A stretch of DNA of 64,000 bases, from positions 359,366-423,365 of the forward strand of contig CALVTO010000001.1 in the NCBI GenBank assembly GCA_944362705.1, written 5' to 3'. Shown one piece after another: positions 1-64,000 of this stretch. The translations under genes were made by a program, and so were the position numbers. The stretch comes from an uncultured Clostridia bacterium (lineage in GTDB: Bacteria > Bacillota > Clostridia > Christensenellales > UBA1242). Below the pieces are notes generated by a model. That model was not told the DNA's origin and searched no databases. It saw only the letters and a program-made list of their open reading frames with translations. Every line of letters begins with the position of its first letter. Within the stretch, counting starts at the first letter, position 1.

Positions 1-1
1 T

Positions 2-412
2 TCACCACAAGATAGTAATATTCCTATTCGTTTACAAGCAGCCTTTGTCGAAATGTCTGAAATTAAACAAATTGTTGAATATTTAAAAGCACAATATCCA
101 TCTTCTTACGATGCCGAAGTTGAAAAAGAAATTTACGCAGAAAAGCAACCCGAACCATCAGCATCTACCGAAGAAGACCATGGCGATTCTTACGATGAAT
201 TATTGCCACAAGCTTTAAAACTTTGTATCGAAAGCAACGCAGCAAGTATTTCCATGGTACAACGAAGATTTTATGTTGGTTACGCGCGCGCTGCACGTAT
301 TATCGACCAAATGGAACAACGCGGGTACATTTCACCAGCCAATGGCAGTAAAACGCGTGAGGTGTACATGACCATGGACGAATACAACAGCACCTTTGGA
401 GAAGATGCTTAA
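2..412 (+). CDS. ftsK: FtsK/SpoIIIE-family DNA translocase, C-terminal fragment (5' end outside window)
   Basis: Frame is open from the window edge (..RLQAAFV..). It ends in a winged-helix gamma domain, SISMVQRRFYVGYARAARIIDQMEQRGYISP. Confidence 0.85.
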   Translation, partial: SPQDSNIPIRLQAAFVEMSEIKQIVEYLKAQYPSSYDAEVEKEIYAEKQPEPSASTEEDHGDSYDELLPQALKLCIESNAASISMVQRRFYVGYARAARIIDQMEQRGYISPANGSKTREVYMTMDEYNSTFGEDA

Positions 413-518
413 TACTTAAACGTATAAACACCATGTTTGCTGCAACAGAACATGATACAAACCTACAAACAACAACTTACAAAATAAAAATACAAAAAAA
501 AGGAAACGAAAACACATT

Positions 519-1871
519 ATGGCAAAAAAGAAACCACTCATTGGCGTCATTTCCCTAGGGTGCGACAAAAATAGGGTAGACACCGAAAATATGCTTACAC
601 TTTTAAAACGAGCCGGATATAATTTCACGGCAGATTCTGCAAGCGCCGATATTATTATCATTAACACTTGCGCCTTTATTGCCAACGCTCGTAAAGAGTC
701 TATGGAAACCATTCTAGAAATGTCGCAATTCAAAAAAATAGGCACATGTAAAAAACTTATTGTTACAGGGTGCATGCCACAAAAATATTTACACGAAATG
801 CAAGCAGAACTTCCAGAAGTTGACGCATTTTTAGGTATTAACGAGTACGAAAATATAGTAGAAATTGTAGATAATTTAATGAACACCAAACAACAGTTTG
901 TAAAACTAGATGGTCCAGAAAAATTACTTACCGTTTCCGATCGTATGATTACCACCCCAACGCACTATGCGTATTTAATGATCGCCGATGGTTGTAACAA
1001 CTTTTGCGCCTATTGCACTATACCATATATTCGTGGTCGGTATCGTTCTCGCACCATTGAAGAGTTAGTTGCACAAGCTACGGAACTTGTTCAAGGTGGT
1101 TCACAAGAAATTATATTAGTTGCACAAGATGTTACACGCTACGGCACCGATTTATACGGCGAACCCAAACTTGTTCAACTGATTCAAGCATTATCAAAAA
1201 TAGAAGATTTACGCTGGATACGTTTACTATATTGCTATCCAGAACTTGTAGACGACGCATTACTTAACGAAATTGTTACCAACGATAAAGTTTGCAAATA
1301 TATAGATATTCCGTTCCAACACGTTTCTACCAGCGTTTTAAAACGTATGAACCGCCATATAACCTATCAAGAAATTGTGGCGTTAGTAGAAAAAATTCAA
1401 GCGTTGCCTAAACATATTGCCATTCGCACTACCTTTATGGTAGGCTTCCCAGGGGAAACCAACGAAGATTTTAATTTACTATTAAGGTTTGTAAAAAAAT
1501 ACAAACTTCGCAATGTTGGCTTCTTTGCTTACTCGCGAGAAGAAGGTACGGTAGCGGGTAAAATGCCAGAACAAATTCCAGAAGCCATTAAGCAAAAACG
1601 TTTAGTAAAACTTGTAAAAGCACAAAAACGCAATGTATTACAAACCAACCGTAAACTTATTGGTAAAGAATTAGATGTTGTGTACGAAGGCATAGATTAC
1701 GAACAAGAATTATTCTTCGGTCGTACCCAACGCCAAGCACCAGAAATAGATACACTTGTATACTTCTCTTCAAAAACGCCTGTCGATATTGGTGAAATGT
1801 ACAAAATTAAAATTAAAAAAGTAAAAGATTACGATATAAAGGGGGAAAAGATTGATGAATTTGCCGAATAA
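519..1871 (+). CDS. rimO: Ribosomal protein S12 methylthiotransferase RimO (radical SAM MTTase)
   Basis: 450 aa. N-terminal GCDKNRVDTE, a CNNFCAYCTIP radical-SAM cysteine triad and a C-terminal TRAM-like end. Confidence 0.9.
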   Translation: MAKKKPLIGVISLGCDKNRVDTENMLTLLKRAGYNFTADSASADIIIINTCAFIANARKESMETILEMSQFKKIGTCKKLIVTGCMPQKYLHEMQAELPEVDAFLGINEYENIVEIVDNLMNTKQQFVKLDGPEKLLTVSDRMITTPTHYAYLMIADGCNNFCAYCTIPYIRGRYRSRTIEELVAQATELVQGGSQEIILVAQDVTRYGTDLYGEPKLVQLIQALSKIEDLRWIRLLYCYPELVDDALLNEIVTNDKVCKYIDIPFQHVSTSVLKRMNRHITYQEIVALVEKIQALPKHIAIRTTFMVGFPGETNEDFNLLLRFVKKYKLRNVGFFAYSREEGTVAGKMPEQIPEAIKQKRLVKLVKAQKRNVLQTNRKLIGKELDVVYEGIDYEQELFFGRTQRQAPEIDTLVYFSSKTPVDIGEMYKIKIKKVKDYDIKGEKIDEFAE

Positions 1872-2466
1872 ACTTTCTATTTTCCGTATGGTTTGTACAC
1901 CATTTATGATTTTATTTTTTATGTTGCCTATTCCTAATGGTATTGGTATTTTCATAGCCCTTGGCATCTTTATTATTGGTTCTCTTACCGATTTGTTAGA
2001 CGGCTATATTGCGCGTAAATATAATTTGATTACCGACTTTGGTAAATTTATCGACCAAGTAGCCGATAAATTTATCGCCACCACAGCCATGATTTTAGTA
2101 TTATTTTATGGCGCGGTGGTACACGCTTACGTTGCCGTGCTTGCCCTAATTATTGTTGTAGCGCGTGATGTGTTAATTGCCGGCGTACGCCAAATAGCAG
2201 CAAGCAAAGGTACAGTTATTGCTGCCGATAAATTCGGTAAAGTAAAATCTTTATTTATCGATGTATCTTCTTGCGTTTTAATGCTATACTTAGGTTTAGC
2301 GCAAGTTATTTCTAACGCTAACTTAATTATTGTAAGTTACGTAGGGGAAGGGTTGTTAATTATTGGCACCATACTTGCACTTATTTCTTGTGTAAACTAT
2401 ATGGTAAAAGCAAAACCAGCCCTAGCCTTTGAAAATGCACCTGCAAAAGAGAAGGAACATGAATAA
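1855..2466 (+). CDS. pgsA: CDP-diacylglycerol--glycerol-3-phosphate 3-phosphatidyltransferase
   Basis: CDP-alcohol phosphatidyltransferase motif DLLDGYIARKYN..FGKFIDQVADK. ATG at 1855 follows a GGGGGAA RBS; the track start at 1852 is TTG. Confidence 0.9.
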   Translation: MNLPNKLSIFRMVCTPFMILFFMLPIPNGIGIFIALGIFIIGSLTDLLDGYIARKYNLITDFGKFIDQVADKFIATTAMILVLFYGAVVHAYVAVLALIIVVARDVLIAGVRQIAASKGTVIAADKFGKVKSLFIDVSSCVLMLYLGLAQVISNANLIIVSYVGEGLLIIGTILALISCVNYMVKAKPALAFENAPAKEKEHE

Positions 2467-3133
2467 ACTTATACTTAAATTATTTGGTTTAACCGGGCAA
2501 AATATTCAAACCAAGGCATCAGCGTTACAAAACCTTCAACTTACGGTACAAGAACGTAACTACGATGCCACACTTATGGTGCATAACGCCACGCAGGAGC
2601 AACAGTCTGCACTTTGTGCTATGTTTGCGCCATACATTTACGCCACCGAAGATATTTCTATTTACGAACAAGTCGCGCGCCTTTGCGCCTTACGTAACCG
2701 TAAATTGTCCGTTACCGAACAAGGCTCAGGTGGCATTATTACAGCCAACCTTTCACAAACCAGCCCAGCACCAAGTTTTTTGCAAACATGTGTTACCATA
2801 TCTAACCCGTTACAGTTTGTAGATATGTTTCATATCGACCCGCGCGAACTTACGCAACAGGGCATGGTACAACGCAATATATTGCAACAAATGGTTTCGC
2901 ATATTGATACCACACAAAAAGTAGACTTGCACCTACTAACGCTTGCACAATACAAGCCAAGTCCGTTTACCGCTTTTACCAGCACCGATATTGGCACCAT
3001 TTATTTAGGGGTTATGGATAAAGAAAATGTTCAAATACATAAGTACCAAGCACCCAACACAAGCATTAAGGCAGATATCATGCATTTTACAGCAAAGTTA
3101 GCATGTTTTGCACTATATCAAATTTTAAAATAA
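2459..3133 (+). CDS. Divergent CinA/PncC-like (CinA C-terminal domain) protein
   Basis: Sits in the pgsA-cinA-recA syntenic slot. SVTEQGSGGIITANL aligns to the CinA_C motif TTAESCTGG, and GTIYLGV aligns to GTVWFAF. ATG at 2459 with a GAGAAGGAA RBS. Confidence 0.6.
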   Translation: MNKLILKLFGLTGQNIQTKASALQNLQLTVQERNYDATLMVHNATQEQQSALCAMFAPYIYATEDISIYEQVARLCALRNRKLSVTEQGSGGIITANLSQTSPAPSFLQTCVTISNPLQFVDMFHIDPRELTQQGMVQRNILQQMVSHIDTTQKVDLHLLTLAQYKPSPFTAFTSTDIGTIYLGVMDKENVQIHKYQAPNTSIKADIMHFTAKLACFALYQILK

Positions 3134-3145
3134 AGAGGTAGAAAA

Positions 3146-4135
3146 ATGAATACAGAAAAAGAAAAAGCACTAGAACAAGCCATTTCACAAATAGAAAAAC
3201 AATTTGGTAAAGGTTCTATTATGAAATTGGGCGATTCCGCTGTGGAAAAAATTGATGTCATACCAACGGGTTGCTTAACGCTAGATATGGCTTTAGGCGT
3301 TGGAGGTATTCCACGTGGCAGAATTATTGAAATATACGGTCCAGAATCTTCTGGTAAAACTACCGTGTCTTTACACATGATTGCCGAAGCGCAAAAACTT
3401 GGTGGCACGGCAGCCTTTATCGATGCTGAACACGCACTCGACCCTGTATATGCCGCTAGGTTAGGGGTAGATATTAAAAACCTATATGTATCTCAACCAG
3501 ATACCGGTGAACAAGGCCTAGAAATTGCAGAATCGTTAGTTCGAAGTGGGTCACTCGATATTGTAGTTATCGACTCTGTTGCAGCCCTAACACCAAAAGC
3601 AGAAATCGATGGCGAAATGGGCGATAACCATATTGGTTTGCAAGCGCGCTTAATGTCACAAGCTTTACGTAAACTTGCCGGCATTACCAATAAAACAAAA
3701 ACTTGCGTTATCTTTATTAACCAATTACGTGAAAAAGTGGGCGTTATGTTTGGTTCTCCAGAAACCACACCGGGCGGTAAAGCGTTAAAATTCTATGCAA
3801 GTATTCGCCTAGATGTACGTAAAGCCGACGTTATAAAAGAAGGCGCAGAACCTATTGGTAACCGTACACGTGTAAAGGTAGTTAAAAATAAACTTGCACC
3901 TCCATTTAAAACCGCAGAATTTGATATTATTTACGGTTTAGGTATTAGTAAAGAAGGTTGCATACTCGATTTAGCGGTAGAGCACGATATTATTAAAAAG
4001 AGCGGTGCATGGTTTGCCTATAACGATGAAAAAATTGGCCAAGGCAAAGAAAATGCAAAACAATTTTTACAAAACAACCCAGATATTTGTGCAGAAATTG
4101 AACAAAAAATTAAAACAGGCAATTTTGAAGAATAA
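3146..4135 (+). CDS. recA: Recombinase RecA
   Basis: 329 aa with Walker [10 protein letters not shown] and canonical RecA sequence throughout. Confidence 0.98.
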
Positions 4136-4166
4136 TTTTTACGCGGTTTTTAATTACTTGACGCAA

Positions 4167-4205
4167 ATAACACTCTCATGCTATTATGAGAGTGTTATTA
4201 TTTTG
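4167..4205 (+). terminator. Intrinsic terminator after recA
   Basis: 13-bp perfect stem ATAACACTCTCAT / ATGAGAGTGTTAT with a 6-nt loop, followed by a T-rich tail. Confidence 0.8.
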
Positions 4206-4256
4206 TATATTTTACAAAAAACATAGTAACAATTGTTATTTCGGAGGGAACAAAAT

Positions 4257-5822
4257 ATGATGCAAATTTGGCTAAGCGTGCTTTGTATCCTTCTTGCATT
4301 AGGTGGCGGTATTACCGCTGGTTATTTTATATTTAAAGCAGTTTATAAAAAAACCATAGGTAACGCAAAAGAACAATCTGCAAAACTTATCGAAGAAGCA
4401 GAATCCACGGTTAAAGCAATGAAGAAAGAAGCCGTATTAGAAGCAAAAGAAGAAACTATAAAAATGAAAAACGAAGCCGATCAAGAAATGAAACAACGTA
4501 GAAACGAGCTTCAATACATGGAACAACGTTTACTACAACGTGAAGAAACTCTTGACCGCAAAGAAAATAATTTAGACCATAAACAACAGTTACTAGAAGA
4601 TGAAAAAGGCAAAATTGATGCTCGCCTTAAAGAGATAGATACTTTAGAACTTGCCGTAAAAGAAAAAGAAAAAGACATTGTAAAAGAACTAGAAAACGTA
4701 GCAAAACTAAGTAAAGAAGAAGCAAAAAAACAACTTATTACCGCTATTGAAGACGAAGCAAATAAAGAAGCGGGCGCATATTTAAGAGAACTAGAAAACA
4801 AAACGCGTGATGAAGCCGAACAAAAAGCGCGCGAAATTATTACACTTGCCATTCAAAAATGCGCAACCGACCAAACAAGCGAAGTTACTGTTTCATCTGT
4901 AAGTTTACCAAACGAAGAAATGAAAGGCAGAATTATTGGTCGTGAAGGCCGTAACATTCGCGCCATAGAAGCAGCCACAGGAGTAGACTTAATTGTAGAT
5001 GATACACCAGAAGCTATTATACTTTCTTGCTTCGACCCAATTCGTAGGCAAGTTGCAAAACTTACTATAGAAAAATTGATTCAAGATGGCCGTATTCACC
5101 CAGGCAGAATTGAAGAAATTGTTGCAAAAGTAAAAAAAGATTTAGAAAAAAATATCAAAGAAGTTGGTGAAAACGCAACGTTTGAAGCCGGAATATATGG
5201 CTTACACCCAGAACTTATCAAACTATTAGGTAGATTACAATACCGTACAAGTTACGGTCAAAACGTGCTAAAACACTCGCTAGAAACATCATACATCGCA
5301 GGCTTACTTGCAGGCGAACTAGGGGCAGATGAAGCCCTAGCAAAACGCGCAGGTTTATTACACGATATTGGTAAGGCTGTCGATTTTGAAATGGAAGGCA
5401 CGCATGTTTCTATTGGCGTAGAACTTGCTCGTAAGTATAAAGAAAGCGAAGCTGTGGTGCATTGTATAGAAGCCCATCATGGCGGGGTAGAGTTTAAGTC
5501 ACTCGAAGCTATTTTAGTACAAGTTGCCGATGCAATTTCAAGCAGTCGCCCAGGCGCACGCCGTGAATCTATGGACGCATATATTAAACGTCTAGAAAAA
5601 CTTGAAGGCATTGCAAATTCGTTTAAAGGTGTACAACAATCTTACGCCATTCAAGCAGGCCGTGAAATTCGAATTGCTGTAAAACCAGAAGAAGTAAATG
5701 ATGATGGTATGTTCGTACTTGCTAAACAAATTGCACGTAAAATTGAAGCAGAACTTGAATACCCAGGCCAAATTAAAGTACAAATTATACGTGAAACACG
5801 CGCAAGCGATATTGCAAGCTAA
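4257..5822 (+). CDS. rny: Ribonuclease Y
   Basis: N-terminal TM helix, long E/K coiled coil, KH region ([15 protein letters not shown]) and HD domain (LLHDIGKA). ATG at 4257 follows a GGAGGG RBS. Confidence 0.95.
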
Positions 5823-5879
5823 CCTAAACGCGGTATTCATTTATACACAAAAACAATATACAAATAAAAAAGCCAAGCC

Positions 5880-5902
5880 TTAGTCTAGCAATTTTGAAAC
5901 TA
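5880..5902 (+). repeat. Left copy of direct repeat TTAGTCTA-N4-TTTTGAAACTA
   Basis: About 21 of 26 positions match the copy at 7300-7322 by eye. Confidence 0.6.
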
Positions 5903-5912
5903 GCAGAATATT

Positions 5913-5955
5913 AAAGAGAAACATAGACAAAAAAATCGTCTATGTTTCTCTTTTT
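5913..5955 (+). terminator. Intrinsic terminator downstream of rny
   Basis: 14-bp stem AGAGAAACATAGAC / GTCTATGTTTCTCT with a 9-nt A-rich loop, then TTTTT. Confidence 0.8.
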
Positions 5956-6099
5956 ACACCTAACTCTCTTAATTGCAAAAAAAACGAATACTTCTGTCGT
6001 TGTCATAGGTTGTCGTGAGAAACACAACATCTACAAATCTTTTGACATGCACTTTAACCTTGACAACAAAGAATATTCGCTTACACTAGAAAATAGAGA

Positions 6100-6160
6100 G
6101 AAGAAAACAAAAAAGAAAAAGAGCGGATTGCGTTACGCCCTGCCAGCAACCGCTCTTTTT
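6100..6160 (-). terminator. Intrinsic terminator of the 6251-7219 gene
   Basis: Stem GAGCGG..CCGCTC, extendable by A/T pairs. On the minus strand it is followed by a long T-rich run. Confidence 0.7.
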
Positions 6161-6180
6161 GCAACACAATTAGATTATTT

Positions 6181-6237
6181 GCGTGTGCTTGTCTGTTCGA
6201 GCGAAGCGAGAACACTTGTATCAAGACAAGCACACGT
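6181..6237. repeat. Long inverted repeat (14-bp arms, 29-nt spacer)
   Basis: GCGTGTGCTTGTCT ... AGACAAGCACACGT, immediately 3' of the minus-strand gene stop. Confidence 0.7.
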
Positions 6238-6250
6238 CTAACAGCCATTT

Positions 6251-7219
6251 TTATAACGTTTTATTGTTTTCTTCTTTTTCTTTAATTGATTCTAATAATT
6301 TAGGAATATATTCTTTCCAAGAAGTGGTTTGACCTTCATATTCAAGCAATTCATTATATACTTTTTTAACATAAACAAATCCAAATTTATTTTCTATGTC
6401 AAAGAACTTCTGAGTATCAATATTTTCTATCTTTTCTCTTAATCTTATTGTAATTGCTCTAACGATTGTATCGTTAAGGTAAGAAATTGGATTCCCATAT
6501 CCCATGTTTTTGAGTTTGTTTCTTAATTCATCTGGTATTAGTAAACGATTGTTATCGGTGTAGCAATTCACAAAATTATGTACAAATTCGTGGATAATTG
6601 TATGAATTGTTCCGTTATTGAATTTATTAATCGTTTTAAAATCTTCACTTAGCATGCCAATATTGGCAAAATTGTTATTGTTAACTTTAAATCCATGATT
6701 AGCATTAGCTAACATTGGAATAATATTTACAAAAAAATCATCTTGAACTTTATCTTTTAAAAATTTTTGCAATTCATAAATAAAAAGATCTGCATTAAAC
6801 ATTTTCTTTAATTCTTCAATCTTAGAAGAATAGTAAACATTATTATCAATATAAAATTTTTCAAAATTGCTATCTTTTGCAAAATTAACGATTTTGCTCA
6901 TAAATTCTTTTAATAGTTCTTCGTGTTCAAGCTCTTGCAATAAATATTTTTCTATTTTGCCATCAAATTTTAATTGTTTGTTTAATGCAAATGCTAATCT
7001 AATTGGGTTATCAAAACAAAACCCTTCAACATTCTTGGCTATTTGTTTGGCTAGTGCAACCGCTTTGTGATTTTTGAACTTGGAAAAGTGATTATATAAT
7101 AGTTGTCTATATTCATCTTTAATGTCAAAAGAAAAGTGTTCTTCAATATATTCATTTCCTTGCGACAATGCTAAAATAATGCTCATCAACTCTGTTCGTT
7201 TATCTACTATAAAGTTCAT
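6251..7219 (-). CDS. Putative HExxH zinc metallopeptidase-like protein (resembles DUF4932 family)
   Basis: 322 aa with an HEFVHNF (HExxH) motif. The N-terminus VDKRTELMSIILALS..EY resembles DUF4932 from memory. Visibly more AT-rich than its neighbours. Confidence 0.5.
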   Translation of the reverse strand: MNFIVDKRTELMSIILALSQGNEYIEEHFSFDIKDEYRQLLYNHFSKFKNHKAVALAKQIAKNVEGFCFDNPIRLAFALNKQLKFDGKIEKYLLQELEHEELLKEFMSKIVNFAKDSNFEKFYIDNNVYYSSKIEELKKMFNADLFIYELQKFLKDKVQDDFFVNIIPMLANANHGFKVNNNNFANIGMLSEDFKTINKFNNGTIHTIIHEFVHNFVNCYTDNNRLLIPDELRNKLKNMGYGNPISYLNDTIVRAITIRLREKIENIDTQKFFDIENKFGFVYVKKVYNELLEYEGQTTSWKEYIPKLLESIKEKEENNKTL

Positions 7220-7278
7220 TTTTTACTCCTATGTTTTAATTATAACATACAATTTAATAATTTGATAATCTTTTTCTC

Positions 7279-7322
7279 TAGTTTCAAAATGCATTAACTT
7301 TAGTCTATTACTTTTGAAACTA
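7279..7322. repeat. Inverted repeat TAGTTTCAAAA / TTTTGAAACTA (11-bp arms, 22-nt spacer)
   Basis: Perfect 11-bp arms at 7279-7289 and 7312-7322. The right arm is part of the direct-repeat copy at 7300-7322. A further copy, AGTTTCAAAA, lies at 7375-7384. Confidence 0.7.
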
Positions 7323-7493
7323 ATAAAAAAAGAACTTTACATTTATGTGAATAGTTCCTTTAATTTATTTTGCAAGTTTCAAAATGATTAAACCTTATGC
7401 TTGCGCTTTTTTTGTTTTCATCATATTTGAATATATTCTATTATTTTGCCATATACTTTACTAATGTTACAATTTACAAAACCGCCAACGAGT

Positions 7494-8327
7494 ATGCCAC
7501 AAATATTTGATTTACATAACGATTGCCTTACATCCACAAAAGGCAAACTTTCTTATGCGCGTTACATAAAATCGCTACAACAACAGCCCGTTACGCAAGT
7601 TGTGCAAGTTATTTTTACCACAGAATACACCGAGCCTTTACCACAAATTCAAAAGCTTTACCAAACATTTTGTCAACACGCCAACACGCAAACCAAACAT
7701 ATAGCCATAGAAGACTTTTGGTTTGCCACCAAACGTAATGTGCCCACCATTTTACAATACAACCCCTTATATATTGGTTTAACATGGAACGATACCAACC
7801 GTTTAGCAGGTGGAGCCTTTGGTCAGGGCGGGTTAACACCATGGGGCGAACAAGTGGTAAAACAAATTGAACAAACAAGTTTGGTCGATACCGCTCATTT
7901 AAACGAAAAAAGTTTTTACGCATTTGCAAACATTACACAAAAACCCATACTTTGTTCGCATACGGCACTTGCGTCTTTTTATAAACACCCACGTAACCTA
8001 ACCAATGCCCAAATACAAACCATTGTGCAAAGCAATGGTTTAGTGGGGTTGTGTTTTGTTAGTGAATTTATCAATGGAAAAAAACATTGTACGGTACAAG
8101 ATATTGCACAAGAAATTGATTATTTTGTTGAGCATTTTGGTATAGAGCATATTGCCTTAGGTACCGATTTTTACGGAACAAAAAAATTACCTGTTGGCAT
8201 AAAAACCTACGAAGATATTTCTCTTTTATATACCAAACTACAAAATAGGGGATACACAGAAAAACAAATTGAACAACTCTTTTTTCAAAACGCACAAACC
8301 TTTTTTGCTAATGTGTATAAGTCTTAA
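7494..8327 (+). CDS. Membrane (renal-type) dipeptidase, peptidase M19 family
   Basis: M19 landmarks: DLHND, VDTAHLNEKSF, CSHTAL..HPRNLTNAQIQ, GLCF and LGTDFYG. ATG at 7494 preferred over TTG at 7446, but the RBS is weak. Confidence 0.75.
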   Translation: MPQIFDLHNDCLTSTKGKLSYARYIKSLQQQPVTQVVQVIFTTEYTEPLPQIQKLYQTFCQHANTQTKHIAIEDFWFATKRNVPTILQYNPLYIGLTWNDTNRLAGGAFGQGGLTPWGEQVVKQIEQTSLVDTAHLNEKSFYAFANITQKPILCSHTALASFYKHPRNLTNAQIQTIVQSNGLVGLCFVSEFINGKKHCTVQDIAQEIDYFVEHFGIEHIALGTDFYGTKKLPVGIKTYEDISLLYTKLQNRGYTEKQIEQLFFQNAQTFFANVYKS

Positions 8328-8357
8328 AAATAAGTCTGTTTTATAAATGAATATCAT

Positions 8358-8390
8358 AAAAAACACCATGCAATAACATGGCGTTTTTTT
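8358..8390. terminator. Bidirectional hairpin between dipeptidase and recombinase genes
   Basis: A-run, CCATG..CATGG stem, then T7 run. Confidence 0.5.
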
Positions 8391-9468
8391 ATTGTTTGGG
8401 TTCTTCTTTTACTACATCACGTAATTTTACTTTGGTAGCGGCTTCACGACGAATATCATCACTAATTGCAGCATAGTGTTTTTTCGTCGTATTTACGTCT
8501 TTGTGGCCAAGTACATCGGCAACAATATAAATATCTTGCGTTTCACGGTAAAGCGCCGTACCGTACGTACTACGCAACTTATGTGGTGTTATTTTTTTTA
8601 ATGGGGTAACCGCTTTAGCATATTTTTTTACTAAAAGTTCTACTGCGCGTGTGGTCATGCGCTTTTTTTGTAAACTTAAAAACAACGCGCGTTCTTCATT
8701 TGGCACACCTTTGTCTTTCATAAACTGTTCACGCCAATCTACGTAACTTACTAGCGCATCACGTACTTCATCAGAAAAATATAAAACTACTTGGTTGCCA
8801 CCTTTACGCGTAATTTTTATACCGTTAATAGAAAAATCAATATCATCTATATTTAAGCCCACGCACTCGCTCACACGAATACCCGTGCCTAAAAGTAGGG
8901 TAATTAAAGCAAAATCACGCATATCTGTATGCTTATGAAATGCTTGTTCTCTTCCTAAAAGCGCGTACCCGTTTTCGGCTGTGTTTATCATTTTAGCAAC
9001 TTCATCGGTTTCTAACCGAATAATGGTTTTATCATGGTATTTGGGCATGTCTACTTTGCTAGTTACATTTTTTGTCAGCATATCTTTTTTAAAAAAGTAC
9101 TTAAAAAATGTTCGAATCGTAGCAAGTTTTCTACCCTTACCGCGTTCACCATTGGTTATTTGTTTGCCGTTAAACTCGTAACTTGTTAAATAACTAATAA
9201 AACGCTCAATATGTTGCGCCGAAACCTTTTCTAAATCTTCTAGCGTTATATCGTATACGGTTTTTCCGCGTAAAAGATTGGTTTCTTCCAATAAAAAATT
9301 AAAAAATATACGTAAATCATACGCATAATTTAAACGGGTTAGGGTAGAGGTTGTATTTTCAATACCCACAAAAAAGTCATAACAAAAATCAGGCAAATCG
9401 CGTGTAAGTTCCCGAATTTTTTTAATATTCTTTTGATTTCTCTCTGTAAAATAATCTACTTGTTTCAT
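8389..9468 (-). CDS. Tyrosine recombinase, XerS-like architecture
   Basis: GTGIRVSECVGL, TRKGG, HKLRSTYGTALY and LGHKDVNTTKKHY catalytic-domain motifs. Overall layout resembles streptococcal XerS. ATG at 9468; the track start at 9498 is TTG. Confidence 0.75.
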   Translation of the reverse strand: MKQVDYFTERNQKNIKKIRELTRDLPDFCYDFFVGIENTTSTLTRLNYAYDLRIFFNFLLEETNLLRGKTVYDITLEDLEKVSAQHIERFISYLTSYEFNGKQITNGERGKGRKLATIRTFFKYFFKKDMLTKNVTSKVDMPKYHDKTIIRLETDEVAKMINTAENGYALLGREQAFHKHTDMRDFALITLLLGTGIRVSECVGLNIDDIDFSINGIKITRKGGNQVVLYFSDEVRDALVSYVDWREQFMKDKGVPNEERALFLSLQKKRMTTRAVELLVKKYAKAVTPLKKITPHKLRSTYGTALYRETQDIYIVADVLGHKDVNTTKKHYAAISDDIRREAATKVKLRDVVKEEPKQ

Positions 9469-9512
9469 ATAACCATAGTATAGCAAAACTATTCGCAAAA
9501 CACAACTAAAAA

Positions 9513-9528
9513 ATACATGCGTATGTAT
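9513..9528. repeat. Near-perfect 16-bp palindrome ATACATGCGTATGTAT
   Basis: 7 of 8 arm pairs are Watson-Crick and one is G-T. Lies between the recombinase start and the serS promoter. Confidence 0.6.
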
Positions 9529-9535
9529 ATTCTTA

Positions 9536-9565
9536 TTGACAAAGTTTCATAAAAAGTATTATATT
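9536..9565 (+). promoter_or_regulatory. Sigma-A-type promoter candidate for serS
   Basis: TTGACA, a 17-18 nt spacer, then TTATAT/TATATT. It sits about 30 nt upstream of the ATG, leaving no room for a T-box leader. Confidence 0.5.
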
Positions 9566-9591
9566 TAAAAGAAAAAAAGTAGGAAATATAT

Positions 9592-10878
9592 ATGATAGCT
9601 ATTGAACTTATACGAAACAATCCAGAACTAGTCAAAGAAAATATAAAAAAGAAATTTCAGCACGAAAAACTTCCACTTGTAGATGAAGTTTTAACATTAG
9701 ATGCCGAACTAAGAAAATATAAACAACAAGGCAACGAACTTAGAAGCAAACGTAACACATTAAGTGCACAAATTGGGCAATACATGCGCAATAAAGAAAT
9801 TGAAAGAGCCAACGAAGTTAAAGCCGAAGTTGTTAAAAATAACGAAAAAATTGCAGAAATCGAAGTCAAAGAAGCTGAACTTGGTGAAAAAGTAAAACAA
9901 ATTATGATGCAAATACCAAACATCATAGCACCCGATGTTCCTATTGGTAAAAACGATACAGAAAATGTAGAAGTAAAACGCTACTTAGAACCAAAAATTC
10001 CAGACTTTGAAATTCCGTACCATGTCGATATTTTAGAAAAACTAAACGGCATTGATATCGATAGCGCACGCCGTACAAGTGGCCAAGGTTTTTATTATTT
10101 GCTTGGCGATATTGCTCGTTTACATTCTGCTGTGCTTACATACGCGCGCGATTTTATGATAGATAAAGGTTTCACATACGTTATTCCTCCATACATGATT
10201 CGAAGCGAAGTTGTAACTGGCGTTATGAGCTTTGCCGAAATGGACGGCATGATGTACAAAATTGAAGGGGAAGATTTATACCTAATCGGCACAAGTGAAC
10301 ATTCTATGATTGGTCGCTTTATGAATACCATTATTCCAGAAGCACAATTACCACTTACGTTAACAAGTTACTCACCATGTTTCCGTAAAGAAAAAGGTGC
10401 GCATGGCTTAGAAGAACGTGGTATTTACCGTATTCACCAATTTGAAAAACAAGAAATGATTGTTGTTTGTAAGCCAGAAGATAGTTCAACTTGGTTTGAA
10501 AAATTATACAACTACACGGTAGAACTATTTACAAGTATGGAAATACCTGTCCGCACATTAGAGTGCTGTTCGGGCGATTTAGCCGATTTAAAATATAAAA
10601 GCATTGATGTTGAAGCATGGAGTCCACGTCAAAAGAAATATTTTGAAGTTGGTAGTTGCTCTAACCTAACCGATGCACAAGCACGTCGCTTGGGCATTCG
10701 TTATAAAACCGAAAAAGGTAACGAGTTTGCACACACATTAAATAATACCGTAGTAGCACCACCACGCATGCTTATTGCATTTATTGAAAACCACTTACAA
10801 GCCGATGGCTCTGTACGTATTCCAAAAGTATTGCAACCTTACATGGGCGGTAAAACAGAAATTTCTGTTAAAAAATAA
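9592..10878 (+). CDS. serS: Seryl-tRNA synthetase
   Basis: 428 aa with an N-terminal coiled-coil arm and class II core motifs (FRKEKGAHG, YRIHQFEKQE, GSCSN). Confidence 0.95.
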   Translation: MIAIELIRNNPELVKENIKKKFQHEKLPLVDEVLTLDAELRKYKQQGNELRSKRNTLSAQIGQYMRNKEIERANEVKAEVVKNNEKIAEIEVKEAELGEKVKQIMMQIPNIIAPDVPIGKNDTENVEVKRYLEPKIPDFEIPYHVDILEKLNGIDIDSARRTSGQGFYYLLGDIARLHSAVLTYARDFMIDKGFTYVIPPYMIRSEVVTGVMSFAEMDGMMYKIEGEDLYLIGTSEHSMIGRFMNTIIPEAQLPLTLTSYSPCFRKEKGAHGLEERGIYRIHQFEKQEMIVVCKPEDSSTWFEKLYNYTVELFTSMEIPVRTLECCSGDLADLKYKSIDVEAWSPRQKKYFEVGSCSNLTDAQARRLGIRYKTEKGNEFAHTLNNTVVAPPRMLIAFIENHLQADGSVRIPKVLQPYMGGKTEISVKK

Positions 10879-11247
10879 AAACATGTATATTTTAACGTAA
10901 ACAAAATATACTAACCATAAACTATATACATAACGCATGGTAATACATTTAGGTAAACTGTATGGTTTACATAAAACATGGTAAACGTTATTATATAGTT
11001 TTTTTGTGCGCTTTTTTATGTGTACATATATTGAATAAACTGTTATGTTTTATTTTGTTGTGCAAGCATAAGCTATACAATACAATGTTTTAAAATGTAT
11101 GAAAAATATGCATATTACGCTTTACATATCATATACTAATATTAGACGATATCTTAAAACAAGTTTTGTTGAAATCTTCAAAAAACAAGGGTTAAGAAAT
11201 CGTCTTTTTTTATAGTAAAATTTTTATAATAACAGTAACACTGTATA

Positions 11248-11408
11248 AACTTACGCGGTGCAAGTTTTTGGTTTTACATTACAAACAACGCCTGCAACGC
11301 TCTGAGACAAATTTTTTTAATTTAATGTATCCGCACAAAGTCAAGCTATATACAACCTTATAGCCGTCTTATAACACGCTATTGCATTAGAATGTTTTTA
11401 TACACAAT
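11248..11408 (+). repeat. Noncoding module copy 1 (core CAACGC-N3-CAACGC-N-CTGAGACA)
   Basis: AACTTACG anchor at 11248, core at 11286-11309, TATCCG at 11328, GTTTTTATACA at 11394. Paralogous to 11745-11868. Confidence 0.6.
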
Positions 11409-11425
11409 CATCTATCAATTTTTAT

Positions 11426-11458
11426 ATAAAAAATGGGGAAGAGTATACCCCATTTTTT
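11426..11458. terminator. Bidirectional terminator-like hairpin
   Basis: A-run, ATGGGG / CCCCAT stem with a 9-nt loop, then T6. Confidence 0.6.
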
Positions 11459-11744
11459 ATTATCCATATTTTTTAGTTATACCATGTAGTACGTTGTTCG
11501 GCATCTTAATATAAACACACATACTACCAAACAATATACAAATGTTTTTATATGCAAGCATTACTTAAAACATTTTACCTTGCAAAAACAATGTGAATAG
11601 TTGCGATTTTACAATTCATTTTTCATTATGTATCTGTATCACACAACTTTATTTTAATCAACGTTTACTAACACGCACAGCAAACGCCTTTAAGCACAGT
11701 TCATGTACATTTATAAAAACAAACACATTATAAAAACTCGAATC

Positions 11745-11868
11745 AACTTACGTCACACAAGTATTTTCAAATTCAAAATATAACCAACGCGTACAACGCG
11801 CTGAGACAGAATTTTATAAAAAGCACGAACATTTATCCGTTAAAAATTTGTGCGTTTTTATACAATAC
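11745..11868 (+). repeat. Noncoding module copy 2
   Basis: Same anchors in the same order: AACTTACG at 11745, core at 11785-11808, TATCCG at 11834, GTTTTTATACA at 11854. About 46 nt shorter than copy 1. Confidence 0.6.
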
Positions 11869-11882
11869 AATAAAAAAACGCA
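11851..11882. other. Hairpin TGCGTTTTT / AAAAACGCA (9 bp, 14-nt loop)
   Basis: Read directly from the sequence. It ends module copy 2. Confidence 0.5.
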
Positions 11883-12157
11883 TCATGGCACAAATCAAAA
11901 GATTTTTAAATTTTTGTTATAGAATAGAAATAAACTTAAAAAATGAAAAAACAATACGGTAAAATAAACGCATTTTATCACACATACCACAACAAACATG
12001 TATTATGTCAAATCATACACAGTAGTATGTGGCGTAAAAAAAAGCGCCAAAACAACCAAATACCGTTAGTTGTAACGCATAATTGTTAAAAACTCGCGCC
12101 AACAGTTAAAAACACAAACTTTTCGCAAAATTATTTATTTTGTATATAAAAAGGCTT

Positions 12158-12193
12158 TATTTATTCGCAAAAGCTGTCTTTTGCGAATAAATA
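12158..12193. other. Strong hairpin (13 perfect + 3 flanking bp, 4-nt loop)
   Basis: TTATTCGCAAAAG-CTGT-CTTTTGCGAATAA. No adjacent U-tract on either strand. Confidence 0.6.
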
Positions 12194-12584
12194 TTTACAT
12201 GTTTGTTAATATTTTGTTAATAACATGCGCAAACAAAACCCTATTTAAAACCCCAAAAGTTTTCCACAAAGTTATTAACAAACCCCCTTCTTTGTTACTT
12301 TTTTTGCCCTAATATATCGGCATGCGCCGTTTTATTAACAAAAACATACGAATGTATTGCTAACCTAATGCTTGCTCACATGATTTTTTTTACTATATTA
12401 TGCAGTACATGTTTTGTTTGCATACTCTACTTACGTAACCACTTCCCTTTACGCTGTAAAATTTTGGCATAAAAAAAGACTATAAACTAAAACAAGTTTT
12501 CACATAAACAAATAGTTTATACGTTCTCATTTCATTTTATAGTCTACTTATAGTATATGTTACTACTTAAACTTTATGCACAAT

Positions 12585-13250
12585 TTATAAAAACATTTCT
12601 AAAACAAACGCCATGCTTTTTAATTGCATCTTCGCTTTTTTATATTCAGGCATCATTAGCTCTACTGCTTTCCAGAATCTTGCCGAATGGTTTTGTTCTA
12701 TTAAGTGTGCAAGCTCATGAATCATTACATAATCTATACAAAATTCATTTAACAATATAAGTCGCCAATTCAACCTTATATTTCCCGTTGTGGTACAAGA
12801 ACCCCACTTACCTGTTGCATTGGTTAAACTTATGCTTGTTGGTTTCATTTTAAATCGTTTATAAAAATATTGCATACGCTCTGCAAAGTGTTTTTTCGCA
12901 AGCGCTTTATACCAATTTTTAAGTTTTGCATACAATTTCTTAGCAGGCACATCTGGCACAACAATGACACCATCATCGCCAAAAGTTATTTTTCGTATAT
13001 TCCCTTGCTCCACAGTAAACGCCTGACCAAGGTATAAAAGTTTTTTATAGTTTAATACATCTTCATACCCGTGCATATTTGCCTGTATTTCACTCAGTTT
13101 ACGTTCTACCCAATCAGTATGCGCGTCATAAAATTTTTCAATACTTTCTAAACTGGCTTTAAGCGGTGCCTTTATTTTTACTTCACCCCTGCGCGAAATC
13201 GTAATAGCCAACGTTTTTCGCTTGCTTCGTTCAATTAAAATATCTTTCAC
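12585..13250 (-). CDS. YgjP-like metal-dependent hydrolase (DUF45 / M48-like HExxH)
   Basis: WGSC..G.IRLNWRLI....IDYVMIHELAHLIEQNHSARFW is the characteristic DUF45 core. Confidence 0.75.
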   Translation of the reverse strand: MKDILIERSKRKTLAITISRRGEVKIKAPLKASLESIEKFYDAHTDWVERKLSEIQANMHGYEDVLNYKKLLYLGQAFTVEQGNIRKITFGDDGVIVVPDVPAKKLYAKLKNWYKALAKKHFAERMQYFYKRFKMKPTSISLTNATGKWGSCTTTGNIRLNWRLILLNEFCIDYVMIHELAHLIEQNHSARFWKAVELMMPEYKKAKMQLKSMAFVLEMFL

Positions 13251-13367
13251 AGTCTTGTCCTCTACCCGCTAGTATATCACACTTTTTATACAGAATAAAA
13301 CGCTTTTATGTTAAGCTCCACACGAAAATTTGATAAATTTGTAAAATCTAATACTTGTATATTTTAA

Positions 13368-13397
13368 TTGACTTGTCACACATAGTACTGGTATACT
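13368..13397 (+). promoter_or_regulatory. Promoter candidate for the tandem-PadR gene
   Basis: TTGACT, an 18-nt spacer ending in TGg (extended -10), then TATACT. Confidence 0.5.
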
Positions 13398-13427
13398 TAT
13401 ATAAATATAATTTTAGGGGTGAACTAT

Positions 13428-15941
13428 ATGTCTGGAATTGATAGCGAACTAATCCGTGGACATATCGATACCATCATTTTAAAAACGTTAGATGGTAGCA
13501 GTAAATACGGCTACGAAATTTGTCACGATGTAGAAACCGTTAGCAACGGTGAATACGAATTAAAACAGCCAACACTATATAGTTGTTTAAAGCGCTTAGA
13601 AGATAAAGGGCTTATTTCTTCTTATTGGGAAGATAGCGATATTGGTGGCCGTAGGCATTATTATAAACTTACACAAGAAGGTAAAAAAGTATACAACGAA
13701 AACACAAAAAACTGGATACTTTCTCGTGATATTATCGATAGTTTAATTTTAGATAACACCACCCCATCCTATTCAGCCGAAGAACTTGTAGAAATAGATG
13801 CCGACCTTATTCGTGGTAATATCGATACCATTATTTTAAAAACCTTAGAAACAGGTGCAAAATATGGCTATGAAATTTGTCGAGATGTAGAAGAAAAAAG
13901 CAACAAAACCTACGAGTTAAAACAACCAACACTATATAGTTGCTTAAAGCGCTTAGAAGATAAAGAACTTATTTCTTCCTACTGGGAAGATAGCGATATT
14001 GGTGGCCGTAGGCACTACTATAAACTTACGCAAAAAGGCGTGGAAGCTTTGCAAGAAAATAAACTTGCATGGGAAGAATCTAAAGAGCTTATTAACCGCC
14101 TAATTTTTAACAGTGCTACATATACGCAACACGTTTCCCCGACTACTTCTACCACCACGCAAACTATGGCTAATGAACATGTAAACTTCATTGACTCCGC
14201 AATAACCGAAGTAAATGAACAGCAACCTGAAACCGTAACCGAAGAAACTACACAACAGGTGCTTGAAGAAGAAACAAATAACGGTTCTTTTGAAAACACT
14301 GAAACTGATAACGAAGTGGTTGAAGAACCGGTTGAAGAAGAATCTACTTACCCAACCATTTCACAAATAGAAGACGCTTCCACTGTAGACGATGCGTGGT
14401 TTGCCGATGAAACAACAGAAACAACAAATATCGATGCTGAAGAAGAAACTGTTGAAGCCGACGAAACATCGTCAACCGAACCATCTCAAATCAACGAATC
14501 GCAAGAAAACGAAGAAACTAGTGCTACCGAAGAAACAGAAGAAACCACTACCCCTTCTTTCTTTGCACAAAGCGAAGACGATACCGATTGTCAAGTTGAC
14601 ATACCGCAAACGTCATCTATTATTCGTGAAAAAACTCTAGAAAACACCTCAAACGCAACAGAAGAAGAAACAAACAATATTGGTATGGAAGAAGATGAAG
14701 AAACTGAAAACAACGAAACAAGTTTCGATGACTTTTTAGCGCAAAACGAATCTAACTACGCTCTGCAAGTTTCACAACAAAAACCAGCAACGCAACAAGA
14801 AGAAACCACGCAAGACGATTTGTTCGATACACTACACTTCTCTTCTATTACCGATGAAATAGAACCATTACAACCACAACAAACCCAATCTATGGCTTCT
14901 CAAAGTAACGAACCAACCATAATTTTGCCAGATATTATTGAAGAAACCTCCGATACAGATTTTGATATTCATCAATATATTTCGCAAAATAAAAGCTATG
15001 TAAACGCAACCACCGAAGAGCAAAATATCACGTTTTCTCCAAAACCAACGGTTTCTGCTACAGAGCCCGATGAGAACACAACCTATACTTTCTACAAACA
15101 AGAAGAACAACAAGAAAACGCTATCAAAGAACCTGTTGCCTCTGTAGATGAAGACGATACCGAAGACTATGAAGACGACCACAAATACGATGATGAAATC
15201 TTTTTAGATTATAAACCTAATAAAGAAAAAGAAACGCAAGAACAACCGAACAGCACAGAAGAAAGCGTAACAGAAGAAAAACCGTTATACACAGCAACCT
15301 ATACAGAAAAAGAATACCGCGATGCGCTTGATAAACTTTCTGCATATACAAAGAATAACGAACTTAACGATTCACATGAAGATTTACAAACCACTGAAAA
15401 AACAAGTTTAGAAGCATTGCAGAAAAAACTAGAACAAAAAGGCATTACTCTTTCTATTTATCAACGTGGTGTTAGCGTTCCAGAGTCAACAAAAAATTAT
15501 GTAGCAACCAATAAAATTAAAATGGTACGTTCGCTTATTACATTGTGCTTTATGTCGTTTCTGCTTGCACTTACCTACATATCTTTAAACAATTATGGTT
15601 ACGTTAATCAAGACCTTTACGCAACCAACACCTACTTTATTGTTGCTTTTGCGCTTATTTGCATACCACCTATTTTTGCTAGCATACGCTACGCTATTCA
15701 TCCAACAAAAAAACATATAGCTCGGTTTGCACCAAGAATTTCGCTATTATTTGCCCTTCTATTTACCGTGCAAATTTTAGTTATTATTTATTCTGTAAAC
15801 CTGCAGTTAGGTTTTACATCGTTTACACAAACCAATTATAACCATTTAAATTGGATTGTTCCTTGCGTGTTAACGCTATACTTATTTGTTGATTGCATCG
15901 TGTACATTATTTTATATAACTCTAAAAAGTTTCATAAATAG
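13428..15941 (+). CDS. Membrane-anchored protein with two tandem PadR-type wHTH domains and a long acidic low-complexity linker
   Basis: Two PadR-like units (LIRG.IDTIILKTL..YGYEI...ELKQPTLYSCLKRLEDK.LISSYWEDSDIGGRRHYYKLT). Then about 470 aa rich in E/T/Q/D/N, and about four hydrophobic helices at the C-terminus. ATG at 13428 follows AGGGGTG. Confidence 0.7.
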   Translation: MSGIDSELIRGHIDTIILKTLDGSSKYGYEICHDVETVSNGEYELKQPTLYSCLKRLEDKGLISSYWEDSDIGGRRHYYKLTQEGKKVYNENTKNWILSRDIIDSLILDNTTPSYSAEELVEIDADLIRGNIDTIILKTLETGAKYGYEICRDVEEKSNKTYELKQPTLYSCLKRLEDKELISSYWEDSDIGGRRHYYKLTQKGVEALQENKLAWEESKELINRLIFNSATYTQHVSPTTSTTTQTMANEHVNFIDSAITEVNEQQPETVTEETTQQVLEEETNNGSFENTETDNEVVEEPVEEESTYPTISQIEDASTVDDAWFADETTETTNIDAEEETVEADETSSTEPSQINESQENEETSATEETEETTTPSFFAQSEDDTDCQVDIPQTSSIIREKTLENTSNATEEETNNIGMEEDEETENNETSFDDFLAQNESNYALQVSQQKPATQQEETTQDDLFDTLHFSSITDEIEPLQPQQTQSMASQSNEPTIILPDIIEETSDTDFDIHQYISQNKSYVNATTEEQNITFSPKPTVSATEPDENTTYTFYKQEEQQENAIKEPVASVDEDDTEDYEDDHKYDDEIFLDYKPNKEKETQEQPNSTEESVTEEKPLYTATYTEKEYRDALDKLSAYTKNNELNDSHEDLQTTEKTSLEALQKKLEQKGITLSIYQRGVSVPESTKNYVATNKIKMVRSLITLCFMSFLLALTYISLNNYGYVNQDLYATNTYFIVAFALICIPPIFASIRYAIHPTKKHIARFAPRISLLFALLFTVQILVIIYSVNLQLGFTSFTQTNYNHLNWIVPCVLTLYLFVDCIVYIILYNSKKFHK
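13449..14033 (+). repeat. Internal direct duplication (two 228-nt units, 357-nt period) encoding the two PadR domains
   Basis: Units at 13449-13676 and 13806-14033. In the 3' halves roughly 9 of 10 nucleotides are identical by eye. Confidence 0.85.
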
Positions 15942-16053
15942 TAAACGTTTCATATTGTAAAAAGAGAAAAAAGCTACAGCATTTTACAAAAAGTTTTATG
16001 CAAAAAACAAAGATTATTGAAATTTTGAGAAAAATTTAATTAAGGAGAGAATT

Positions 16054-16422
16054 ATGAAATTTTTTAGATGTAAACATTGTGGCAATATTATTGCATACGT
16101 AAAAAATAGCGGGGTTAAAGTTGTATGTTGTGGTGAACCAATGGAAGAAATAACTGCAAATTCAACAGACGCTGCACAAGAGAAACACGTTCCTATGGTT
16201 AAAGTTGAAAGAAACCTTGTTACAGTTACTGTTTCAAGTGTCGAACACCCAATGACAAATGAACATTATATTGAATGGGTTGCTTTAGAAACAAAACTTG
16301 GTAACCAAAGAAAAAATCTACAACCTAATACAAAACCAGAAGTACAATTTTCAATGTTAAATGGAGATGAAATTAAAACTGTGTATGCGTATTGCAATTT
16401 GCATGGTCTTTGGAAAAGTTGA
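16054..16422 (+). CDS. dfx: Desulfoferrodoxin-type superoxide reductase
   Basis: 122 aa with an N-terminal CxxC..CC desulforedoxin-like centre (CKHCGN..VCCGEPM) and EKHVP..HPM..EHYIEW..C..HGLW. Confidence 0.85.
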   Translation: MKFFRCKHCGNIIAYVKNSGVKVVCCGEPMEEITANSTDAAQEKHVPMVKVERNLVTVTVSSVEHPMTNEHYIEWVALETKLGNQRKNLQPNTKPEVQFSMLNGDEIKTVYAYCNLHGLWKS

Positions 16423-16671
16423 TTTTAAGGAAATACACATCCATCCTAAACAAAAATATATTGAGTTATGAAGTATAACTTTTTAAACATGGTATTTCAC
16501 CGACCTTACAGAAAAATGGCTGGTGCTACAACATTATAAATTGTGTTGACGAATGAAACAAAAAAGCGTAAAACGCAATTTATTTGTTAAGTAAAATAAC
16601 GTAAACAAACTACAAAACACTAAAATGAATATATAAAAAACTTTTTAAGTTTAAAGCATTTTAAAATGAGT

Positions 16672-16716
16672 TCAAAAAAAAAGGAACTTAGTAAAAGTAT
16701 TAAGTTCTTTTTTTTA
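16672..16716. terminator. Bidirectional terminator between dfx and rnhA
   Basis: A-run, GAACTTA / TAAGTTC stem, then T8. Confidence 0.65.
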
Positions 16717-16766
16717 TTATTTTAACAAATAATAAGTCACCGACGTTTGTTCTTTAATTAACTATA

Positions 16767-17219
16767 TTACACGCTCACTTTAGCTTTTGCAATTGCCGAA
16801 GTTGCTAACTTATCACACCTGTTATTGTATTCGTTGTCAGCGTGTCCTTTTACTTTTACCCAAGTTATTTTATGAATTTGTGTAAAATACAAAACACGTT
16901 GCCATAAATCGACATTTTTCACTGCTTGTTTTGAAGCGTTTTTCCAATCATTCATTTCCCAAGCAACCACCCAGTTTTGTAAAAAAGCATTTACCACATA
17001 AGCGGAATCGCTATACAGTGTAACATCACACGGCATTTTTAATTGTTCTAGCGCTTTAATTACTGCCATAAGCTCCATACGGTTGTTGGTTGTATCTTTT
17101 TCAAAACCACTACCCTCTTTTTTATGTGCACCATATAACAAAACAAAACCCCAACCTCCTATACCAGGGTTTCCAGAGCATGCTCCATCTGTATAAACAT
17201 CTACATGTATATTTTTCAT
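16767..17219 (-). CDS. rnhA: Ribonuclease HI
   Basis: YTDGACSGNPG.GGWG, NNRMEL, YSDS and VKGHADNEYNNRCDKLA motifs. Met-8 (17219) aligns best with the E. coli RNase HI N-terminus. Confidence 0.85.
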   Translation of the reverse strand: MKNIHVDVYTDGACSGNPGIGGWGFVLLYGAHKKEGSGFEKDTTNNRMELMAVIKALEQLKMPCDVTLYSDSAYVVNAFLQNWVVAWEMNDWKNASKQAVKNVDLWQRVLYFTQIHKITWVKVKGHADNEYNNRCDKLATSAIAKAKVSV

Positions 17220-17318
17220 GGTTTTATTATAAAATATCATATGTTTTTACGCAAATGTTTTCCTTTGAAATCATTGACTTTTTTTGTCAGGTATGATACC
17301 ATAATTTTGCTCACATTT

Positions 17319-17392
17319 AGGGGTGTAGTTCATCGGTAGAATAAGAGTCTCCAAAACTCCTGAGGAGGGTTCGATTCCTTCCACCCCTGCCA
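17319..17392 (+). tRNA. tRNA-Trp (anticodon CCA)
   Basis: Hand-folded cloverleaf: acceptor AGGGGTG/CACCCCT, anticodon loop CTCCAAA, T-loop TTCGATT, and an encoded CCA. Confidence 0.85.
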
Positions 17393-17504
17393 TAAAAACA
17401 ACTAACCGCTTACATAGCGGTTTTTATTATACTTTCCGTTTGGAATCTCACCCTACGGGTTCGCCCCTGTCGGGGCCAGACCGCAAACACGCGAAACCGC
17501 GCGT
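17377..17504 (+). repeat. Direct repeat copy 1 (starts with the last 16 nt of tRNA-Trp)
   Basis: CCTTCCACCCCTGCCATAAAAACAA..., then a terminator and a GC-rich element. Near-identical to 17562-17689. Confidence 0.9.
17404..17425 (+). terminator. Terminator after tRNA-Trp
   Basis: AACCGCT / AGCGGTT stem followed by T5. Confidence 0.7.
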
Positions 17505-17561
17505 ATTGCTCCCGGCTCACGCTAAAAACTTGCCACAGGCAACTTTTCTTAACGCGTCGCC

Positions 17562-17689
17562 CCTTCCACCCCTGCCATAAAAACAATCAACCGCTTACAC
17601 AGCGGTTTTTTTTATGCTTTTTGTTTGAAATCTCACCCTACGGGTTCGCCCCTGTCGGGGCCAGACCGCAAACACGCGAAACCGCGCGT
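17562..17689 (+). repeat. Direct repeat copy 2 (orphan tRNA-Trp 3' end + terminator + GC-rich element)
   Basis: Offset is 185 nt from copy 1. There is no 5' tRNA half upstream, since no AGGGGTG acceptor strand is present. Confidence 0.9.
17589..17613 (+). terminator. Duplicated terminator hairpin
   Basis: AACCGCT / AGCGGTT stem followed by T8. Confidence 0.6.
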
Positions 17690-17732
17690 TCTGTCTTAAC
17701 CACAAAAATAAAATTCTTTACTATAAATTTTC

Positions 17733-17770
17733 AAACATTTGTTTACATTTTTACAATTATTTGGTACAAT
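17733..17770 (+). promoter_or_regulatory. lexA promoter with overlapping SOS-box-like palindrome
   Basis: AAAC-ATTT-GTTT (17733-17744) overlaps the -35 TTTACA. A 17-nt spacer precedes the -10 TACAAT (17765-17770). Confidence 0.55.
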
Positions 17771-17788
17771 AGCATTAAGGAGTGCATT

Positions 17789-18391
17789 ATGAGTTTAAAG
17801 TGCGAAAAGAAAACCGAACAACTACTTGAATTTATTACACATTTTATTCAAAAAAACAACTACCCACCATCTGTTCGCGAAATGCAAAAAGGCATTGGTG
17901 TAGCCTCAACAGCAACTATCAATTATTATTTAGAAAAATTACAAAAGCTAAATTTAATAAAAAAATCAGCCATGAAAAACCGTACCATCGAACTTGTGCG
18001 CACGGAAGAACAACCAGAATCTGTTTCTGTTCCATTTGTTGGTCAAGTTGCTGCAGGTGTTCCTATTTTAGCTGAAGAACACATTGAAGAATATATACCG
18101 CTTCCTAAAAACATGTTTCATAAAGATGAAATGTTTTTACTTAACGTTGTTGGCGAAAGTATGATAAACGCAGGCATTTTACCTAACGACAAAGTTATTG
18201 TACAAAAAACATCATCCGCAAAAAATGGAGATATTGTGGTTGCACTTATAGATCAAAGCGCCACCGTGAAACGCTTTTTTAAAGAAAAAGATCATATTCG
18301 CTTGCAACCCGAAAACGATTTTATGGAACCTATCCTTGTGAAAAATGTTGACATTTTAGGCATTGTTATTGGTTTATTAAGACAATATTAA
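17789..18391 (+). CDS. lexA: LexA repressor
   Basis: N-terminal wHTH (PPSVREMQKGIGVAS), cleavage region VAAG, and the Ser/Lys dyad (GESM ... TVKRF). ATG at 17789 follows AAGGAG. The track's N-terminal extension runs through the repeat. Confidence 0.92.
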   Translation: MSLKCEKKTEQLLEFITHFIQKNNYPPSVREMQKGIGVASTATINYYLEKLQKLNLIKKSAMKNRTIELVRTEEQPESVSVPFVGQVAAGVPILAEEHIEEYIPLPKNMFHKDEMFLLNVVGESMINAGILPNDKVIVQKTSSAKNGDIVVALIDQSATVKRFFKEKDHIRLQPENDFMEPILVKNVDILGIVIGLLRQY

Positions 18392-18465
18392 AAAATATAA
18401 AAAGGCAAGGCATTTACTTTGCCTTTATTTTTGTTTTTGTTATACTTTCTTAGGAGTTATACATC

Positions 18466-19638
18466 ATGAAAATTAAAAAAAGACATTCACGTTGGTTTAA
18501 AATTGCAAGACCAATTATCCATAATTTAATTAGTAAAAAATTTAACTATACTTGCACACCATGCAACATAAAACCCCCTTTTATCGTACTTGGCAACCAT
18601 ACAACCGATTACGATGCATTTTTTATTGCAGACGCATTTCAAGACCCTATTCATTTTGTCATGAGCGACCATATTACCACCTTACCTGTGGTTGGTAAAC
18701 TTATTCCGTTTTTAGTAGGAACAATTCCCATAACGAAATCTAGCCGCGATACACAATCCTTGCGCTCTGTCATTTCCGTTATCCATCAGGGTGGCGCTGT
18801 GGGAATTTTTCCCGAAGGCAATAAATCTTTCAGTGGCGATGTAAGCTATATCAAACCTACCATTGCAAAAGTTTTAAAAAAATTAAACGTTCCTTTAATA
18901 TTATTTACCATTGAAGGCGGGTACTTTTCCTCCCCTCGTTGGACAAAAAATAAACGTTTAGGTAGAGTATACGGCCATGCAGCAAAAATATTTTCTGCTG
19001 AAGAAATTAAACAACTTTCCACTGAACAATTGTACAATATAATTAAAGAAACTTTACATATTAACGCATACGAAGTACAAAAACAAAACCCTAGTACATA
19101 TGTGGGCCCAAATTTAGCTGAAAATATTGAAACATTTTTATATGTTTGCCCAGAATGTAAAAATATTTCTACCTTACATGGCGAAGGCAATACAATTACT
19201 TGCTCCCATTGCTCATTTAAAGCAACGTATAACGAATACGGGTATTTAGATTATGCACCTATGCCACAGCTCGACCAATTAGACCGTATGCAAAAAGAAT
19301 ATTTACTTCACCTGCCTTGGGATACTTATCCAAAAGATAAAATGATTACGCAAGATAGTGGTTGGGTTATTGCACGAAAAATTACAAAATATAAAAGCAA
19401 AAAACTAGGCACATTTACATTGCAACTAACCACACAAACCTTAACATTTACAAACAAAAAACAAACAACCATCATACCGTTGCAAGATATAGCTGGCTAT
19501 GCTATCGAAGGCGTAAACGGCATTCAACTTTGGTTAAGAGATGGCACCGTTTACCGCATGAAAAACAAAGGCGCTGTAAGTGGTTTAAAATATGTAAACA
19601 TGATAAGCGCCATAACCAAAACCCCTATGAAATTTTAA
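18466..19638 (+). CDS. PlsC-family acyltransferase with a C-terminal zinc-ribbon-containing extension
   Basis: NHTTDYD (HX4D) and FPEGNKSF acyltransferase motifs, then CPECK...CSHC in the C-terminal half. Confidence 0.7.
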   Translation: MKIKKRHSRWFKIARPIIHNLISKKFNYTCTPCNIKPPFIVLGNHTTDYDAFFIADAFQDPIHFVMSDHITTLPVVGKLIPFLVGTIPITKSSRDTQSLRSVISVIHQGGAVGIFPEGNKSFSGDVSYIKPTIAKVLKKLNVPLILFTIEGGYFSSPRWTKNKRLGRVYGHAAKIFSAEEIKQLSTEQLYNIIKETLHINAYEVQKQNPSTYVGPNLAENIETFLYVCPECKNISTLHGEGNTITCSHCSFKATYNEYGYLDYAPMPQLDQLDRMQKEYLLHLPWDTYPKDKMITQDSGWVIARKITKYKSKKLGTFTLQLTTQTLTFTNKKQTTIIPLQDIAGYAIEGVNGIQLWLRDGTVYRMKNKGAVSGLKYVNMISAITKTPMKF

Positions 19639-19642
19639 ACAA

Positions 19643-19680
19643 ATAAAAAAAAAGATGCAACTTATTGCATCTTTTTTCTT
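19643..19680. terminator. Bidirectional terminator at the strand-polarity switch
   Basis: A9, AGATGCAA / TTGCATCT stem, then T6. Confidence 0.75.
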
Positions 19681-19686
19681 TCGTTT

Positions 19687-20916
19687 TTATTTATTTTGTA
19701 AAGCGTTTACGCAATATTTTACCGCAAGTTTAATGTGTTCATACGTTAAACCACCTTGCATGTAAGCAATATACGGCGCTTTAATTGGAGAATCACAAGA
19801 AAGTTCAATACTAGCACCTTGCACAAATGTACCCGCTGCCATAATCACATCTGTTGTATACCCTGGCATTGCCCAAGGCTCAGGCACAACAAAACTATCT
19901 ACTGGTGAAACTTTTTGAATGGTTTGCACAAAAGCAATCAATTCTTCTTTTGTTTTAAATTCAACAGAACGAATAATGTCTTGTGGGTACACATTGGTTG
20001 CAGGTGAGGTTTTATACCCTAGTCGTTCCATTGTTTTGCCCATAAGCAAGGCTCCTTTTAACGCACCTGCAACTACATGTGGCGCTAAAAATACCCCTTC
20101 AAAAAACATTGTGTAAGAACCTATATAAGAACCCACCTCAACACCTAAAGAAGGCGCAGTAAGACGGAATGCAACTTGTTCTATACATTTTTTTGTTCCA
20201 ACAATGTACGCACCCGTTGGAGCAATACCACCACCAGGGTTTTTAATTAAAGAGCCAACAGCTACATCCGCACCCACATCAGTTGGTTCTATTTTATCTA
20301 CAAATTCACCATAGCAATTATCTACCATAACTATGGTTTCAGGCGCAATGTCTTTTACGTTTTGCACCACTTCCTTCACTTGCTCCATAGAAATTGCATT
20401 ACGCCACGCATACCCCCGTGAACGTTGAATATATACAAGCTTTGGTTGTTTTTCTTTTACAAAACTGCAAATAGCAGGCATATCAAAATTTCCGTCATCT
20501 AATAGGTTTATTGCATCAAAGTGCACACCCCATTCTTTTAACGAACCATTATTTTCTCCATGTATAACATCATGCAACGTGTCGTAAGGTTCGCCACTTA
20601 CACAAACAAACGTATCGTTTGGTCTTAAAAGAGCAAATAGCGTTAAAGAAAGTGCATGTGTGCCACAAGTAATTAAAGGCGAAACCAAAGCATCTTCCGT
20701 ATGAAAAATGTGCGCAAACACTTCGTTTAATTTTAGTTTACCCACGTCGTCGTAGCCATAGCCTGAAGAACCCGCAAACTGACTTAACGTTACTTTGCAA
20801 TCTTGAAAAGCTTTTAGCACTTTTTCTTGGTTATATAAGCAAACCTCATCTATTTTATGAAACATAGGCTTGCAATCTTGTTCCGCTTGACGAATTATTT
20901 CTTCTGTGTTTTGCAT
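19687..20916 (-). CDS. PLP-dependent Cys/Met-metabolism family protein (YnbB / aluminium-resistance-type)
   Basis: SSGYGYDD.GK..L..VFA..F..E.ALV and the rest of the sequence look typical of this family. It lies directly downstream of miaA, as in many Firmicutes. Confidence 0.7.
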   Translation of the reverse strand: MQNTEEIIRQAEQDCKPMFHKIDEVCLYNQEKVLKAFQDCKVTLSQFAGSSGYGYDDVGKLKLNEVFAHIFHTEDALVSPLITCGTHALSLTLFALLRPNDTFVCVSGEPYDTLHDVIHGENNGSLKEWGVHFDAINLLDDGNFDMPAICSFVKEKQPKLVYIQRSRGYAWRNAISMEQVKEVVQNVKDIAPETIVMVDNCYGEFVDKIEPTDVGADVAVGSLIKNPGGGIAPTGAYIVGTKKCIEQVAFRLTAPSLGVEVGSYIGSYTMFFEGVFLAPHVVAGALKGALLMGKTMERLGYKTSPATNVYPQDIIRSVEFKTKEELIAFVQTIQKVSPVDSFVVPEPWAMPGYTTDVIMAAGTFVQGASIELSCDSPIKAPYIAYMQGGLTYEHIKLAVKYCVNALQNK

Positions 20917-21815
20917 AAAAACTCCTTTACTTTTCCCTGTATTGCTTTTTCATCGGTTCTTGTATACCAACAAACATCTTTCATTCGTTTAAACCATGTA
21001 AACTGACGTTTCGCATAATGTCTAGAATTTTGTTTTAATTTTTCCACCATTGCTTCATAGCCAAGTTGTCCTTCTATGTAAGCAACAACTTCCCTATATC
21101 CAATAGCTTGCATACTTTGTGCCGATGTAGGCACTTTGTATGTAGTTAACAAGCTGTTTACTTCTTCAACTAACCCTTGGGTTAACATTTTCTCTACACG
21201 CTCGTTAATACGTTTATATAAATTTTCTCTATTTTCTTCCAAACCAATTACTAAAGCGTCGTATTGCGCTTGTTTATCTTCCTGTTTTTTAGGTAATGCA
21301 CCCGAAACATGATACACCTCTAGCGCACGCATAACTCGTTTGTATTGGTTTGGGTGTATAGTAGAAGCAAATTGCGCATCAATGCTTTCTAACATTTCAT
21401 GTAAATATTCGTTACCTTGTTCTTGCCTTATGGTTTCCAACGTTTTTCGGTACGCTTCGTCTTGTCCTACCCCTGCAAAAGAAAAACCATACAATAAAGC
21501 CTCTACATACAAGCCCGTACCCCCTACAACAATGGGTGTTTTGCCACGACTTAAAATATCTTGTATAGCGCTTGTTGCAAACGCAACCCAATCGTTAACT
21601 GTAAAAGGTTCGCTTGGTTCCACTATATCTATTCCCCAGTGCGCAACACCTTCCATTTCTTCCGTGGTCACCTTAGCCGTTCCAATGTTGCAATGTTTAT
21701 AAATTTGCATAGAGTCGGCTGAAATAATTTCACCTTGCACAAGTTTTGCTAAACGAATCGCTAAATCACTTTTACCAATGCCTGTGGGGCCAACAATACA
21801 AATCAATTTTTGCAT
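20895..21815 (-). CDS. miaA: tRNA dimethylallyltransferase
   Basis: GPTGIGKSDLAI P-loop, SADSMQIY and RQFTWF motifs. Confidence 0.93.
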   Translation of the reverse strand: MQKLICIVGPTGIGKSDLAIRLAKLVQGEIISADSMQIYKHCNIGTAKVTTEEMEGVAHWGIDIVEPSEPFTVNDWVAFATSAIQDILSRGKTPIVVGGTGLYVEALLYGFSFAGVGQDEAYRKTLETIRQEQGNEYLHEMLESIDAQFASTIHPNQYKRVMRALEVYHVSGALPKKQEDKQAQYDALVIGLEENRENLYKRINERVEKMLTQGLVEEVNSLLTTYKVPTSAQSMQAIGYREVVAYIEGQLGYEAMVEKLKQNSRHYAKRQFTWFKRMKDVCWYTRTDEKAIQGKVKEFLCKTQKK

Positions 21816-23794
21816 TACACTAACCTCTTAAACCATTTTTCTATATCGTTTTTCGTTAGTTTTACAATAACCGGTCTCCCATGTGGGCATTGCAACACCA
21901 CATTATCGTTTCCAAGTTTATGTAGCAAAAATTGAATTTCCTCAGTTTCTAAATAATCTCCGGCTTTTACAGAACTTTTGCAAGCTTTTTGCATAATTTT
22001 CTCTTTTAAAATTTCAGCCGCAGAAATAGATTTTAAGTTCTTCAAATCAGCAAACAAATCTTTAAAAAATTGTTCCATGCTCATATTACATAAAACAAGC
22101 GGTACGGCAACCACGCGAAAAGCGCGCGTGCCAAATTCTTCAATTTCAAAGCCTATTTCTTGCAAAGATGGTAATGAAGAAAGTAAAAAGTCGTACTCTA
22201 AAGGGTTGCAATCAAAAGTATATGGTACAAGTAAATATTGTTTTTCTACCGATTTTTTCTGCATACTTTCTAATAAATAATCGTAATTTAAACGTTCATG
22301 CGCTGCGTGTTGGTCAATAAAATATAAGCCTTGTTCATTTTCTACTAAAATATACGTTTCAAAAACTCTACCCAATATTTTTAAAGGCGCATCTGCATCT
22401 TGAAACAAAGAGCCTTGCACATTTCTTGGTTTGTTGCAATCAAAATGCACCAAGCCATCGTCTTCGTAAGAAGCATACATGCCAGCGTTCATGCTTTCAA
22501 TCATTTTCGAAGCCGTAGGCACACCACTTGCGGCCACAGAGTCTTCTTGCATTTTTACAACCTGCTGAACAACTTGTGTTGGTGTAAAAAACATTTCTTC
22601 ATATTTATTTTCTTGGTTTTCATCTAACGGCACAAATGTTTGCGCTTTTTGTTTAACCTTTTCTGTTGCAAAAGGGTTACGAATGACACTATTTGCCATT
22701 TGAATCGACATAGGCACATCGGTAAAAGAAGGCGCAGACTGCGTTTGCGCTATGGTTTTATTCACTTTATTTTCTACAATAAACCCGTCTGCCTCAGCAA
22801 CAGAGTGTTGGTTGCTCGTAATACCTTTGCTTACTGCCTCAAACACATTGATGTAAATAAGAGAATTTTGTTCAAATTTAATTTCCATTTTTCTTGGATG
22901 AATATTTACATCAACTGCATCGAAAGGAACTTTTAAATACAAAACGTAAAATGGATATTGTCGCTTCATTAAAAAAGGTTCGTACGCATTTGCTACAGCA
23001 GCTGCAATGGTTCCATTGTTGGCATATCTGCCATTTACTACAAGTGTTTGGTATGTTCTATTTGATTTAGAAAAACTAGGCTTACCAATCACCCCATGTA
23101 ATGCATAGTTCCCAAATGTTTTTTCTATAGAAATGGTTTCTGTTACAGCTTGCTTGCCATACACCGCAAATAAAGCTGAAGCTTCGTCTTTCCCTAAAGA
23201 TTGATACACCACCCTACCATCAACAATATATTTAAAAGCAATGTTAGGGTTAGCTAAAATAAATCTTTCCATAAAGTCAGTTACGTTAGCTTCTTCGGAT
23301 TTATCCTTTTTTAAAAATTTTAATCTTGCCGGAACATTAAAAAATAAGTTACGGACTTCAACCGTTGTGCCCTTATTTCCACCAACTTCCGTAAACGAAT
23401 CAATCAGCCCGTTTTTTAATTCAATTTTTGTTGCCACATCAGCGTCTTCGGTTTTTGTTACCATGGTTACTTCCGCTACAGACGCAATCGATGCCAACGC
23501 TTCCCCTCGAAAGCCAAGCGTTTGAATTTCATTTAAATCGTCTACGGTTTTAACCTTGCTAGTTGCATGTGGTAAAAAAGCAAATTTTACATATTCTTGC
23601 TCAATACCACACCCGTTATCCGTAACTTGTAAAAACGTTTTTCCACCGTTTTCAATGGTTACTTTAATATCGGTAGCGCCAGCATCAATCGAGTTTTCTA
23701 CCAATTCTTTCATAATAGAAGCAGGGTTTTCTACAACTTCTCCTGCTGCAATTCGGTTAAAAACTTCAGCGGGCAAAATATGTATTTTTGCCAT
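21815..23794 (-). CDS. mutL: DNA mismatch repair protein MutL
   Basis: GHKL ATPase N-terminus (IAAGEVVENPAS..KELVENSIDAG, DNGCGI, LGFRGEAL) and a C-terminal QHAAHER dimerisation/endonuclease region. Confidence 0.95.
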   Translation of the reverse strand: MAKIHILPAEVFNRIAAGEVVENPASIMKELVENSIDAGATDIKVTIENGGKTFLQVTDNGCGIEQEYVKFAFLPHATSKVKTVDDLNEIQTLGFRGEALASIASVAEVTMVTKTEDADVATKIELKNGLIDSFTEVGGNKGTTVEVRNLFFNVPARLKFLKKDKSEEANVTDFMERFILANPNIAFKYIVDGRVVYQSLGKDEASALFAVYGKQAVTETISIEKTFGNYALHGVIGKPSFSKSNRTYQTLVVNGRYANNGTIAAAVANAYEPFLMKRQYPFYVLYLKVPFDAVDVNIHPRKMEIKFEQNSLIYINVFEAVSKGITSNQHSVAEADGFIVENKVNKTIAQTQSAPSFTDVPMSIQMANSVIRNPFATEKVKQKAQTFVPLDENQENKYEEMFFTPTQVVQQVVKMQEDSVAASGVPTASKMIESMNAGMYASYEDDGLVHFDCNKPRNVQGSLFQDADAPLKILGRVFETYILVENEQGLYFIDQHAAHERLNYDYLLESMQKKSVEKQYLLVPYTFDCNPLEYDFLLSSLPSLQEIGFEIEEFGTRAFRVVAVPLVLCNMSMEQFFKDLFADLKNLKSISAAEILKEKIMQKACKSSVKAGDYLETEEIQFLLHKLGNDNVVLQCPHGRPVIVKLTKNDIEKWFKRLV

Positions 23795-23795
23795 A

Positions 23796-26387
23796 TTACT
23801 CCTCCTTTACCTTGTCTACTAAGTTTTGTAAAGTCCCAAAAGCCACAATTGGCGAAACCGTATTCATATCAAGTTCTTTTAACATATTAATTACTTCCGC
23901 AATGTTGGCGTTGGTTGCACTTTTTGCATGCTGTTGTTGTTTTTGTGTTAAATCCACACGTTTATCTGCGGCTTCTTGTAAAGCCAAAATTTCTTTTGCC
24001 CTTTGCAATAACTCTTTTGGCAAACCAGCCAATGCCGCAACTTCCAAACCAAAACTACGGTTTGCACTACCACGCGCAATTTTATGTAAAAATACAATAG
24101 AATTTTGAAACTCTTTCACCATAACTCTGTAATTTTTCACACCTTCTGCCACACCTTCTAGTTCTGTAAGTTCATGGTAATGTGTAGAAAATAAAGTTTT
24201 TGCTTTCATGTGTTTCGAAACAAATTCCATAACCGCCCAAGCAATACTTAAACCATCGTACGTAGACGTACCTCTGCCTACCTCGTCTAATATAAGCAAA
24301 CTTTTATCAGTTGCGTTGTTTAAAATGTTGGCAACTTCATTCATTTCTACCATAAATGTACTCTGACCAAAGGCTAAATCATCACTTGCACCAATACGCG
24401 TAAAAATACGGTCTACCATACAAATTTCAGCTTTTTCAGCAGGAACAAACGACCCAATGTGCGCCATAAGTACAATAACCGCCACCTGACGCATATACGT
24501 ACTTTTACCACCCATATTCGGCCCCGTAATAATCATGGTACGGTTTTCGTTATCATCTAAAAGCGTATCGTTTGCAACAAACGCATTGTCTTTTAACAAT
24601 GTTTCTACCACAGGGTGACGCCCATTCACAATTTCCATTTTATGGCCGTTGGTTACTCTAGGTTTTACATAGTTTTGTTTTACCGCCACCATAGCTAACG
24701 ATAACAGAGCATCAATGGTCGCTAAGCCATGTGCAATTTGTTGAAATTCAGTCATAAACGAAGCCAAACTTTGTTTAATTTCTGTAAACAATTCAGCCTC
24801 TAATTTTTTGCAAGATTCTTCACTACCCAAAATTTTTGTTTCCATATCTTTTAATTCTTGGGTAATAAATCTTTCGGAGTTTGTTGTAGTTTGTTTGCGT
24901 ACATACGTGTAAGGAACTAGGCTTAACTGCGAGTTGGTTACTTCAATGTAATACCCAAAAACTTTGTTAAACCCTACTTTTAAATTTTTAATGCCCGTTT
25001 TCTCTTTTTCACGTTGTTCAAACTCACTCATCCAAACTCGACCATACGTACCCGCTTTACGCAATTCGTCAAGTTCGGCGTTATATCCTGTTTTAATAAA
25101 GTTAGCATCTTTTTGCATTTCCGTAATATTTGGGTTAATTGCATTTTCTAGCAACATAGTTACATCGGAAACATCTACTAATTGTGCAACGCTTTCTTGC
25201 AATAGTTGCGTTGAAACGCTTTGCAATAAGTTTTTAACTTCTGGTACAATTTTTAAAGAATCTAACAACATTAAGCAATCTCTTGGCGTAATGTTTCCAT
25301 AAGAAATTTTACCCGTCAATCGTTCAATATCATGCACGCCACGTAATTGTTCACATAACGCTTCTTGTAACATCACATTAAACGATAATTCTTCAACAGA
25401 GTCTAAACGCTTTTGAATTTTTGCCACGTTTTGTAAAGGTTGCTCAATAAACGAACGAAGTAACCTCCCACCCATACTGGTGTTGGTTTGGTCTAAAACA
25501 TGTAACAAAGAGCCTTTGCGTTTTTTTGTCGACATACTTTCTGTTAGTTCTAGGTTTTTTCTAGCATTCACATCTAAGTGCATGTATTCGTTATCTTTTA
25601 CTACACGAATTTTATTGATATTGCTTAACGTACGCTTTTGTGTTTCGTTTAAATATTCTAAAAGCGCACCTACTGCGCAAATACCATCATCTAAATTTTC
25701 AGCATCAAAAACAGAAAGTGTTGCCACTTTAAAATGTTTTTCGCATAAAGCCTTTGCACGGCGCAATTCATACGCCCAATCAAAATACTTAGAAAATGCA
25801 GGCAATGCTTCAAATTTCACACTATTTAATTGCGCTTGTATATCAAATGCCCCCGAAGAGCAAATAATTTCACTCGGCTTTACACGTAATAGCGCATCAT
25901 CGAGTAGCGCATACGCTTTTTCTCCGTGAAATTCCACCATTTCTAACAAGCCTGTGGTAATATCTGCCCAGCAAACGCCTACATTGCCATTTTTTACATA
26001 CACCGAAGCAATGTAGTTATTTTTCTTTTCTTCAAGCACACTACTTTCAACTACCGTTCCGGGTGTTACAATGCGCACAACCTCACGTTCCACAAGCCCA
26101 GGTTTATCGCCAGGGTTGGTCACTTGTTCGCAAATAGCTACTTTGTAACCAGCACTTAAAAGCTTGCCTAGGTAGTTGTCTATGGCATGGTACGGAATTC
26201 CACACATTGGCGCACGTTCTTCTAAACCGCAATCCTTGCCAGTTAAAGTTAAGTCTAAAAGATTCGAACACACAATCGCGTCATCAAAAAACAATTCATA
26301 AAAATCGCCAAGCCTGTAAAACACAATGGCATCTTTATGAAGTTCTTTTGTTTTTAAATAATGTTGCATCATTGGCGAAATAGCCAT
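23796..26387 (-). CDS. mutS: DNA mismatch repair protein MutS
   Basis: MAISPMMQHYL..FYRLGDFYELF N-terminus, Walker A GPNMGGKST and a DEVGRGTSTYDG motif. ATG at 26387 follows GGAGG. Confidence 0.95.
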   Translation of the reverse strand: MAISPMMQHYLKTKELHKDAIVFYRLGDFYELFFDDAIVCSNLLDLTLTGKDCGLEERAPMCGIPYHAIDNYLGKLLSAGYKVAICEQVTNPGDKPGLVEREVVRIVTPGTVVESSVLEEKKNNYIASVYVKNGNVGVCWADITTGLLEMVEFHGEKAYALLDDALLRVKPSEIICSSGAFDIQAQLNSVKFEALPAFSKYFDWAYELRRAKALCEKHFKVATLSVFDAENLDDGICAVGALLEYLNETQKRTLSNINKIRVVKDNEYMHLDVNARKNLELTESMSTKKRKGSLLHVLDQTNTSMGGRLLRSFIEQPLQNVAKIQKRLDSVEELSFNVMLQEALCEQLRGVHDIERLTGKISYGNITPRDCLMLLDSLKIVPEVKNLLQSVSTQLLQESVAQLVDVSDVTMLLENAINPNITEMQKDANFIKTGYNAELDELRKAGTYGRVWMSEFEQREKEKTGIKNLKVGFNKVFGYYIEVTNSQLSLVPYTYVRKQTTTNSERFITQELKDMETKILGSEESCKKLEAELFTEIKQSLASFMTEFQQIAHGLATIDALLSLAMVAVKQNYVKPRVTNGHKMEIVNGRHPVVETLLKDNAFVANDTLLDDNENRTMIITGPNMGGKSTYMRQVAVIVLMAHIGSFVPAEKAEICMVDRIFTRIGASDDLAFGQSTFMVEMNEVANILNNATDKSLLILDEVGRGTSTYDGLSIAWAVMEFVSKHMKAKTLFSTHYHELTELEGVAEGVKNYRVMVKEFQNSIVFLHKIARGSANRSFGLEVAALAGLPKELLQRAKEILALQEAADKRVDLTQKQQQHAKSATNANIAEVINMLKELDMNTVSPIVAFGTLQNLVDKVKEE

Positions 26388-27702
26388 ATTCATCCTCCAC
26401 AATATCTCCAAATAAAACGGAATTTTTTACTTTCGTTATTTTTACTTTAACAAAATCTCCTACACGCCCTGCGCCTTGCACAGTAACCGCTCTACCATAA
26501 ACGGTAGATCCCATCAACTTGTTCGCAAGTTTTGGGTGTACGTCTTCAAGTAAAACCTCTTCCACTTCACCTACGTGCTCAAGCGCTAATTTTTCGGAGA
26601 TTTCTTTTTCTACAGCCAATAAAGTTTGCAAACGCTGTTTTTTTACAGCTAAAGGAATTTGCCCATCCATTTTGTCGGCAACCGTTCCTTTTCTGCGTGA
26701 ATACATAAACGCAAACACCTGTTGGTATTGCACGCGTTTAACTACATCTAGCGTTAATGCAAAGTCTTCATCGGTCTCTCCCGGAAACCCTACAATTATA
26801 TCGGTAGAAAAGGTAACACCAGGCACTTTTTCACGCAAAGCATCAATAATCGAAACATAGTGCTCTACCGTGTATTTTCTGTTCATGGCTTCTAAAATTT
26901 TGTTGCTTCCACTTTGAATTGGTAAATGTACGCATTTGGCAATATTTTTGCCTTTGCTAATAACATCTACCACTTCCATAGATAAATCTTTCGGGTGGCT
27001 TGTCATAAATTTTAAGCGGTACTTATAAGGCAATGCATCTAGCGTTTGTAATAGTTTTGCAAACGTTTCATCTTTGCCATTTCCGTACGAATTTACATTT
27101 TGCCCAAGCAAAGTAATTTCTTTGTACCCTTCTTTTAAAAGTTGGCATACTTCTTTTACAATATCTTGCATAGGTCTAGAAATTTCTCTTCCTCGCACAT
27201 ACGGAACAATGCAATAGGTGCAAAAATTGTTGCAACCATACATAATATTTACCCAAGCATTCACACCCGAGGTACGCACCATAGGCATAGCATCACGAGG
27301 TGCAATATCTTGTTGCTCCTCAATAGCAAACACACGTTTTTTCTGTGCTATTTTTTGTTCAATAAACTTGCGTAAATCAGCTAAATTATGTGTTCCTAAA
27401 ACAATATCTACAAACGGGTACTTTTCTTTTAACACACCCGCCATAGCCTCTTGCTGACTCATACACCCGCAAACCACAATCAGCATGTCTTTACGTTTTG
27501 CTTTTATTGGCTTTAAAGCACCAATGTTTCCTAAAATTTTTTGTTCTGCACTTTCGCGTATGGCGCACGTGTTAAACACAACAATATCTGCCTTTTGTAT
27601 ATCTTCAGCAAGGGTATACCCCATACTTTCTAAAACACCCGCAATCTTTTCAGATTCATGTACATTCATTTGGCATCCATACGTAGCAATAAAATACGTC
27701 AT
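26335..27702 (-). CDS. miaB: tRNA-2-methylthio-N6-dimethylallyladenosine synthase
   Basis: MTYFIATYGCQMN start, CNNFCTYCIVP radical-SAM triad and a TRAM domain. ATG at 27702 follows GGAG; the longer track ORF upstream is implausible. Confidence 0.92.
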   Translation of the reverse strand: MTYFIATYGCQMNVHESEKIAGVLESMGYTLAEDIQKADIVVFNTCAIRESAEQKILGNIGALKPIKAKRKDMLIVVCGCMSQQEAMAGVLKEKYPFVDIVLGTHNLADLRKFIEQKIAQKKRVFAIEEQQDIAPRDAMPMVRTSGVNAWVNIMYGCNNFCTYCIVPYVRGREISRPMQDIVKEVCQLLKEGYKEITLLGQNVNSYGNGKDETFAKLLQTLDALPYKYRLKFMTSHPKDLSMEVVDVISKGKNIAKCVHLPIQSGSNKILEAMNRKYTVEHYVSIIDALREKVPGVTFSTDIIVGFPGETDEDFALTLDVVKRVQYQQVFAFMYSRRKGTVADKMDGQIPLAVKKQRLQTLLAVEKEISEKLALEHVGEVEEVLLEDVHPKLANKLMGSTVYGRAVTVQGAGRVGDFVKVKITKVKNSVLFGDIVEDEYGYFANDATLFKNKRTS

Positions 27703-27719
27703 ATTAACTCCTAAATTCG

Positions 27720-27735
27720 CTAGTATATATACTAG
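27720..27735. repeat. Perfect 16-bp palindrome CTAGTATATATACTAG
   Basis: Lies 18 nt upstream of the miaB ATG, in the miaB/PBP divergent region. Confidence 0.8.
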
Positions 27736-27841
27736 AGTAATATATAGTATTATATAAAAAAACTCGAATAAAGTAAATAAATATTTAAAATTTATGTAAT
27801 AATTTCTAAGCCTGTCGAAAATACTAACAAATAGAAATATT

Positions 27842-30061
27842 ATGTCTAAATTTACATCATTTTTAAAAACATTTATACGCATATCCCTCACCACATTATT
27901 TTGTGGTGGCCTTGCTTGTTTAGGCGTTTACGCCATTGTTACAAGTGGCACGAGTTTACAAAAAGAAAATTTAAATTCTTCCACGCGCTTTGCAACCACT
28001 GTTTACGCTAGCCAAGGAGAAGTTATTAACACAACCCACGCGTCACAAGAAGTAGATATACATGAAGTTCCACAGCATACACTCACCACCTTTATTTACA
28101 CAGAAGATAAACGATTTTATTCGCATCATGGCATAGACTATATTCGTATTGTCGGAGCCACTATTGAAAATATAAAAAGAAGAAAACTTGCACAAGGTGG
28201 TTCTACCATAAGCCAACAACTTATTAAAAACACACATTTAAGTAACGAAAAAACTCTTACCCGAAAATTAAAAGAAATAAAACTTACCAAACAACTAGAA
28301 CACGCTTACACAAAAGACGAAATATTAGAAATGTATTTAAACCGCATTTACTTTGGAAATTCTTGTTACGGGTTAGCACAAGCAAGTGAATTTTATTTTA
28401 ATACAAACTACCAAAACTTAACACTTAATCAAAGCGCAACACTTGCTGGTGTTATTAACGCCCCTGGCGTTTACGACCCTATCGCCCACCCAGAAAACAC
28501 TTTACTTAAACGTAACAAAATATTAAAAAACCTGCAAAATAACAACATTATTAGTGAAAAAGAGTATGAAAACGAACAAAATAAGCCACTTGGTATACAA
28601 GTAAACACATCTGCAAGCGACGACATGTACCTGCGCTATGTACTACAAGAAGCAAAAAATATTTTGCATGTTAACGAAAACATGCTGGCAAACCAGCACT
28701 ATAAAATACACACCTTTCAAGACCTCTTGCTTCAACAACAACTGCAAAAAACATTACACCAAACGAGAAGCAACCTAACTCCCTCCATTATGGCAGAATC
28801 CATTCTTATTAACAACCAAACGCACGGAGTCAGTGCTTACGCTTGTGAAAGTTATCAAAAAAACTTATATAAAAACCGAATGCCAGGCTCTACGTTAAAA
28901 CCCATTTTAGTATACGCACCAGCATTTGAATTAGGCATAGCATACCCAGCCACCATTATAGAAGACACCGCATATTCTTTAAACGGATATCAGCCACAAA
29001 ACGCTGATAAAACTTTTCATGGCAACGTAAGCATTCGTAATGCAATTATACACTCTTATAACATACCCGCTGTAAAAATATTAGAACAAGTAGGTATACC
29101 CACAGCAAAATCGTATGCAGAAAAAAACAACATTTCTTTCACCGATCAAGACATATACCCATCTCTAGCATTAGGGGCTATGCAATACGGCACCAATTTA
29201 GCGACTATTACCAACGCTTATAGCACCTTTGCAAACGAAGGCACATATCATTCTTTACACTTTATAAAAAGCATTACAAACCCTAATGGAAAGGTCATTT
29301 ACACAGCAAACCCACAATCCCATCAAGTCATATCTAAAGAAACATCTTATTTACTAAGCGATTGTTTAAAAGATGTTGTACAAAAAGGTACTGCAAAAAA
29401 ACTTCAATCTTTGCATTTACCTATATATGCAAAAACAGGAACAGCAGGCTGTGCAAATAGTTCTAACAATACCGACGCATGGTGCATCGCTTACACCAAC
29501 AATTATACCGTAGGCACGTGGTTTGGTTCTGCAGAATCTACCGGTATGCCTGCAAGCATTAACGGCGCCACGTACCCAACCGCACACATTGTAAAACTTT
29601 TTGCAACTTCAAGCACTTTGCAAAAAGCAACACCTCTTGCAAAACCAAACGGCATTGTTGAAATTTCTTTACATACCCATAGTTTGCAGCAAGGTAAACT
29701 CGCACAAAGTAGTGAAAACGTACCAGAACGCTATACTGTAAAAGAAATTTTTTCTAAAAAATATACACCAAAATCGGTAGATGCAACGTACGCCAAACAA
29801 CCTTCACAAACAACGTTACAAGCTGTACAAGAAACCAAACAAACAAAATTTTCTTTTTTCGGCAACAAAAACACAACATACACACTTCAATTACCAAACA
29901 AAGAAACTATTTTTACCGCGCAAGGCAACAACGCTATCATTACATTTCTATACCCTAACCCTAAAACAAAGGAAGTGGTAACCTATACGCTATACCAACA
30001 AAAAAGCGATGAAGAAAATTCTTCACCGCAAGTTATATCACAAATTAAAATGTTGTATTAA
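27842..30061 (+). CDS. Class A penicillin-binding protein (glycosyltransferase GT51 + transpeptidase)
   Basis: N-terminal TM helix. GT51 motifs EDKRFYSHHGID, GGSTISQQL and RKLKE. Transpeptidase motifs STLKP, SYN and KTGT. Confidence 0.9.
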   Translation: MSKFTSFLKTFIRISLTTLFCGGLACLGVYAIVTSGTSLQKENLNSSTRFATTVYASQGEVINTTHASQEVDIHEVPQHTLTTFIYTEDKRFYSHHGIDYIRIVGATIENIKRRKLAQGGSTISQQLIKNTHLSNEKTLTRKLKEIKLTKQLEHAYTKDEILEMYLNRIYFGNSCYGLAQASEFYFNTNYQNLTLNQSATLAGVINAPGVYDPIAHPENTLLKRNKILKNLQNNNIISEKEYENEQNKPLGIQVNTSASDDMYLRYVLQEAKNILHVNENMLANQHYKIHTFQDLLLQQQLQKTLHQTRSNLTPSIMAESILINNQTHGVSAYACESYQKNLYKNRMPGSTLKPILVYAPAFELGIAYPATIIEDTAYSLNGYQPQNADKTFHGNVSIRNAIIHSYNIPAVKILEQVGIPTAKSYAEKNNISFTDQDIYPSLALGAMQYGTNLATITNAYSTFANEGTYHSLHFIKSITNPNGKVIYTANPQSHQVISKETSYLLSDCLKDVVQKGTAKKLQSLHLPIYAKTGTAGCANSSNNTDAWCIAYTNNYTVGTWFGSAESTGMPASINGATYPTAHIVKLFATSSTLQKATPLAKPNGIVEISLHTHSLQQGKLAQSSENVPERYTVKEIFSKKYTPKSVDATYAKQPSQTTLQAVQETKQTKFSFFGNKNTTYTLQLPNKETIFTAQGNNAIITFLYPNPKTKEVVTYTLYQQKSDEENSSPQVISQIKMLY

Positions 30062-31215
30062 ATTTCTATAAGTTCCAGCGTTTGTAAAGCTTCTTGCATA
30101 AGCGCGTCTACATCTAACCTACTTTCCTCACGCAATGTTTTGGCAAGTTTAGGGCGCGTGACAGGCGTTTTTGGCAAAAATACCGTACAGCAATCTTCAT
30201 ATGGCTGAATCGATATGTCAAAAGCGCCAATTTTTTTAGATATTTCAATCGTGTCTACCTTATCAAAAGCAACCAAAGGCTTTAATAAAGGCACATCTTT
30301 AATCACTTCCCCAATAACCGTCATGCTTTCAATCGTTTGGCTGGCAACCTGCCCCAAACTCTCACCGGTTACAATCATTTGGTAGCCTTCTTTTTTGCAC
30401 AAATATTCCGCTATACGCATCATAAATCTACGCATAATTGTAATCATAAAATCTGGGTCACAATGTTCGTGAATAGCTTCTTGAATTTTTGTAAGCGAAA
30501 CAATATGTACTTTCATTGCGCCGTTATATTTTGCAACTACCTTTGCAAGTTGCAACACTTTTTCTTTTGCTTGTAAAGAAGTGTATGGGTAGCTATGAAA
30601 ATGTAATGCAGCCAACTTTACACCACGTTTCGCCATCATGTACCCAGCCACAGGGCTATCAATTCCGCCAGAAAGCAATAACAACCCCTTACCAGCAGAG
30701 CCTACAGGTAAACCACCTACACAATGGTATACATCAAAAAACACATACGTTTTCCCGTTTTCGCGAATATCAATATTTAAAACAGTTTGTGGTTTGTGTA
30801 TATCCACTTTCACATTTTTGTTCTTAGCTAAAATAAATCCACCCACATCTCTAGAAACTTCCATCGATGTTAAAGCATACGTTTTATCTGCTCGGTTCGT
30901 TTCTACTTTAAACGTACCTTGGCAGTCCTTGCATAAATCAAGCGCCACATTCTTTAACGTTTGTTGGTCGTGTAAAAACTCAATCGCTGGAGAAACAGAA
31001 TACAACCCTGCAACGTTTTGCAAGCTTGCAATCACCTGTTTTTCTTTGCTTTCTTTGTATCCACGCACTAAGTATCTACCCGAAACACGTTCTATTTTTA
31101 CATCAAAATCTTTTAAGGCGTGTTGCATGTTTTCTAAAAGCATATCGTCAAACATCCAACGATTTTTACCTTTTAAATGAATTTCCCCATAACGTACTAA
31201 AATAACTTTTTCCAC
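30058..31215 (-). CDS. thiI: tRNA 4-thiouridine synthase ThiI
   Basis: VRYGEIHLKGKNR, a THUMP region and the PP-loop LLLSGGIDSPVA. GTG at 31215 lies just after the upstream stop and a GAGG RBS. Confidence 0.88.
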   Translation of the reverse strand: MEKVILVRYGEIHLKGKNRWMFDDMLLENMQHALKDFDVKIERVSGRYLVRGYKESKEKQVIASLQNVAGLYSVSPAIEFLHDQQTLKNVALDLCKDCQGTFKVETNRADKTYALTSMEVSRDVGGFILAKNKNVKVDIHKPQTVLNIDIRENGKTYVFFDVYHCVGGLPVGSAGKGLLLLSGGIDSPVAGYMMAKRGVKLAALHFHSYPYTSLQAKEKVLQLAKVVAKYNGAMKVHIVSLTKIQEAIHEHCDPDFMITIMRRFMMRIAEYLCKKEGYQMIVTGESLGQVASQTIESMTVIGEVIKDVPLLKPLVAFDKVDTIEISKKIGAFDISIQPYEDCCTVFLPKTPVTRPKLAKTLREESRLDVDALMQEALQTLELIEI

Positions 31216-31219
31216 GTTT

Positions 31220-32350
31220 TTACCTCGTTTTTGCCAATTTTTTTTGCAATTTTGCAATTTTTTCTACAACATAAGGTACATCAACCTCATCATATCCATT
31301 AAAAGAAATTCTTATATTCCCTTCAATTTCTACTTGATTTTTTCCCATATTTCTTAGCACTCTGTTTTCAATCGTTTTTGAAGAACATGCCGAACCTGTA
31401 CCCACATATACTTGTTCCGCTTCCAAAGCATGTAATAAAACCTCACCACGCACATGCAAAAGCGAAACACTCAAAATGTATGGGCTATCTTTTTCTATGT
31501 TTCCATTAAAACAAACATTACAAATTTGCGCCAAACCCTCGGCCATCGCCTGTTTTAAAGCTTTCACTTTTTGAAAATATTCTTGCTTGTGCGTAAATTT
31601 TTCTTCTGTAGCTTTTACAAACCCCATAATAAGCGGAACATTTGTCGTGCCCGAACGCAACCCCATTTCCTGCCCACCACCAAAAATTAGTGGGTGTTTT
31701 ATATTTTTTATATTTTTCACATACAACGCACCAATACCCTTAGGCCCGTGTATTTTATGCGCTGACATTGTATAAAAATCTACATCTAGTTCATCTATAT
31801 CTACATCAATTTTCCCAAACGCTTGCACACCATCGCTGTGCAATAGTGCATTGGGTGCTTTTTTTCGTACCAATGCAGAAATTTCACGTAAAGGGTTAAT
31901 CGCTCCCGTTTCGTTACTTACATGAATCATAGATACTATATCTACATTCTCATCAAGCACACTTTCTAATGCTTGCATATTTACACAACCATTTTCTTGC
32001 AAAGGAACCCACACAACGTTTTCACCTTGAAGTTCTAGCTGTTTTGCTGTTTCATATATAGACGCATGCTCCCCACACGAGACAACAATTTTCCCCTGTT
32101 TACGTTTTTTTACACACCTAAGCACCATATTATTTGCTTCGGTAGCCGAACCAGTAAAAATAACTGTTCCTTCCGAAGCCCCTAAAAATTTACACAAAGC
32201 ACCTCTGCATTCTTCTACTTTTTTATGCACGAAAAAAGCAGGGCTATATAACGCCCCGGGATTATAAAACGTATCACAAAAATACGTTTGCATTTCTTTT
32301 GCCACAACATCTAAAACCTTTGTGGTACTCGCATTATCTAAAAAGACCAT
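31220..32350 (-). CDS. iscS: Cysteine desulfurase (NifS/IscS class V aminotransferase)
   Basis: SAHKIHGPKGIGALYV PLP-lysine motif and GSACSS active-site loop. Paired with thiI. Confidence 0.88.
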   Translation of the reverse strand: MVFLDNASTTKVLDVVAKEMQTYFCDTFYNPGALYSPAFFVHKKVEECRGALCKFLGASEGTVIFTGSATEANNMVLRCVKKRKQGKIVVSCGEHASIYETAKQLELQGENVVWVPLQENGCVNMQALESVLDENVDIVSMIHVSNETGAINPLREISALVRKKAPNALLHSDGVQAFGKIDVDIDELDVDFYTMSAHKIHGPKGIGALYVKNIKNIKHPLIFGGGQEMGLRSGTTNVPLIMGFVKATEEKFTHKQEYFQKVKALKQAMAEGLAQICNVCFNGNIEKDSPYILSVSLLHVRGEVLLHALEAEQVYVGTGSACSSKTIENRVLRNMGKNQVEIEGNIRISFNGYDEVDVPYVVEKIAKLQKKLAKTR

Positions 32351-32367
32351 ACATACCTCACGTATGT

Positions 32368-32396
32368 ATCATACCACCCTTAGCTTTTCATGTCAA
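32368..32396 (-). promoter_or_regulatory. Sigma-A-type promoter for the desulfurase-thiI operon
   Basis: On the minus strand: TTGACA, 17 nt, then TATGAT. Confidence 0.6.
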
Positions 32397-32427
32397 CCGG
32401 CATGTTTCAGTTCAAAAATATTCATAT

Positions 32428-33114
32428 TTATGCACGTGGCACTAAGTCTAACATATTGTCTAATGAATCAGAATTTAAATACGTATCTGGTATTTTCCCA
32501 ATTAAAAATCCTTCGCAAATCATTACATCTCCGGTCGTCTCCACCGCAACCGTTTTGTTTGGCAAAACCACATCTACAACCACGCGAATATGCAAATAAA
32601 TTTTATGTTGCGTTTGGTTAATACCAGAAGCAACAAATTGTGAAAGAAATGTACACCGTATATCTCCATACGGTTGCACTTTTACTTCTACTTTAGGCCC
32701 CATGCCCGAAAAAATTGTCATGCCCGAAAAAGAGCCTAACGGAATTTCAATAGGCTCACTCAACCACGCGTTTAACTGTTCGCCTGTTAACCCCGTTACA
32801 AATTTAGAAAGCGTATTTATTTTTACCGCATCGGCTTGCATAATCGATATATCTCCGTTTTCATCGGTAACCACATGAATCAAATCGGAATATTCTATAG
32901 GTTTTTCCATAGCTCTCGTAACAGCAACGTTCATCGACCTATTTGCTAAAACTTTTATTTTCGATGTTGTATTACGAATAATTACGGGGTTAACAATTGT
33001 ATAAAAATACAACCATACCAAAAAAAGAAACACGCATAAAAACACAAAAAACAAAAACCATCGTTTTTTGCGCCTTATAGAAACGCCATACACGTAAATA
33101 TGTTTTTTTTTCAC
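32428..33114 (-). CDS. yunB: Sporulation protein YunB
   Basis: N-terminal K/R-rich segment plus TM helix. GINQTQHKIYL.. and ..ICEGFLIGKIPDTYLN resemble YunB. Confidence 0.7.
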   Translation of the reverse strand: MKKKHIYVYGVSIRRKKRWFLFFVFLCVFLFLVWLYFYTIVNPVIIRNTTSKIKVLANRSMNVAVTRAMEKPIEYSDLIHVVTDENGDISIMQADAVKINTLSKFVTGLTGEQLNAWLSEPIEIPLGSFSGMTIFSGMGPKVEVKVQPYGDIRCTFLSQFVASGINQTQHKIYLHIRVVVDVVLPNKTVAVETTGDVMICEGFLIGKIPDTYLNSDSLDNMLDLVPRA

Positions 33115-33146
33115 ATTACATTGTATGCCAGCATATATATAATTAT

Positions 33147-33524
33147 TTAATTTTTCTTTGTTTTGCTACTCGCAAAAAATGCAACTAAGTAACTTAAGCC
33201 AATACTAATAGCAATACCACCTGCGGTAGCCATCAACCCACCAGCCAACGCCCCAAACAAGCCATATATTTTTACCGCTTTTATACTTCCTTGTACAAGC
33301 GAATTCCCAAACCCACTAATAGGAACAGTTGCGCCAGCTCCAGCCCATTCCACCAAATAGTTGTATAACCCAAAACTACCCAATACAGCACCAATCATCA
33401 AAAATATAACTAAAATTCTACCTGTAGTAATTTTGGTTTTAATTACTAAAACTTGTCCTAATAAACAAATAGCGCCACCCACTAAAAATACTTTACAATA
33501 CATCCATATACTTGCCCATAACAT
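33147..33524 (-). CDS. spoVAE: Stage V sporulation protein AE
   Basis: FLVGGAICLLGQVL.. membrane protein, third gene of the spoVAC-D-E set. ATG follows a GAGGTG RBS. Confidence 0.85.
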   Translation of the reverse strand: MLWASIWMYCKVFLVGGAICLLGQVLVIKTKITTGRILVIFLMIGAVLGSFGLYNYLVEWAGAGATVPISGFGNSLVQGSIKAVKIYGLFGALAGGLMATAGGIAISIGLSYLVAFFASSKTKKN

Positions 33525-33533
33525 GCACGCACC

Positions 33534-34553
33534 TCACTTTGCAACCGAACTATTTTCTATGACAACTAAATGCGCAATTCCAGGAATACTATCACCTTGT
33601 TGATTTGTAACCGTACTCATTAAAGCACCCGTAGCCATAAAAATAATTTTTTTAAATTGCTTATTACACAATTTTTTATAAACATACGAACAAAAAACGC
33701 TTGCCGAACACCCAGTACCGCTTCCGCCTTGAAAAGTCTTTTGCGAGGCAGAATATATCATATGTCCACAGTCCTCATAATTTTCTTCTAGAATATACCC
33801 TTTTTCTCGCATTAAATCTTTTAAAATATCCGAACCAAGTTTTCCTAAGTCACCCGACAAAATTAAATCATAGTCTTTAGGTTCTGTCTTTGTATCCTGA
33901 AAAAAGGTATACAACGTATCCATCGCTGCAGGCGCCATAGCCGCACCCATATTTGCGATATCTTTTATACCGTAATCGGTAACTTTTCCAAACGTAACCA
34001 TGCGCACACACGGCCCTTTGCCCTTGCAAGAGAGAATGCACGAGCCCATGCCGGTTACCGTCCATTGCGAATATGTTTGCCGCTGGTTCCCTAGTTCTAA
34101 TGGCGTACGGAACTGACGTTCTGCTGTACTAAAATGACTACCCGTAGCGCAAGTAATAATTTCTCCAACACCCGCATCTAGCAAACATGCAGCAATTGCC
34201 AAACTTTCACTCATGGTAGAACAAGCCCCATATACACCTAAAAACGGAACGTTTAAACTACGCGCAGAATAATTCATGGTAACCAATTGGTTTAATAAAT
34301 CTCCACCAATCAATAAATCAATATCTTGTTCCGTAATATGTGCCTTTTCTAACACCAAATCTATACAGCTTTCCATCATTTTTCTTTCTGCTTTTTCAAA
34401 CGTTTTTTCGCCCATCATATCGTCTTCTGTACAATGTTCAAAATAAGCTTTTAACGGACCATTTTTTTCTTTTTCGCCTACAATGGTAGCGGTAGAAATA
34501 ATATGAATAGGTTTTTCTAACGCATATGTTTGTTTCCCTAGTCTTTTCGCCAT
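33534..34553 (-). CDS. spoVAD: Stage V sporulation protein AD
   Basis: Thiolase-like fold. MAKRLGKQTYALEKP aligns with B. subtilis MKLTGKQTW. GGAGAA RBS precedes the ATG at 34553. Confidence 0.88.
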   Translation of the reverse strand: MAKRLGKQTYALEKPIHIISTATIVGEKEKNGPLKAYFEHCTEDDMMGEKTFEKAERKMMESCIDLVLEKAHITEQDIDLLIGGDLLNQLVTMNYSARSLNVPFLGVYGACSTMSESLAIAACLLDAGVGEIITCATGSHFSTAERQFRTPLELGNQRQTYSQWTVTGMGSCILSCKGKGPCVRMVTFGKVTDYGIKDIANMGAAMAPAAMDTLYTFFQDTKTEPKDYDLILSGDLGKLGSDILKDLMREKGYILEENYEDCGHMIYSASQKTFQGGSGTGCSASVFCSYVYKKLCNKQFKKIIFMATGALMSTVTNQQGDSIPGIAHLVVIENSSVAK

Positions 34554-34564
34554 ATTGTTCTCCA

Positions 34565-35020
34565 TTATAATAAAGTAATTATCCAGTAAATAACACCTGC
34601 AATCATACTAAACGCAACCCCGTTTACAATAACAGGTCCTGCAACAAAAAACATTTTTGCCCCTAAACCAAAAATCAAACCCTCTTTTTTAAATTCTATT
34701 GCACAAGACGCAATCGAGTTTGCAAACCCAGTAATAGGCACAATGGTACCAGCACCAGCAAAACGCGCTATATTATCAAAAACACCAAAAGCTGTTAAAA
34801 AAATAGCTATGGTTATAATCATCATACTCGACCAAGCTGAAATGGTTACATTATCTGTCATCGGTAAAAAATAGCGTAATATATCTGCGCACATTTGCCC
34901 AAATACACAAATACCACCACCAATTAAAAATGCATTAAATAAAGATTTCCCCCAAGAAGCTTTAGGCGAAACCAATTCCACATACTCTATATATTTTTTA
35001 TTTCTTTCCTGAATGTCCAT
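34565..35020 (-). CDS. spoVAC: Stage V sporulation protein AC
   Basis: 151-aa 4-TM protein with the FNAFLIGGGICVFGQ motif. Confidence 0.88.
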   Translation of the reverse strand: MDIQERNKKYIEYVELVSPKASWGKSLFNAFLIGGGICVFGQMCADILRYFLPMTDNVTISAWSSMMIITIAIFLTAFGVFDNIARFAGAGTIVPITGFANSIASCAIEFKKEGLIFGLGAKMFFVAGPVIVNGVAFSMIAGVIYWIITLL

Positions 35021-35116
35021 ATTTTTCTCCGTAAAATAATTGTTGCATAAAAAAACATTTTTATTCTTTACATAAAAAAGTTTCTACCACACATACTAAA
35101 TGCAGGAGGAAAATCT

Positions 35117-36394
35117 ATGAAAAAAACAGTAACAACCGTTTGTTTAGCAATGCTTGCTTGTGGTGTAACAGCATATGCTAAACCTATGCAGTCTTTAGCA
35201 ACAAAAATGGAAAATAGTGTGAATCACATGGTAACTGCAGCAAGCAAAATGGAAACAATTCCTGCGGAAACCATGCAAAACATTACAAGCACCGCCATGC
35301 AAAATTATCAAATGCAAGGTAAAGCTCCAACAATTATTGTGCAAGATACGCAAAACCCTAATCAAAGTGTAACTATTAAAAATATGCAAAATGGAAATAA
35401 AAATAGTGAAATTATTGTAAAAAATCAAACAAATTCACCAAATACAACACAAACCACTATCTATCCATCTAACACCATACACACGCAACGCGGCGCAAAC
35501 TACACTCGCCCGCAACAGCAAACTTCTCAAACCACTACTTACTACGCTCAACCTAAAACAAATTCGCGCGCAGGTTACACTATGCGTACGCAACCAAGCA
35601 CCACACAAACAACTACCTACACAAATAATGGCGTAAGGTACAACACACAAAACGGTATGTATACCTCAAACGGTAACACATATACATCACAAAACAACAC
35701 GGCAACACAACCACCTTACACAACCACCACGCCTAGCACAAATCGTTACATCTCATCTTTGCAAAACAACAATATGCGCACAACAGAAAACCAAAACGAT
35801 ATGACAGAACGTAAAGGCATTATTATGATATACAGTTCAAAAATTAAAAATGGCGACATCAATCTTACAAACGAAGACAAACAAATGATTCGCGAATATG
35901 TTGGTATTATCGAAGAAACGACTGGTTTTTTCAAACGTAATCAAGGAACTTTAGAAAAGCAAATGCAAAACATGCAAAATACACGCAATGCAAGTTTAGC
36001 AAATGCACAACTTTTACGTGCAACGCAAAATATGCAAAACCGTATGCAAAATTTTGATACAGGCATACAAGCCATGGATGGCATTATTCAAGTTGTAGAA
36101 AATAGAGCAAATCAAACACAAAACACGCAAAATAGCACCGTAACGCCCAACACAACGGTAACCATGCAAAACAATGCAACAACCCCAAATACAACGGTTG
36201 TAACGGTTCCATACGGTTCTACAACAAACATAGCACAGGCACAAAACACAACGCCTCAAATGGAAAAAACAAATCCTAATGCAACACTTGTATATAAGGC
36301 ACCATCAAACACAAATACGCCAAACATGAACGAACAAGTAATTGTAAAAAATATGCCTTATAGAACAAACAATAATTTAAATGCTATTATGTAA
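35117..36394 (+). CDS. Secreted Q/N/T/M-rich low-complexity protein, unknown function
   Basis: Signal peptide MKKTVTTVCLAMLACGVTAYA, AGGAGG RBS and many MQN repeats. Sits on the opposite strand between sigF and spoVAC. Confidence 0.6.
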   Translation: MKKTVTTVCLAMLACGVTAYAKPMQSLATKMENSVNHMVTAASKMETIPAETMQNITSTAMQNYQMQGKAPTIIVQDTQNPNQSVTIKNMQNGNKNSEIIVKNQTNSPNTTQTTIYPSNTIHTQRGANYTRPQQQTSQTTTYYAQPKTNSRAGYTMRTQPSTTQTTTYTNNGVRYNTQNGMYTSNGNTYTSQNNTATQPPYTTTTPSTNRYISSLQNNNMRTTENQNDMTERKGIIMIYSSKIKNGDINLTNEDKQMIREYVGIIEETTGFFKRNQGTLEKQMQNMQNTRNASLANAQLLRATQNMQNRMQNFDTGIQAMDGIIQVVENRANQTQNTQNSTVTPNTTVTMQNNATTPNTTVVTVPYGSTTNIAQAQNTTPQMEKTNPNATLVYKAPSNTNTPNMNEQVIVKNMPYRTNNNLNAIM

Positions 36395-36435
36395 AAATTA
36401 TTTTGCATTTCAAACAATAATTATTAGAAAAAAAT

Positions 36436-36466
36436 AAAAACGGCACTTATCCGTTTTTATTTTTTC
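36436..36466. terminator. Bidirectional terminator
   Basis: AAAACGG / CCGTTTT stem flanked by A- and T-runs. Confidence 0.65.
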
Positions 36467-36469
36467 TAC

Positions 36470-37210
36470 CTATTCTTTCATTTCTTGTCGTAATTTTTCA
36501 ATCACTTTACTTTCAATTCTTGAAACCTGCACTTGTGAAACATGTAAAATATCGGCTATTTCACTCTGTGTTTTACCTCTAAAAAATCTTAAAAGTAAAA
36601 CTTTTTTCTCGCGCTCACCCAGCGTTTTAATCGCCTGCTTTAACATTAAATGATCCAGCACCACATCTTGATTGTCGTCAGCCGGCAATGTATCTAATAC
36701 GTTAGGGCACCCATCTTCTCTATCCATCGTAGGTTCAAACAAAGATACACACGCCTTAGAACTATCCATAGCCACAACAATATCTACTGTATCTACACCA
36801 AAATGTTGCGCTAATTGCTCAATACTTGGTTCGTCTTCCCCAGATTTTGATTTTTCATCACAAAATTTGTAAATATTCATAGCCAACGTTTTCATAGCAC
36901 GCGACACTTTAACGGAACCATCATCGCGTAAAAAACGTTTAATTTCGCCAGCTATCATAGGCACCGCATACGTTGAAAATTTTACAGAATATGAAAGATT
37001 AAAATTATTGATCGCTTTCATAAACCCAACACAACCTAATTGGTATAAATCATCATATTCACAGCCCCTATTTTTAAATCTTTTTACAATCGATTTTATT
37101 AAAGGGTAATTGCTTGTAATCAGCTTATCTTTTGCTTGCTTATCCCCTTGTTGTGCTAGAGAAATAAGGCGTTGCATTTCTGAAGAATCTAAAACTTTAA
37201 ATTCTTCCAT
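36470..37210 (-). CDS. sigF: RNA polymerase sporulation sigma factor SigF
   Basis: Sigma-70 regions 2-4 (DLYQLGCVGFMKAINNF, TYAVPMIAGEIKRFLRD, QSEIADILHVSQVQVSRIE), downstream of spoIIAA-AB. Confidence 0.92.
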   Translation of the reverse strand: MEEFKVLDSSEMQRLISLAQQGDKQAKDKLITSNYPLIKSIVKRFKNRGCEYDDLYQLGCVGFMKAINNFNLSYSVKFSTYAVPMIAGEIKRFLRDDGSVKVSRAMKTLAMNIYKFCDEKSKSGEDEPSIEQLAQHFGVDTVDIVVAMDSSKACVSLFEPTMDREDGCPNVLDTLPADDNQDVVLDHLMLKQAIKTLGEREKKVLLLRFFRGKTQSEIADILHVSQVQVSRIESKVIEKLRQEMKE

Positions 37211-37213
37211 AAC

Positions 37214-37639
37214 CTACTTCCTTATCACCTTTTTCATATGTACAACCAGTCCACCCGTAGGCTTATTTTTCACTTCTAGCGAGTCCATAAAAGACTCCAT
37301 CACTGTAAAGCCCATACCACTTCTTTCTTCCGAAGGTTTGGTTGTATAAAAAGGTTGTCTAGCTTTTTCAATATCTTCAATGCCGCAACCATTATCCGAT
37401 ACTGTAATAAACACTGTATTTTTCAAAATACCAACATGCAACAAAACCGAACCTTGCTTTCCAGCATAACCATGCACAATAGCGTTTGTAACCGCCTCAC
37501 TTACAGCTGTTTTAATATCATTTATTTGCGAAATAGAAGGGTCTAATTGCACGCAAAAAGCGGCAACCATACTACGCGCAAACCCTTCATTTTGCGAAAG
37601 CGCCATAATATCTAAAGTAAATTCGTTATCAAATTTCAT
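37214..37639 (-). CDS. spoIIAB: Anti-sigma F factor SpoIIAB (serine kinase)
   Basis: GHKL kinase motifs EAVTNAIVHGY, DNGCGI and GMGFTVM. Confidence 0.92.
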   Translation of the reverse strand: MKFDNEFTLDIMALSQNEGFARSMVAAFCVQLDPSISQINDIKTAVSEAVTNAIVHGYAGKQGSVLLHVGILKNTVFITVSDNGCGIEDIEKARQPFYTTKPSEERSGMGFTVMESFMDSLEVKNKPTGGLVVHMKKVIRK

Positions 37640-37653
37640 ATATATATTCTCCT

Positions 37654-37974
37654 TTAACCTACAAGTTTTGGTATAATTTGGTATATACCGGTCATACTTA
37701 ATATCTTATCAATGTGCATAGATGGGTTTTTAATATAAAAAGATATAGGATAATTTTTAAATTTATTATATCTTCCAAGTAAAACACCAATACCCGTGCT
37801 GTCCATAAATCCCACCTTAGAAAAATCAAAAATAACCTCTACAAAATGATTATTGGTTAAATCTTGTAATAACGTATCTAAAGACTCACGAACACTTACC
37901 GCCGAATGCTCATCTAACTCACCCGAAAGCTCAGCAATTACAGCATTGTTTTTTGTAACATAATGAATTTTCAT
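37654..37974 (-). CDS. spoIIAA: Anti-anti-sigma factor SpoIIAA (STAS)
   Basis: A STAS domain with the phospho-site motif FMDSTGIGVLLG. ATG at 37974 follows AAGGAGAA. Confidence 0.9.
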   Translation of the reverse strand: MKIHYVTKNNAVIAELSGELDEHSAVSVRESLDTLLQDLTNNHFVEVIFDFSKVGFMDSTGIGVLLGRYNKFKNYPISFYIKNPSMHIDKILSMTGIYQIIPKLVG

Positions 37975-38145
37975 ATTGCTTCTCCTTACACAAACATTGT
38001 AGCAAAAAGAGCCTGTGCAAATTTTTATAAAAAGAAAAGAACAACCGCGAAAAACCACGATTTAAAAAGAATTCAACAAACAAAAAACAAAAGTAAAAGG
38101 TAAAAAAAGAAGATAATTTTTTTCAAATATTTTATATAATTTATG

Positions 38146-38174
38146 TTGACAAAAGCATAGGTATAGTGTATATT
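38146..38174 (+). promoter_or_regulatory. Promoter of the six-tRNA cluster
   Basis: TTGACA, 17 nt, then TATATT, about 27 nt upstream of tRNA-Pro. Confidence 0.65.
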
Positions 38175-38201
38175 TTAATAGTCGACGCAGTTCGAACAAG
38201 T

Positions 38202-38278
38202 CGGGGTGTAGCGCAGTTTGGTAGCGCACGTGGTTTGGGTCCATGGGGCCGGGAGTTCGAGTCTCTCCACCCCGACCA
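38202..38278 (+). tRNA. tRNA-Pro (TGG)
   Basis: Cloverleaf folded by hand. Anticodon loop TTTGGGT, with an encoded CCA. Confidence 0.9.
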
Positions 38279-38289
38279 CACAATTTTAT

Positions 38290-38366
38290 GGGCCTTTAGC
38301 TCAGTTGGTTAGAGCAACCGGCTCATAACCGGTCGGTCCGCGGTTCAAGTCCGTGAAGGCCCACCA
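38290..38366 (+). tRNA. tRNA with CAT anticodon (elongator Met or, more likely, lysidine-type Ile2)
   Basis: Anticodon loop CTCATAA. It lacks the initiator features (no GGG/CCC anticodon stem). It resembles E. coli ileX from memory. Confidence 0.8.
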
Positions 38367-38388
38367 ATAAAAAAAGATATTATATTTT

Positions 38389-38465
38389 GGCTCGGTAGCT
38401 CAGCTGGTTAGAGCGCTAGCCTGTCACGCTAGAGGTCGAGGGTTCGAGCCCCTTCCGAGTCGCCA
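38389..38465 (+). tRNA. tRNA-Asp (GTC)
   Basis: Anticodon loop CTGTCAC, T-loop TTCGAGC and an encoded CCA. Confidence 0.9.
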
Positions 38466-38489
38466 ATAATATCTTTTTTTATAACATTT

Positions 38490-38565
38490 GCCTTGGTAGC
38501 TCAGTCGGTAGAGCAAGGGACTGAAAATCCCTGTGTCGGTGGTTCGATTCCGCCCCAAGGCACCA
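38490..38565 (+). tRNA. tRNA-Phe (GAA)
   Basis: Anticodon loop CTGAAAA with an encoded CCA. Confidence 0.9.
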
Positions 38566-38574
38566 CCTAAATAT

Positions 38575-38649
38575 GCTGGTGTGGCTCAATGGCAGAGCAG
38601 CTGACTTGTAATCAGCAGGTTGTTGGTTCGACTCCGACCACCAGCTCCA
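38575..38649 (+). tRNA. tRNA-Thr (TGT)
   Basis: Anticodon loop CTTGTAA with an encoded CCA. Confidence 0.9.
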
Positions 38650-38657
38650 TATTTTAC

Positions 38658-38742
38658 GGAAGAGTTCCAGAGCGGTCAAATGGAACGGACTGTAAATCCG
38701 TCGTCTCCGACTTCGGTGGTTCGAATCCACCCTCTTCCACCA
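38658..38742 (+). tRNA. tRNA-Tyr (GTA)
   Basis: Anticodon loop CTGTAAA, a long variable arm and an encoded CCA. Confidence 0.9.
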
Positions 38743-38744
38743 CC

Positions 38745-38773
38745 AACCCAACGCAAGTTGGGTTTGTTTTTTT
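38745..38773 (+). terminator. Terminator of the tRNA cluster
   Basis: AACCCAAC / GTTGGGTT stem followed by a T-run. Confidence 0.8.
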
Positions 38774-38877
38774 ATAAAATTATGATAATTCTTTCATTTT
38801 ATATATAATTATAATTTAGCATGCTTATTGTATAACAACTACGCTACCTTTAGCTCACAATTGCAAGTTTTGAGCAG

Positions 38878-38905
38878 CAAAAAAAGACGCACAGCGTCTT
38901 TTTCT
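38878..38905. terminator. Bidirectional terminator (serves the thioesterase gene)
   Basis: A-run, AAGACGC / GCGTCTT stem, then T5. Confidence 0.7.
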
Positions 38906-38955
38906 TTTACATATAAAATCTTCCATAGTTAAAAGCACTTTTCTTTTAAATGTAT

Positions 38956-39495
38956 TTATCTTTCTTGAAAAAATGTTTCATTTTTCATCTCAACATATGC
39001 TGGCGTTTCCACTACATCATTTGGCCAAGGAACATAATCTAACGCATCGTCAGGGCTTTGCTTCATTATTTTATCCAAAGGTAATTTAACATACGTTGCT
39101 GTGGCTTCGGCCAATATGTCCCCTTGCTCATTTTCAATAAAACCTTTGCCTACAAAAATTCTAGATGTATCTTTTACAACCTTACAAAAAGTTTTAATCT
39201 CTTCGTCTAACGGAACAGGCTTTCTATATTTTATGGTCAATTCACCCGTCACCGCCCACAGATTAGGGTCTTTCATTTGCACAGCACGGCCAATAGCTTC
39301 GTCTAAAAGCGCCGTAATCATACCACCGTGCATACGCCCAGGGTAACTTTGGTGTTCATTTTTCCCCGTGCATATACCTACTAAAATCTCGCCTTCCGCT
39401 TCATAAAACCTACATGCTAAACTTAACGGGTTGTGGTATCCACATACAATACAATCTTTAGAATTGTTTTGTTTTTTTCGTACTTTTAATTGCAT
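38956..39495 (-). CDS. PaaI/hotdog-fold thioesterase with N-terminal zinc-ribbon-like CxxC
   Basis: CIVCG.. N-terminus, then HGGMITALLDEAIG, a typical PaaI-family motif. Confidence 0.7.
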   Translation of the reverse strand: MQLKVRKKQNNSKDCIVCGYHNPLSLACRFYEAEGEILVGICTGKNEHQSYPGRMHGGMITALLDEAIGRAVQMKDPNLWAVTGELTIKYRKPVPLDEEIKTFCKVVKDTSRIFVGKGFIENEQGDILAEATATYVKLPLDKIMKQSPDDALDYVPWPNDVVETPAYVEMKNETFFQER

Positions 39496-39502
39496 ATCTC
39501 AC

Positions 39503-41074
39503 CTACACAATACCTAAATATTCATCATAGGTAATTTCTTTATCGTAAACCTTTTTGCCATCTAACACAATAATGCGGTTTGCCACGGTTTGTAAAAGTT
39601 CGTGGTCGTGCGTAGTAAACAAAATTGGACCTTTAAATTTAATCATACCTTTGTTTAAGGCAGTTATCGATTCAAGGTCTAAGTGGTTGGTTGGTTCGTC
39701 CATAATTAGCACATTACCGCTAGTTAACATCATACGTGAAAGCATACAGCGCACACGCTCACCACCGCTAATAACCTTAGCTTTTTTCAAACCTTCTTCG
39801 CCTGTGAATAGCATTCTACCCAGCCAACTACGTACAAATGTTTCATCTTTTTCCTTAGAATACTGCGCAAGCCAATCTACCAAAGATAAATCACAATCTT
39901 TAAAATATGCCTCATTGTTTTCTGGTAAATAGCCAACGGTTACTGTAGTTCCCCATTTAAACATACCAGAATCAGGTTTCTCTTCACCGGTTAGAACTTT
40001 AAACAACATCGTAATATCTATACTTCTATCACATAAAAAAGCAATCTTATCTTCTCTACCAACCACAAACGATACATTTTCAAAATATCCTTTTTTTGTT
40101 AATTTATCAACAACTAAAACATCGTTACCAATTTCACGTTCTGGACGAAAATCAATATACGGATATTTTCTTGAAGAAGGCTTAATATCAACAAATGTAA
40201 GCTTTTCTAATTCTTTTTTTCTGCTGGTAGCTTGTTTTGATTTCGAAGCATTTGCCGAAAATCTTGCAATAAAGTCTTGCAACTCTTTTGCGCGGGCCTC
40301 TGCTTTTTTATTTTGCTCTTTTGCTTGTTTTAACAACAACTGACTACTTTCATACCAAAAATCGTAGTTTCCTACAAATACTTGAATTTGACCATAATCC
40401 ACATCACAAATATGCGTACAAACCTTATTCAAAAAATAACGGTTGTGCGAAACAACAATCACCGTGTTTTCAAAATCTAATAAAAAGTTTTCAAGCCAGT
40501 TTACGGTTTTTACATCTAGGTTGTTGGTCGGTTCGTCCAACACCAAAATATCTGGGTTTTTAAATAACGCTTTGGCTAATAATACCTTTACTTTTTGTTT
40601 TGCATCAATATCTTTCATGTAGCAGTAGTGTAAATCAGCAGGTATACCCAAATCTGTTAATAAGGTTTGCGCTTCACCCTCGGCTTCCCAACCACCTAAA
40701 TCCATGAATTCATTTTCTAATTCCGCAGCACGAAAGCCATCTTCATCAGAAAAATTTTCTTTTGCATAAATGGCATCTTTTTCTTTCATAATTTGAACCA
40801 GCCTTTCATGGCCAAGCATAACCGTATCAATAACCGTGTACGCATCGTAGGCGTTTTGGTTCTGCGATAAAACCGATAAACGCTTCCCCTTCTCAATAAT
40901 AACTTCACCAGAACTAGGCTCAATTTCACCGGTTAAAATTTTTAAAAAAGTAGATTTTCCTGCGCCATTTGCGCCAATAATGCCATAGCAGTTCCCTTTT
41001 GAAAATTTAATATTTACGTTATCAAATAAAACGCGTCCGCCAAACTGTAATCTAACATTGTTTACTTGTATCAT
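39503..41074 (-). CDS. ABC-F family ATPase (two ABC domains, no TMD)
   Basis: Two Walker A sites (GANGAGKST plus a degenerate second site), two signature motifs (LSGGE..) and a K/E-rich inter-domain linker. 523 aa. Confidence 0.88.
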   Translation of the reverse strand: MIQVNNVRLQFGGRVLFDNVNIKFSKGNCYGIIGANGAGKSTFLKILTGEIEPSSGEVIIEKGKRLSVLSQNQNAYDAYTVIDTVMLGHERLVQIMKEKDAIYAKENFSDEDGFRAAELENEFMDLGGWEAEGEAQTLLTDLGIPADLHYCYMKDIDAKQKVKVLLAKALFKNPDILVLDEPTNNLDVKTVNWLENFLLDFENTVIVVSHNRYFLNKVCTHICDVDYGQIQVFVGNYDFWYESSQLLLKQAKEQNKKAEARAKELQDFIARFSANASKSKQATSRKKELEKLTFVDIKPSSRKYPYIDFRPEREIGNDVLVVDKLTKKGYFENVSFVVGREDKIAFLCDRSIDITMLFKVLTGEEKPDSGMFKWGTTVTVGYLPENNEAYFKDCDLSLVDWLAQYSKEKDETFVRSWLGRMLFTGEEGLKKAKVISGGERVRCMLSRMMLTSGNVLIMDEPTNHLDLESITALNKGMIKFKGPILFTTHDHELLQTVANRIIVLDGKKVYDKEITYDEYLGIV

Positions 41075-41198
41075 ATCCGTACATCCTTTTTTTAATCTAT
41101 TTAAGCATAACGGAAAACATAAAAAAAGTCAATCACAACCCTTGCACCTTTGTATAAACTTTTGTAAAAATGTACATACTTGCCATAAGGAGATATGT

Positions 41199-41693
41199 AT
41201 GCGTACACAACAAGCAACAGATAAGAAAAAAATAATAACAAAAGGCGTTATTTTATGTATTTTAGGCACTTTACTTGTAGGGTTTTTACCAAGAATTTTC
41301 TTACAAAATATGGATTTATATCTAACCAACACCCCACCATTATATCCACCAAGTATTGTGTTTCCTATTGCTTGGAGCATATTATACTTATGCATAGGAA
41401 TAGCTGTATTTTTAGTTTATTTAAACCATCACGACATTCAACATCACAAAAACTTGTGTTATATTTTTTATGCTACGCAACTCTTTTTAGCTATGTTGTG
41501 GCCCATTTTGTTTTACGGTTTACAATCACCTATCAGCGCTTGCGTTTGTTTGTTTTTGTTACTTGTTTTTTCTATTTTAACTATGTACTATTTTTATGGA
41601 AACAATATAGCATCCGGCATTTTGTTTACCATTTACAACGTTTGGCTACTTTATGCGCTATATTTAAATTTATCCTTACTTTTTATCAATTAA
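41199..41693 (+). CDS. tspO: TspO/MBR family tryptophan-rich sensory protein
   Basis: PPLYPPSIVFPIAWSILYLCIGIA and LWPILFYG motifs with 5 TM helices. ATG at 41199 follows AAGGAG. Confidence 0.8.
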   Translation: MRTQQATDKKKIITKGVILCILGTLLVGFLPRIFLQNMDLYLTNTPPLYPPSIVFPIAWSILYLCIGIAVFLVYLNHHDIQHHKNLCYIFYATQLFLAMLWPILFYGLQSPISACVCLFLLLVFSILTMYYFYGNNIASGILFTIYNVWLLYALYLNLSLLFIN

Positions 41694-41719
41694 AAAAAGA
41701 GGCTATGGCCTCTTTTTTT
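41692..41719. terminator. Bidirectional terminator shared by tspO and the lipoprotein gene
   Basis: A7, AGAGGC / GCCTCT stem, then T7. Confidence 0.75.
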
Positions 41720-44162
41720 AAATGCTCATCTTTGGCATTAATGAAATATTTACAGTTGCAGTATCTGCATTTTCACCTAGTTTCGTCACCATAAACATAT
41801 TTTCCCACGCAGCAATTTTTTTATTATAAAAATCTTGGTTAAGATTTATAACCGTAACAGAATTTGCAATTTCAACATTTTCAAAATCTACTGTAATATT
41901 TGAACAAGTAGCATTTAAAGTAATTGTACATTGTTGCAATGTTAAATTTTTAAACATAATATTTGTGTTATCGGTGTTACAAGTAATGGAACCGTTTATG
42001 TAAGCATCTTCACTACCACCTATCAACGTAACGTTGTTTGTTGTTTCAAACGAATCCATAGGTAAAGAAAAAGAAATGCCTGTCATAATATAAATTTCAG
42101 TAACACCCTTACCCATAAACTTTTGAACATCCATTTCGTTGTATGCTAATGAAAACGAAAGATATATTGTATTCGAACTGCAAATAACAGTGCCTTCTAC
42201 ATTTTTCACTAAAATTTGCACGCTTACCGAGCCACCGTTTTTACATGGTTCAGTATTAAACTTACCCCAGTCTTGGTCTTTATTAACATTTATAAAATCT
42301 GTAATATCTCCATCGTATACAACCTCAAAAGTTACGCCTACATTCTGCACTTCATCTGGCAAATTGTACGCAATTCCATTTAACGTTAAAGTACCCGTTA
42401 TGTACGGACCATCTCCAGTGTAGTTTGGAGAAAGTAAATACGGGTCACCTTCCATACCCGATCCGCCTAAAATTTCTGCGTCCTCACGCAAATCCAGCAC
42501 AATTTCATTCGTGTTTTTTACGGTAAACGTAGCAATCGTTTGCGGTTCTTGACCACTAACAACATACTGCATGGTAAATGTAGTATCATTCACTACATCA
42601 TCACCAATCATAAGTTCGTTGTTAGCAAACTGTATATTACCATCACTCTCATTTACAAGTTGCAAAGTAATGTTGTTACATAATTCCGTAGGAACAACCT
42701 TACCGCCCGCATAGCAAACAAAACTTACGCGGTAGGTACCTGCATAAATCTCACGCTCTCCCTCAACTTCACCAATACCATTATCAAGTTGTAACTTAAC
42801 CATTTCCTCTAATTTAGTAACATTAAAGTTTAGTGTTTTACTTTCAAAAGAACCAACTTTAAATTTAAGGGAAATTGCTTGCGTGTCTTGTAAAGAACTA
42901 AACGGACGAATACCAAAACGCATTGTATTAACATCTGTAAAGAAATAAGTTTCATCAACTCCGCTAGCATTGGCAATTAGAATTTGTAAGGTATTTGTAT
43001 TAATATCTGTTGTAACATCTGCACCTTCTATTTCACCAACCAACGCAATATATTCTTGTAAATTGTAAATGTTAGATGTAGAAATAGGAATGTTTTCGTC
43101 TTTATATTCTTCTTTAATATCCACACGCACTAGTTCGTTGCTTCGAATGGTAAAAGGAACAGCTTGTGTTTGAATCCTTTCGCCTTCATAACCCACAACT
43201 TTAGCAATAATGTAACAAGACTTGCTAATCGTTGCCTGCGATGCATAATGCGCTATCGTAAGCGAAGACCCATCTATCACGAAAACTTCATCTAAATTTC
43301 CATTAGTTTCACTGAAAGATGAAATAATAAATTCTACGGATAAAGCAGAAGAAGTATCTTCATTTCCTGGATAAAAATCTACCAAATCCATTAAAGAAAT
43401 TGTTGTTCCGTGGTATACATCAAATGCATTTTCTTTCCAAGAAATGGTAGGTTTTTGTTCTTCAACGGTTACCATTAAATAAGCATGTATATCGTTTATA
43501 GAAACGTGAATCGTAAACGAGTACCCTTTTGTTGCTGTGCTTAAAATTCTAACGCCCACATCTATAGAGCCTTGTGCGTTTATCTCTTCAAACTGACTGT
43601 GCGTATCACCGCTTGCAATAATATCCACCTGTAAATCTGCCACAGTATAGTTCTTTTCTACACCATCTTCCACGTAAGAAGCATATTCCGGTAAAATTTG
43701 CACAACATCTTTTAAGTAAATTTCTTCCCCTGGAAGCTTTGTTGTTACATACTCGTTTGCACCAACCCCCTCAATATCGTCAGCGTTAAAAGAAATTTTA
43801 TCTACATCTTTATGAACAACCACAAATTCTAGGGTATTACTATTTTGTTTATTGTAAAAAGCTTGTACACGAATAACAGCACCAATTTCCGCATTTTCTG
43901 CAATGGTTAAAACATTATCTTGTATGCTTGCAGAAACCGCTTCGCCTTGCGCATTAGAATCGTACACAATACGAATATCTGGATCTTCTAATACGGAATT
44001 ACCATACGTGGTTTGTAAATAAATTCTCTCACCTCTTGCTATTTCTTTTCCAGAAGATTGCACCTGCGATAATACAAGTTGTTTATCATTACAAGCAGCA
44101 AATACTGGAATAATAAGCAAAAGACAAAGCACTACAGCCATGGTTTTAAAAACTTTTTTCAT
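41718..44162 (-). CDS. Large (about 814 aa) putative surface lipoprotein, unknown function
   Basis: MKKVFKTMAVVLCLLLIIPVFAAC has a signal peptide and lipobox-like cysteine. Beta-rich repetitive body. The track's 31-aa N-terminal extension is a translated tRNA. Confidence 0.65.
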   Translation of the reverse strand: MKKVFKTMAVVLCLLLIIPVFAACNDKQLVLSQVQSSGKEIARGERIYLQTTYGNSVLEDPDIRIVYDSNAQGEAVSASIQDNVLTIAENAEIGAVIRVQAFYNKQNSNTLEFVVVHKDVDKISFNADDIEGVGANEYVTTKLPGEEIYLKDVVQILPEYASYVEDGVEKNYTVADLQVDIIASGDTHSQFEEINAQGSIDVGVRILSTATKGYSFTIHVSINDIHAYLMVTVEEQKPTISWKENAFDVYHGTTISLMDLVDFYPGNEDTSSALSVEFIISSFSETNGNLDEVFVIDGSSLTIAHYASQATISKSCYIIAKVVGYEGERIQTQAVPFTIRSNELVRVDIKEEYKDENIPISTSNIYNLQEYIALVGEIEGADVTTDINTNTLQILIANASGVDETYFFTDVNTMRFGIRPFSSLQDTQAISLKFKVGSFESKTLNFNVTKLEEMVKLQLDNGIGEVEGEREIYAGTYRVSFVCYAGGKVVPTELCNNITLQLVNESDGNIQFANNELMIGDDVVNDTTFTMQYVVSGQEPQTIATFTVKNTNEIVLDLREDAEILGGSGMEGDPYLLSPNYTGDGPYITGTLTLNGIAYNLPDEVQNVGVTFEVVYDGDITDFINVNKDQDWGKFNTEPCKNGGSVSVQILVKNVEGTVICSSNTIYLSFSLAYNEMDVQKFMGKGVTEIYIMTGISFSLPMDSFETTNNVTLIGGSEDAYINGSITCNTDNTNIMFKNLTLQQCTITLNATCSNITVDFENVEIANSVTVINLNQDFYNKKIAAWENMFMVTKLGENADTATVNISLMPKMSI

Positions 44163-44185
44163 AACGCCCCCAATAAAAAAAATAA

Positions 44186-44261
44186 TGGAGCTAATGGGGG
44201 GACTCGAACCCCCGACCTGTTGATTACGAATCAACTGCTCTACCGACTGAGCCACATTAGC
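44186..44261 (-). tRNA. tRNA-Thr (CGT)
   Basis: Minus strand reads GCTAATGTGGCTCAGTCGGTAGAGC.. with anticodon loop TTCGTAA, T-loop TTCGAGT and an encoded CCA. Confidence 0.88.
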
Positions 44262-44284
44262 ACAACATATTTTCCTACCTATAA

Positions 44285-44313
44285 AGTATAGAAAATATGC
44301 AAAGGGTTGTCAA
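44285..44313 (-). promoter_or_regulatory. Promoter for tRNA-Thr(CGT), and possibly the downstream lipoprotein gene
   Basis: On the minus strand: TTGACA, 17 nt, then TATACT, about 24 nt upstream of the tRNA 5' end. Confidence 0.6.
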
Positions 44314-44502
44314 TAAAAAAACAAGTTATGTTTTTGAATTATTGCGCAACAAATCATTTGTTAATTACATAAACAAACTATTTGTGCTTCTAACGTTATT
44401 TTGTGCATAAAACCATAAAATTATAAAATGTTGTTTACGTAAACACACGAAAAAACCTGGAAAAATAAAAAGTGCATGTAGCAAAAACGCAAGTTAACAT
44501 AT

Positions 44503-45126
44503 TTACATATTTCTTTTATTTACATGCAACCCATTGTTTTGTTTAAGCGCATTTAATGCTTCTGTTAATTTTATTGTTGCCGCATGAATTTCCTCTTTGG
44601 TTGGTCTTCCTTCTATAGCTGGCTTAAAATATAACGCCTGACCAACAAACAGTTTGTTGCGTCTAAACATTTTTGCCGGCTTTTCAAAAGCCATAGGCAC
44701 AATAGGCGCACCTGTTTTTAAAGCAAACATTACCGCGCCATCTTTCACACCGTCAATTTCTTCCGTTCCGTCTGCCCCTTTTGCTCTCGTACCTTCTGGG
44801 AAAATCCCTAAAATACGCTTTTTTTGTAATGTATCTAAACAAAACTTCATAGCTTTTCTATCGGCCTTGCCTCTATCTACAGGAAAAGCGCCTAAGCCTT
44901 TTAAAATCCATCGGCTTAAAAAACAAGCAAATAATTCTTTTTTTGCTAAAAACCGAATTCGTTTGTTTAAAAAAATCGCCAACAAAATAGGGTCTTTTAA
45001 CGTGTAATGGTTACACGTGTAAATTACCGGTTTTGTTTTAGGCACATTTTTTTTACCCACAACTTTTATAGGGTAAAATAAACGAAACGGCAACCATAAC
45101 AGCACATATACAAACCAATAAAACAT
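44503..45126 (-). CDS. plsC: 1-acyl-sn-glycerol-3-phosphate acyltransferase
   Basis: NHYTLKD (HX4D) and FPEGTRA motifs. ATG at 45126 follows AAGGTGG. Confidence 0.85.
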   Translation of the reverse strand: MFYWFVYVLLWLPFRLFYPIKVVGKKNVPKTKPVIYTCNHYTLKDPILLAIFLNKRIRFLAKKELFACFLSRWILKGLGAFPVDRGKADRKAMKFCLDTLQKKRILGIFPEGTRAKGADGTEEIDGVKDGAVMFALKTGAPIVPMAFEKPAKMFRRNKLFVGQALYFKPAIEGRPTKEEIHAATIKLTEALNALKQNNGLHVNKRNM

Positions 45127-45212
45127 ATTTACCACCTTATAAAATATTGTAAAGCGTTGTTGCACATCTCAATACATACACTTGTTTTAACATATGCAAC
45201 CACACCAAAATA

Positions 45213-46433
45213 TTATCTAATTGAATTTGCGCAGACAATAGCTGTGGAAAAAGCAATTTGCAAATTAAACCCACCTGTTAAAGCATCTATATCAAGAACT
45301 TCACCAATAAAGTATAAATTTTTAATTTTTTTACATTCCATAGTTTGTGGGTTAATTTCTTTTACACTCACACCACCGCTTGTAATAATCGCTCTATCTA
45401 TAGGCGCCAAGCATTTTATTGTTAAAGGAAAATGCTTTAATACGTGTACAAAACGTATTCTTTGCTGCTTACTCAACTGAGCTACCTTATCTTGCGCACT
45501 CCATTGTAACACACTTAATACAAAAGGTACAATGTTTTTCGGCAAATAAAGTTCTAATAACGCCTTGCATTGCTTTGCTTTTAAATTTGCAATATCTTTA
45601 TCTAATCTTATTTTTAATTGCTCTTCTAAAAGCGCGGGCTTAAAATCTATTTCCGCTTGTAAAGGAAAATTTTCACGGTTTACATAACTAGAAGCCGTTA
45701 AAACAATGGGACCAGAAACACCTTTGTCTGTAAAAATCATTTCCCCTATTTCCGACGCAAATAGCGTTTTCTTTTCATTTTTTATTGAAAAAACAACGTT
45801 TTTTAAAGTTAAACCCTCAATTTTTGCAAAATTTTCCACAGTCTCCATCGCATTCAACCCGGCAACAAGTGGTGTTGTTTCCAATCCCAATTCTTTCGCC
45901 CAAGCAAACCCATCACCTGTGCTACCCGTAGAAGAATAACTCATTCCGCCCGTTGCAACCACAACTTTGTCCGCGGTTATTTTCTCTCCACTATCTAACA
46001 AAACGCCTTCAACAGAATTTCCTGTACAAAGTATTTTCTTCACCTTCGTACGCAATCGCATATGTACGTTTTGTTTTACACACATGGCCACTAAAGCTTT
46101 TATTACATCGCTCGATTTATCCGAAACTGGGAAAACCCTTCCGCCTCGTTCCACTTTAACATCTAAGCCATATTCTTTTAACAATAAACACATTTGCTTA
46201 CTAGAAAACTTATCTAAGCTCGATATCATAAATTTGGCATTACGAACAATATTACGCATAAAAGTTTCTTTGTCTGCGGTATTGGTAATATTGCATCTAC
46301 CCTTTCCTGTTAAAAAAAGTTTTTTACCAAACTTCTCATTTTTTTCCAACAAAAAAACTTCCGCACCATTTTTTGCAAACTGATACGAAGCCAACAAACC
46401 GCTCGCGCCACCGCCAACTACTACAACGCGCAT
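45213..46433 (-). CDS. FAD-dependent flavoprotein, BaiN/HI0933 (YhiN) family
   Basis: VVVVGGGASGLLAS dinucleotide-binding motif. Family-typical length, with a GGFNLQ C-terminal motif. Confidence 0.75.
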   Translation of the reverse strand: MRVVVVGGGASGLLASYQFAKNGAEVFLLEKNEKFGKKLFLTGKGRCNITNTADKETFMRNIVRNAKFMISSLDKFSSKQMCLLLKEYGLDVKVERGGRVFPVSDKSSDVIKALVAMCVKQNVHMRLRTKVKKILCTGNSVEGVLLDSGEKITADKVVVATGGMSYSSTGSTGDGFAWAKELGLETTPLVAGLNAMETVENFAKIEGLTLKNVVFSIKNEKKTLFASEIGEMIFTDKGVSGPIVLTASSYVNRENFPLQAEIDFKPALLEEQLKIRLDKDIANLKAKQCKALLELYLPKNIVPFVLSVLQWSAQDKVAQLSKQQRIRFVHVLKHFPLTIKCLAPIDRAIITSGGVSVKEINPQTMECKKIKNLYFIGEVLDIDALTGGFNLQIAFSTAIVCANSIR

Positions 46434-47143
46434 TTTTTTATCCTCTCAATAAACATCATCTCTTGCGCATTTAGTTCTTTCACACTTCCTCTAGGCATAC
46501 CACCCAAAGCAATATCCCCTATGCGTACGCGTTTTAAAAAAGCAACAGGTTTTCCAATAGCATCCATCATATGCCTTACTTCCCTGTTTTTACCTTCTTT
46601 TATTTGCACTTCTAAACGACTTTTTCCATTTTCATAAGATAGTAATTTTACTTTTGCCTGACTTGCACGCACACCATTTACAACAACGCCTTTTCGCAAT
46701 ACGGCTAGCTCGCTTTCAACAACTTCACCCTCTACAACTACAATATACACCTTTTCAATTTCACTACTAGGGTGCGTGATTGTATAGGTAACATCTCCAT
46801 CATTTGTGAGTAATAGCAGTCCTTCTGTATCATAATCAAGCCTACCAACAGGAACGACTACCGAACGATATTTCTCAGGCAATAAATCCATAACGGTTTT
46901 TCTTCCCTTTTCATCGCTTCTTGTCGTTACATATCCTTTAGGTTTATACATTTTTAAATAAACAAAAGAACCAAAAGCTTTTATTTGTTTACCTTTGTAA
47001 CAAACTTTATCTTTTTCTTGAATAACAGAAGCAAGGTCTGTTACAACCTTGCCGTTTACAGTTATTTCCCCATTTTTTATAAACATTTCACACTTTCTTC
47101 GCGAACCTAAGCCGCAGGAAGCTAAATATTTGTTAATACGCAT
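46421..47143 (-). CDS. rluB: Pseudouridine synthase, RsuA/RluB family
   Basis: S4 domain (MRINKYLASCGLGSRR) and catalytic GRLDYDTEGLLLLTNDG. Confidence 0.88.
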   Translation of the reverse strand: MRINKYLASCGLGSRRKCEMFIKNGEITVNGKVVTDLASVIQEKDKVCYKGKQIKAFGSFVYLKMYKPKGYVTTRSDEKGRKTVMDLLPEKYRSVVVPVGRLDYDTEGLLLLTNDGDVTYTITHPSSEIEKVYIVVVEGEVVESELAVLRKGVVVNGVRASQAKVKLLSYENGKSRLEVQIKEGKNREVRHMMDAIGKPVAFLKRVRIGDIALGGMPRGSVKELNAQEMMFIERIKKCAL

Positions 47144-47152
47144 GTTACGCTC

Positions 47153-48298
47153 CTAAAAATTCTGCAACACCTTTTGCAACGTAGCAAAATAAGAATTGCT
47201 TTCTACACGTTCCATAGTATATATTTTCGAAGAAAAAATCAAGTTATTTCCTAAATAAATTTCGACTTTCCCCACAACCTGATTTTTTTCAATAGGAGCT
47301 TTTAAATTTCTGTCCAATGTAATTTTTACAATCAATAAATTTTTTTCTACCAAAGATAGTGGGTACATAAATGGCTTTTTAGAAACTATATGAACATAGT
47401 CCTTTTCCCCATGCACAATAGGCATGCTACCAAAATGGTAATACGGAGGCAAAACTTCCGTCATTGCATACGTTTTGAAAATAGAATCAAACACACAAGA
47501 ACACACATCAAACATATTATCCACGTTTAAAAAAGCGCCAACTAAGTGCATGCCGTTACGCGTTGCGCTCCCCACAAAACACTTACCAGCTTGTTGCGTG
47601 TATCCTATTTTAACGCCATCTGCACCTTCATAGGTTTGTAAAAATTTATTTTTATTTTTTAAAACTTTTTCTTTCGTTGCTTGCCTTTGCCCAGCCATTG
47701 TATACATTTCTGTTTTTACAATTTCAGCAAACACATCATTTTTTAAAGCAATACAACTAAGCTTAGCCAAATCTCTTGCTGTAGTATAATGCTCTGCGTC
47801 GTCTAACCCATTCGGTGTAACATAATGCGTGTTCAATAGCTGATGTTCCGCACAAAACGAATTACACATATCTATAAAACTTTCAACGCTACCAGCAATT
47901 AAAATACTTAAAGCTACCGCTGCATCATTTCCACTTCGAAACATCAATCCGTACAATAAATCTCTGTACGTTAATCTGTCCCCTTTTCGTAAATATATGC
48001 TAGAACCCTCAATGCCTACCGCTGCATCAGGAACAGTCACCCAAGCATCTAAATTATCACATTGTTCAACCACTAATAAACATGTTAAAATTTTGGTTGT
48101 ACTTGCCATTGGCATTTTCTCATCTGCATTTTGCTCAAACAACACTCTGCCTGTTTGTAGTTCCATAACACACGCACCATTTGCCCCAATGCTGGTCTCC
48201 TTTGCAAAAGTAAAAAAATTTGGTGCGCTTACAAAAAAAACGCAAAATAAACAGACAAAAAGTAAAAAAACAGTAAAAAACTTTAAATATTTATTCAT
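47153..48298 (-). CDS. dacB: D-alanyl-D-alanine carboxypeptidase (sporulation DacB-like position)
   Basis: SxxK (ASTTK) and SxN (SGND) motifs with a signal/TM N-terminus. The ATG overlaps the ytfJ stop (ATGAATAA). Confidence 0.8.
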   Translation of the reverse strand: MNKYLKFFTVFLLFVCLFCVFFVSAPNFFTFAKETSIGANGACVMELQTGRVLFEQNADEKMPMASTTKILTCLLVVEQCDNLDAWVTVPDAAVGIEGSSIYLRKGDRLTYRDLLYGLMFRSGNDAAVALSILIAGSVESFIDMCNSFCAEHQLLNTHYVTPNGLDDAEHYTTARDLAKLSCIALKNDVFAEIVKTEMYTMAGQRQATKEKVLKNKNKFLQTYEGADGVKIGYTQQAGKCFVGSATRNGMHLVGAFLNVDNMFDVCSCVFDSIFKTYAMTEVLPPYYHFGSMPIVHGEKDYVHIVSKKPFMYPLSLVEKNLLIVKITLDRNLKAPIEKNQVVGKVEIYLGNNLIFSSKIYTMERVESNSYFATLQKVLQNF

Positions 48299-48680
48299 TT
48301 TCTTTATCCTTAAACGAAGCAGCAATACTATGTATAATGCCTGGAAGCTTATCTAAAATCTTTTCAAAAGCACCTCTATCATCATTTCTTATAAGCTTAA
48401 CATTGCCGTTTGTATAAATTAAAAACCCTATTGGATGCACCGTAACACCACCGCCCGTTCCTGTAGAAAACGGATACCCAGAGCCTTTTACACTTGCTAC
48501 ATTAGATGAATATTCACCACCACCAACTAAATACCCTAGGGTTACTTTAGAAATAGGAATAACTTTTGTTGTCTCATCTAAAATCACAGGCTTTCCAATA
48601 ACAGTATCCACTTCCATCATATTTCTTAATTTCCCTAAAGTATCATTGACAACTCTTTCAATATTATGTTCTTTTTCCAT
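48291..48680 (-). CDS. ytfJ: GerW/YtfJ-family sporulation protein
   Basis: VIGKPV.....VIPISKV..G...GGGEYS....GGGVTV.PIGFL pattern. Confidence 0.8.
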   Translation of the reverse strand: MEKEHNIERVVNDTLGKLRNMMEVDTVIGKPVILDETTKVIPISKVTLGYLVGGGEYSSNVASVKGSGYPFSTGTGGGVTVHPIGFLIYTNGNVKLIRNDDRGAFEKILDKLPGIIHSIAASFKDKENE

Positions 48681-49248
48681 ACTTACTTCTCCTTGTTTTT
48701 ATCATTGCTTTTATTAAAGCAACAAACACCATACCAACAGAAAATTTTATTTTAACTTCCGTACTAATATTTGCCACTTCTTTTTCAAAATTAGGAACAA
48801 CCTCTAATATCCCACGAAACCCCTTTTCTTTATGATGTAAATAATTATAAATACATCCATAACCAATCTGTATTCCGCTTGCTGTCATACATGTTTTAAA
48901 TGCGTCATTTTTAACACCCACCTGCGCGTAAAAATTGAGTTCTTTTGCATGAATAACCTTTAAAATTTCAAGCCCAATATTTTGCGATAGTTTGCTGGTT
49001 TTTATTTTAACTCTTTTAATGTCATTATTTTTATTCTCAATTAAAAATTTCCCATTTTCATCTACCTTAGCACGCCCACAGAGTATTTTAAACCATCCTA
49101 ATTTTATGCAATAAAAACCCCGTATTTCAAAGCAATCAACAAATAGTTGCATCGTAAAAGTAAATGGATATAACACCAAAATACATACCAAAGCAATAGC
49201 TATAAAACACCATACATATTGCATACTTTTATTTTGTGTAAAACCCAC
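48664..49248 (-). CDS. YtfI-like (DUF2953) membrane protein
   Basis: N-terminal TM helix, sitting upstream of ytfJ as in Bacillus ytfI-ytfJ. The start is uncertain: GTG at 49248 or ATG at 49224, neither with a good RBS. Confidence 0.45.
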   Translation of the reverse strand: MGFTQNKSMQYVWCFIAIALVCILVLYPFTFTMQLFVDCFEIRGFYCIKLGWFKILCGRAKVDENGKFLIENKNNDIKRVKIKTSKLSQNIGLEILKVIHAKELNFYAQVGVKNDAFKTCMTASGIQIGYGCIYNYLHHKEKGFRGILEVVPNFEKEVANISTEVKIKFSVGMVFVALIKAMIKTRRSKYGKRT

Positions 49249-49270
49249 ATTTTTATGTGCTTATTAAAAG

Positions 49271-49300
49271 AAAAAGTGTAAGCAAGTGCTTACACTTTTC
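49271..49300. terminator. Bidirectional terminator downstream of scpB
   Basis: AAAGTGTAAGC / GCTTACACTTT 11-bp stem with a 4-nt loop, flanked by A/T runs. Confidence 0.75.
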
Positions 49301-49363
49301 GTATTATTTGCGTTATTTTCGTCATCATATTGTATATAAAATATACAACTTTCCTAATTTTAT

Positions 49364-49423
49364 AGAAACTTATACAAAATCATGGAAAATTATACAAAAT
49401 CATAGAAAATTATACAAAATCAT
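49364..49423. repeat. Three tandem 20-bp units (minus strand ATGATTTTGTATAA[T/G]TTTC[T/C])
   Basis: Units at 49364-83, 49384-403 and 49404-23. The last unit contains the final scpB codons and its TAA stop. Confidence 0.9.
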
Positions 49424-50258
49424 CGTCATCAAAAGAAAAATCATCTACCATTTCATCATCACTTATTTCTTCCGTTACTTCATTTAAATTGCTTTCTTTT
49501 GCGAATTCTTTTTTATTGAATTTCATTTTATTTTGTTTTTTTACCTTTTTGTCTTGTTCTTCCACTATAGGTTCTTCAACGTTTTGCGATACAACAACTG
49601 CATCTTCCGCACCTTGGACTTCTTTGCTTACTAGCATATCAACATCTTGTATCTCACTTTCTATGCTAGGCGTTATTTTATCTGTTGGAACTTCAAAATG
49701 ATTATACAAACTATCATCTTTCTTTTCGCGTATAATTTGTATGCTTTCAAGAACCGACTCGTATGACGGCAAATCTGTAATGCTATTCAAATTAAATCGT
49801 TTTAAAAATTCATCTGTTGTGCCAAATAAAACGGGTCTACCAACAGCATCTTTTCTACCAACCACCTCTACTAAATTATGTTCCATTAAAAGGTTAATTG
49901 CATAATCGCTCGATACCCCACGAATTTCTTCAATTTCTAACCTTGTAATAGGTTGTTTGTAAGCAATAATGGCAGCGGTTTCTAAAGCCGCTTTAGAAAG
50001 TTGCTTTTCTCGAATAGGGTTTAATACTAAAGCCACTTGTTCTGCATAGGCAGAGTTGGTAGAAAATTGCAGTTTGTTATGAAACTCTCTTAAATAAATA
50101 CCGCAATCGCCCGAGTATTTTTTCTTTAAATTTTCTACAGCTTTCGTAAAGTCTTTTTTTGAAACATCTATTTTTGATAAAATATCAGCAATATCAATTG
50201 CTCCGCCCGAAACAAATATAATGGACTCTAAAACATTTTCTAAATTATCCATCGACAT
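49410..50258 (-). CDS. scpB: Segregation and condensation protein B, with a long acidic C-terminal tail
   Basis: ScpB wHTH pattern (ESIIFVSG, AYKQPITRLEIEEIRGV, GRPVLFGTT..FL..F). Confidence 0.9.
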   Translation of the reverse strand: MSMDNLENVLESIIFVSGGAIDIADILSKIDVSKKDFTKAVENLKKKYSGDCGIYLREFHNKLQFSTNSAYAEQVALVLNPIREKQLSKAALETAAIIAYKQPITRLEIEEIRGVSSDYAINLLMEHNLVEVVGRKDAVGRPVLFGTTDEFLKRFNLNSITDLPSYESVLESIQIIREKKDDSLYNHFEVPTDKITPSIESEIQDVDMLVSKEVQGAEDAVVVSQNVEEPIVEEQDKKVKKQNKMKFNKKEFAKESNLNEVTEEISDDEMVDDFSFDDDDFV

Positions 50259-51021
50259 TTTCCTCTTTTGCTTGAATTAATATATCTTCAAAATTATGTG
50301 TTTGCGTTGCTGAAATTACTTGTCTTTTTAATAATTCCAACACCGCTAAAAACGTATTTATAATTTCGCTTTTAGAATAATCGGCCTCAAATAATTCCGT
50401 GAACATAAATTGTTTTTTTAGTAATAAATTGTCTTTTATTTGCGCCATTTTATCTGCCACCGTAAATCTATCTTTTTCAATTTTACGTTCTTTAATTTCT
50501 TCTGCCTTTACAGACATTTTATATATAAGTTTTGAAAAGGCCTGAATGAGTCCTTCCATATTCATATCTTTTAAAACATAACGGTAACCTGTTGCCGATG
50601 GTTCTGGTTCTTTGTAAAATTTATTTACATCTTCTATGCTTTTTAGCTTTTCCGAAGTTTCTTTAAATAATTTATACTCTTCCACTTGACGAATCAGTTT
50701 TGTTTCTTCATCTTCTTCATCTGTTACAATTTCCACAGGTTTTGGCAATAATTTTTTAGATTTTATTTCTAAAAGCGTTGCCGCCATTTCAATAAACGCG
50801 CCCGCATTGTCCATATCAACAAGTTCAATGTTTTCTATATACGCTAAATATTGTTCTGTTATTTTAGAAACAAAAATATCTTTAATATCTATTTTTGCTT
50901 CTTTAATTAAGTGCAACAATAAATCAAGCGGACCTTCAAACTGTTGCAGTTTAAACTGCAACCCACCCGACAAATCTTCTTCATTTTGCAATTCCATTAT
51001 TTCGTCACTCATGAAATACAT
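50245..51021 (-). CDS. scpA: Segregation and condensation protein A
   Basis: FEGPLDLLLHLI motif and an ScpA-typical C-terminus (FLAVLELLK). Confidence 0.9.
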   Translation of the reverse strand: MYFMSDEIMELQNEEDLSGGLQFKLQQFEGPLDLLLHLIKEAKIDIKDIFVSKITEQYLAYIENIELVDMDNAGAFIEMAATLLEIKSKKLLPKPVEIVTDEEDEETKLIRQVEEYKLFKETSEKLKSIEDVNKFYKEPEPSATGYRYVLKDMNMEGLIQAFSKLIYKMSVKAEEIKERKIEKDRFTVADKMAQIKDNLLLKKQFMFTELFEADYSKSEIINTFLAVLELLKRQVISATQTHNFEDILIQAKEENVDG

Positions 51022-51692
51022 ATGCCCCTTAAAACATAATCAAAAAAGTTGGTAAAACTAAGAACAATTCCTGAGTTTATAAAACCTATTACATAATATA
51101 GCGCGCCTGTAATTAACAAAACAAGCATTATTATCATACTATATTTTTGCAGAAAACGCATGAACGAATGATGTTCGCCTAAACGACTTGCCAACAATCT
51201 ATACCCATCTAACGGGTATAAAGGCAATAAATTAAATACGCCAAACGCAATATTAAATTGCGCAAATACTTGTAATAGAATAATAAAGTACAAAAAAGCT
51301 ACCGATGTTGATGCTGAAACTTCATAAATAACACTAAAAAGTTGCGTAAGAAATAAAAACACAACACCTAATATAAAATTGGTTTTAATGCCAGCAAAAG
51401 CAACCCGCGCTTCACTTTTAGAGCCGTTTTTAAAATTTCTTGCATCTACAGGAACAGGTTTCGCCCAACCAAACCCAAAAACTAGCAAAACAATAATGCC
51501 TAAAATATCTATATGTTTTAGCGGATTTAATGTTTTTCTACCCATAACCGTAGCCGTTGCGTCACCTTCTTGGAGCGCCACAACCGCATGCGAATATTCA
51601 TGCACGGTCATGGCAAATATAAGTGCAAGCAAATAAATGAAAATTAAAAAAATGACACTAACATTAGGGGTTGTAAACAGTAAATCTAACAT
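51009..51692 (-). CDS. Site-2 protease family (M50) membrane metalloprotease
   Basis: HEYSHAVVA (HExxH) and NLLPLYPLDGYRL motifs in a multi-TM protein. The start is ambiguous (51701 or 51692). 51692 is preferred because the ATG at 51701 overlaps the -10 box. Confidence 0.75.
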   Translation of the reverse strand: MLDLLFTTPNVSVIFLIFIYLLALIFAMTVHEYSHAVVALQEGDATATVMGRKTLNPLKHIDILGIIVLLVFGFGWAKPVPVDARNFKNGSKSEARVAFAGIKTNFILGVVFLFLTQLFSVIYEVSASTSVAFLYFIILLQVFAQFNIAFGVFNLLPLYPLDGYRLLASRLGEHHSFMRFLQKYSMIIMLVLLITGALYYVIGFINSGIVLSFTNFFDYVLRGICIS

Positions 51693-51699
51693 ACTTTTC

Positions 51700-51728
51700 A
51701 TTATAAAAATATTACCTTTTGTTGTCAA
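51700..51728 (-). promoter_or_regulatory. Near-consensus sigma-A-type promoter for the M50 gene
   Basis: On the minus strand: TTGACA (51728-51723), 17 nt, then TATAAT (51705-51700). The ATG at 51692 lies 7 nt after the -10. Confidence 0.6.
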
Positions 51729-51757
51729 ATAAATACGCACAGGGCCTCGCCCTGTGC
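51729..51757 (-). terminator. GC-rich terminator hairpin after the 51785-52945 gene
   Basis: GCACAGGGC-GAG-GCCCTGTGC, followed on the minus strand by GTATTTATTT. Confidence 0.65.
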
Positions 51758-51784
51758 GCTCTTTTCATTTTCTACTTTTTATGT

Positions 51785-52945
51785 TTACCATTCATATATA
51801 AGTTTTTCTAATATGTGTTTTACATCTATTTTTTCATTATAGTCGCAACTAACAATATCTATTTCTTTTACGACTATACCATTTGCATTTGCAACATATG
51901 CCACGCCAACTTTAGCTCCTTGCATAATAGGCGCAGAGACATTTTCAAACAATTCTACTTTTACTTTCATTGCGCTTTCTTCACCTTTTTCTACTGTATC
52001 CCATACACTTTCTACAGGCATAGCCGTTACTGAATGGTTCACACCATTTTTTACAGGCACTTGCACTTTTGTGTTTTCATTATCAAGCACAACCACACTT
52101 TCATAGTTTGCAAAACCAAAATTAAATAAGTTTGTAGCTAGGTTAAATCTATCTTTTGAAGTTTCGGCGCCCATAACTACGCAAATAAATTGCATATTAT
52201 TTAAATGCGCTGTACTTACCAAGCAGAAACCTGCGTCATCTGTGTACCCTGTTTTGCCTGAGTCGCAATTTGTATATGTTTTAATTAAACGGTTGGTATT
52301 TACCAAATCTGTTTTTCTTCCGCTTTCATGAACAAGCGTATCCATCCAAATTTTAGCATATTCTTTGTATAAAGGCTCATTCATTATTTGTTGGTACATG
52401 GTTGCAACATCAACAGCAGAAGAATAATGGTTTTCCACCGGCAAGCCTGTACAATTTGCAAAATGAGTATTTTTTAATTGTAAACGCACGGCGTAATCAT
52501 TCATTTTTGCAACAAAAACCTCTTCCGAGCCAGCAATTTTTTCAGCTAGCGCAACCATAGCATCGTTGGCGGAAGCTACCACACAAGCTTTAATTAAGTC
52601 TTTCACAAAATACTCTTTATTTTTATCTAAAAAAGCCGAAGACCCTTTCACGCTTGTTGCATGCTCAGATACCCGTACTTTATCATCAACTTGTAAAGCC
52701 CCATTGTTAATAGCATCGAAAACAAGTTTTAAAGAAAAGATTTTTGTCATGCTTGCAAGACTAAACGCAGTATCTCCTTCATGATTTACTACTATTTTCC
52801 CACTTTTTGCATCCATAAGTAAATATGCATGTGTTTTTGTTTGCGTAACAAATTCAGCCGCCTGCGTGTATATGGTGCTAGACGGCACGCACGTTAAACA
52901 TAAAACAAAAGCAAACATTAGGCATAAACATTTTAACACTTTCAT
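51785..52945 (-). CDS. D-alanyl-D-alanine carboxypeptidase (PBP5/DacF-like)
   Basis: SMTK (SxxK), SAND (SxN) and KTGYT (KTG) motifs with a signal peptide. ATG at 52945 follows AGGAG. Confidence 0.85.
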   Translation of the reverse strand: MKVLKCLCLMFAFVLCLTCVPSSTIYTQAAEFVTQTKTHAYLLMDAKSGKIVVNHEGDTAFSLASMTKIFSLKLVFDAINNGALQVDDKVRVSEHATSVKGSSAFLDKNKEYFVKDLIKACVVASANDAMVALAEKIAGSEEVFVAKMNDYAVRLQLKNTHFANCTGLPVENHYSSAVDVATMYQQIMNEPLYKEYAKIWMDTLVHESGRKTDLVNTNRLIKTYTNCDSGKTGYTDDAGFCLVSTAHLNNMQFICVVMGAETSKDRFNLATNLFNFGFANYESVVVLDNENTKVQVPVKNGVNHSVTAMPVESVWDTVEKGEESAMKVKVELFENVSAPIMQGAKVGVAYVANANGIVVKEIDIVSCDYNEKIDVKHILEKLIYEW

Positions 52946-52995
52946 AACCAAATCTCCTTTTGGTTAGTTTGTTACCCCATAATGTTTTTATGCAC

Positions 52996-53613
52996 TTAAT
53001 AATGAATAAAAATAAAACTTTTACTTAATAGCGGAACAATAAAAGCGTTAATGCAAACAATAGCCAAAGCAAACACAAACGTAAAAATAAAATTTTGCCA
53101 CGTATTTTGTTCTTGAAAGCTTTTTAAAAAAGGAACTTGTTCTTGTAATTGCACTTTTGCGCGCTTCATTAAAACAACCGCCGCACACACCATAGACACA
53201 AAAAACAATATGTTCATAGGTGTTAAAAAAAGTAAAACGCTAAATAAGGATTTTATGCCATAAATTTGAAGAATACTCATGATACTATAAGAAAATAGAA
53301 ATGCTTGATATCCAATAAAAATATAACTTAAAAACGATGTATAATACGTTATATTAAACAAAAACAAAATAATAAAAACCAGTAACACATCCCAAAGTTT
53401 TGTTGCAAATAACGAACCAAACGAAACGTCGCCCACCACAAAATTATATAAATTTTCATCTCCGCTTTTTAAAATGTTGCTATTTGCGCCATATGTTACG
53501 CAAACCACAATACCGATGAAAATACCTGCAAGAATACAAATAAAAAACATGATATATCTGCCCACATTATCGTAGAAATGTGATTTTATATAAAAAGAAA
53601 AATCTTGCTTCAT
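52996..53613 (-). CDS. spoIIM: Stage II sporulation protein M
   Basis: 205-aa polytopic membrane protein with a SpoIIM-like N-terminus, adjacent to spo0A/spoIVB. Confidence 0.7.
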   Translation of the reverse strand: MKQDFSFYIKSHFYDNVGRYIMFFICILAGIFIGIVVCVTYGANSNILKSGDENLYNFVVGDVSFGSLFATKLWDVLLVFIILFLFNITYYTSFLSYIFIGYQAFLFSYSIMSILQIYGIKSLFSVLLFLTPMNILFFVSMVCAAVVLMKRAKVQLQEQVPFLKSFQEQNTWQNFIFTFVFALAIVCINAFIVPLLSKSFIFIHY

Positions 53614-53648
53614 ATTTCAATATATGCAAGATTTTTCAAAAAAATACA

Positions 53649-54395
53649 TTATTCTGCGTATGCAAACATCATGTCGTTTTCAATCATAATTTTGTTAATT
53701 AAAAAAGATATAACATTTCTGTTTGTAGGAAAATCCCAAATAAAGTTCATCATACCATCTTTGCTTTCCTGCGCGTTATGCTTGCAGTTATACACAGAAA
53801 AATCTATGGTGTAACGAATACTTCTTTCCACACACTGGTTAGAAACAGCGTATTTCGAAGCAACTAAGGGATAAATTTCTTTGGTTAAATTTTTTAGTTT
53901 ACCACGACTCATAATACCAATTAACACACAATCTTTTAAATATTGAAACCCGCAATGCTTTGGTTGTAAACCCATACAAATTAAATCTTGTACAACCGCT
54001 TGTGATAACGAAGCACATGTTTCAGGCTTTGCATGACTACTTAATTGCTTAGCCATTTGTTGTACCATATTTTCAATAACTGTTGCAAGATTTTGATAAT
54101 TTGCAACAAAGGTGTATAGCGTTTTGCAAGAAGAAAATTCTTCGCCAATAACAATAATGTGTTTCATAAACAACGATTGAATAACGCTTATAAATTTTTC
54201 GAGCTCTTTACGCACGAACAGTGAATTATCAATAAGCAACACTTCACAAGAATGTTCTTTTAATTTTGCAAAAAGCTCTTCCACTTTGCAAACATAAGAC
54301 ATACTTACACAATCGTATTGTTTTAATAAAACATTTTGTGTTTCTTGAAATTCACCTTTTTGATTTGTATAAACAATTACCCCAAGTTTCGACAT
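53649..54395 (-). CDS. spo0A: Spo0A-type regulator (Spo0A_C DNA-binding domain) with a degenerate receiver domain
   Basis: C-terminal domain: CGFQYLKDCV, LTKEIYPLVASKYAVSNQCVERSIRYTI, PTNRNVISFLINKI. N-terminal domain: VIVYTNQ in place of V.ADDN, with LLID retained. Syntenic with spoIVB. ATG at 54395 follows AGGGGG. Confidence 0.8.
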   Translation of the reverse strand: MSKLGVIVYTNQKGEFQETQNVLLKQYDCVSMSYVCKVEELFAKLKEHSCEVLLIDNSLFVRKELEKFISVIQSLFMKHIIVIGEEFSSCKTLYTFVANYQNLATVIENMVQQMAKQLSSHAKPETCASLSQAVVQDLICMGLQPKHCGFQYLKDCVLIGIMSRGKLKNLTKEIYPLVASKYAVSNQCVERSIRYTIDFSVYNCKHNAQESKDGMMNFIWDFPTNRNVISFLINKIMIENDMMFAYAE

Positions 54396-54450
54396 AATTA
54401 TCCCCCTAACTGCCTTTATAGTAGCATAGATTTTTATGTTTGGCAAACGT

Positions 54451-54500
54451 TTTTACAAAAATTTTACAAAATTATTCAAAATTATTCAATATTGTTAAAA
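54451..54500. repeat. Five phased 10-bp A/T-tract decamers upstream of spo0A
   Basis: TTTTACAAAA ATTTTACAAA ATTATTCAAA ATTATTCAAT ATTGTTAAAA. Confidence 0.8.
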
Positions 54501-54511
54501 ATGCACAAATG

Positions 54512-55564
54512 TTAAAAAGACATCCAATCTGCATATAAACCAAACCCTTTCGTTGGGTCGTTTACAAACACATGCGTTACAGCGCCAATAAGAACATTGT
54601 TTTGTACAATAGGGCTACCGCTCATACCCTGCACAATGCCACCCGTTAACTCTAACAAAGTTTTATCGGTAATTTTCAAAACCAAACTTCTTTTTTCTGG
54701 GGAATTTTGATTCATAGCCTTTATAATTTCTACATCATACGCTTTAGGCGTTGTCCCATCTACTGTGCAATATATTTGCGCCTTCCCTACCTTTACCATA
54801 CTTTTGTTGCCTAATATCACTTTGGTTAAATGCATAGTTTCTACCATTTCTTTATTTGCTTGACCATACACGCCAAACTCACAGTTTTTGGTAACATTAC
54901 CTAAAACGGACCCATTTTTTAAAAACAACCCCTTTAATTCGCCAGCTTTTCCTTTTACACCTTTTTGCACACCAATAACATTACATTTGTAAATATTTCC
55001 GTTTAAAACCGGCATAACAATGCTTGTATCTATATCTGATATAGCGTGTCCTAAACAAGCAAACTTATATGTTTCGGCATCAATATACGTCATTGTTCCA
55101 ACACCGGCTGCATTATCTCTAATCCATAAACCAAGTTTATATAAACCCGTAATGCTGTCTTTTGCAGGTGTAACCCTTTTAGAAAATGTTGAACCATTAC
55201 GTAAAAATGTACAAGTTACACTGTCGCCTTTATATGTTATATCGTTTAAAATAGAAGAAATATCTGTTGCCGAATTTACTTCACTTTTATTTATATGCGT
55301 TAAAACATCGCCTTCCTTTATTTCAGCATTTTTAAAGGGCGTAACTTCACCATTATTTGTTGTTACCGAGGAAACGCCAATAACAATAACGCCTTTTGTA
55401 TTCAGTGTAATACCAATGGGAAATCCACCTAAATATACCATTTTTTGTCCTGCATAAGCTTGTGACATATGCACGCCATAAACAAATGGTGCAAAAGAAA
55501 AACACAATACGGAAATAAAAACCAAAAACGCAACAAACAAAGCAGAACAAAAGTTTTTACACAT
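54512..55564 (-). CDS. spoIVB: SpoIVB signalling serine peptidase (S55)
   Basis: N-terminal TM helix, PDZ-like region (IKEGDVLTHIN) and catalytic CLGHAI and GMSGSPI. Confidence 0.9.
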   Translation of the reverse strand: MCKNFCSALFVAFLVFISVLCFSFAPFVYGVHMSQAYAGQKMVYLGGFPIGITLNTKGVIVIGVSSVTTNNGEVTPFKNAEIKEGDVLTHINKSEVNSATDISSILNDITYKGDSVTCTFLRNGSTFSKRVTPAKDSITGLYKLGLWIRDNAAGVGTMTYIDAETYKFACLGHAISDIDTSIVMPVLNGNIYKCNVIGVQKGVKGKAGELKGLFLKNGSVLGNVTKNCEFGVYGQANKEMVETMHLTKVILGNKSMVKVGKAQIYCTVDGTTPKAYDVEIIKAMNQNSPEKRSLVLKITDKTLLELTGGIVQGMSGSPIVQNNVLIGAVTHVFVNDPTKGFGLYADWMSF

Positions 55565-55599
55565 AAAAAAACTCTCCCTAAGGAGTAGTTTCTTTAAAT

Positions 55600-57288
55600 T
55601 TATATCATTTTATGCATATTCTTTTTATAATCATCTGCATATTGCAAAAGTTCTTGTGCATGTTCTTTGGCAATAGCCGAATGTTCTAAACCGCCAGAAA
55701 GTCGTGCAATTTCGGTAATTTTTTCTTCTTCTTTCAACATTTTTACATTGGTAAACGTTCTGCCTGCTTCTGTAGTTTTTTCAATAAAATAATGTACATT
55801 TGCAAAGCTTGCAATTTGCGCCAAATGTGTTACACATAATATTTGCACACCACAACTAGCAATTTGGCACATTTTTTCACCTACAACTTTTGCAATGTTC
55901 CCCGAAATACCCGTATCTATTTCATCAAACACCAATGTTTCAATACCATCTAACGAAGCTGTTATTGTTTTTACTGCCAACATAAATCGACTCATTTCAC
56001 CACCACTCATTGTTTTATGCAATGGTTTTAGGTCTTCCCCCAAGTTTACTGCAACGTAAAACATAACACTGTGTTTGCCTTCGAGTTTATACGTATCTTG
56101 TTCTTCAAACTTACATTCAAATTTCGCATGTGGCATACCTAAGTCCGCCAACTGTTTTTCTATACGTTGTTTTAATTCTAAAGAAGCATCTTTACGAATA
56201 GAAAAAACTTCAAGTTCTGCCTTTGATAATTGTTGTTCCAATGCATTCTTTTTCTTTTCTAATTTTTCTAAATCGTCCGTTGTTCCATTTAATTTTTCTA
56301 GCTCCACACGTAAAAATTGCGCATAGTTTTGCACATCTTGTATGGTTGGCCCATATTTTTTTAACAGTGCTTTTACAGCATCGTATATTCGTTCAATTTC
56401 ATTTAATTCATTTTCCTCAAAATGCACTGTTTGCGCATAATCTTTTAAATAACTTTCAATATCTTGTAATTCGTATCGCAAAGAATATAATCTTTCTGCC
56501 ACATCCTCCAGCGCCTTATCCACATTTTTTAGCGCATCTATATTTTGTATTGCACTAGAAATTGTTTGCATGGTAGACGCATCTTGATAAGAAATATCTT
56601 GTAACGCAGCCGAAACATGTGTAGCTATTTTTTCAGCATATTGCGCAATATCTCTCTTTTTCAATAATTCTTCCCACTCGTTTTCCGTAATGCATGCATT
56701 TTGTATTTCTTTTAATTGAAAAGAATACATATCTAGTTTATACGCTCGTTCTTTTTCATCTATGCCATACGTAGCAAGTTCTTCCATGCACTTTTTCCAT
56801 TCCATATACACTTGCTGGTATTTTTTCAATGACGCACGCAATTTTTCACCGGCAAAAGCATCTAATATTTTTATGTGGTTTGATGGTTGTAATAACGTTT
56901 GATGCTCAAACTGGCCGTGCACATCAATCAATTTCTCGGTGAGCGATTTTAGCATTTGCAACGTAAATGTGTGTCCATTTACTCTGCATTCATTTTTACC
57001 ATTTTGATAAAACTTTCTGTGAATAATAATAACCCCTTCGTTTTCTAAAGAAAATTGTTCGAATAAAGCATCATGATTCACTTCAAAAACCGCTTCAACT
57101 TCTGCATAATCACAATTTTTTGCAATGTAAGATTTATCAGCGCGTGCTCCAATAGCCAAGCCAATAGAATGTAATAACAAAGACTTACCGGCACCTGTTT
57201 CGCCCGTAAATACAATAAAACCCGGTTGCGTTTGCAACTCTGCTTTTTGTATTAAAGCTATATTTCGAATGGAAATAGATTGTAACAT
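55600..57288 (-). CDS. recN: DNA repair protein RecN
   Basis: Walker A GETGAGKS, a long coiled coil, signature MSGGEMSR and Walker B LVFDEID. Confidence 0.95.
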   Translation of the reverse strand: MLQSISIRNIALIQKAELQTQPGFIVFTGETGAGKSLLLHSIGLAIGARADKSYIAKNCDYAEVEAVFEVNHDALFEQFSLENEGVIIIHRKFYQNGKNECRVNGHTFTLQMLKSLTEKLIDVHGQFEHQTLLQPSNHIKILDAFAGEKLRASLKKYQQVYMEWKKCMEELATYGIDEKERAYKLDMYSFQLKEIQNACITENEWEELLKKRDIAQYAEKIATHVSAALQDISYQDASTMQTISSAIQNIDALKNVDKALEDVAERLYSLRYELQDIESYLKDYAQTVHFEENELNEIERIYDAVKALLKKYGPTIQDVQNYAQFLRVELEKLNGTTDDLEKLEKKKNALEQQLSKAELEVFSIRKDASLELKQRIEKQLADLGMPHAKFECKFEEQDTYKLEGKHSVMFYVAVNLGEDLKPLHKTMSGGEMSRFMLAVKTITASLDGIETLVFDEIDTGISGNIAKVVGEKMCQIASCGVQILCVTHLAQIASFANVHYFIEKTTEAGRTFTNVKMLKEEEKITEIARLSGGLEHSAIAKEHAQELLQYADDYKKNMHKMI

Positions 57289-57289
57289 A

Positions 57290-57526
57290 TTACTCCTCTT
57301 GTGCTTTCACTTCAACAAAGGTATCTACATCTTTTTTTAATTCTAATATTTTACCCTCTGCCTTTTTTACTTGTTCGTAACATTCTTTCGTAATTTTAAC
57401 GGCACGTTCAAATTCTTTCATCGCAACGTCTAAAGAAATATCGGGTTTTTCTAACGTTTTTGAAATCTCTTCTAACGCGCGCATATTTTGTTCTAAAGAT
57501 TTTTCTTTTTGTTTGGTTTGTTCCAT
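57290..57526 (-). CDS. xseB: Exodeoxyribonuclease VII small subunit
   Basis: 78-aa helical protein (LE..M..LEEI...LE). ATG at 57526 follows GAGGA, directly after the xseA stop. Confidence 0.85.
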   Translation of the reverse strand: MEQTKQKEKSLEQNMRALEEISKTLEKPDISLDVAMKEFERAVKITKECYEQVKKAEGKILELKKDVDTFVEVKAQEE

Positions 57527-57527
57527 A

Positions 57528-58712
57528 CTATTTATCCTCAACTTTTATAATGTTTGCATCTATTTTCTTATGAGCCGTTTCTATGCGCACTACATCGCCA
57601 ACATTTGCATTTTCTATGCTTTTCGTAGGTTGCAAAGAAACTTTAGCATATCCTTTTTTTAGTAAACTCATCGGGTTTTGCTTTTCGATGCTTGTTTGTA
57701 ACACAAGTATTTGCAAACGCAAATTTTCACAAATATATAACAATTTTGTAGAAATGTTTTTCCATATGGCTTGTATAGTTTGTAACCCTTGTGCTTGCTT
57801 GTGTTCGCATTGCAATGTAATGGTGTGCATTGTTTGCCCTAATTTTAGTTGTAATCCTTGTACTTTTTGACATAATTTTGTGTAAATATTTTGTAAATGC
57901 ACGTATAAAGCATTTGCATAATCGGCTTCGTTAAAAACCACCATATCGGCAGCAATAGAAGGCGTACCCGCTCTTGCGTCGGCAACAAAATCGGAAATAG
58001 AATAATCCGTTTCGTGACCCACAGCCGATACAATAGGAATGGTGCTTTTATAAATGCATCTTGCTAACATTTCTGTATTAAAAGGGGCAAAATCTTCAAA
58101 CGAACCGCCACCACGAGCAAGAATAATGCAATCTACCATTTGCTGTTGGTTAAAGTATGTAATACCTTTACAAATCTCTTCAACAGCACCCTCCCCTTGT
58201 ATTTTCGAAGGGTATATCATAATGGTTATGTGTTTGTTTTTTTCGCGAACAACACGAATAATATCTTTTATAACAGCGCCACCGGTACTAGTTACTACCC
58301 CTATACATTTTACGTATTTAGGTATTGACTTTTTGTGTTGCTCGTCAAACAATCCTTCGTCTTGTAGTTTTTGTTTTAATGCTACATATTGCTGGTACAG
58401 CTCACCCAAGCCATAAGGCTCTATTTTTTTTGCTAAAAACCCAAGTTTGCCAGATTTTGTGTTGTAGTACAATTTACCATAAACAACCACTTTATCCCCA
58501 CTTTTAATGGGTGTAGGAATATATTGAAAACAAACACACGAAATGCATGAACTTTCATCTTTTAAATCAAAATACGTTACCGAATGTAAATTTTTAAAAT
58601 TTGAAACTTCACCAAAAACGTTGATACCTATAAGCATTTCTTCGGCATCAACGATTTGTTTTATATATGTGTTTAATTGTGTAACAGAAATTGTCCAAAC
58701 TTTATCTGCCAT
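57528..58712 (-). CDS. xseA: Exodeoxyribonuclease VII large subunit
   Basis: OB-fold N-terminus (VWTISVTQLN..IK). Central ILARGGGS.EDF..FN and SAVGHETD motifs. Confidence 0.93.
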   Translation of the reverse strand: MADKVWTISVTQLNTYIKQIVDAEEMLIGINVFGEVSNFKNLHSVTYFDLKDESSCISCVCFQYIPTPIKSGDKVVVYGKLYYNTKSGKLGFLAKKIEPYGLGELYQQYVALKQKLQDEGLFDEQHKKSIPKYVKCIGVVTSTGGAVIKDIIRVVREKNKHITIMIYPSKIQGEGAVEEICKGITYFNQQQMVDCIILARGGGSFEDFAPFNTEMLARCIYKSTIPIVSAVGHETDYSISDFVADARAGTPSIAADMVVFNEADYANALYVHLQNIYTKLCQKVQGLQLKLGQTMHTITLQCEHKQAQGLQTIQAIWKNISTKLLYICENLRLQILVLQTSIEKQNPMSLLKKGYAKVSLQPTKSIENANVGDVVRIETAHKKIDANIIKVEDK

Positions 58713-59103
58713 ATTTTTTTACAATACTTGCAAGTACTCCGTTAATAAATGAAGCACTTTTTTCGGTAGAATATTTTTTCGCCAAACAAATAGCTTCGTT
58801 TACACTTACTGCAACCGGAATATCTTTCCTTTCTTTAATTTCATAAGTAGCAACTAGCAAAATAGCTAAATCAATTTTATATAATCTTTCTAACCCAAAC
58901 CCTTTGGCTGTTGCTTCTATTTCTTCACAAAGAGAATCAAAGTCTTTAATGATTCCTTCATATACGCTTACTACGTATTCCGATTCACTTTGCACGCGCA
59001 CGTCTTGCAATGCATGTTCTAGCATATACATATCATTTTCTTTATTTAAACAATAGGCATACATAAGTTTAAAAACTTCTTCTCGCGCCTCTTTTCTTCC
59101 CAT
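58702..59103 (-). CDS. nusB: Transcription antitermination factor NusB
   Basis: RKEAREEVFKLMYAY N-terminus, ..A...AKKY....S..FINGVL, 133 aa. Confidence 0.9.
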   Translation of the reverse strand: MGRKEAREEVFKLMYAYCLNKENDMYMLEHALQDVRVQSESEYVVSVYEGIIKDFDSLCEEIEATAKGFGLERLYKIDLAILLVATYEIKERKDIPVAVSVNEAICLAKKYSTEKSASFINGVLASIVKKYGR

Positions 59104-59117
59104 AATTGATTCCTTTT

Positions 59118-60152
59118 CTATAATCCTTTGCCCATATCATTTGTTACTTCGGGAGTCTCAACGTAATCATTAACATAAAAAGACGACCCGTCGTTAAACA
59201 TAGCAGCAAGATCCTGAGATGGATTTTTATTTTCATTTGTTTCCAACTTTCCTGCCTCTTTTTCTATAGGCTGTTTTTTTATTTCTATTGGCTTTTGAAA
59301 TTGAATTGGCTCAGCTTTTTCTTTTTGCACTTTAACATCTTTTTTGTTAAAACTTGCATCTCCAAATTTTTCAGCTCTAAAATTGGTGCCCTTTTTAGGG
59401 TTTATAATTTTAGGCACAGAAAAAGGTGAGTCTTTACCTTTTTTCTTTCCGTCAGCCTTCTTTACCTTTTTGTCATCTTTTTTTACTTCCTTTTTGTCCG
59501 CCGTTTTTTGTTGCTCTTTTTGCTGTTGCGCTTCTTCTTCTAGTTTCTTTTTTTCAGCCTCCAAGCGTTCTTTTTCAGACAACTTTCGTTTATATGCTTG
59601 GTCTTTTAATCCAGAGGATTTTTCGTTTTTATTTAAATCGCTTTCATTCTCTTCAGCGTCTTTTTTGTTTTTACCCCCTCTAGCCACTTTACCAACGTAA
59701 TGTTTTACAGCAAAAATAGTAGGTTTTTCTTTACCGTTTTTATCAAATCTAGGCATTTGCCCAACCATTTCATACACAGTTGGTACTCTTTCCCCAAACT
59801 CATCATACTCTGGTTCAATATTCATGTATGTGTATAAATCAATCACGTTGCCGTCTGCATCATACACCGGTTTTAACCCTAAATCTTCATAAGCTTGAAT
59901 TAAAAACTCGTTGCGTTGTTGTTGTGCAAGTTGTTCTTCCTGCCTTTGTTTTTCAAGCAAAGCTTCACGCCTTTTATCGTAAAGAAAATAAATAAAGTAT
60001 GCTACAAACCCAGCTGATTGCAAACCCAGCATAACCCAAAAAATAATGGCTGCTTGGCTAGCAATGCATATTGCCGTTATAATATAAGCTATTTGCAAAA
60101 AAATTAACGTGTATGCATATAGTTTTTGCATTTCATTTTTTTGAAACCCCAT
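59118..60152 (-). CDS. Membrane protein with a 2-TM N-terminus and a long K/E-rich low-complexity tail, unknown function
   Basis: AAGGGGAAAG RBS. Two hydrophobic helices, then an EKQRQEEQ.. / KKEVKKDDKKVKK charged region. Confidence 0.55.
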   Translation of the reverse strand: MGFQKNEMQKLYAYTLIFLQIAYIITAICIASQAAIIFWVMLGLQSAGFVAYFIYFLYDKRREALLEKQRQEEQLAQQQRNEFLIQAYEDLGLKPVYDADGNVIDLYTYMNIEPEYDEFGERVPTVYEMVGQMPRFDKNGKEKPTIFAVKHYVGKVARGGKNKKDAEENESDLNKNEKSSGLKDQAYKRKLSEKERLEAEKKKLEEEAQQQKEQQKTADKKEVKKDDKKVKKADGKKKGKDSPFSVPKIINPKKGTNFRAEKFGDASFNKKDVKVQKEKAEPIQFQKPIEIKKQPIEKEAGKLETNENKNPSQDLAAMFNDGSSFYVNDYVETPEVTNDMGKGL

Positions 60153-60169
60153 TCGCTTTCCCCTTACAT

Positions 60170-60210
60170 TTTTTTAAAAAAACCAAAAACCTTTCTAAAA
60201 AGAAAGGTTG
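60170..60210 (-). terminator. Terminator after the asp23-family gene
   Basis: AACCTTTC / GAAAGGTT stem, followed on the minus strand by TTTTTGGTTTTTTT. Confidence 0.7.
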
Positions 60211-60218
60211 TTTGTTTA

Positions 60219-60602
60219 TTATATAACAGCCACGCCTTGGTCTTCGTCTATAAAAACGACACCCAAAACATGTACATTGATATTATCGACCTTAAAATCT
60301 GTCATAGATTCAATGCTAGATTTAACGTTTTCTTGCACGCGATACGCAACATCGTTGACACTATAACCAAATAAAACGTTTACATAAACATCTACAACAA
60401 CGTGGCTTTCGTTAACATATTCTATTTTTAGGCCGTAATGATGATTTTTAGAAAACCATAGTTTAAACTTAGAAAACCCATATGGATTTAATGAAGCAAC
60501 GCCACTAATTTCTTTTGTAGCCAAACCAATAATCGATTGCAAAACACTACGTTTGTAAGAAACAGAACCGTCTTCACTTGTTAAAATATTTTTTTGTGCC
60601 AT
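60219..60602 (-). CDS. Asp23/Gls24-family envelope stress protein (YqhY-like)
   Basis: VLQSIIGLATKEISGVASL and V.V.....VVVDVYV pattern, upstream of nusB as in Bacillus. Confidence 0.85.
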   Translation of the reverse strand: MAQKNILTSEDGSVSYKRSVLQSIIGLATKEISGVASLNPYGFSKFKLWFSKNHHYGLKIEYVNESHVVVDVYVNVLFGYSVNDVAYRVQENVKSSIESMTDFKVDNINVHVLGVVFIDEDQGVAVI

Positions 60603-60627
60603 ACACTATACCTCGAATACGTATAAA

Positions 60628-60655
60628 CTTGAAAAGATTATTTATAAAATAATCT
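60628..60655 (-). terminator. Terminator at the end of the spoIIIA operon
   Basis: AGATTATTT-ATA-AAATAATCT 9-bp stem, followed on the minus strand by TTTT. Confidence 0.55.
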
Positions 60656-60707
60656 CCCTATTTTTTAATAGTATAGCATACCAAGTAGGAAAAAACAAGT
60701 AAAAATA

Positions 60708-61223
60708 TTATTGAATTGGCACAACCTTAACACTGGTTGCCTTGCATCCGGTTTCCGTAGTAACTACGCTTAAAATTTGAGCAACTTCTGTACTTGTTAA
60801 AGCTTCTTTACCTTTTACAATAACGTTAATACCACTAGAAGCCATTGTAACAACTGCATCTTCATAACCTTTGGCTTTAATTAAGTTTTCAACAATAAGC
60901 TCTTTTTCCATATTTGCAACAATTTCCATTTTCTTTTGTGTTGCAGTTTCTTTATGTTCAGCACTAGCGGTAGCACTGTTAATAATTTCATCTAAATATG
61001 CAATTTCTAAATTTCTTGTTTCGGTTCTATCTGCTCTGTATGTGACAAAAAAGTTACCAGAAACTACAGCACTAGAAGACGAATTTTCTACCGTGTTTTG
61101 TTTAGCCAAAAACACATTTAATCCTCCAGTAATAACTAAGAGCAACACCATGCTAACTAATATAAAAATTTTTTTCTTTTTACTCATATCTTTTTTACCC
61201 TCCTTAAAATAAAAAATTTTCAT
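60708..61223 (-). CDS. spoIIIAH: Stage III sporulation protein AH
   Basis: K-rich N-terminus plus TM helix, with a C-terminal YEDAVVTMASSGINVIVKG...V.QI pattern. An alternative start at 61187 (MSKKKK) is also plausible. Confidence 0.8.
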   Translation of the reverse strand: MKIFYFKEGKKDMSKKKKIFILVSMVLLLVITGGLNVFLAKQNTVENSSSSAVVSGNFFVTYRADRTETRNLEIAYLDEIINSATASAEHKETATQKKMEIVANMEKELIVENLIKAKGYEDAVVTMASSGINVIVKGKEALTSTEVAQILSVVTTETGCKATSVKVVPIQ

Positions 61224-61753
61224 ACACCTGTCCCCTCTAATATACTAATATGCGCTTCATCAATATCGAAAATTGCCGAAATGGCCTGCGAAATTGTTAA
61301 TTTTAGTCGAACATCTTTCGCACCTTCACATACAATCAATATACCTTTAAGCTCCGGGGATTTTTGCTGAATAACATAGTTATGAACACTAGAAGAACTA
61401 CCCCAAATGGATGAAGAAGTATTCGATTCGTCTTCGTGTGCAGAATCTTCTGTAATAAGCGTAACACCCGATTCAACCACAACAAACACTTTTGCATTTC
61501 CAGCACCTTTTATACTTGAAAGCACCTGTTCTAATCTATGTTCTACAAACTCAGAATATGCCTGAACATTTGTTAAATCTTTATATGTTGTTTCACTTGT
61601 TTGGCTTGGGTTATTTGAAGTATTTGTTGCACCGGTATTCCAAAACACAACAACCGCCACCAAAACCAGAACAAACACCACAAGTAACACATACTCTTTT
61701 TTCTTTAACGAAGAAAACCATTGTTTTATATTCCCCAGTTTATGTTCCTTCAT
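61220..61753 (-). CDS. spoIIIAG: Stage III sporulation protein AG
   Basis: N-terminal TM helix and C-terminal GILIVCEGAKDVRLK..I..A......D....I.IL. Confidence 0.8.
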   Translation of the reverse strand: MKEHKLGNIKQWFSSLKKKEYVLLVVFVLVLVAVVVFWNTGATNTSNNPSQTSETTYKDLTNVQAYSEFVEHRLEQVLSSIKGAGNAKVFVVVESGVTLITEDSAHEDESNTSSSIWGSSSSVHNYVIQQKSPELKGILIVCEGAKDVRLKLTISQAISAIFDIDEAHISILEGTGV

Positions 61754-62228
61754 TTCCTACTCCATATACAAAAATATCACTTGTATTTATTTCAAAATAT
61801 GATTGAATACTTTGTTTTATGTCTTCAATGACTTCTTTATTACAAGCATCTATGTTTTCAATAAATACAAACACTTGCGTAACTTTTAGCGTAAAATTTT
61901 CCTGCAAAATATACGAAAACTCAAACTTGCATTTTATAGCATATTTTTGCTCAATACTTTGTTGCATATTATGTAAAGTCGTTTGTATTTCTTCTCGTCT
62001 ACACTGCTCAATAAAAGAAGAATCAACAGAATAAGAACCATATACATCATCTAACGATAAATCAAACGATGCACTTAACACTTTACACACGGGTGCAACC
62101 ATAATAAAAAACACGCAAATTCCAAGAAATGTTTTTACCACAGGTTGCATTTTACCTTCCGGCAATAAAAACAAAGCCAAAGTTGACACAATAATACCCG
62201 CAATAACACTTAATAACCATTCTGTCAT
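61740..62228 (-). CDS. spoIIIAF: Stage III sporulation protein AF
   Basis: MTEWL.. N-terminus with 2 TM helices, in the operon position between AE and AG. Confidence 0.75.
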   Translation of the reverse strand: MTEWLLSVIAGIIVSTLALFLLPEGKMQPVVKTFLGICVFFIMVAPVCKVLSASFDLSLDDVYGSYSVDSSFIEQCRREEIQTTLHNMQQSIEQKYAIKCKFEFSYILQENFTLKVTQVFVFIENIDACNKEVIEDIKQSIQSYFEINTSDIFVYGVGNEGT

Positions 62229-63413
62229 TTACACCACTCCGTTTGCTGTAAAAATTACCATTGCAATACTAAAAATGTACATAATTGCAACGCCAAAAAC
62301 CAGTGCAAAAAAGTATTTGATACACTTAGAAATTTCTTCAAAAAAATTACATAAATTCCCATCAGAAACAGGCTCTAAAATGCCCGCTAAAAATTTAAAT
62401 AATAGTTGAAAAAACATCAAAGAAAGCAATGGCACCGCTACAGATTGTAATACAATAAAAATTCCACCTACTCCAACGGCATTTTTTAAAAGTACACTGC
62501 TTGCCCGAACAATTTCAAAACCATCAGAAACATATCCACCCAACACAGGCACATAATTTTTAATAGAGTATTTTGCTAACTTCACACTTATTCCGTCCGA
62601 TGCTGAAACCACAACGCCTTTCATGGTTAATACGCTTAAAAATATAGAACACGTAGTACCAATACCCCATTTTAATAAAGAACTCATAAAGCTTTTTATT
62701 TTACCCACTTTAATTTCGCTGGAAAGCGACTGTACAATGCATAAAACAAAAACCATAAATCCTAAAGGTAACAACACCTTTGAAAAAATAGAAGCAACCC
62801 CTTGCGAAAGCACATAAGCTAAAGGCTGATACACGCCAGCACTTTTAACAGCGCCTGTTGCAGTTAGCACCGTTAATAGTATTGGAAACAATGCATCCAT
62901 TTGTTTGTGCATAGAGTCTATGGCTAAAGTTGTTGTTTGTATTGCACTTTTAACAACATACACAACAATAAAAACAACTGCCGTATAAATAGAAAAATAA
63001 ACAACTTTTTCTAAATCTTTCCTACCAGCCGAAAAATATTTATAAACGCCCAATAATATACCCAACACAACGAACAAAACAATAATAGGTTTTACTGTAT
63101 CCCACAGGTTTTGCAATATGGCCGAAAAAAATTCAGCCGGCGTTTCGGTTGTTAGCCCGTCACCTTGCAAAAGTCCTAAAACCAAATCTTTAAAAGCAAT
63201 ATTAGGTAGTAACCCTTGTTCTGTTAACGCACCTAGAACTTTCTCATATTCTTCCATATCTAAGCTATTTAATTGTTCGTCTAAAGATTCATACATCTCC
63301 TCTTCAGTAGCTGCAAACGCAATAGCACTATAAGAAGCAGTAAAAGGAGTGCTTACTTTTATAAGAAACCACCCCAACAAAACACAAACAAACAACACCC
63401 AAACTTTTTTCAT
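62229..63413 (-). CDS. spoIIIAE: Stage III sporulation protein AE
   Basis: 394 aa with a signal peptide and polytopic membrane body, in the expected operon position. Confidence 0.8.
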   Translation of the reverse strand: MKKVWVLFVCVLLGWFLIKVSTPFTASYSAIAFAATEEEMYESLDEQLNSLDMEEYEKVLGALTEQGLLPNIAFKDLVLGLLQGDGLTTETPAEFFSAILQNLWDTVKPIIVLFVVLGILLGVYKYFSAGRKDLEKVVYFSIYTAVVFIVVYVVKSAIQTTTLAIDSMHKQMDALFPILLTVLTATGAVKSAGVYQPLAYVLSQGVASIFSKVLLPLGFMVFVLCIVQSLSSEIKVGKIKSFMSSLLKWGIGTTCSIFLSVLTMKGVVVSASDGISVKLAKYSIKNYVPVLGGYVSDGFEIVRASSVLLKNAVGVGGIFIVLQSVAVPLLSLMFFQLLFKFLAGILEPVSDGNLCNFFEEISKCIKYFFALVFGVAIMYIFSIAMVIFTANGVV

Positions 63414-63790
63414 AGCAAATCAACAATTAACTGAAACAATTGTTCTAACATAGGTAAAGAAATAAGCAAAATACAAATTTTGCCTGCCCACAATAATTTT
63501 ACGGCAACACTTTTAAGCCCGGCATCTTCAGCAAAACTTGTTGCAAATTCTGTTAGAAACCCTATCCCGATAATTTTGCACACAGGACGGATAGACCCCT
63601 TTACCAAATCGTTTAAAACACCAAAATTTGAAAATGCTGAAATAATAGATTGTAAAGGGTCTAACATAAGCGAAAAAACAATAAACCCGCCAACCAAAGG
63701 AATAAAAAAAGCAAATTCAGGTTTATATTGCTTAACAATAATGGTGGAAATAATTGTAACAAGTGCAATGCAAATAATTTTAAAAATCAT
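63410..63790 (-). CDS. spoIIIAD: Stage III sporulation protein AD
   Basis: 126-aa 4-TM protein. ..IVKQYKPEFAFFIPLVGG aligns with B. subtilis IVKEQKPTFAFLIVVFAG. Confidence 0.85.
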   Translation of the reverse strand: MIFKIICIALVTIISTIIVKQYKPEFAFFIPLVGGFIVFSLMLDPLQSIISAFSNFGVLNDLVKGSIRPVCKIIGIGFLTEFATSFAEDAGLKSVAVKLLWAGKICILLISLPMLEQLFQLIVDLL

Positions 63791-63791
63791 A

Positions 63792-63995
63792 CTAATACAT
63801 CGTAAAAATCATTTTCATAGATTCAAACAACGATCCCACCATATCCATCACCATATATAAAACAACAATTAAACCTGCAAGAGTTGTTAAGGTTGCAATT
63901 TCATTTTTCCCTGCATGCTGTAAAACCTGACTTACAATAGCAGTAATTAAACCAACCGCTGCAATTTTAAAAATTATTTCTACGCCCATATTCAC
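63792..63995 (-). CDS. spoIIIAC: Stage III sporulation protein AC
   Basis: 67-aa 2-TM protein. GVEIIFKIAAVGLITAIV..VL..AGK resembles B. subtilis SpoIIIAC. GGAGGTG RBS. Confidence 0.85.
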   Translation of the reverse strand: MNMGVEIIFKIAAVGLITAIVSQVLQHAGKNEIATLTTLAGLIVVLYMVMDMVGSLFESMKMIFTMY

Positions 63996-64000
63996 CTCCA

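Follow-up and report, generated by a model that had tools for sequence, protein, structure and literature searches.

Introduction

Among the single-recombinase Xer systems, in which one enzyme acts on its own chromosomal site, are XerS/difSL of streptococci and lactococci (Le Bourgeois 2007; Nolivos 2010, PMC2965235; reviewed in PMC5357621) and XerH/difH of Helicobacter and Campylobacter (Carnoy and Roten 2009, PMC2731167), and genetic linkage between recombinase gene and site is a hallmark of both modules (PMC2731167, PMC5357621). Sites of the dif type are also exploited by single-stranded DNA (ssDNA) phages of the IMEX type, which include the enterobacterial gokushovirus prophages (Kirchberger and Ochman 2020, PMC7062461), the microvirus proviruses of Bacteroidetes (PMC3091885) and inoviruses of the CTX/VGJ type. 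Gut microviruses are among the most abundant viruses of human and animal guts, and their hosts and lifestyles are largely inferred. In the literature covered here, up to 2022, microvirus prophages are listed only for Bacteroidales, Hyphomicrobiales and Enterobacteriaceae (PMC9753089), and CRISPR matches of gut microviruses point to Clostridiales (PMC10159846).

Here we analyse a 64-kb stretch of DNA (the window) from an uncultured gut Clostridia lineage, which contains a 1.7-kb intergenic block (10879-12584). In our reading, this block is probably the intergenic region around a chromosomal Xer/dif-type site with a neighbouring XerS-like recombinase, which is exploited by ssDNA phages in the manner of IMEX, while the rest of the block is dispensable filler.

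Results

The preliminary description was right that the block contains no ORF of at least 60 aa and that it is flanked by convergent genes, serS (9592-10878, plus strand) and a YgjP-like gene (12585-13250, minus strand). Its longest ORF encodes 48 aa (11943-12089); although pipelines call it as a gene, we rejected it, as it is not preserved in the sister species, which lacks an ATG at this place, and as its pattern of conservation is without a three-base period. The statement that all other spacers measure about 430 bp or less overlooked 38059-38955, which is likewise long and ORF-free, and which is filled by seven tRNA genes. C does exceed G from about 11.28 kb onward, with a GC skew of -0.27 for 11281-12584 and of +0.06 for 10879-11280. 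As a distinctive trait, however, the A+C skew did not hold: the block has a GC skew of -0.200, compared to -0.183 for the whole window, and ranks at the 50th percentile among 1.7-kb intervals of the window. The argument that such a strand fits no simple skew was wrong, since C+A richness is what a lagging strand shows, and with the skew being window background, the compositional reasoning built on it is not valid. The A+C richness of the block is simply a region-wide mutational strand bias that becomes visible in unconstrained DNA; only its low G+C content is distinctive (0.278, lowest 0.2% of intervals).

A perfect 16-4-16 palindrome spans 12158-12193, and the strong hairpin previously noted at this position was fully borne out (fold z -7.1). 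It encloses a dif-like 28-mer, TATTCGCAAAA-GCTGTC-TTTTGCGAATA (12162-12189, plus strand), in which two inverted arms of 11 bp enclose GCTGTC, an asymmetric centre of 6 bp; this corresponds to the inverted arms of about 11 bp and the centre of 6-8 bp by which dif sites are recognized (Carnoy and Roten 2009). Like dif sites, the 28-mer is intergenic, both here, between serS and ygjP, and in the metagenome loci inspected; the G+C content below that of the chromosome that is expected of dif sites is not seen, with 10/28 G+C (36%) in the 28-mer vs 35% in the window. Allowing up to 3 mismatches, the 28-mer occurs as a single copy in the window, where 0 are expected by chance. A match to the canonical Firmicutes dif, TTATGTAAAC, spotted by eye near 10965, was discarded, as its arms are not in dif register.

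The 28-mer is embedded in a conserved core (11975-12245) together with flanking repeats, GTTAAAAAC at 12085-12093 and 12105-12113, and TTGTTAATA at 12203-12211 and 12214-12222. The core is about 93% identical to that of the sister species over about 180 nt, compared to only 86% for the YgjP protein, and 12079-12178 contains 0-1 variable sites per 50 nt among strains. An orphan half site resembling the left arm, TTTTCGCAAAA (12120-12130, plus strand), lies 31 nt upstream of the full site with 1 mismatch to the arm, and is likewise conserved in the sister species. At the syntenic place of a related genus (L024) lies another perfect 16-4-16 palindrome, with five arm positions changed symmetrically. 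More generally, a 24-nt site core is invariant among species with unrelated flanks, and the outer arm positions differ between species but remain complementary.

On the other side of serS, 2.7 kb from the 28-mer, lies a gene for a XerS-like tyrosine recombinase (8389-9498, minus strand; Pfam Phage_integrase), which is the putative enzyme acting on this site. The protein has 359 aa as called by pipelines, or 369 aa in the longest ORF. Its best NCBIfam model is XerS (NF003462; E 8.5e-58, 195.8 bits, full-length alignment); the score remains below the equivalog cutoff of 267 bits, yet XerS is the best-scoring family, and the catalytic domain can be aligned to XerA/XerD structures. Synteny of the recombinase gene with serS is retained in three related loci (L024, L054 and L085). 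An ftsK gene is located about 12 kb left of the site, which says nothing about function. The combination of a recombinase with a cassette-like 499-bp indel in the block led us to consider an integron; this was rejected, as the protein scores 77.9 bits against TIGR02249 (cutoff 265), the repeated modules described below have no attC-like symmetry and serS separates the recombinase gene from the block.

Among metagenome contigs, some of them larger than 600 kb, we found the site core in 89, once per contig and in 78 distinct contexts. In about 30 of the 89 contigs, a recombinase homologue (48-63% at the aa level) is encoded no more than about 3.5 kb away, and in about ten contexts it directly adjoins the core, at a distance of 89-250 bp; the 5' end of the linked gene always points toward the site. 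Recombinase gene and site constitute one module, as in XerS/difSL, in the window and in these roughly 30 contigs. The site often neighbours PadR and ygjP, and in many contigs it neighbours the recombinase instead.

The GC skew is plus on the left and minus on the right of the site in 15 of 18 homologous loci, namely those with at least 3 kb on each side, and the reverse in none, although these loci include several contigs of one species and are therefore not independent. In the window itself, the skew steps down from about -0.05 over the 20 kb left of the site to about -0.19 on its right, with no change of sign; in L024, it likewise keeps its sign within the 13 kb available. Gene orientation converges on the block, with relA through serS all on the plus strand for 29 kb on the left and mostly minus-strand genes on the right, and the plus-strand genes on the left have a lagging-strand-like third-position skew. 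Given this third-position skew and the constant sign, the site is only possibly at the terminus in this genome. Skew at third codon positions and in intergenic DNA does not differ in sign between the left and the right of the block, and a reading of origin or terminus from window composition was dropped, as total, third-position and intergenic skew all proceed without a sign change. The earlier suggestion of terminus-associated DNA came near the mark, though in another sense than intended: in most homologous loci from other species, the site lies at a plus-to-minus switch.

The site is empty in this window, and a conspecific strain carries a prophage. In this strain (L111; ERZ16268183 scaffold_833), a 5,025-nt insert sits exactly at window position 12193|12194, the right end of the palindrome. 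It is a gokushovirus-like prophage (Phage_F capsid, Chlamy_scaf, Phage_ORF5, REP_ORF2-G2P), and we found no integrase or recombinase among its seven genes. Copies of a 20-nt direct repeat, GCTGTCTTTTGCGAATAAAT, bracket the prophage; the palindrome is intact at the left junction, and the right junction is a hybrid whose left arm comes from the phage and is degenerate, GTTCGTCAAT. Experiments in E. coli have demonstrated this same arrangement for gokushovirus lysogeny that depends on XerCD (PMC7062461). In a human-gut species (L259), the same site is occupied by a 5.65-kb inovirus (Zot and Rep G2P) with a degenerate second copy of the site flanking it and with no integrase among its large ORFs. 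As is typical of IMEX, both elements have no integrase of their own and lie between the host site and a phage-derived dif-like site. The site also recurs in free phage DNA: microvirus PQ006515.1 has an 89-nt non-coding match to 12132-12220 (76% identity) that includes TTTTCGCACAAGCTGTCTTTTGCGAATAG, and a microvirus from IMG/VR (L116) carries the attP-like TATTCGCAAAAGCTGTGTTTGTTGAA. These phage matches came only from a BLAST search of GenBank phages and from fuzzy matching to microvirus loci; a scan of viral contigs for exact GCTGTCTTTTGCGAATAA gave no match. Comparison of these loci shows that integrase-less ssDNA phages bear a mimic of the site, an attP with one good and one degenerate arm, and that they integrate beside the host site, which then borders the prophage intact on one flank, with a hybrid on the other, as is IMEX behaviour.

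It is also conceivable that the HUH Rep of the phages, or an unlinked host integrase, uses the palindrome as an attachment site or as a hairpin resembling an origin, with no role in dimer resolution. That the phages are ssDNA replicons with Rep proteins would agree with this, as would a perfect, hairpin-forming palindrome whose variable outer arms stay complementary and a skew of constant sign in this window. However, Microviridae and Inoviridae are unrelated and have different Reps, but use the same site; direct repeats of 20 nt around a prophage, with the site intact at one end and hybrid at the other, are what exchange by a tyrosine recombinase predicts; and the site is kept in phage-free genomes, beside a conserved host recombinase gene and at skew switches, which renders this explanation unlikely.

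Outside the core, the block is far less constrained. The serS-proximal spacer (10879-10994) is present in all strains, with 2 variable sites per 50 nt among 8 strains, and contains two 17-nt direct repeats, TACATAAMRCATGGTAA; its segment 10899-10981 is 76% identical to the sister species, and its fold is not significant (z -0.5). It is followed by strain-variable filler (10995-11793), in which natural deletions cover 10995-11336 (strain L094), 11026-11239 (L100, which also carries a 53-nt local duplication) and 11295-11793 (L010). As natural strains do without parts of it, these roughly 800 nt are dispensable. Between strains, the filler diverges by 6-9%, and the genes on either side of the block by 1.8%. 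What looked like a replacement of 419 nt in strain L092 proved to be a scaffold gap of 100 N. The block is lineage-specific, as 80 related species have genes directly after serS and no block in between; its strongly conserved part is 11975-12245.

Within the filler, the two diverged copies of a conserved module reported earlier are genuine: 11273-11320 and 11772-11819 are 77% identical and share the core CAACGCNTRCAACGCKCTGAGACA, for which 0 matches are expected by chance. Copy A (11245-11320) forms no stable hairpin and is decayed in strains L004 and L005, and copy B (11742-11819) can form a minus-strand hairpin with G.U pairs (z -3.6). In L010, copies A and B have recombined into a hybrid, CAACGCCTG|CAACGCGCTGAGACAG, with deletion of 499 bp; the sister species has one module copy only. 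MITE-like repeats were rejected as an explanation, as no part of the block recurs in the window and the indel junctions have neither target duplications nor terminal inverted repeats.

The hairpin at 11426-11458 proved as strong as had been described (z -4.6 as DNA, -2.8 as RNA). It resembles a two-way intrinsic terminator, with an A-run, a G+C stem and a T-run, and is probably the terminator of serS; in the sister species, a hairpin built on another stem lies about 20 nt past the conserved serS-proximal spacer. The hairpin at 11851-11882, also described as strong, is modest (z -2.3), and the one near 12320 is not significant (z -1.3). A long minus-strand hairpin followed by U7 (12475-12546; RNA fold -23.1 kcal/mol, z -4.0), whose stem ends GACTATAA/TTATAGTC recur in the sister species, is probably the terminator of ygjP. 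Taken together, the preliminary description stands as to the ORF-free block, the modules and two hairpins, and falls as to the skew and the other two hairpins; its interpretation is supported in part.

Its first candidate, a cluster of non-coding RNAs, be it small RNAs on the repeated module or one large structured RNA, is on balance not supported. Besides the combination of an ORF-free block with several hairpins, two observations speak for it: copy B and the copy of the sister species can both form the minus-strand hairpin, with G.U pairs kept despite different 3' halves, and conservation with the sister species exceeds 90% over the 180 nt left of the site, with no reason apparent. An Rfam scan of the block, however, gave no match at gathering threshold, and in E-value mode Rfam 15 returned only noise (best E 0.086); promoter-like sites are fewer than expected (9 vs 13.1 in shuffles); copy A has no fold, and both copies carry disrupting changes in L004 and L005. 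Natural deletion of 10995-11793, the missing block in the 80 related species and a conserved core that is common to phage DNA and forms a recombination junction likewise argue against RNA function, and we consider it improbable.

The second candidate, a decayed mobile element, was close in that the block contains a ssDNA-phage integration site, but not with regard to the filler. Comparison of the block with the L111 prophage and 80 IMG/VR microviruses (blastn, tblastn) matched only the att region, on which ground a decayed copy of that prophage was rejected, and no remnant of a phage or a neighbouring gene was detectable in the filler. We infer, rather than read from direct homology, that the filler accumulated via traffic and repair at the site. 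That the block is a decayed gene or prophage, with the palindrome serving only as a terminator or as the operator of a regulator such as the adjacent PadR-type one, is very improbable: related genera do have genes between serS and ygjP, a terminator scan flags the palindrome on the minus strand, and PadR and ygjP often neighbour the site, but tblastn of ORFs of at least 70 aa from 80 related loci, and of the prophage proteins, yielded nothing but noise in the block, the A4/T4 runs lie inside the stem beside the loop and not after it, and the 24-nt core is invariant despite unrelated flanks and an often different neighbour, the recombinase.

Discussion

According to the Xer/dif reading of the block, two monomers of the XerS-like recombinase (8389-9498) would bind the two arms of the 28-mer and exchange strands at the edges of the central region, and the cellular role of this reaction would be chromosome dimer resolution, as for XerS/difSL and XerH/difH. 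The rest of the 1.7 kb is made up of the serS-proximal spacer, two terminator-like hairpins and about 800 nt of fast-evolving, indel-prone filler, which holds two copies of a 75-nt module recombining with each other.

Whether the locus represents more than this single case, we regard as an evenly balanced question: it may exemplify an undescribed single-recombinase Xer/dif system of a broad, uncultured clade of gut Clostridia, whose site is at the same time the lysogeny site of gut gokushovirus-like microviruses and inoviruses. Such a system would pair a XerS-like enzyme with the site TATTCGYAAAA-GCTGTS-TTTTGCGAATA, and the clade would comprise Christensenellales/Borkfalkiaceae-like bacteria and relatives from human, rodent, ruminant and termite guts. 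If true, gut microviruses could be assigned to hosts by the copies of the motif that they carry; chromosomal site, linked recombinase and phage motif together would provide a direct, testable host link and a mechanism of lysogeny in Clostridia. It would also extend the short list of single-recombinase Xer systems (XerS, XerH, XerA) by one variant. For the scanning of genomes, the block illustrates that a long, ORF-free spacer of low G+C content can be a landing pad around a recombination site, and not an RNA locus.

Of the known systems, XerS/difSL resembles this locus in using one recombinase of about 356-360 aa, the family to which the window protein is closest in NCBIfam, in the genetic linkage of the recombinase gene to its site, and in the inner A4/T4 runs of the arms (TTTCCGAAAA / TTTTCTTGAAA in difSL vs TTCGCAAAA / TTTTGCGAA here). 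It differs in that the window recombinase, with 195.8 bits, stays under the 267-bit equivalog cutoff, in that serS separates gene and site in the window, and in the host, an uncultured gut Clostridia lineage. The 28-mer is also no difSL-type site with arms TTTCCGAAAA / TTTTCTTGAAA: difSL has 31 bp, an 11-bp centre and unequal arms (PMC5357621), while the arrangement here is 11-6-11, and the arms, which continue to 16 nt, are perfectly symmetric. The geometry is instead that of difH, ATTGAAAA-CTATAA-TTTTCAAAT, compared to ATTCGCAAAA-GCTGTC-TTTTGCGAAT here, and XerH/difH shares with this locus a site that has a 6-bp centre and lies between genes, and a single linked recombinase whose distance from the site varies (66 bp to tens of kb). 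It belongs to another phylum, however, its arm sequence differs, and the window recombinase is best matched by XerS and XerC/XerD-type models, in a set of models that does not include XerH. The likeness to IMEX phages lies in an integrase-less phage with a phage-borne dif mimic, in the use of the site by both micro- and inoviruses, and in a prophage that is placed between a conserved host site and a more variable, phage-derived one; what sets the present case apart is its Clostridia host and a site of the single-recombinase type, in place of the dif of XerCD.

The spacer between serS and ygjP

The block at 10879-12584 separates serS (9592-10878, +; Pfam tRNA-synt_2b and Seryl_tRNA_N) from a YgjP-like metallopeptidase gene (12585-13250, -), and its preliminary description was partly confirmed. 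It is indeed free of ORFs, the longest being 48 aa, and its low G+C content also held on recounting, 0.278 placing it in the lowest 0.2% among 1.7-kb windows. That other spacers do not exceed 430 nt is generally true, the one exception being an ORF-free spacer occupied by a cluster of seven tRNA genes (38202-38739). The special A+C skew ascribed to the block, however, was not borne out: its GC skew, -0.200, equals the median for 1.7-kb windows (entire window, -0.183), the + strand has negative third-codon-position skew left and right of it, and pooled intergenic skew amounts to -0.09 on the left and -0.16 on the right. As the block thus sits at the window median, with skew of the same sign on both sides, its A+C richness is a regional strand bias rather than a property of its own. 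A lagging strand looks just like this, rich in A+C, and the assertion that such a strand fits no simple lagging-strand skew was mistaken.

Both copies of a repeated module (11245-11320 and 11742-11819) are real. Of the hairpins described, two stood, one at 12158-12193 (z -7.1), the other at 11426-11458 (z -4.6) and terminator-like in both directions. Weak ones lie at 11851-11882 (z -2.3) and near 12320 (z -1.3). A long hairpin with U7 at 12475-12546 (-) is, by fold prediction, probably the ygjP terminator.

A cluster of non-coding RNAs, proposed at the outset, is unsupported, and we rejected the block as a known RNA: Rfam models gave no match in it at their gathering thresholds, hits in E-value mode were at noise level, and promoter-like sites are rarer than in shuffles. 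A decayed gene fares no better. The host belongs to an uncultured Clostridia lineage of animal guts, and among 185,579 species representatives Borkfalkia/Scatosoma-type MAGs come closest in SerS, at 79% identity. In 80 loci of this type an ORF follows serS, mostly starting less than 200 nt away and never beyond 961 nt; none of these loci has DNA in common with the block, and we rejected this reading since no ORF of theirs left a detectable trace in it. SerS homologue identities drop from at least 99% (same species) straight to 82%, and those of YgjP from 99% to 86% and then 40%, leaving the sister species L091, with a spacer of 1,364 nt, as the only close comparator.

A dif-like site linked to a resident recombinase

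The block contains a dif-like 28-mer at 12162-12189, which reads as 11-6-11, TATTCGCAAAA-GCTGTC-TTTTGCGAATA, and occurs once in the window; an orphan arm-like half site lies at 12120-12130. A gene for a tyrosine recombinase (8389-9498, -) lies immediately upstream of serS; its best NCBIfam model is XerS (full-length alignment, 195.8 bits, under the 267-bit cutoff), followed by XerC, XerA and XerD; the integron integrase model scored far under its cutoff. The catalytic domain aligns with XerA/XerD structures. Since homologues with 52-57% identity still adjoin serS in three other genera, the gene is a long-standing resident rather than a prophage integrase.

One of these three genera (L024) carries, between a serS-side ORF and ygjP, a perfect 16-4-16 palindrome, TATCTCTGCGTAAAAC-TTGT-GTTTTACGCAGAGATA, with the geometry of the window site and five arm positions symmetrically changed. 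Scanning metagenome contigs with TTCGNANAAGCTGTNTTTTGCGAA yielded 89 contigs from human, ruminant and termite guts, each with a single copy, in 78 distinct sequence contexts. A recombinase homologue (48-63% aa) lies within ~3.5 kb of the site in about 30 of the 89 and 89-250 bp from it in about 10, its 5' end toward the site in every case; on the other side, ygjP and padR are frequent neighbours. In the window, 13419-15941 (+) encodes an 840-aa protein (836-840 aa across strains) with two PadR domains, whose DNAs are ~81% identical (13436-13681 vs 13793-14000), pointing to internal duplication.

Two ssDNA phage families at the site

One conspecific contig (ERZ16268183 scaffold_833, L096/L111) matches the window to 12192 and then diverges into an insert of 5,025 nt, as measured with longer flanks. 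This insert is a gokushovirus-like microvirus, encoding a Phage_F major capsid, Chlamy_scaf, Phage_ORF5, REP_ORF2-G2P and three small ORFs, with no integrase gene among them. A direct repeat of 20 nt, GCTGTCTTTTGCGAATAAAT, borders it on both sides; to its left stands the intact palindrome, TATTTATTCGCAAAAG-CTGT-CTTTTGCGAATAAAT, and to its right a hybrid site with a degenerate, phage-derived left arm, GTTCGTCAAT. The same arrangement is found in E. coli gokushovirus prophages, which were shown to depend on XerC/XerD and a phage dif motif for integration (PMC7062461).

Within the block, the site alone has matches among GenBank phages. A rodent-faecal microvirus with a complete genome of 5.2 kb, Bajarodmic virus 400 (PQ006515.1), has a non-coding stretch 76% identical to 12132-12220, with TTTTCGCACAAG-CTGT-CTTTTGCGAATAG and both flanking repeats, and, among IMG/VR viruses, the one whose capsid is closest to that of the prophage (49% aa) carries TATTCGCAAAAGCTGTGTTTGTTGAA. 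Outside the site region, no resemblance was found between the block and the prophage or related microviruses. The similarity between host and free-phage attP covers 89 nt and spans both flanks of the site; the phages may have taken it from the host, or the host may have retained it from phages.

In an abundant human-gut species, site and recombinase gene lie either ~1.36 kb or ~7.0 kb apart. The extra 5.65 kb (L259, L222, L226, L269), inserted between the homologous site and the recombinase gene, is an inovirus prophage that encodes Zot and a G2P-type Rep and terminates in a degenerate site copy; in other strains of this species the site is empty. That two unrelated, integrase-less ssDNA phage families share a single host site speaks for insertion by a host enzyme rather than by Rep.

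In a related family, contigs L254, L205 and L237 have the right flank of the site in common with L256, and the left flanks are two unrelated sequences, which suggests that another element may have integrated on the site's other side. The unverified 102-kb entry MT835478.1 ('Bacteriophage sp.') carries a host-type site, TTCGTAAAAGCTGTGTTTTGCGAA, with flanks as in many human-gut bacterial contigs, and is possibly a piece of bacterial DNA deposited as phage.

Dispensable and constrained parts of the block

Spacers in conspecific contigs measure 1,208-1,726 nt. In one contig (L010) precisely the 499 bp separating the modules are gone and a hybrid module remains; another (L094) lacks 10995-11336, and a third (L100) is missing 11026-11239 and contains a local duplication of 53 nt; indel junctions show microhomology only. 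Divergent strains differ by 6-9% in 11245-12030, compared to 1.8% in flanking genes, and by ~2% in 10879-11244 and in 12031-12260. Deletions and divergence together mark ~800 nt as dispensable and two parts of the block as constrained; the ~800 nt evolve at roughly the rate of unconstrained DNA.

In the comparison with the sister species, constraint falls on 11975-12245 (~93% identity across ~180 nt), with smaller conserved patches at 10899-10981, the terminator-like hairpin and one module copy. The 180 nt left of the site, which contain GTTAAAAAC twice, are conserved there, and the shorter motif TGTTAAAAACTCRCGC again adjoins the site in a related family. The sister-species counterpart of the 11426-11458 hairpin has a different stem and stands almost directly after the serS-proximal spacer; in the window species, ~440 nt of filler have come to separate serS from the hairpin. 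The 200 nt at 11029-11228 show 0-1 variable sites per 50 nt in eight strains and are entirely missing from two, with no terminal repeats and no second copy within the window, a pattern consistent with a recent insertion or a sweep.

Is the block a replication terminus?

For terminus-associated DNA the picture in this genome is mixed, as genes converge on the block and skew only steps. Elsewhere, of 18 metagenome loci with no less than 3 kb on either side, 15 have positive GC skew left of the site and negative skew right of it, and none has the reverse; several of the loci come from one species, so that independence is overstated, but the pattern is seen in at least 7 G+C classes. In the 29 kb left of the block (window plus conspecific contig L113, ~9.5 kb further left), the genes relA, rpsO, pnp, ftsK, miaB-like, pgsA, cinA, recA, rny and serS all lie on the + strand, and on the right most genes occupy the - strand. 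Skew in the window nevertheless passes from ~-0.05 to ~-0.19 at the site, its sign unchanged; leftward, GC and third-position skew keep this sign and are about three-fold weaker. Third-position skew of the left-side + strand genes is of lagging type, so that the essential-gene run (rpsO, pnp, ftsK, recA, rny, serS) looks, by composition, head-on to replication. A DUF4932 gene (6251-7219, -), preceded by a 99-aa ORF, has third-position skew opposite to that of its neighbours; present in the window and L113 and missing from L111/L112, where an M19 peptidase gene directly follows rny, it is probably a strain-variable insertion.

Relation to known Xer/dif modules

We consider it likely that the block harbours a single-recombinase Xer/dif-type module, with a landing site for mobile elements exploiting host Xer (IMEX) inside dispensable filler. 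None of the open-access papers searched describes this site sequence, a Clostridia host range or lysogeny of microviruses in Clostridia. Linkage of recombinase and site, as seen in the metagenome contigs, is the defining mark of XerS/difSL and XerH/difH modules (PMC2731167, PMC5357621). The grammar of the window site (ATT..AAAA, 6 nt, TTTT..AAT) resembles that of difH, ATTGAAAA-CTATAA-TTTTCAAAT, and its ATT..AAAA / TTTT..AAT arms likewise resemble those of difSL.

Follow-up and report, generated by a model that had tools for sequence, protein, structure and literature searches.

Gene context and the duplicated tRNA end

The window, a 64,000-nucleotide stretch of DNA from an uncultured Clostridia bacterium, contains a tRNA-Trp gene whose last 16 nucleotides recur downstream, in the gap between a divergent RNase H gene and lexA. 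The tRNA gene anchors a tandem array whose units combine a terminator-like hairpin, a GC-rich module and a segment, here called Q, that is found only between units. The units of the window are termed type A; diverged relatives at other loci are termed types B and C. The features of the locus are listed below in window coordinates.

16767..17240, minus strand: RNase H gene, divergent from tRNA-Trp (Pfam RNase_H)
17319..17392, plus strand: tRNA-Trp, anticodon CCA, CCA encoded, anchor of the array (ARAGORN; Rfam tRNA, 56.4 bits)
17377..17561, plus strand: unit 1, 185 nt, with core, spacer, terminator T1, GC-rich module and Q (repeat period; dissection across strains)
17377..17392, plus strand: core copy 1, CCTTCCACCCCTGCCA, within the tRNA; T-stem 3′ strand, acceptor 3′ strand, discriminator and CCA
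17404..17422, plus strand: T1 copy 1, terminator-like hairpin AACCGCT-TACAT-AGCGGTT with a T run (terminator scan; terminator score on both strands)
17442..17453, plus strand: GGAATCTCACCC, decayed inverted copy of the tRNA T-arm GGGTTCGATTCC (17367-17378), intact in types B and C
17447..17503, plus strand: GC-rich module copy 1, 57 nt, with hairpin 1 at 17463-17476 and hairpin 2 at 17489-17504
17505..17561, plus strand: Q, 57 nt, found only between units, ending in ..TTAACGCGTCGCC right before the next core
17562..17689, plus strand: partial unit 2, 128 nt, without Q; core 17562-17577, T1 17589-17607, module 17632-17688
17742..17770, plus strand: lexA promoter-like site, directly 3′ of the array (promoter scan, 10/12 with TG)
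17789..18391, plus strand: lexA (Pfam LexA_DNA_bind and Peptidase_S24 on an identical protein)

The original prediction described a 128-nt direct repeat comprising 16 nucleotides of tRNA-Trp, the terminator and about 112 further nucleotides. Repeat search bears this out: the copies at 17377-17504 and 17562-17689 are 94% identical, start 185 nt apart and enclose the expected 57 nt (17505-17561), with 169 nt between the two cores. At a period of 185, the locus amounts to 1.69 copies of one tandem unit. In the 64-kb window, the 16-mer CCTTCCACCCCTGCCA is present at 17377 and 17562 only, and the remaining seven tRNAs all lack a duplicated 3′ end. The 57-nt GC-rich element has exactly two copies in the window, with 0 mismatches, and no match in shuffled sequence. 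Its supposed contrast with the surroundings is real, GC content reaching 0.52 in the repeat stretch against 0.35 for the window; elsewhere in the window, comparable values occur only in tRNA genes and in short stretches at 7799-7848 and 33998-34060.

The sole open reading frame of at least 50 aa between the cores lies on the opposite strand (58 aa, TTG start, 17410-17586), and unit-length indels among copies argue against its being coding. Pfam marks on an identical contig reveal no integrase family within 3 kb on either side, in agreement with the earlier statement that none is adjacent.

Unit anatomy and predicted structure

From one tRNA end to the next, a unit consists of T1, the GC-rich module, the Q hairpin, a 13-nt spacer and a direct copy of the last 16 tRNA nucleotides. 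At its start, the module has the tRNA-Trp T-arm and acceptor 3′ region in inverted and partly decayed form. The last unit of every array lacks Q.

Two hairpins had been folded by eye in the module, GCCCC-TGTC-GGGGC (hairpin 1) and ACGCG/CGCGT (hairpin 2), and both are present in the RNAfold minimum-free-energy structure. Comparison among copies upholds only the second, whose stem is invariant and whose loop varies; hairpin 1 is abolished in a frequent allele, GGGCTGTTGCTGTCGGGG. The Q hairpin, TTGCC-ACA-GGCAA (17530-17542), has an A run and a T run on its flanks, and explicit pair counts show it to be 100% paired with 2 compensatory pairs. As a test for a structured RNA, covariation (RNAalifold and pair counts) supports the Q hairpin only, through one compensatory event, and RNAalifold found little conserved structure beyond it.

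A pseudo-tRNA was rejected, as neither ARAGORN nor the tRNA covariance model found a second tRNA on either strand; Q and core together span 73 nt and are not tRNA-like. Rfam searches of both strands (window 17100-17900 and positions 2300-3000 of the type C contig L119) returned tRNA only, other matches being at chance level. Each unit has one or two terminator-like intrinsic hairpins. In types A and C, the module lies behind a good terminator, and a promoter scan found no promoter inside the unit.

Copy-number variation among conspecific assemblies

The tRNA-Trp/lexA junction can be compared across many independent metagenome assemblies of one species, whose flanking DNA is about 97-98% identical. 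This strain set comprises contigs with identical LexA, members of the LexA cluster at 90% identity or more, and contigs with identical RNase H. The gap between RNase H and lexA measures 366, 545-548, 726 or 917 nt, which corresponds to 1, 2, 3 or 4 units: one in L002 and L100, two in the window, L001, L003, L098 and L107, three in L099 and four in L004. These counts run from the core and include the terminal partial unit; if only complete units with a core at their end are counted, the lexA locus carries none to three. Conspecific units are 183-187 nt long, and each array is anchored on a complete tRNA. The earlier proposal of a tandem duplication is thus not merely supported but extended to an array of 1, 2, 3 or 4 units among conspecific strains. 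The pattern that would have marked the repeat as a fixed local duplication, two invariant copies and no occurrence elsewhere, is not what the assemblies show: copy number varies among them, and diverged relatives follow other tRNA-Trp genes.

The copy numbers come from short-read metagenome assemblies, in which one-unit contigs could be collapsed arrays; multi-unit arrays, bearing unit-specific differences, are the more trustworthy evidence. The array breaks many contigs (L005-L010, L101-L106), and two scaffolds have N gaps within it. Short-read assembly is prone to error in repeats longer than the k-mer, and together with these breaks and gaps this raises the question of whether the duplication itself is an assembly artefact. 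Such an artefact is scarcely credible. Between the two copies in the window there are 8 differences in 128 positions, identical or similar arrays of several units, with unit-specific SNPs, came out of independent assemblies of many samples and studies, and a distant species, designated Z, has the same architecture in seven assemblies.

Unit variants are mosaic in their SNPs and small indels. All four combinations of hairpin-1 allele and T1-loop variant are present, indicating exchange between units. We infer that arrays change in unit number by unequal homologous recombination, or by slippage, between units that are about 94% identical; unequal recombination as the route is well supported. Unequal recombination alone does not account for the origin of Q.

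Related units at other tRNA-Trp loci

Diverged relatives of the module always lie behind a tRNA-Trp gene. In type B (L111), a 143-nt unit follows tRNA-Trp upstream of mscL and consists of a 116-nt insert between 27-nt direct repeats; no terminator lies between the tRNA and the module. In type C (species Z, L118-L124, the seven assemblies mentioned above), an array with a 158-nt period stands behind tRNA-Trp. The LactB-mscL gap of species Z measures 365, 525 or 683 nt, corresponding to 0.x, 1.x or 2.x units, and its complete core-ending units number none to two. Inverted repeats of 8-12 nt, AGGGGTGG..CCACCCCT, mark the ends of type C units. The same Q-core junction recurs at three different loci in two species, with differing spacers.

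Other relatives have sites free of the module. In the sister species (LexA 88%), T1 is followed directly by the lexA promoter with no module between them, on a contig that begins at T1 and could therefore have units upstream. In more distant relatives the locus runs from RNase H through tRNA-Trp and a small ORF to lexA with no repeats, and LactB-linked tRNA-Trp loci in closer relatives carry the terminator only. We infer that the array was acquired or built at the lexA locus after the split from the more distant relatives. Two contigs combine these contexts, L098 with LactB, tRNA, type A array and lexA and L111 with RNase H, tRNA, type B unit and mscL. They resemble reciprocal joins across the 74-nt tRNA and may be real rearrangements or chimeric assemblies. 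Two further contexts were set aside: an integrase beside lexA in a 60% relative (L095) is uninformative because there is no tRNA or core there, and an mscL homologue at 74% (L126-L133) lies in another context with no units.

Dispersed copies of the module turned up neither in the 64-kb window nor in the fetched loci (1.17 Mb total), where nhmmer with a unit profile returned tRNA-Trp-linked copies only. Exact and degenerate patterns had 0 matches in GTDB genomes, a collection from which the source species is seemingly absent (the best LexA there is 55% identical). The scan of JGI metagenomes gave one match, attributable to chance. In IMG/VR, module and junction patterns had 0 matches, and the 16-nt core pattern had matches of which none carries the module. 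A blastn search against phages and plasmids found no source of the module. In all DNA examined, the module is restricted to tRNA-Trp loci.

This restriction bears on the idea that the module is a dispersed palindromic element of the REP, BIME or MITE kind that came to lie beside tRNA-Trp by chance. GC-rich hairpins in an AT-rich intergenic region would suit such an element, as would the inverted repeats at the ends of type C units. The idea is nonetheless very improbable: in the window and the fetched loci there are zero copies outside tRNA-Trp flanks, there is no target-site duplication, and the inverted ends are the tRNA's own sequence. What had been suggested as a small or REP-like element that targets this tRNA therefore survives in part. 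A dispersed REP-like element is unsupported, as no copies were found away from tRNA-Trp genes in this DNA, whereas a small tRNA-Trp-specific element is partly supported by the diverged relatives behind tRNA-Trp in other contexts and in another species.

Conservation within and between species

Variation is unevenly spread along the unit. Diversity per site in internal units is 0.138 in the spacer, 0.101 in the left half of the module, 0.068 in the middle of the module, 0.029 in the core and 0.013 in Q, which makes Q the least variable part, about 8-10 times less diverse than the remainder. Flanking genes of species Z and the window species share 67-73% DNA identity, yet types A and C agree at 94% in Q. 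Types B and C agree at 90% in the left half of the module, with spacers that cannot be aligned. Conservation of Q and core far exceeds that of the rest of the unit and of the flanking genes.

Much about the array, including its head-to-tail arrangement, its partial last unit, its variable copy number and the weak covariation for RNA structure, would fit a plain local tandem duplication (VNTR) of the tRNA 3′ flank, with no mobile history or function and with only a coincidental likeness to the E. coli repeats considered below. The pattern of conservation makes this improbable. A duplication by illegitimate recombination joins its breakpoints directly, yet the conserved 57-nt Q is found at every junction, the Q-core junction is the same at three loci in two species despite differing spacers, and Q has the low diversity just described. 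Moreover, an inverted copy of the cognate tRNA end, as in these units, is also present in E. coli.

A possible integrative origin

The duplicated tRNA end had been read as a possible scar of integrase-mediated insertion. On this account, a tyrosine integrase acting at the T-stem/acceptor junction of tRNA-Trp duplicated the last 16 nt as attL and attR, the interior was lost and the arms, represented by the left half of the module and Q, were left. The array would be a relic or a gene-less miniature integrative element, and a cognate integrase acting in trans may still move or amplify its units.

Several observations are consistent with such an origin. The 16-nt fragment starts at the T-stem 3′ strand, which fits the junction subsite of Islander and its logic of a displaced 3′ fragment (PMC4383910). 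An IMG/VR prophage from a related low-GC host has an attR that reads ..ATGTTT, then CCTTCCACCCCTGCCA, then host flank, and this host flank is the sequence 3′ of an intact, near-identical tRNA-Trp. Identity at the prophage attR begins 2 nt upstream of the array's core boundary, forming an 18-nt block, and three arm-type repeats (ATTTGTACCCAT) lie upstream of it. The L111 insert is simple, with 116 nt and a 27-nt direct repeat on its flanks. Presence of the module is patchy: the sister species has none between T1 and lexA, and the LactB-linked tRNA-Trp loci of relatives are empty. The GC content of the module is foreign to the genome, Q and core are kept across species whose genes are 67-73% identical, and the unit types are mosaic.

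Other observations point away from it. By the Islander criteria, the locus has an intact tDNA and a co-oriented displaced 3′ fragment of subsite length but no tyrosine integrase between them, and none lies within 3 kb. Scans of IMG/VR, GTDB and JGI and BLAST searches of phages and plasmids yielded no parental element, and the module has no homology to the arms of the prophage that shares its core. The repeat runs 112 nt past the CCA and includes the locus-specific terminator, which a simple attP x attB exchange does not predict. The last core is followed by another copy of the module and not by pristine host flank, and circles of 143-185 bp are very small for excision. Of the integrase-scar claim, then, the size and boundary of the 16-nt end stand, as those of a displaced 3′ tDNA fragment matched by a prophage attR; the absence of an integrase and of a parental element and the long extension of the repeat do not fit it. 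That the array is such a relic or miniature is a serious but less likely alternative.

A probable RtT-type array attached to tRNA-Trp

tRNA-linked repeats (TLRs) have been known in E. coli since 1978 (Egan & Landy, 1978; Rudd, 1999; as cited in PMC8144298). They comprise 22 sequences at ten E. coli loci, with one to five per locus, and the last 18-19 bp of each are identical to the 3′ terminus of the tRNA or rRNA upstream of it (PMC8144298). Most are without known function according to PMC8144298, which proposes no origin for them. One repeat unit of tyrT encodes rtT RNA (PMC3318445). In the tyrT/tyrV region of E. coli, the period is 178 nt and the 3′ end of tRNA-Tyr is present in six copies, with 17 nt verified in each.

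The clostridial arrays share these traits. The array of the window lies directly 3′ of tRNA-Trp and co-oriented with it, as do types B and C. Every complete unit ends in the 16 bp of CCTTCCACCCCTGCCA, slightly shorter than the tRNA ends of the E. coli units. The none to three units at lexA and none to two in species Z agree with the low number per locus of TLRs.

A second shared trait is an inverted copy of the tRNA end. In the Rfam RtT model (RF00391), the RNA is closed by a stem between a 5′ segment, GGGGAAGG.., and the direct tRNA-end copy at the 3′ side; in E. coli this 5′ segment repeats the T-arm and acceptor of tRNA-Tyr in inverted orientation (19/22, 0/3000 shuffles). The inverted tRNA-Trp end matches at 20/22 in type C (AGGGGTGG--GGAATCGAACCC) and at 14/15 in type B, each with 0/3000 shuffles. 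In type A of the window, GGAATCTCACCC agrees with the reverse complement of the tRNA-Trp 3′ region at 11/13, which is marginal when taken alone (p about 0.06). Cross-tRNA controls for the inverted copy were negative. In type C, the two copies are predicted to form a 10-bp acceptor-like closing stem that would leave GCCA-3′. This long form is confined to type C, types A and B keeping 4-5 invariant pairs; across all types, a 4-5-bp invariant closing stem is found in 90% of cells, with no covariation.

Q and the E. coli tyrT-tyrV unit also have in common a 14-nt hairpin, TTGCCACAGGCAAC, at an equivalent place (0-1/2000 shuffles), an identity that may be coincidence because this hairpin is variable in the Rfam consensus. 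It would be coincidence if TTGCCNCAGGCAA is not the ancestral form of the hairpin in enterobacteria.

As a positive control, RF00391 matched each of the E. coli units at 133-137 bits. The same model gave no match even at E<=10 on window 17100-17900 or on positions 2300-3000 of L119 (type C), so membership of the RtT family by sequence and structure fails. The likeness to RtT is one of architecture, not demonstrated homology. The original prediction mentioned neither the E. coli repeats nor the inverted tRNA end at the start of the module.

Taken together, these features suggest that the locus is probably an RtT-type tRNA-linked repeat array attached to tRNA-Trp. Its first unit could have arisen by an att-type duplication through a tRNA-targeting integrase or by a template switch at the palindrome of the terminator; a switch around T1 could also create the inverted tRNA-end copy. 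By analogy with RtT and RrA/B/F of E. coli, read-through from the tRNA promoter might extend into a unit, with cleavage at the tRNA-like end, a prospect that is possible but somewhat short of an even chance. Given the good terminator before the module in types A and C and the lack of a promoter found in the unit, transcription is argued by analogy only.

A wider reading is that RtT and TLR units form a phylum-spanning class of small modules made from inverted and direct 3′-end copies of the tRNA that they follow. One common site-specific process, such as templated strand switching at the terminator of the tRNA or the work of a trans-acting recombinase specific for tRNA ends, would generate and spread them, and they would be kept for tRNA-ended small RNAs with copy-number dosage. 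This reading is speculative and rather doubtful. If it is true, one mechanism produced both the tRNA-Trp units of these Clostridia and the tRNA-Tyr units of E. coli. The same layout on another tRNA in uncultured gut Clostridia, with a direct tRNA-end copy, an inverted cognate tRNA-end copy, an internal hairpin and few tandem units, suggests that these repeats are no enterobacterial curiosity. The clostridial loci also offer handles absent in E. coli, namely apparent variation of 1-4 copies, module-free sites in relatives, three diverged unit types and conservation of Q and core across distant species. In practical terms, such arrays break short-read assemblies beside tRNA genes and can mimic attL/attR scars in genomic-island finders.

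Comparison with known systems

The resemblance to the attL/attR sites of prophages and genomic islands at tRNA genes, tandem island arrays among them (Islander, PMC4383910), lies in an intact tRNA gene with a co-oriented 3′ fragment downstream, the same tRNA end serving as a prophage core. The array differs from such islands in having neither integrase nor cargo, only 169 nt between its cores and a repeat that runs far past the tRNA.

The rrA, rrB and rrF RNAs of E. coli are read-through sRNAs that lie between two terminators (PMC8144298). They follow the order of stable-RNA gene, terminator, short module and second terminator, with an 18-bp copy of the upstream RNA 3′ end (PMC8144298); the corresponding order in the window is tRNA, T1, module, Q hairpin, core and T1. 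Expression, processing and binding of Hfq and CsrA have been demonstrated for rrA, rrB and rrF (PMC8144298), to which the window units have no sequence similarity. The type B module of L111 offers a parallel to tRNA 3′ external transcribed spacer RNAs such as 3′ETS-leuZ (mentioned in PMC8144298): by analogy, it would be a 3′ trailer that ends at the Q hairpin. Types A and C depart from this comparison in having a terminator right after the tRNA.

The closest likeness is to RtT and the TLRs. Both sets of repeats are tandem, co-oriented and directly 3′ of a tRNA, and each unit closes with a copy of the tRNA 3′ end, 17-19 nt long in E. coli and 16 nt in the Clostridia, that begins roughly at the 3′ strand of the T-stem. 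Periods are similar, at 178 nt in E. coli against 185, 158 and 143 nt here. Both have few units per locus, the terminal one incomplete or decayed, and in both the unit contains the cognate T-arm and acceptor in inverted form near its 5′ side and an internal GC hairpin in an equivalent place. The differences are of host and detail: the arrays described here occur in uncultured gut Clostridia, in another phylum, and follow tRNA-Trp instead of tRNA-Tyr; they have no Tpr-like ORF, their units go unseen by RF00391 and their terminator-like hairpins number one or two. A further difference is that the clostridial arrays are polymorphic in copy number among conspecific assemblies.

Possible rearrangements at the tRNA-Trp locus

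Two related loci carry junctions that look reciprocal across an identical 74-nt tRNA-Trp, one in an assembly of the window species (L098) and one with a type B unit variant (L111):

L098, 1-2600: LactB, tRNA, type A array (the window species' variant of the ~185-nt units), lexA
L111, 1-1490: RNase H, tRNA, type B unit, mscL

These orders reflect either two recombining tRNA-Trp loci in the species or wrong joins made by assemblers. Relative to mscL, the segment comprising tRNA-Trp and the array also points one way in species Z (L118-L124, about 2480-3000) and the other way in L111; judged by the BLAST strands, it has apparently been inverted in place between LactB and mscL.

Neighbouring genes

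Two genes lie on the RNase H side of the array:

13419-15941: PadR-marked ORF, 840 aa
16054-16422: desulfoferrodoxin gene, 122 aa, flanked by the PadR-marked ORF and RNase H

The PadR-marked ORF contains an internal duplication, its two segments of ~247 nt each (13436-13682 and 13793-14038) being ~82% identical in BLAST cross-matches and 357 nt apart. According to the gene tables, the desulfoferrodoxin gene occupies its position in the window and in three assemblies of the species (L001, L099, L100) and is missing from that position in four others (L002, L003, L004, L107).

On the other side, more distant relatives harbor a small Cys/His-rich ORF between tRNA-Trp (or its position) and lexA, which the window species and its sister species do not have:

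L013, 2050-2400, opposite strand: small ORF, read by eye
L093, 516-773, opposite strand: small ORF
L095, 2726-2959, opposite strand: small ORF

The ORF is 77-85 aa as called in L093 and L095.

Other tRNA genes and a prophage at tRNA-Trp

At 38202-38742 the genes for tRNA-Pro, -Met, -Asp, -Phe, -Thr and -Tyr form a cluster of six, and in none of them is the 3' end duplicated. The end of tRNA-Asp, GAGTCGCCA, is similar to the closing bases, GCGTCGCC, of Q, the conserved 57-nt segment of the array unit, a likeness probably due to chance.

An IMG/VR prophage sits integrated at a near-identical tRNA-Trp (L152:13500-13722, L169:1-60, L182:12754-12827; host GC 24-29%). The attR of this prophage shows an 18-nt block of identity; three direct repeats of ATTTGTACCCAT lie 130-190 nt upstream, and an ORF for an amidase-type lysin is ~2 kb away.

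The lexA promoter

The Firmicute LexA box is GAAC-N4-GTTC. A palindrome at 17734-17745, AAACATTTGTTT, overlaps the promoter-like site of lexA and is kept in the sister species (L092). Because this palindrome resembles the LexA box, lexA is probably autoregulated.
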